Source: a virus (taxonomy: Duplodnaviria; Heunggongvirae; Uroviricota; Caudoviricetes). Taken from it: DNA of 9,863 bases. Under the pieces are notes generated by a model. That model saw only the letters and a list, made by a program, of their open reading frames with translations, made no database searches and was not told the DNA's origin. The translations under genes and the position numbers were made by a program. Positions within the stretch are counted from its first letter, which is position 1. Every line of letters begins with the position of its first letter. Below are positions 1 through 9,863 of the stretch, piece after piece. The stretch lies in IMG/VR virus record IMGVR_UViG_3300018488_000069, positions 1 to 9,863 of that record; one strand, 5' to 3'.

Positions 1-218
1 ACGCTGTGCGGATGCGCCGTATGGTCGCCGTATTCCCGCATTAACAGAGAGGGCAGCTCGAGAGGGAGCCTCCTCTGCGCCAGTGAGTGGGGATAAGCAA
101 AAACGATACACACGGGGGATTACCGCGATAACGGAGCGCGGAGGTGTCCCCTCATGGCCGCTGGTCCGGTGCGATGGTGGAAGAAACCGGAACCAAATGC
201 AACTGATAGCCATCATCA

Positions 219-458
219 TTTTGCGGGTCCTCCTGGTAGGGTAGGCCTGTCCACGAGGCGGGTCGGCGCGGAAAAAAGCGCATTTTTGTGATTTTATCGT
301 CATCATCATCATGTGTGTAAGCTGTTGTTTTTAATGTAATTGATGAAAAAAAGATGATGGTTGTGGCCAATTTTTGTTCGACATCTTTGTGTGGCGGCAT
401 TTCTTTACAAAAAAAACAGAATCACTTCTGTTCAGAGGGGTATGTGGAGGAGGCGTAG
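219..458 (+). other. cos: Putative cos packaging site: cosQ-like GGGTCCT (225-231), GC-rich cosN-like core (~253-271), AT-rich cosB-like segment (~280-420) immediately upstream of the small terminase gene
   Basis: Seen: TTTTGCGGGTCCTCC at 219-233 and ACGAGGCGGGTCGGCGCGG at 253-271, followed by ~140 bp of AT-rich DNA with A/T runs and repeated TTGTGGC-like motifs (361-367, 398-404), ending ~190 bp before the Nu1-like start. From memory this resembles the lambda cosQ ...ACGGGTCCT... and cosN ...ACG/GGGCGGCGACCTCGCGGG... arrangement, with similar spacing to Nu1. Exact nick positions cannot be determined from sequence. Confidence 0.4.
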
Positions 459-935
459 ATGGACGGCGAGCTGAAAAATATGAAGTTAAATATTAATCAA
501 CTGGCAGCCCTTTCAGGCCTGCACCGGCAGACCGTTACCGCAAGAATGGCGGATGTTCCTCTTGCTCCGGGCAGTAATGAGAAGAAGAAACTTTATCTAC
601 TGACGGACCTGATTACTGCGCTGCTGGCAAAAACACCATCCACCGAAGATGAGGAGATGAATCCACACGATCGCAAGGCATGGTATCAGTCCGAGCGCGA
701 GCGTCTTAAATTTCAGCATGAAACTGTTCAGCTTGTGCCCGTCAGTGATGTCAGACGGTCGTTTTCTGTCGTGGTGAAAGCGATAGTTCAGATACTGGAA
801 ACCTGGCCTGACCGGCTGGAAAGGGACAGGGGGTGGACTGCATCACAACTGAATGAAGTGCAGATCGTTGTTGATGAGATCCGCGACACGCTGGAAAAGG
901 CAGTGATTGCCTGCTGTGATGAGGCTGATATGTGA
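459..935 (+). CDS. nu1: Terminase small subunit (lambda Nu1-like, DNA-binding)
   Basis: 158-aa ORF directly upstream of, and overlapping, the large terminase gene. GGAGGAGG Shine-Dalgarno at 444-451, 7 nt before ATG 459. N-terminal segment (NINQLAALSGLHRQTV) resembles the helix-turn-helix of Nu1-type small terminases. Start could alternatively be ATG 480. Confidence 0.8.
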   Translation: MDGELKNMKLNINQLAALSGLHRQTVTARMADVPLAPGSNEKKKLYLLTDLITALLAKTPSTEDEEMNPHDRKAWYQSERERLKFQHETVQLVPVSDVRRSFSVVVKAIVQILETWPDRLERDRGWTASQLNEVQIVVDEIRDTLEKAVIACCDEADM

Positions 936-3055
936 ATCCGGTTAACGAGTGCCATACCCGCGCATCCGATATCTGGCGGGAAGTGGCCTCGCTGTTTCGC
1001 CCACCTGGCCGTTTACCTGTGGCAGATGCCATCCGGCGTTACATGCGGGTGCCACGGGGAGCCAATACCTCCGGTCCGTGGGAGTCATCACTGACGCCCT
1101 ACATGATTGACCCCATTAATACATTATCAGCCCGTGAATATGATGCAGTGGTGTTTGTCGGACCTGCGCGAACGGGCAAAACCGAGGGGCTGATTGACGG
1201 CTGGATTGTGTACGGCATCATCTGTGATCCGGCTGACATGCTGGTGGTGCAGATGACCGAGACGAAGGCGCGTGAGCATTCCAGGACGCGTCTTTCCAGA
1301 ACGTTTCGCCACAGTCCGGAGGTCAGTAAGCGCCTCAGCCCTTCCCGCAATGACAACAACGTCCACGATAAAATGTTTCTTGACGGCTCCTTCCTGAAGA
1401 TTGGCTGGCCGTCGATCACCGTATTTTCCTCTTCGGATTACCGTCGTGTGGCGCTGACGGATTATGACCGTTTCCCTGAAAACGTGGACGGGGAAGGAGA
1501 TGCCTTCACCCTGGCATCAAAGCGTACCACCACCTTTATGTCCTCCGGGATGACCCTGGTCGAGAGTTCACCGGGGCGGGATATCACTGACACCAAATGG
1601 CGCTGTGGCGGCGCACATGAGGCACCGCCAACAACGGGGATCCTGTCACTGTATAACCGGGGAGACCGCCGCCGGTGGTACTGGCCGTGTCCGCACTGCG
1701 GGGAATATTTTCAGCCGGTGATGGATAACATGACCGGATACCGGAATAACCCGGATTTTGTGGCTGCCGGTCAGGCTGCCCGTCTGATGTGTCCGCACTG
1801 TCGCGGACTGATTGCCCCTGAGCAGAAACGTGAACTGAATAACCAGGGGATCTGGCTTCGTGAAGGTGAACGGGCGGCGGCGGACGGCAGTATCACCGGA
1901 ACGCCACGAAACTCCAGGATTGCGTCGTTCTGGATGGAAGGTCCGGCTGCCGCGTTTCAGACCTGGGAACAACTGATTTTTAAGCTGCTGGCGGCAGAGG
2001 AAGAGTATGAGCGAACCGGCAGTGAAGAAACGCTGAAAGCGGTGGTGAACACCGATATCGGACGGCCCTATCTGCCCCGTTCAGCCACGGAACAGCGTAA
2101 AAGTGAGCTGCTTGAACAGCGTGCGGAGCCGGTTCCCCGTCGGTGTGTGCCGGATGGCGTGCGCTTCATTGAGGCAACGGTTGACGTACAGGGCGGTAAA
2201 AACCGCCGGTTTGTGGTGCAGATCACAGGATACGGAGAGCAGGGAGAACGCTGGATTGTTGATCGCTACAACCTCCGGCATTCACTTCGCTGTGGTCTCG
2301 GCGGTGAAAGTCTGCCTGTCGATCCGGCAGCGTATCCGGAAGACTGGGACTTATTGCTGACGGATGTGTTCCATAAAACCTGGCCGCTGGCGTCTGATCC
2401 GGATGTGCATATGCGTCTTATGGCCATGGCCGTGGATACGGGCGGTGAGGCCGGGGTGACGGATAACGCCTATCGTTTCTGGCGGCAGTGCCGCCGCGAA
2501 GGGCTGGGTAACCGGGTGTTTCTGTTCAAGGGCGATGGCCTGCGTCGCGACAGACTGATTAACCGTACTTTCCCGGATAACACCGGCAGAAGTGCCCGCC
2601 GTGCCAGGGCCAGCGGTGATGTTGCCCTGTGGCTGGTGCAGACCGATGCGTTTAAGGACCGGGTGAATAATGCCCTGTGGCGTGACACGCCGGGACCGAA
2701 TTATATCCACTTTCCCGACTGGCTGGGGCGCTGGTTTTTCGATGAGCTGACCTATGAGGAGCGCGGCAGTGACGGAAAATGGCGAAAACCGGGCAGGGGC
2801 GCTAACGAAGCGTTTGACCTGCTGGTCTACGCGGATGCGCTTGCCGTTCTGCATGGTTACGAAAAAATCCGCTGGCCGTCTGCACCTGACTGGGCACAAC
2901 GGGAAACGTGGCTTGTCGTTCCGGAGGAGCGTTCAGGGCTGACAACATCACGGGCGCTGCCGGAAAGGAAAGAAAAACGCCGTCACCGGAAGGAAAAACT
3001 GCGCACAGAGCGTGCAGAGGATAATCCGTGGATAACATCAGGAGGCTGGTTGTGA
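932..3055 (+). CDS. A: Terminase large subunit (lambda gpA family; ATPase/endonuclease)
   Basis: 707-aa ORF with a GTG start inside the Nu1 stop (ATGTGA overlap). Walker A P-loop GPARTGKT encoded at 1160-1183. Paired CPHC cysteine motifs (C-P-H-C at 1688-1699 and 1790-1801), as in gpA-type terminases. N-terminus (..SLFRP..) aligns by eye with the lambda gpA N-terminus. Confidence 0.9.
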   Translation: MNPVNECHTRASDIWREVASLFRPPGRLPVADAIRRYMRVPRGANTSGPWESSLTPYMIDPINTLSAREYDAVVFVGPARTGKTEGLIDGWIVYGIICDPADMLVVQMTETKAREHSRTRLSRTFRHSPEVSKRLSPSRNDNNVHDKMFLDGSFLKIGWPSITVFSSSDYRRVALTDYDRFPENVDGEGDAFTLASKRTTTFMSSGMTLVESSPGRDITDTKWRCGGAHEAPPTTGILSLYNRGDRRRWYWPCPHCGEYFQPVMDNMTGYRNNPDFVAAGQAARLMCPHCRGLIAPEQKRELNNQGIWLREGERAAADGSITGTPRNSRIASFWMEGPAAAFQTWEQLIFKLLAAEEEYERTGSEETLKAVVNTDIGRPYLPRSATEQRKSELLEQRAEPVPRRCVPDGVRFIEATVDVQGGKNRRFVVQITGYGEQGERWIVDRYNLRHSLRCGLGGESLPVDPAAYPEDWDLLLTDVFHKTWPLASDPDVHMRLMAMAVDTGGEAGVTDNAYRFWRQCRREGLGNRVFLFKGDGLRRDRLINRTFPDNTGRSARRARASGDVALWLVQTDAFKDRVNNALWRDTPGPNYIHFPDWLGRWFFDELTYEERGSDGKWRKPGRGANEAFDLLVYADALAVLHGYEKIRWPSAPDWAQRETWLVVPEERSGLTTSRALPERKEKRRHRKEKLRTERAEDNPWITSGGWL

Positions 3056-3264
3056 GTATTGAGGATGTCAGGAACATGATACAGCGGTACCGCGATGCGG
3101 AAATGGCGGTACTGGAAGGAAAATCCGTCACGTTTAACGGGCAGCAGCTGACGCTGGAAAGTCTGTCCCAGATCCGCGCCGGTCGGCAGGAGTGGGAGCG
3201 AAGACTTACGGCGATGGCGAACCGCAGACGGGGGAGTCCGGGGTTTAAACTGGCGAGGTTATGA
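3052..3264 (+). CDS. W: Head completion / head-tail connector protein (lambda gpW-like)
   Basis: Small ORF between terminase and portal with C-terminal ..RRRGSPGF.. resembling the lambda gpW C-terminus. The ORF track opens at ATG 3028 (78 aa), but AGGAGG at 3040-3045 sits 6 nt before GTG 3052, giving a 70-aa product overlapping the gpA stop (GTGA). Start uncertain among 3028, 3052 and 3076. Confidence 0.75.
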   Translation: MSIEDVRNMIQRYRDAEMAVLEGKSVTFNGQQLTLESLSQIRAGRQEWERRLTAMANRRRGSPGFKLARL

Positions 3265-4766
3265 TGGCGATTAGTGATGATGTGATTGGTTTTTTCTCGC
3301 CCGGCTGGAAAGCGGCGCGGTTACGCTCAAGGGCATTAATTATGGCCTATGAGGCCGTGAAACCCACCCGCACACACAAAGCCAGGCGGGAAAACCGTTC
3401 TGCCGATCAGCTCAGTAAATACGGTGCGGTTTCCCTGCGCGAGCAGGCCCGTTTTCTGGATATCAATCATGACCTGGTGATTGGTGTGTTTGACAAGCTG
3501 GAAGAGCGGGTGATTGGTGCCAGGGGAATTATTGTGGAGCCTCAGCCATTACGAAAAAACGGGGAAATGGCGGCAGAGCTGGCTGCGGATATCCGCCGGT
3601 TGTGGGCTGAATGGTCCGTGAGTCCGGATGTGACAGGGCAGTATACCCGTCCCGTGCTTGAACGTTTACTGCTGCGGACCTGGCTGCGGGATGGTGAAGT
3701 GTTTGCGCAGATGGTCAGTGGTGCGGGAAACGGTCTGGAACGGACGGCGGGAGTGCCATTCTGGCTTGAGGCGATGGAGCCGGATTTTGTGCCCATGCGC
3801 AGTGATGAGTCTGCCGGACTGAATCAGGGGGTTTTTCTTGATGAGTGGGGAAGACCGAAAAAATATCTGGTTTATAAAAATTATCCGGTCAGCGGCCGGC
3901 AGAGTGATACGAAAGAAATCGCTGCCGGAAAAATGATCCACCTGAAGTTCACTCGTCGTCTGCATCAGACGCGAGGCTCATCCATGTTATCAGGGGTGCT
4001 GATGCGGATCAGTGCCCTTAAGGAGTATGAGGATGCGGAACTGACTGCGGCGCGTATTGCTGCGGCACTGGGACTGTATATCCGTAAAGGTGACGGGCAG
4101 GACTATGAAGATCCGGGGATCAAAGAAACCGAGCGGGAAGTCCGTATCACCCCGGGTATTATTTATGACGATTTGCGCAAGGGCGAGGATATCGGCATGG
4201 TCAAATCTGACCGTCCCAATCCCAACCTTGAAACTTTCCGCAACGGCCAGTTGCGTGCAGTGGCAGCTGGCAGTCGTCTGAGTTTTTCCAGTGCGGCGCG
4301 TAACTATAACGGCACCTACAGCGCCCAGAGGCAGGAGCTGGTCGAGTCCACGGATGGTTACCTGATCCTGCAGGACTGTTTTATTGGCGCGGTAACCCGC
4401 CCGGTGTACCGGACATGGCTGAATATGGTGGTTGCGGCAGGTCTGCTGAAAATTCCGGCGGATGTGGAGATGAAAACGCTATATAACGCGACGTATTCCG
4501 GTCCGGTGATGCCGTGGATCGACCCGGTTAAGGAAGCTGAAGCCTGGAGAATTCAGATCCGGGGTGGTGCAGCGACAGAATCTGACTGGGTGCGTGCCGG
4601 CGGGCGCAATCCGGATGAGGTCAAACGTCGCCGCAAGGCTGAAATTGATGAAAACAGCAGACTGGGGCTGGTCTTTGATACTGACCCCGTCAACGACAAA
4701 GGAGGCAACAGTGCCGGAACTGAACAACAGCGTCAGCAGGCCACCGAAAGCCAGCATGAAGAATAA
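3261..4766 (+). CDS. B: Portal protein (gpB-equivalent)
   Basis: 501-aa ORF in the canonical portal position (after W, before protease/capsid). ATG overlaps the W stop (ATGA). Size fits portal proteins. Assignment is by synteny and size, not by a recognised motif. Confidence 0.8.
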   Translation: MMAISDDVIGFFSPGWKAARLRSRALIMAYEAVKPTRTHKARRENRSADQLSKYGAVSLREQARFLDINHDLVIGVFDKLEERVIGARGIIVEPQPLRKNGEMAAELAADIRRLWAEWSVSPDVTGQYTRPVLERLLLRTWLRDGEVFAQMVSGAGNGLERTAGVPFWLEAMEPDFVPMRSDESAGLNQGVFLDEWGRPKKYLVYKNYPVSGRQSDTKEIAAGKMIHLKFTRRLHQTRGSSMLSGVLMRISALKEYEDAELTAARIAAALGLYIRKGDGQDYEDPGIKETEREVRITPGIIYDDLRKGEDIGMVKSDRPNPNLETFRNGQLRAVAAGSRLSFSSAARNYNGTYSAQRQELVESTDGYLILQDCFIGAVTRPVYRTWLNMVVAAGLLKIPADVEMKTLYNATYSGPVMPWIDPVKEAEAWRIQIRGGAATESDWVRAGGRNPDEVKRRRKAEIDENSRLGLVFDTDPVNDKGGNSAGTEQQRQQATESQHEE

Positions 4767-6735
4767 ATCCTGGTTCAGGATGCAGGCGGGTGGTCAGGGT
4801 GAGGCGGATATTTATATTTATGACGAGATTGGTTTCTGGGGCGTCACCGCGAAGCAGTTTGTCAGCGATATGAATGCCCTGGGTGATATCACCCACATTA
4901 ATCTCCACATCAACTCACCGGGTGGCGATGTTTTTGAAGGCATCGCCATTTTTAATGCCCTGAAAAATCACGGTGCGGCCATTACCGTGTATGTGGATGG
5001 CGTTGCCGCCTCGATGGCATCCCTGATTGCGATGGCCGGTGACACGGTCATTATGCCGGAAAATGCCTTCATGATGATCCATAAACCCTGGGGGATCAGC
5101 GGTGGTGATGCGGAGAAAATGCGCACTTATGCCGAACGTCTGGACAAACTTGAGTCGGTTATGGTGCCGGTATATGCGCAGAAAACCGGAAAAACTACCG
5201 ATGAAATTGCCGCCATGCTGGCGGATGAGACCTGGATGTCCGGTGCCGAGTGTCTGGCACACGGATTTGCAGACCAGGTGACGCCAGCCGTTAAGGCAAT
5301 GGCATGTATTCAGTCAAAACGTACAGAGGAATTTAAAAAGATGCCGGAATCCATCCGAAATATGATCACGCAGCCACACAACTGTGCCCCGCATGATACC
5401 ACAGTGACAATCCCTGCACCGGCGGTAACAGAACCATCACCGGTACCGGCAGTGGCTGATGAAGCGAACATTCGTGCCCGGGGTATGGCAGAACAGAAAG
5501 CCCGCATGTCAGGCATTAACGATCTGTTTGCCATGTTCGGCGGTCGCTATCAGACGCTTCAGGCACAGTGCGTGGCTGATCCTGACTGTTCGCTGGAAAT
5601 GGCCCGTGAACGTCTGCTGAATGAAATGGGCAAGGAGTCCTCGCCGACCAACAAAAACACACCGGCCCATATTTATGCCGGAAACGGCAATTTTGTGGGG
5701 GACGGGATCCGCCAGGCGATGCTGGCCCGTGCCGGATTTGAAAATGTCGAGAAGGATAACGCCTATAACGGGATGACCCTGCGCGAATGGGCTCGCATGT
5801 CACTGACGGAGCGCGGTATTGGGGTGGCCAGTTATAACCCCATGCAGATGGTCGGGCTGGCGCTGACGCACAGCACTTCTGATTTTGGTAATATTCTGCT
5901 GGATGTGTCGAACAAGGGGCTGATCCAGGGCTGGGAGGAATCAGAAGAAACCTTCCAGAAGTGGACCCGTAAGGGCCGCCTGTCAGACTTCAAAACAGCA
6001 TATCGCGTGGGCATGGGCGGTTTTGGTTCGCTGCGTCAGGTTCGTGAGGGGGCGGAGTATAAATACATCACCACCTCAGATCGCAAGGAGACCATTGCAC
6101 TGGCCACCTACGGGGAGATTTTCTCCATCACCCGCCAGGCCATTATCAATGATGACCTGAATATGCTGGTGGACGTGCCGATGAAGATGGGGCGTGCGGC
6201 GAAGGCAACGATTGGTGACCTGGTCTACAAGGTGCTGACGGATAACCCGAAACTGTCAGACGGTAAGGCGCTGTTCCATGCCGATCACAAAAATATTGCC
6301 ACCGGCGGGATCTCCGTTTCCGGACTGGATGCGGCCCGTCAGATGATGCGCCTGCAGAAAGAAGGCGATCGTGCCCTGAATATCCGCCCGGCCTTCATGC
6401 TGGTCCCTGTGGCACTGGAGACGGTGGCGAACCAGACCATCAAATCGGCCAGTGTGAAAGGGGCGGATGCAAACGCCGGTGTCATTAACCCCATCCAGAA
6501 CTTTGCTGAGGTGATTGCAGAAGCGCGTCTTGATGCGGCAGATCCGAAAACCTGGTATCTGGCGGCGGCACAGGGCACCGACACCATTGAAGTGGCCTGG
6601 CTGGATGGGGTGGACACGCCATACATTGACCAGCAGGAAGGTTTCACCACTGACGGCATTGCCACAAAAATCCGTATTGATGCCGGTGTGGCACCGCTTG
6701 ACTGGCGCGGACTGGTGCGTTCGTCGGTGGCCTGA
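4711..6735 (+). CDS. Fused head maturation protease (ClpP-like, S14) - linker/scaffold - major capsid protein ('tripartite' capsid gene)
   Basis: Single long ORF. N-terminal ~190 aa carry ClpP-like catalytic motifs: Ser in GVAASMASL (codon 5011-5013), His in MMIHKPWG (codon 5080-5082), Asp in HGFADQV. A Pro/Ala-rich linker and helical segment (~5400-5640) is followed by ~360 aa of capsid-like sequence. Three in-frame start candidates: GTG 4711 (AAGGAGG at 4698-4704, 6-nt spacer), ATG 4756, ATG 4780; the ORF track's 4564 start is not supported. Overlaps the portal 3' end. Confidence 0.85.
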   Translation: MPELNNSVSRPPKASMKNKSWFRMQAGGQGEADIYIYDEIGFWGVTAKQFVSDMNALGDITHINLHINSPGGDVFEGIAIFNALKNHGAAITVYVDGVAASMASLIAMAGDTVIMPENAFMMIHKPWGISGGDAEKMRTYAERLDKLESVMVPVYAQKTGKTTDEIAAMLADETWMSGAECLAHGFADQVTPAVKAMACIQSKRTEEFKKMPESIRNMITQPHNCAPHDTTVTIPAPAVTEPSPVPAVADEANIRARGMAEQKARMSGINDLFAMFGGRYQTLQAQCVADPDCSLEMARERLLNEMGKESSPTNKNTPAHIYAGNGNFVGDGIRQAMLARAGFENVEKDNAYNGMTLREWARMSLTERGIGVASYNPMQMVGLALTHSTSDFGNILLDVSNKGLIQGWEESEETFQKWTRKGRLSDFKTAYRVGMGGFGSLRQVREGAEYKYITTSDRKETIALATYGEIFSITRQAIINDDLNMLVDVPMKMGRAAKATIGDLVYKVLTDNPKLSDGKALFHADHKNIATGGISVSGLDAARQMMRLQKEGDRALNIRPAFMLVPVALETVANQTIKSASVKGADANAGVINPIQNFAEVIAEARLDAADPKTWYLAAAQGTDTIEVAWLDGVDTPYIDQQEGFTTDGIATKIRIDAGVAPLDWRGLVRSSVA

Positions 6736-6757
6736 TAACCGCGTTATCACAATCACT

Positions 6758-6776
6758 GCCCGAAAGGGCTTTTTTT
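6758..6776 (+). terminator. Weak rho-independent-terminator-like hairpin after the capsid gene
   Basis: GCCC-GAAA-GGGC (6758-6769) followed by TTTTTTT (6770-6776), 23 nt after the capsid stop. The stem is only 4 bp, so this may be a partial attenuator or mRNA 3'-stabiliser rather than a full terminator. Confidence 0.3.
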
Positions 6777-6822
6777 ATGCCTGAAAAACAGCCCCACAGG
6801 GGCTGTCCGGAGAAACAGCATT

Positions 6823-7149
6823 ATGGCGAAAAATTTTGTACAGGACGGCACCACCATTGAGCTGGTGAATGCCGGGGATCAGACCATTCTGAGCGGTGCC
6901 GCTGTGGTGGTTGGCAGCATGGTGGCAGTGGCCATTACCGATATTCCTGCCGGGGAGACCGGTGACGGGTTCGCCGAAGGCGTGTTCCTGCTGCCAAAAC
7001 AGTCTGCCGACGATATTCAGGCCGGTGTGGCGGTTTATCTGAAGGACGGGACTGTGCAGCCTGCCGCAGACGGTGCAGTGGCTGCGGGGGTAGCCTGGGA
7101 AAATGCCCCTGCAAACAGCGCCACTGTGGCAGTAAAAATCAATGTCTGA
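6823..7149 (+). CDS. Small Ala/Gly/Val-rich capsid-associated protein (putative head decoration/cement protein, DUF2190-like)
   Basis: 108-aa ORF immediately downstream of the capsid gene, with GGAGA (6809-6813) 9 nt before the ATG. Composition and size are typical of small beta-rich decoration proteins encoded next to HK97-fold capsid genes. Function is inferred from position and composition only. Confidence 0.55.
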   Translation: MAKNFVQDGTTIELVNAGDQTILSGAAVVVGSMVAVAITDIPAGETGDGFAEGVFLLPKQSADDIQAGVAVYLKDGTVQPAADGAVAAGVAWENAPANSATVAVKINV

Positions 7150-7423
7150 TCTGTTTACGCGAATGTGTTGCCGGATGGACATGGCGACCGTACGCATGAT
7201 GGGGAAAACGGCGGAGATTAACGGCATCAGTTATGACGTGATACCGGAGTATGAGTCTGCGGATATGGGGGCGCTTTCCGGCAGTCAGTTGTCACTGGTG
7301 GTGTTTTCAGCGCAGTACCGGCCGGCCCGCGATGATGTGGTTGTGTTTGAAGGCCGCACACTGACGGTGACCCGTTATGACACGTACAACGGTAAACCCC
7401 GGATTTTTGTCGAACAGGAATAA
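7142..7423 (+). CDS. Head-tail joining protein (lambda FII-like position)
   Basis: 93-aa ORF whose ATG overlaps the upstream stop (ATGTCTGA), located between the head genes and Z exactly where lambda FII sits. Only weak visible similarity to lambda FII; assignment is mainly by synteny. Confidence 0.55.
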   Translation: MSDLFTRMCCRMDMATVRMMGKTAEINGISYDVIPEYESADMGALSGSQLSLVVFSAQYRPARDDVVVFEGRTLTVTRYDTYNGKPRIFVEQE

Positions 7424-7425
7424 GT

Positions 7426-8049
7426 ATGGCGATAAAAGGTCTGGCGCAGGCCATGAAAAATCTGGATGCGATTAACCGCCGTGCCGTTCCCCGGGCTGCC
7501 GCCACGACACTTAACCGTGTGGCGGAGTCCATCATCGCGAAAACGGCCTCTTTGGTTGCCAGGGAGCTGGCGGTTCCGCGCCGTCTCATCCGTGAGCGTA
7601 TCCGCCTGCAACGGGCCAGCGCAGACAGGGTTTATGCGAAGGTCATCATCAACACCGGTAATCTGCCCGCCATAAAACTGGGGACGGCCAGCGTGCGGCT
7701 TTCCCGCAGAAAGCGGCGAAAGAAAGGTGAGCGTTCGGTCACGAAAGGCGGTGGCAGTGTGCTGATTGTCGGGAAACGGCGGATCCCGAATGCCTTTATC
7801 ACCCGGCTGGCTAACGGACGCTGGCATGTGATGCAGCGTATGCCGTGGGCATCATCGTCCACCGGCGCTGACAGCAAAGGGAGGCCGAAACGCCACCGTC
7901 TGCCGATCGAAGTGGTGAAGATTCCGACTGCCGGACCGCTGGCAGAAACCTTTGAACGTGAACGGGACCGGATGTACCGGGAAAAATTACCAGTGCAGAT
8001 GATGAAAGCCATGACGCATCAGTTACGCCTGGTGCTGAAAAGAAAATGA
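7426..8049 (+). CDS. Z: Tail completion protein (lambda gpZ-like)
   Basis: 207-aa ORF starting MAIKGL.., with basic stretch ..LSRRKRRKKG..GGGSVL.V..RRIP.AFI....NGRWHVMQR.., matching my recollection of lambda gpZ (192 aa) in sequence and position. Confidence 0.85.
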   Translation: MAIKGLAQAMKNLDAINRRAVPRAAATTLNRVAESIIAKTASLVARELAVPRRLIRERIRLQRASADRVYAKVIINTGNLPAIKLGTASVRLSRRKRRKKGERSVTKGGGSVLIVGKRRIPNAFITRLANGRWHVMQRMPWASSSTGADSKGRPKRHRLPIEVVKIPTAGPLAETFERERDRMYREKLPVQMMKAMTHQLRLVLKRK

Positions 8050-8061
8050 CAGGGAGGGTGT

Positions 8062-8460
8062 ATGAAACACCGGGAAATACGGGCGGCAGTTCTGTCAGCC
8101 CTGAAAGACAATATTTCTGAGCGGGTGAGCTGGTTTGACGGCCGCCCGGTTTTTATTGATGAACAGGAACTGCCTGCTGTTGCTGTTTACCTGACTGATG
8201 CGTCTGCTGCTGACGAGTTCGTTGATGAGGGGACCTGGGAGGCGACACTGCATATTGAAGTTTTTCTCAGGGCAAAAGAACCGGACTCGGCACTGGATAT
8301 GTGGATGGAAGAGAAAATCCTTCCTGCGCTGGAGGCGGTTCCCGGCCTCAGTGCGTTACTGCTGAAGATGAATCTTCAGGGGTATGACTACCGCCGGGAT
8401 GATGAGTTTATGATGTGGGGATCGGCAGATCTCCTGTGGAAAATTACCTACGAGATGTGA
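8062..8460 (+). CDS. U: Tail terminator protein (lambda gpU-like)
   Basis: 132-aa ORF (lambda gpU is 131 aa) with MKH.E.RAAVL.AL, ..PAVAVYLT.., ..LHIEVFL.. and C-terminal ..GYDYRRDD......SADL...ITYEM matching lambda gpU as I recall it. GGGAGGG precedes the start. Confidence 0.85.
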
Positions 8461-8467
8461 GGACGAT

Positions 8468-9217
8468 ATGGCAATACCAAATCCTCTTGAGCCGGTGAAA
8501 GGTTCCGGCACCACACTATGGGTGTACACCGGCACTGGTGATGCTTATGCAAACCCGCTGTCAGACGATGAGTGGACGCGCCTGGCAAAAATAAAGGATC
8601 TGACACCCGGCGAGATGACGGCAGAATCCTACGATGATAACTATCTGGATGATGATGATGCGGACTGGGTATCCACCGGGCAGGGGCAGAAATCAGCAGG
8701 GGATACCAGTTTTACGCTGGCCTGGAAGCCCGGCGAGAAAGGGCAGCGCGATTTGATCGCCTGGTTTGACAGCAGTGAGACCCGGGCCTACAAAATCCGT
8801 TTCCCGAACGGCACGGTGGATGTGTTCCGTGGCTGGGTGAGCGCCATTGGTAAAGCGGTGACCGCCAGAGAGGTGATCACCCGTACCGTGAAGATCACCA
8901 ATATCGGCCGTCCGTCGCTGGCGGAAGATCAGGGGGACATCACGCCGGTCACCGGTATTACCGTGACGCCATCAACGGGCAATGTGGCAAAAGGTCAGAA
9001 TATCACCCTGACCGTGGCCGTTCAGCCGGAAGGGGCGACGGATAAAACCTTCCGCGCCACCTCGGCGAATCAGAATTTTGCGACCATTACCGTGAAAGGG
9101 AACACGATCACGGTGAAAGGTGTTGCGGCAGGTAAAGCGCAGATCCCTGTTGTCACCGGCAACGGTGAGTTTGCGGCGGTGGCGGAGATCACCGTCACGG
9201 ATGGTGCTACAGGCTGA
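8468..9217 (+). CDS. V: Major tail tube protein (lambda gpV-like) with C-terminal Ig-like (Big_2-type) domain
   Basis: 249-aa ORF (lambda gpV is 246 aa). N-terminal ..[66 protein letters not shown].. is near-identical to lambda gpV as I recall it. The C-terminal ~90 aa (nt ~8945-9214) is a Thr/Val-rich Ig-like domain. Confidence 0.9.
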
Positions 9218-9232
9218 GAGGGGAGATAAAGC

Positions 9233-9863
<631 letters not shown>

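Follow-up and report, generated by a model that had tools for sequence, protein, structure and literature searches.

A probable lambda-like cohesive-end (cos) site upstream of the terminase genes of an Escherichia coli prophage

The segment at approximately 205-390 of the window, the whole stretch of 9,863 nucleotides analysed in this study, is very probably (probability about 0.85) the cohesive-end (cos) site of a lambda-like prophage. The elements occur in the order cosQ, cosN, I2 and cosB and are followed by the terminase genes. The host of this lambda-like prophage is E. coli. A cos site is an ordinary and expected feature at this place, ahead of the terminase genes; the length polymorphism of cosN and the variant at the first position of the overhang are the sole additions of this site to the textbook lambda arrangement. 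An earlier note on this DNA had proposed a cosQ/cosN/cosB site upstream of the terminase genes, and the proposal is supported by the alignment with lambda, by the Stx1a-converting phage Stx1_9793, by the cut point of the phage cdtI record and by approximately 140 relatives.

The sequence architecture, the homology together with its conservation and the protein families were all seen directly. The window reads ...GCGGGTCCT-24 nt-ACG|AGGCGGGTCGGCGCGGAAAAAAGCGCATTTTTGTG, and the lambda junction reads ...ACGGGTCCT-23 nt-ACG|GGGCGGCGACCT|CGCGGGTTTTCGCTATTTATG. Alignment with the lambda cos region, which the earlier note had recommended as a check, revealed 66 identical columns among the 109 aligned columns over lambda positions -61 to +45. 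The ordered combination of GGGTCCT, 24 nt, ACG, RGGCGG and CGCGG followed by an A-run exceeds chance expectation and was found at the homologous position in lambda, mEp213, cdtI, mEp460, Fels-1 and VT1-Sakai. One IMG/VR set of 79 loci yielded 66 distinct upstream sequences with the same combination, and pattern scans of metagenomes and IMG/VR added some 75 distinct sequences more; the two sets have some contigs in common. GGGTCCT was found once in the window against 1.1 occurrences expected by chance; as the lone motif is at chance level, the case for a cos site rests on context and comparison and not on the motif by itself. Exact and degenerate scans of the GTDB species representatives gave no match for this cosQ-cosN allele.

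Intergenic position and cosQ

Positions 1-458 of the window form a noncoding gap between the lysis gene Rz, which ends at approximately position 3, and the small terminase gene, and this is the place where lambdoid phages keep cos. In relatives, PGAP placed no annotation between Rz and the terminase genes. It is very improbable that the segment has nothing to do with packaging and belongs instead to a small upstream gene (ORF 83-244) or to a promoter or regulatory region of the terminase operon. This ORF (53 aa, GTG start) is the only sizeable one across cosQ, which it overlaps; in mEp213, a small hypothetical CDS has been annotated over the homologous cosQ, and AT-rich DNA ahead of a gene may serve as a promoter. 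However, ORF 83-244 gave no Pfam or PHROG match, carries no PGAP annotation, shows no codon-position bias in its variable columns (32/32/29) and meets a stop at codon 24 in most relatives, and it was rejected as a gene. With Rz ending where it does and this ORF not coding-like, positions 219-271 do not lie within an upstream gene; according to the earlier note, such a location would have counted against a cos site. Analysis of positions 1-600 gave no family match in Rfam, and promoter and terminator scans of the same positions gave nothing above chance; the sole promoter-like match, on the opposite strand, scored no higher than shuffled sequence.

The approximately 225 bp from Rz to cosQ (window 7-231) are noncoding yet strongly conserved, and they are common to phages with entirely different packaging modules. 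Among 5426 complete E. coli genomes, 1005 gave a hit to positions 1-1000, in many cases over part of the query only.

The heptamer GGGTCCT at 225-231 (plus strand) is identical to lambda cosQ; of the 66 distinct close relatives in the IMG/VR set, 65 could be parsed, and each of these has it. In lambda, cosQ signals the nicking that terminates packaging (PMC4669245), and the element at 225-231 would by analogy have the same role. Comparison with Stx1_9793 revealed that this phage has window 7-231 in common and that the canonical lambda cosN, cosB and Nu1 follow right after GGGTCCT, which makes window 225-231 the positional homologue of lambda cosQ. The homology with the Stx1a phages stops exactly at the end of cosQ, which thus marks a mosaic boundary and behaves as a site of recombination between modules.

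To the left of cosQ, a conserved block at 205-224 (plus strand, TGATAGCCATCATCATTTTGC) resembles lambda GATAATCATTATCACTTTAC in a side-by-side listing of 13 cos regions. This block of about 20 bp adjoining cosQ (GATAGCCATCATCATTTTGC) is similar in lambda (48452-48471), mEp213, cdtI and Fels-1, so conservation reaches beyond the 7 bp that define cosQ. To the right, the spacer between cosQ and the predicted nick (232-255, plus strand) is 24 nt long and ends in the conserved CCACG. Nearly all relatives likewise have 24 nt here, ending in CACG; the corresponding spacer measures 23 nt in lambda, and cdtI and mEp213 have 22 nt.

Variation of cosQ in nature was also observed, with AGGTACT in Fels-1 (locus L093, 998-1004) and in locus L168, GGGGCCT in L102 and GGGTTCT in L150. 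In L102, L150 and L168 a terminator-like hairpin (GCCGGAG..ATCCGGCTTTTTT) is located directly upstream of cosQ and replaces the module found in the window.

The cosN-like core and the predicted cohesive end

The sequence at 253-271 is ACGAGGCGGGTCGGCGCGG; as the earlier note had claimed, this core and the GGGTCCT at 225-231 resemble lambda cosN and cosQ, the match to cosQ being exact. The putative cosN element itself occupies 254-270, with no strand assigned, and can be written CG|AGGCGGGTCGG(C)(G)|CG, where the bars mark predicted nicks. Its core aligns with lambda ACG|GGGCGGCGACCT|CGCGGG. The ACG left flank and the GGCGG core are both present, position 1 of the overhang is A and 11 nt separate ACG from CGCGG. 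The top-strand (left) nick is most likely at G255|A256, as judged from homology with lambda and with the cdtI record, and the bottom-strand nick would follow position 266, 267 or 268, a rightward stagger of 11-13 nt. The prediction is thus a 5' cohesive end of 11 to 13 nt, 5'-AGGCGGGTCGG(C)(G). The idea that the virion left end coincides with the start of the window does not hold up on this placement, which would put the left end at approximately 256.

The record of phage cdtI, which has a DUF1441 small terminase and a gpA-type large terminase, is cut exactly at ...CCACG / GGGCGGGAGCGT-CGCGGAAAAAGG (ACG|GGGC), followed by CGCGG. For LLS and mEp213, Feiss and Smith described a putative cos with a lambda-like 12-nt 5' end, GGGCGGCGCGCT (PMC12315714), and this sequence aligns column for column with the window. 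Lambda-type cos sites have already been inferred in this lineage, in the literature and in sequence records, for cdtI, mEp213/LLS and relatives of Gifsy-1 and Fels-1. Measured virion DNA ends for this phage or its close relatives were not found in the literature searched. The PhageTerm result for the Stx phage Lys8385Vzw was discarded as evidence; that phage has an unrelated HK97-type 3' cos and only window 15-191 in common. None of the 80 IMG/VR loci and 98 pattern hits includes a contig ending at the predicted nick. One human gut metagenome contig (OWZI01000003; locus L097, 1-64) has the Nextera adapter TCGTCGGCAGCGTCAGATGTGTATAAGAGACAG joined to CCTGAACACGGGGCGGG; the junction, 10 nt to the left of the predicted nick, is an assembly artefact and not a genome end.

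Comparison of the distance from ACG to CGCGG revealed 12 nt in lambda, cdtI and Fels-1, whereas among the relatives of the window 10 nt is the commonest length, with 11 (as in the window), 12 or 7 nt elsewhere. Across loci L010-L192 the right half of cosN, homologous to window 256-270, varies in length at fixed distances to cosQ and cosB. The differences amount to 1-5 nt between closely related prophages whose cosQ, I2 and cosB are nearly identical. It is quite possible, although not the outcome we would expect, that this is a working site with a cohesive end of other than 12 nt, the nicks being set by the ACG and CGCGG flanks to give 11 nt, or 13 nt with the second CG taken as the flank. Such an end would be a refinement of the main cos explanation, with a length that differs among closely related prophages. 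The variable ACG-to-CGCGG distance (7, 10, 11 or 12 nt) argues for it, as it occurs while the distances from cosQ to ACG (24 nt) and from CGCGG to the IHF-like site (50-51 nt) stay fixed. The two-fold symmetry points in the same direction: in the window, no pair of eight is symmetric at a 12-nt stagger, against five of eight at 13 nt, where CG flanks are found on both sides, and three of seven at 11 nt; lambda cosN has five of eight at its 12-nt stagger.

A measured precedent is offered by cyanophage Cr-LKS3, for which a 9-nt 5' cohesive end, GGGCTCGCG, flanked by CG...CG, was determined experimentally (PMC9303873). This phage is lambda-like, with a 5' overhang starting GGGC and CG flanks, and its small terminase matches that of the window; it differs from the window in that its ends were measured, at 9 nt, and in its distant host and genome. 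As the Cr-LKS3 end shows, phages of this terminase lineage can have overhangs of a length other than 12 nt. Against an end of other than 12 nt, a symmetric pair of large-terminase protomers is believed to determine the stagger in lambda, small changes in spacing being tolerated (PMC9026076), so near-identical terminases are expected to keep one stagger. Furthermore, cdtI, LLS and mEp213 are treated as having 12-nt ends (PMC12315714 for LLS and mEp213).

Consistent with the suggestion in the earlier note that the cohesive end would be unlike that of lambda, the predicted overhang carries A at position 1 and GTCGG(C) in its right half. Position 1 is G in the lambda-like phages and in nearly all relatives; among approximately 140 distinct cos sequences, A was found only in the window, L055 (two contigs), L090 and L168. 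The A-allele segment is accompanied by three flanking modules, namely the cosB of the window, the cosB and small terminase (75% identity) of L055 and L090, and another upstream module in L168. Occurrence with three different modules argues for an allele that is tolerated and against a private lesion, and this distribution fits exchange of the allele by recombination.

The same features bear on whether the site still works. We consider it unlikely that this is a decayed cos of a defective prophage, in which the G-to-A change at position 1 and the 1-nt change in cosN length block efficient nicking and infectious particles are formed only with a helper. Few sequences have A at position 1, and Feiss and colleagues report selection on the left half of cosN (PMC4669245). 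Defects are common among E. coli prophages of this type, as exemplified by a 93.7%-identical relative (L008) with an internal stop in its large terminase gene. Decay is, however, difficult to reconcile with the three modules carrying the A-allele segment and with the packaging and head ORFs of the window, which are all intact; moreover, nicking in lambda is guided mainly by anchoring at cosB and not by the cosN sequence (PMC9026076).

Within the preferred reading as a working cos site, we propose only tentatively that the ACG and CGCGG flanks set both nicks, giving cohesive ends of differing length (here 11 or 13 nt), and that A at position 1 is a functional variant. If true, these prophages would offer a natural allelic series for asking whether the stagger of terminase is set by enzyme geometry or by the distances to cosB and cosQ. 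No phage paper turned up in a literature search for the predicted cohesive-end sequences, among them AGGCGGGTCGGC and GGGCGGGCGGCG, and no published description or measurement of this cosN allele was found in that search, which did not cover the survey of natural cosN variation by Vahanian et al. (2017). The literature searched on DUF1441 contained nothing on cos.

The I2-like and cosB-like segments and the terminase proteins

An AT-rich tract after cosN had been described in the earlier note, and this description is accurate: G+C is 0.30-0.37 over 271-420, against 0.5-0.68 on the flanks, and (CAT)4 is located at 301-312. Between cosN and cosB, an I2-like spacer occupies 267-297 (plus strand, CGCGGAAAAAAGCGCATTTTTGTGATTTTAT). 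The I2 pattern, consisting of CGCGG, five bases, GC.. and a T-run, is found in lambda, mEp213, cdtI, Fels-1 and all close relatives, and CGCGG-A6-GCGCATTTTTG of the window aligns with CGCGGGTTTTCGCTATTTATG of lambda and with all relatives. The distance from CGCGG to the IHF-like site, given above, is constant in the relatives.

The candidate for R3, the putative primary binding site of the small terminase, is located at 298-313 (plus strand, CGTCATCATCATCATG), bp 43-58 from the nick; lambda R3 is at bp 50-65 (PMC9026076). This candidate contains the (CAT)4 tract, which is probably R3 itself, and sequences like TCGTCATCAYCA occur at the R3 position in mEp460, L054, mEp213 and Fels-1. It is followed by an IHF-like site, the I1 candidate, at 318-330 (minus strand), which reads TAAGCTGTTGTTT on the top strand, has one mismatch from YAANNNNTTGATW and is succeeded by an A/T-rich run. 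Scanning for the IHF consensus with at most one mismatch between bp 31 and 142 from the nick revealed exactly one match per site in nine cos sites of the DUF1441 type, with a uniform orientation and a position invariably within bp 59-76; the match is perfect in L058, L054, cdtI and mEp460. The same scan recovered the known I1 of lambda at bp 79-91. Across the whole window, IHF-type matches with one mismatch are no commoner than expected by chance.

The R2 candidate, at 351-359 (minus strand), is an inverted copy of the R3 core with reverse complement CATCATCTT. The match between R3 and inverted R2 is eight of nine positions in the window (shuffle p=0.12, not significant by itself) and nine of nine in L010, VT1-Sakai and Fels-1 (p=0.002-0.012). 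The R3/R2 pair of lambda, used as the positive control, gave p=0.06 in the same shuffle test, indicating that the test has low power and that the signal in the window is comparable to that of the control. A tentative R1 candidate at 377-385 (plus strand, TTCGACATC) is a direct and weaker copy of the R element, matching at seven of nine positions in the window (p=0.6) and eight of nine in Fels-1 (p=0.07); the homologous sequence in L058, L054 and mEp460 is TTGTTCATCAC. The TTGTGGC-like motifs to which the earlier note had drawn attention are present, at 361-367 and as a looser copy near 388-394, but they were rejected as R sites; the second copy is not conserved, its counterpart being TTATATGGC in relatives with a 94%-identical small terminase.

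The small terminase subunit (158 aa; 459-935, plus strand) starts with an ATG at 459, and the large terminase subunit (707 aa; 932-3055, plus strand) follows. The earlier note had named the first of these genes Nu1; its position agrees, but the protein belongs to the DUF1441/phrog_141 family and appears from its sequence to be only remotely related to lambda Nu1. It contains an N-terminal helix-turn-helix-like segment and matched Pfam DUF1441 (1.2e-48) and phrog_141, annotated as small terminase (9e-65). A Pfam search reported DUF1441 alone and no match to the Nu1 family, even at an E-value limit of 10. Reciprocal weak matches were found between the small terminase and the Nu1 family phrog_57 (4.4e-11) and between lambda Nu1 and phrog_141 (6e-8). 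Alignment with hhalign placed residues 9-60 of the small terminase on residues 2-55 of Nu1, the DNA-binding domain, with E=0.002 and a probability of only 13%. A sequence search against solved structures gave no meaningful match for the small terminase. Recognition of cosB by this protein may follow a Nu1-like mode.

The large terminase belongs to the gpA family and contains the ATPase and endonuclease domains (Pfam GpA_ATPase 3.6e-81; GpA_nuclease 8.4e-84); it is 24% identical to lambda gpA over the full length (E=3e-17). It is followed by a head-tail adaptor, a portal of the lambda family and a ClpP-protease/major-capsid fusion, and none of the terminase, portal and protease-capsid ORFs is truncated. 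We take the fused prohead protease and major capsid arrangement to be that of Gifsy-2-type heads. The protease-capsid fusion ORF at 4564-6735, counted from its first GTG, overlaps the portal gene (3261-4766) by approximately 200 nt, and the true start of the fusion is probably further downstream.

Packaging in lambda (PMC4669245, PMC9026076) serves as the model from which we infer binding, bending, nick positions and overhang length at this site. The DUF1441-type small terminase would bind the CATCATC-type R elements, namely R3 at 298-313 and the inverted R2 at 351-359, and a bend introduced by host IHF at 318-330 would bring R3 and R2 together. The bound complex would anchor the gpA-type large terminase on cosN, leading to staggered nicks at G255|A256 on the top strand and 11-13 nt rightward on the bottom strand, and to a virion left end with a 5' overhang starting AGGCGGGTCGG. 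The complex would stay on the cosB-bearing end and packaging would proceed rightwards from approximately 256, with the terminase genes entering first. At the next cos on the concatemer, cosQ, cosN and I2 would trigger the terminating cut, and window 1-255 would form the right end of the virion chromosome.

Relatives and packaging specificity

The likeness to lambda comprises the identical 7-bp cosQ, the same order of elements, the ACG left flank, the GGCGG core, the CGCGG right flank, an IHF-like site with a candidate direct repeat on one side and a candidate inverted repeat on the other, and a large terminase of the gpA family downstream. Spacings are similar, with 24 nt in the window and 23 nt in lambda from cosQ to the nick, and 203 and 190 nt, respectively, from the nick to the ATG of the small terminase. 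The window differs from lambda in its predicted overhang (A as the first base, a right half with GTCGG(C)), in having 11 instead of 12 nt between the conserved flanks, in candidate R elements of the CATCATC type and not the CGTTTCC type, in an IHF-like site approximately 16 bp closer to the nick, in a small terminase that is DUF1441 and not Pfam Nu1, and in a large terminase with the low identity to gpA reported above.

The nearest matches among complete E. coli genomes are prophages with 93.6-93.9% identity. VT1-Sakai (Sp15) and Stx2a-converting phages are 83-89% identical to the window across 1-1000; together with Fels-1, cdtI, mEp460 and mEp213/LLS they have the same terminase families and cos architecture as the window. 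Fels-1 shows the same arrangement of candidate CATCATC R3, inverted R2 and R1. What sets the window apart from these lambdoid phages with DUF1441 terminases is the rare A at overhang position 1, together with the GTCGG variant. The cosBs of cdtI, mEp460 and mEp213 are diverged and probably confer different packaging specificities.

With this site, the likely physical ends of the prophage genome and the direction in which it is packaged are fixed, which is useful for annotation and for orienting the genome. It also helps to predict which relatives could package each other's DNA, as this is decided by cosB and by the specificity of the small terminase. Shiga toxin genes are found in relatives that have this packaging module, and an AB5 subtilase-type toxin in one of them, so packaging specificity bears on the mobilisation of toxin genes.

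In E. coli 2012C-4221 (L091, 1201-1267), a copy of cosQ-cosN is located right after the ClpP-protease/capsid fusion gene, near yejO and with no terminase genes, and looks like a rearranged prophage remnant. In E. coli 06-00048 (L008, 1-863), whose prophage is 93.7% identical across window 12-1000, genes for a scabin-related ADP-ribosyltransferase and for the binding subunit of a subtilase-family AB5 toxin were found just upstream of the lysis genes, the slot where Stx phages carry stx.

Follow-up and report, generated by a model that had tools for sequence, protein, structure and literature searches.

The window, a 9,863-nucleotide stretch of viral DNA, very probably carries the gene for head assembly in a Gifsy-2-like lambdoid prophage of E. 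coli; in this gene, one ORF encodes a ClpP-like protease, a tail and linker, a three-helix domain, and an HK97-fold capsid protein (Table 1). In the program-made ORF list, this frame is open on the plus strand from 4564 to 6735 (723 codons). A single-ORF fusion of protease, linker/scaffold, and capsid protein had been proposed by a first-pass annotation of the sequence; the ORF was intact, and the expected parts were found by domain searches. The deduced protein matched the NCBIfam family NF045540 (scaf_prot_MCP1) with 993.4 bits against a cut-off of 475, covering profile positions 2-651 of 652, and PHROG 133 with 1138 bits. E. coli copies with 99.8% identity are named 'ClpP-like prohead protease/major capsid protein fusion protein' in RefSeq. 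The E-values, together with conservation over the full length in hundreds of genomes, rule out a chance match.

Table 1. Features in and around the fusion gene (amino acids numbered from ATG 4756)
Feature	Position	Strand	Remarks and basis
Portal gene (lambda gpB family)	3261..4766	+	Pfam Phage_portal_2, E = 1.6e-80; RefSeq 'phage portal protein'
Shine-Dalgarno sequence AAGGAGG	4699..4705	+	5-nt spacer to GTG 4711; sequence
Protease/scaffold/major capsid protein fusion CDS	4711..6735	+	674 aa, 73.2 kDa, TGA 6733-6735; ORF list, NF045540, PHROG 133, Gifsy-2 identity
ClpP-like (MEROPS S14-type) prohead protease domain	4804..5283	+	aa 17-176; Pfam, NF045542, ClpP chains, AF2
Conserved segment after the protease	5296..5367	+	aa 181-204; F193 and P197 conserved family-wide; holds the candidate internal RBS and ATG 5341-5343
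Candidate internal RBS GAGGA	5326-5330 (AGGA 5327-5330)	+	10-nt spacer to in-frame ATG 5341-5343 (Met196)
Pro/Ala/Thr/Val-rich hypervariable linker	5368..5460	+	aa 205-235; entropy, indels, pLDDT, composition
Three-helix scaffold-like domain	5461..5640	+	aa 236-295; AF2 helices; function inferred
Flexible junction	5641..5688	+	aa 296-311; low pLDDT, indels
HK97-fold major capsid protein domain (Mu gpT / Phage_capsid_4 type)	5689..6732	+	aa 312-659, about 38 kDa
Head decoration (cement) gene, DUF2190 / Phage_cement_2	6823..7149	+	PF09956, E = 5e-20; PHROG 122 'head decoration'

Two start codons were compared. Translation from GTG 4711, the start given in the first-pass annotation, yields 674 aa, and translation from ATG 4756, the start chosen in RefSeq, yields 659 aa. 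The AAGGAGG preceding GTG 4711 forms the top-ranking Shine-Dalgarno (SD)/start pair anywhere in the fusion ORF, and 22 of the 27 loci examined from other genera had AAGGAG(G) ahead of a GTG or ATG in frame. Since the column of Met 4756 is occupied by Ala, Val, or Pro in most relatives, the upstream GTG is the conserved start. GTG 4711, conserved across genera, is thus better supported, and RefSeq probably places the start of the fusion gene in the E. coli lineage 15 codons too far downstream.

A match was found in 2063 of 5426 complete E. coli genomes (38%), and the full-length architecture was present in more than 100 distinct 50%-identity clusters. The fusion was also found across Enterobacterales, Pseudomonas, Paracoccus, Paracoccaceae, and cyanophages. 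The same architecture has been described for Pseudomonas phage MD8, as a protease-scaffold-capsid gene (PMC8508860), and for Paracoccus prophages (PMC6536676). The fusion is already known and not new. Because it has been described in Gifsy-2, is named in the NCBI annotation, and is common, it is an ordinary gene; of the earlier characterization as 'known but uncommon', the first half held and the second did not for this host range. Older records name the homologues 'putative protease/scaffold protein' (CP-1639, cdtI, and Stx2 phages) or 'Clp protease', labels that conceal the capsid protein in the fusion gene. The present identification correctly places the gene in an already described type of head-gene organisation, within an E. 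coli prophage family that is very common and includes Stx-converting phages. Its practical value lies mainly in annotation.

These older names could imply that each function was expected to have its own gene, and a sequencing or assembly frameshift that artificially joined a protease/scaffold gene to a capsid gene had been put forward as grounds for rejecting the fusion. However, the same unbroken ORF of about 640-750 aa was found in complete E. coli genomes, Pseudomonas, a cyanophage, and Paracoccaceae, in 37 near-full-length loci of other Enterobacterales, and in most of the best 150 representatives of the 50%-identity clusters, and the alignment to the Salmonella homologue P0085 contained no gaps. 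Conservation of the single ORF from Enterobacterales to Pseudomonas, Paracoccaceae, and the cyanophage rules out such an artefact, the probability of which we regard as negligible.

The N-terminal part was assigned to the ClpP type. Pfam CLP_protease matched aa 30-176 (E = 1.6e-36), and NF045542 ('head maturation protease, ClpP-related') scored 221 bits against a cut-off of 120. In the sequence match to solved ClpP chains (E = 4e-17), the AASM, MIH-PWG, and G-DQV motifs lined up, and the AF2 model of the N-terminal domain superposed on ClpP structures with a target-normalised TM score of 0.73-0.82 and an rmsd of 2.2-3.5 Å. The motifs GVAASMASL, MIHKPWG, and HGFADQV, from which the catalytic residues had been predicted, were all present; the predicted codons of Ser86 (5011-5013) and His109 (5080-5082) were exact, and Asp173 is encoded at 5272-5274. 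All three residues were invariant in an alignment of 47 sequences. A lambda-type S49 (SppA-like) protease was also considered and rejected, since SppA models reached 27.5 bits against a cut-off of 155 and the best matches were ClpP-type families.

The predicted Pro/Ala-rich linker was located at aa 205-235 (TQPHNCAPHDTTVTIPAPAVTEPSPVPAVAD). In the 47-sequence alignment it had the highest column entropy and most of the indels, making it the most variable stretch in the family, and its pLDDT in the AF2 model was below 50. It is followed by a moderately conserved domain for which AF2 predicted helices at model residues 2-24, 31-39, and 45-58 (pLDDT 81-94). No similarity of this domain to lambda Nu3 or to any characterised scaffold was detectable. 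Its helical structure and its position, which is the place of lambda Nu3 and of the HK97 delta domain, suggest that it may serve as the scaffold. The subsequent junction was essentially the sole low-confidence stretch of a good AF2 model (model residues 61-76, pLDDT < 50), and family indels occurred around it, after aa 292 and 299. The junction is the likeliest zone for the maturation cleavage that would free the capsid protein.

The C-terminal domain matched Pfam Phage_capsid_4 at aa 365-656 (E = 1.3e-56) and Mu-like_gpT (E = 6e-10), and profile comparison with solved structures detected the JBD30 capsid protein (8rkc/8rkx, 8e-14) and 9jod (1.6e-13). In the first AF2 model of the whole protein, the capsid part was of poor quality; the model of the capsid domain had a pLDDT of 83.5. 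A Foldseek search of this model against the PDB returned 306 matches at E <= 1e-3, and among the best 50 of these, all were HK97-fold shells, including those of HK97, JBD30, Bxb1, T5, and encapsulins. The proposed HK97-type capsid domain was borne out. The legacy name 'putative protease/scaffold protein' in CP-1639, cdtI, and Stx2 phages would fit a gene for protease and scaffold only, with the true capsid protein encoded elsewhere, as in lambda (C/Nu3 versus E). This arrangement is very improbable here, since the C-terminal 350 aa constitute a Phage_capsid_4/Mu gpT domain that is modelled with confidence as an HK97 fold and is homologous to capsid proteins of solved structure, and since no second candidate with capsid features was found among the other head-module ORFs from the terminase to the tail genes by use of the ORF list, Pfam, and PHROG.

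On the basis of homology, the fusion polyprotein would be expected to form a T=7 procapsid by polymerising around the portal, with a shell of capsid domains and with the protease and scaffold parts facing inward. Crowding within the closed shell may then switch on the tethered proteases, which would cleave the chain within the junction (roughly aa 296-311). The N-terminal ~300 residues would be digested by them and would exit the shell. The remaining capsid protein of ~38-40 kDa would expand on DNA packaging and be cemented by trimers of the DUF2190 decoration protein.

In such a procapsid, a protease on every subunit would amount to 415 domains, which by our own estimate would fill roughly a third of the inner space. 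This number is feasible but unusual, which is among the reasons why a second, shorter product is suspected. A nested gene, in which the full chain is translated from GTG 4711 and a protease-less scaffold-capsid protein (464 aa, 50.5 kDa) from ATG 5341, is a tentative reading to which we give clearly less than an even chance; it refines rather than replaces the assignment as a protease-scaffold-capsid fusion. Met196 was invariant in the 47 proteins and in 104 aligned genes of the Enterobacterales and Pseudomonas types; outside that subgroup, the position is occupied by A, V, P, I, or T in the wider family, and P197 was kept in 124 of 138 family representatives. Among 42 non-redundant genes with a median nucleotide identity of 62%, codon 191 was GAG (25 genes), AAG (14), or CAG (3), so that the amino acid varied and AGGA never did. 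This codon was the sole column ending in G in 100% of the sequences among 36 E/Q/K columns (the next reached 88%). In addition, only 3 of 300 conserved degenerate columns were mono-codon columns, and two of them (K188 and E191) are situated here. The mRNA window from −25 to +20 around the ATG was predicted to be among the least folded in the gene (median 7th percentile).

Precedents for nested protease/scaffold genes include lambda C/Nu3 as well as HFTV1 gp17/gp17.5 and HSV-1 (bioRxiv 10.64898/2026.09.13.751334). The lambda Nu3 start itself has merely a distant GGGAG about 15 nt upstream. On the other hand, the SD sequence before ATG 5341 is short, its 10-nt spacing exceeds the optimum, and the 9-codon window of synonymous conservation lay only some 2 SD (standard deviations) under the mean. 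The weak folding may simply come from A/T-rich Lys, Glu, and Phe codons, and the compared sequences are phylogenetically related. Because F193 and P197 are conserved at the protein level throughout the family, part of the conservation near this ATG reflects a peptide motif. Should a protein be produced from ATG 5341, the ratio of the two starts could set the protease dose per procapsid. The internal start, if real, would explain how protease dosage is controlled despite the fusion of a protease to each capsid gene copy. The logic of lambda C/Nu3 and herpesvirus UL26/UL26.5 would also be carried over to a gene with the capsid protein included, and a bacterial example would be gained of a single nested frame that expresses protease, scaffold, and shell protein alike.

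Among the closest known systems is the Gifsy-2 'tripartite capsid gene' (NC_010393, CDS 22471-24561, STM1034.3n.Gifsy2; Effantin et al. 2010, Virology 402:355). The kinship with Gifsy-2 suggested by the first-pass annotation was confirmed by alignment, in which the two proteins were collinear with 61% identity over 669 aligned positions, that is, over their full length, and shared the same Pfam architecture. Both have the three parts in the same order on one ORF, a portal gene upstream, and a DUF2190 decoration gene downstream (52% identity), followed by the tail genes Z, U, V, and G. Unlike Gifsy-2, the window derives from an E. coli host, its linker is unrelated in sequence and slightly different in length, and small indels separate the capsid domains; the N-terminus annotated in the Gifsy-2 record is also longer and lacks an obvious SD sequence. 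Effantin et al. (2010) reportedly modelled the Gifsy-2 capsid using the HK97 capsid protein and lambda gpD. Two papers that cite work on this capsid describe it as T=7, with a decoration protein that sits as trimers at the three-fold positions (PMC8814770, PMC8538268), and the fusion of the protease and coat genes of Gifsy-2 has been noted (PMC12315714). For this family, autoproteolytic loss of protease and scaffold during assembly and a decorated T=7 shell are known only from Gifsy-2.

From the NF045540 family as a whole, the gene showed no substantive difference; the RefSeq protein begins 15 codons after the conserved GTG. The genes of Pseudomonas MD8 (gp5) and the MD8-like/CF67a prophages likewise combine a protease, a scaffold-like region, and an HK97/Mu-type capsid protein in one gene of ~693 aa and contain the AGGA-N10-ATG motif, but they have a longer N-terminal extension, a longer linker, and insertions in the capsid domain. 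Identity to the Pseudomonas phage copy of vB_Pae_CF67a was about 58%, and that to its relatives was 55-59%. The single genes of ~670-690 aa in NF045541 (scaf_prot_MCP2), such as those of Shewanella phage 1/44 ('major head and protease protein') and Vibrio phage 1.083.O, are similarly organised. NF045541 aligned with the scaffold-plus-capsid part of the present protein (aa 200-656) at 418 bits, under the cut-off of 525. Since the N-terminal ~370 aa of proteins of this type gave no Pfam ClpP match, they carry a different fused protease module.

The lambda genes C, Nu3, D, and E occupy the same place after the portal gene in the same order of functions, with protease and scaffold in one reading frame and a trimeric decoration protein used on the same logic. 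In lambda, however, protein C is annotated as an S49 peptidase instead of a ClpP-like S14-type protease, the capsid protein E is encoded by a separate gene with D between Nu3 and E, and the decoration protein belongs to the gpD family and not to DUF2190. HK97 gp5 resembles the present protein in that a scaffold (the delta domain) is fused N-terminally to an HK97-fold capsid protein and removed by the phage protease, and the folds matched directly. In contrast, the HK97 protease gp4 is encoded by a separate gene and belongs to a different, herpesvirus-like fold family. The HK97 shell is held by chainmail crosslinks, without a decoration protein.

The gene order in the window is terminase, gpW-like adaptor, portal, fusion gene, and decoration gene, followed by the tail genes Z, U, V, and G. 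The 3′ end of the portal gene (stop at 4766) overlaps the start of the fusion gene, and a DUF2190 gene also follows the fusion gene in the Shewanella and Vibrio phages. Homology to intact prophages ends at 9723, and an IS3-family element (ISEc31-like) begins at ~9724, within the tail-assembly gene T. This insertion may mean that, in the strain, the fusion gene no longer has a part in making viable particles. That it is an intact gene in a defective prophage, a relic no longer building infectious particles, is a possibility we rate somewhat below even; in VT1-Sakai, a related copy of the gene is interrupted by IS629. Nevertheless, within the 9.9 kb of the prophage that the window spans, the capsid gene is full length, as are all the remaining head and tail genes.

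One long ORF on the + strand (4564..6735) was present in the ORF listing of the window. It ends with a TGA stop codon (6733-6735), and its translation contains all of the peptide strings quoted in the first-pass annotation, which had read a fusion of a ClpP-like prohead protease, a linker/scaffold and a major capsid protein from the sequence. Translation from ATG 4756, which is equivalent to the RefSeq start of 99.8%-identical E. coli copies, gave 659 aa; residues are numbered from this codon. The catalytic codons of Ser86 (5011-5013) and His109 (5080-5082) were exactly those named previously, and Asp173 of the quoted HGFADQV string is at 5272-5274. Pfam CLP_protease (E = 1.6e-36) covered aa 30-176 and Phage_capsid_4 (E = 1.3e-56) covered aa 365-656; Mu-like_gpT matched more weakly. 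The NCBIfam model NF045540 (ClpP-like prohead protease/major capsid protein fusion protein) was matched over the full length with 993 bits (cut-off, 475), NF045542 (head maturation protease, ClpP-related) was also matched, and PHROG 133 matched the protein end to end.

Solved ClpP chains aligned with aa 43-181 (E = 4e-17), catalytic motifs included. A first AF2 model of the full-length chain, built from 47 close homologues, had a pLDDT of 50.5 overall and an uninterpretable capsid domain; the N-terminal part of this model (pLDDT about 70-89) superposed on ClpP structures with target-normalised TM scores of 0.73-0.82. Among capsid proteins of solved structure, 8rkc/8rkx (8e-14) and 9jod (1.6e-13) were matched by the profile of the capsid domain, and 8rkx was identified by Foldseek as the procapsid of phage JBD30. 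A second model, covering aa 236-659 and built from 99 diverse homologues including a distant cyanophage/Paracoccaceae set, reached a pLDDT of 83.5. A Foldseek search with this model gave 306 PDB matches at E <= 1e-3, the best 50 of which were all HK97-fold shells (HK97, JBD30, Bxb1, T5, P4, and encapsulins). Since a ClpP fold was found by Pfam, solved chains and model superposition, and an HK97 fold by Pfam, profile matching and Foldseek, both domains are of the kinds that had been proposed.

In an alignment of 47 sequences (55-96% identity), aa 205-235 (TQPHNCAPHDTTVTIPAPAVTEPSPVPAVAD) was the most variable stretch with the most indels; this is the linker, and the earlier claim of one holds. 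The following residues, aa 236-295, were folded confidently as three helices in the second model. Similarity between this helical domain and lambda Nu3 was not detected when the two were compared; the label "scaffold" is therefore given by position and modelled structure only. The junction, aa 296-311, was essentially the sole disordered stretch of the second model, and indels of the family also fall there. It is likely to be the maturation cleavage zone, and cleavage there would leave a capsid protein of 38-40 kDa.

The first-pass annotation had placed the start at 4711. GTG 4711 is in frame and is preceded by a perfect AAGGAGG with a spacer of 5 nt, the top Shine-Dalgarno (SD)/start pair of the whole ORF. 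Among 27 loci from genera other than that of the Escherichia copy, the residue aligned with Met 4756 was Ala, Val or Pro in most, and AAGGAG(G) with an in-frame GTG or ATG occurred at the upstream position in 22. The product from 4711 would be 674 aa (73.2 kDa), and 674 aa is the length of many database entries for the fusion protein. Because of the SD strength and the conservation of the upstream start across genera, the 674-aa model from GTG 4711 is better supported than that from ATG 4756, in agreement with the earlier coordinate. The RefSeq start is probably a 15-codon annotation error in this lineage.

A candidate internal start was found at ATG 5341; for no other internal candidate in the ORF was the SD better than a 4-mer. 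Met196 (5341-5343) does not vary within the Enterobacterales/Pseudomonas subgroup; across the wider family, A, V, P, I and T are found at position 196, next to a near-universal Pro197. GAGGA (5326-5330) lies ten nt 5' of this ATG. In 42 non-redundant genes (pairwise nucleotide identity <=92%, median 62%), codon 191 was GAG (25), AAG (14) or CAG (3), so that AGGA is kept while residue 191 changes. Codon 191 was alone among 36 Glu/Gln/Lys columns in having 100% G-ending codons (runner-up, 88%), and K188 and E191 were two of the three mono-codon columns among 300 conserved degenerate columns in a 26-gene set. In addition, the 45-nt segment at ATG 5341 was among the least structured of each gene (median, 7th percentile). 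This pattern is that expected from an internal ribosome-binding site and suggests a candidate one here. Programmed frameshifting at TTT AAA AAG (5332-5340) was considered as the cause of the conserved AGGA but rejected, since codons 194-195, the A-rich ones beside the ATG, vary in relatives. On the other hand, the SD is short and its spacing long, the window-level synonymous signal is about 2 standard deviations only, the local codons are A/T-rich, and the compared sequences are phylogenetically related. We regard a scaffold-capsid product that lacks the protease (464 aa, 50.5 kDa) and starts at ATG 5341 as possible but somewhat doubtful. This putative product would be analogous to lambda Nu3 within C, the SD of which is also distant, and would resemble HFTV1 gp17.5 and HSV-1 UL26.5.

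The Gifsy-2 record (a Salmonella prophage; NC_010393) contains a 696-aa CDS directly after the portal gene. This protein showed 61% identity with the E. coli fusion protein over 669 positions and had the same Pfam architecture. In both prophages a DUF2190/Phage_cement_2 gene is next after the fusion gene (52% identity), and the tail genes Z, U, V and G, of lambda type, come after it. The proposed kinship with Gifsy-2 is thus borne out by identity, architecture and gene order. A sequence search with the 108-aa DUF2190 (decoration) protein found no homologue of solved structure. For Gifsy-2, protease and coat genes are described as fused (PMC12315714), the capsid as T=7 (PMC8814770), and its three-fold axes as occupied by a cementing protein in trimeric form (PMC8538268). 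By homology, the polyprotein would build a procapsid on the portal and hold its N-terminal 300 residues in the interior. Within the closed shell the tethered ClpP-like domains would turn active, cut in the junction and then degrade the internal parts, and the HK97-fold shell would expand and be stabilised by the DUF2190 protein. By our estimate, 415 N-terminal parts, one on every subunit, would fill about a third of the interior at an assumed radius of 23 nm, which is feasible but heavy.

The distribution of the fusion gene is summarised below.

Occurrence of the capsid fusion in the collections searched
Collection	Result
Complete E. coli genomes	megablast match in 2063 of 5426; at least 80% of the gene covered in 579
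Phage records	tblastn, at least 80% of the protein covered in 80 records
Species-representative genomes	found from Klebsiella to Providencia and Morganella
Pseudomonas aeruginosa	abundant
Cyanophage and Paracoccaceae	present
50%-identity cluster representatives, best 150	most 640-750 aa, single-stretch match across the whole query

The phage records include Stx-converting phages, CP-1639, mEp460, cdtI and LLS. A search of viral contigs for P0382, a 49%-identity representative, found none. The same architecture has been described in gp5 of Pseudomonas phage MD8 (PMC8508860) and in 34% of Paracoccus siphovirus prophages (PMC6536676). The fusion is thus a known, curated and widespread architecture; the first-pass annotation was right in calling it known and wrong in calling it uncommon. 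Homologues of similar length, matched in one uninterrupted stretch across many genomes and taxa, exclude a frameshift artefact as the origin of the single ORF. The observation is confirmed, and its interpretation is supported.

In a second fusion family, NF045541 (Shewanella phage 1/44 and Vibrio phage 1.083.O), the scaffold and capsid part is shared with the window fusion, and a DUF2190 gene likewise lies downstream. The N-terminal ~370 aa of these proteins gave no Pfam protease match, which suggests that the same capsid protein is joined there to another, unrecognised protease module. In E. coli O157 Sakai, the Stx1 prophage VT1-Sakai (AP000400.1) has a 95%-identical fusion gene that is split by IS629.

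A promoter/terminator scan of 4500-7300 found no excess over shuffles. The capsid-decoration spacer (87 nt) contains two small hairpins at 6758-6806, namely GCCCGAAAGGGC followed by seven T (6758-6777), with a stem shorter than the terminator scan can take, and CAGCCCCACAGGGGCTG (6790-6806). Their role could be that of a partial terminator or of an element for mRNA stability. The 93-aa ORF at the lambda FII position (7142-7423) bears conflicting names: "Gifsy-2" in Pfam (PF13856, with the description ATP-binding sugar transporter), "DNA breaking-rejoining protein" in RefSeq and "minor tail protein" in PHROG 153. It also matched Phage_attach, the lambda FII family, weakly (E = 0.0064), and is probably a head-tail joining protein under misleading names. 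A Big_2 Ig-like domain (aa 160-239) lies at the C-terminus of the lambda gpV-type tail tube protein (8468-9217), a feature shared with lambda V. The gpG homologue (9233-9664) contains, close to its end, a lambda-type slippery heptamer, G GGA AAG (9640-9646), at the place where a G-T -1 frameshift would be expected.

Homology to intact prophages ends at 9723, and an IS3-family element from about 9724 (9724-9863 in the window), 99-100% identical to copies annotated as "IS3-like element ISEc31 family transposase", interrupts T, the gene for tail assembly that directly follows G. The 9723/9724 junction was found in no complete E. coli genome of the collection, and the only Rfam match in the window was isrC (9792-9863), within the IS at its end. 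The prophage may be tail-defective. At the other end, the non-coding region 1-458 precedes the small terminase gene (459-935) and contains GGGTCGGCGCGG at about 269-280, which resembles the quoted cos ends of lambda (GGGCGGCGACCT) and mEp213/LLS (GGGCGGCGCGCT) (PMC12315714). This site may be cosN, and is followed by an A/T-rich tract.
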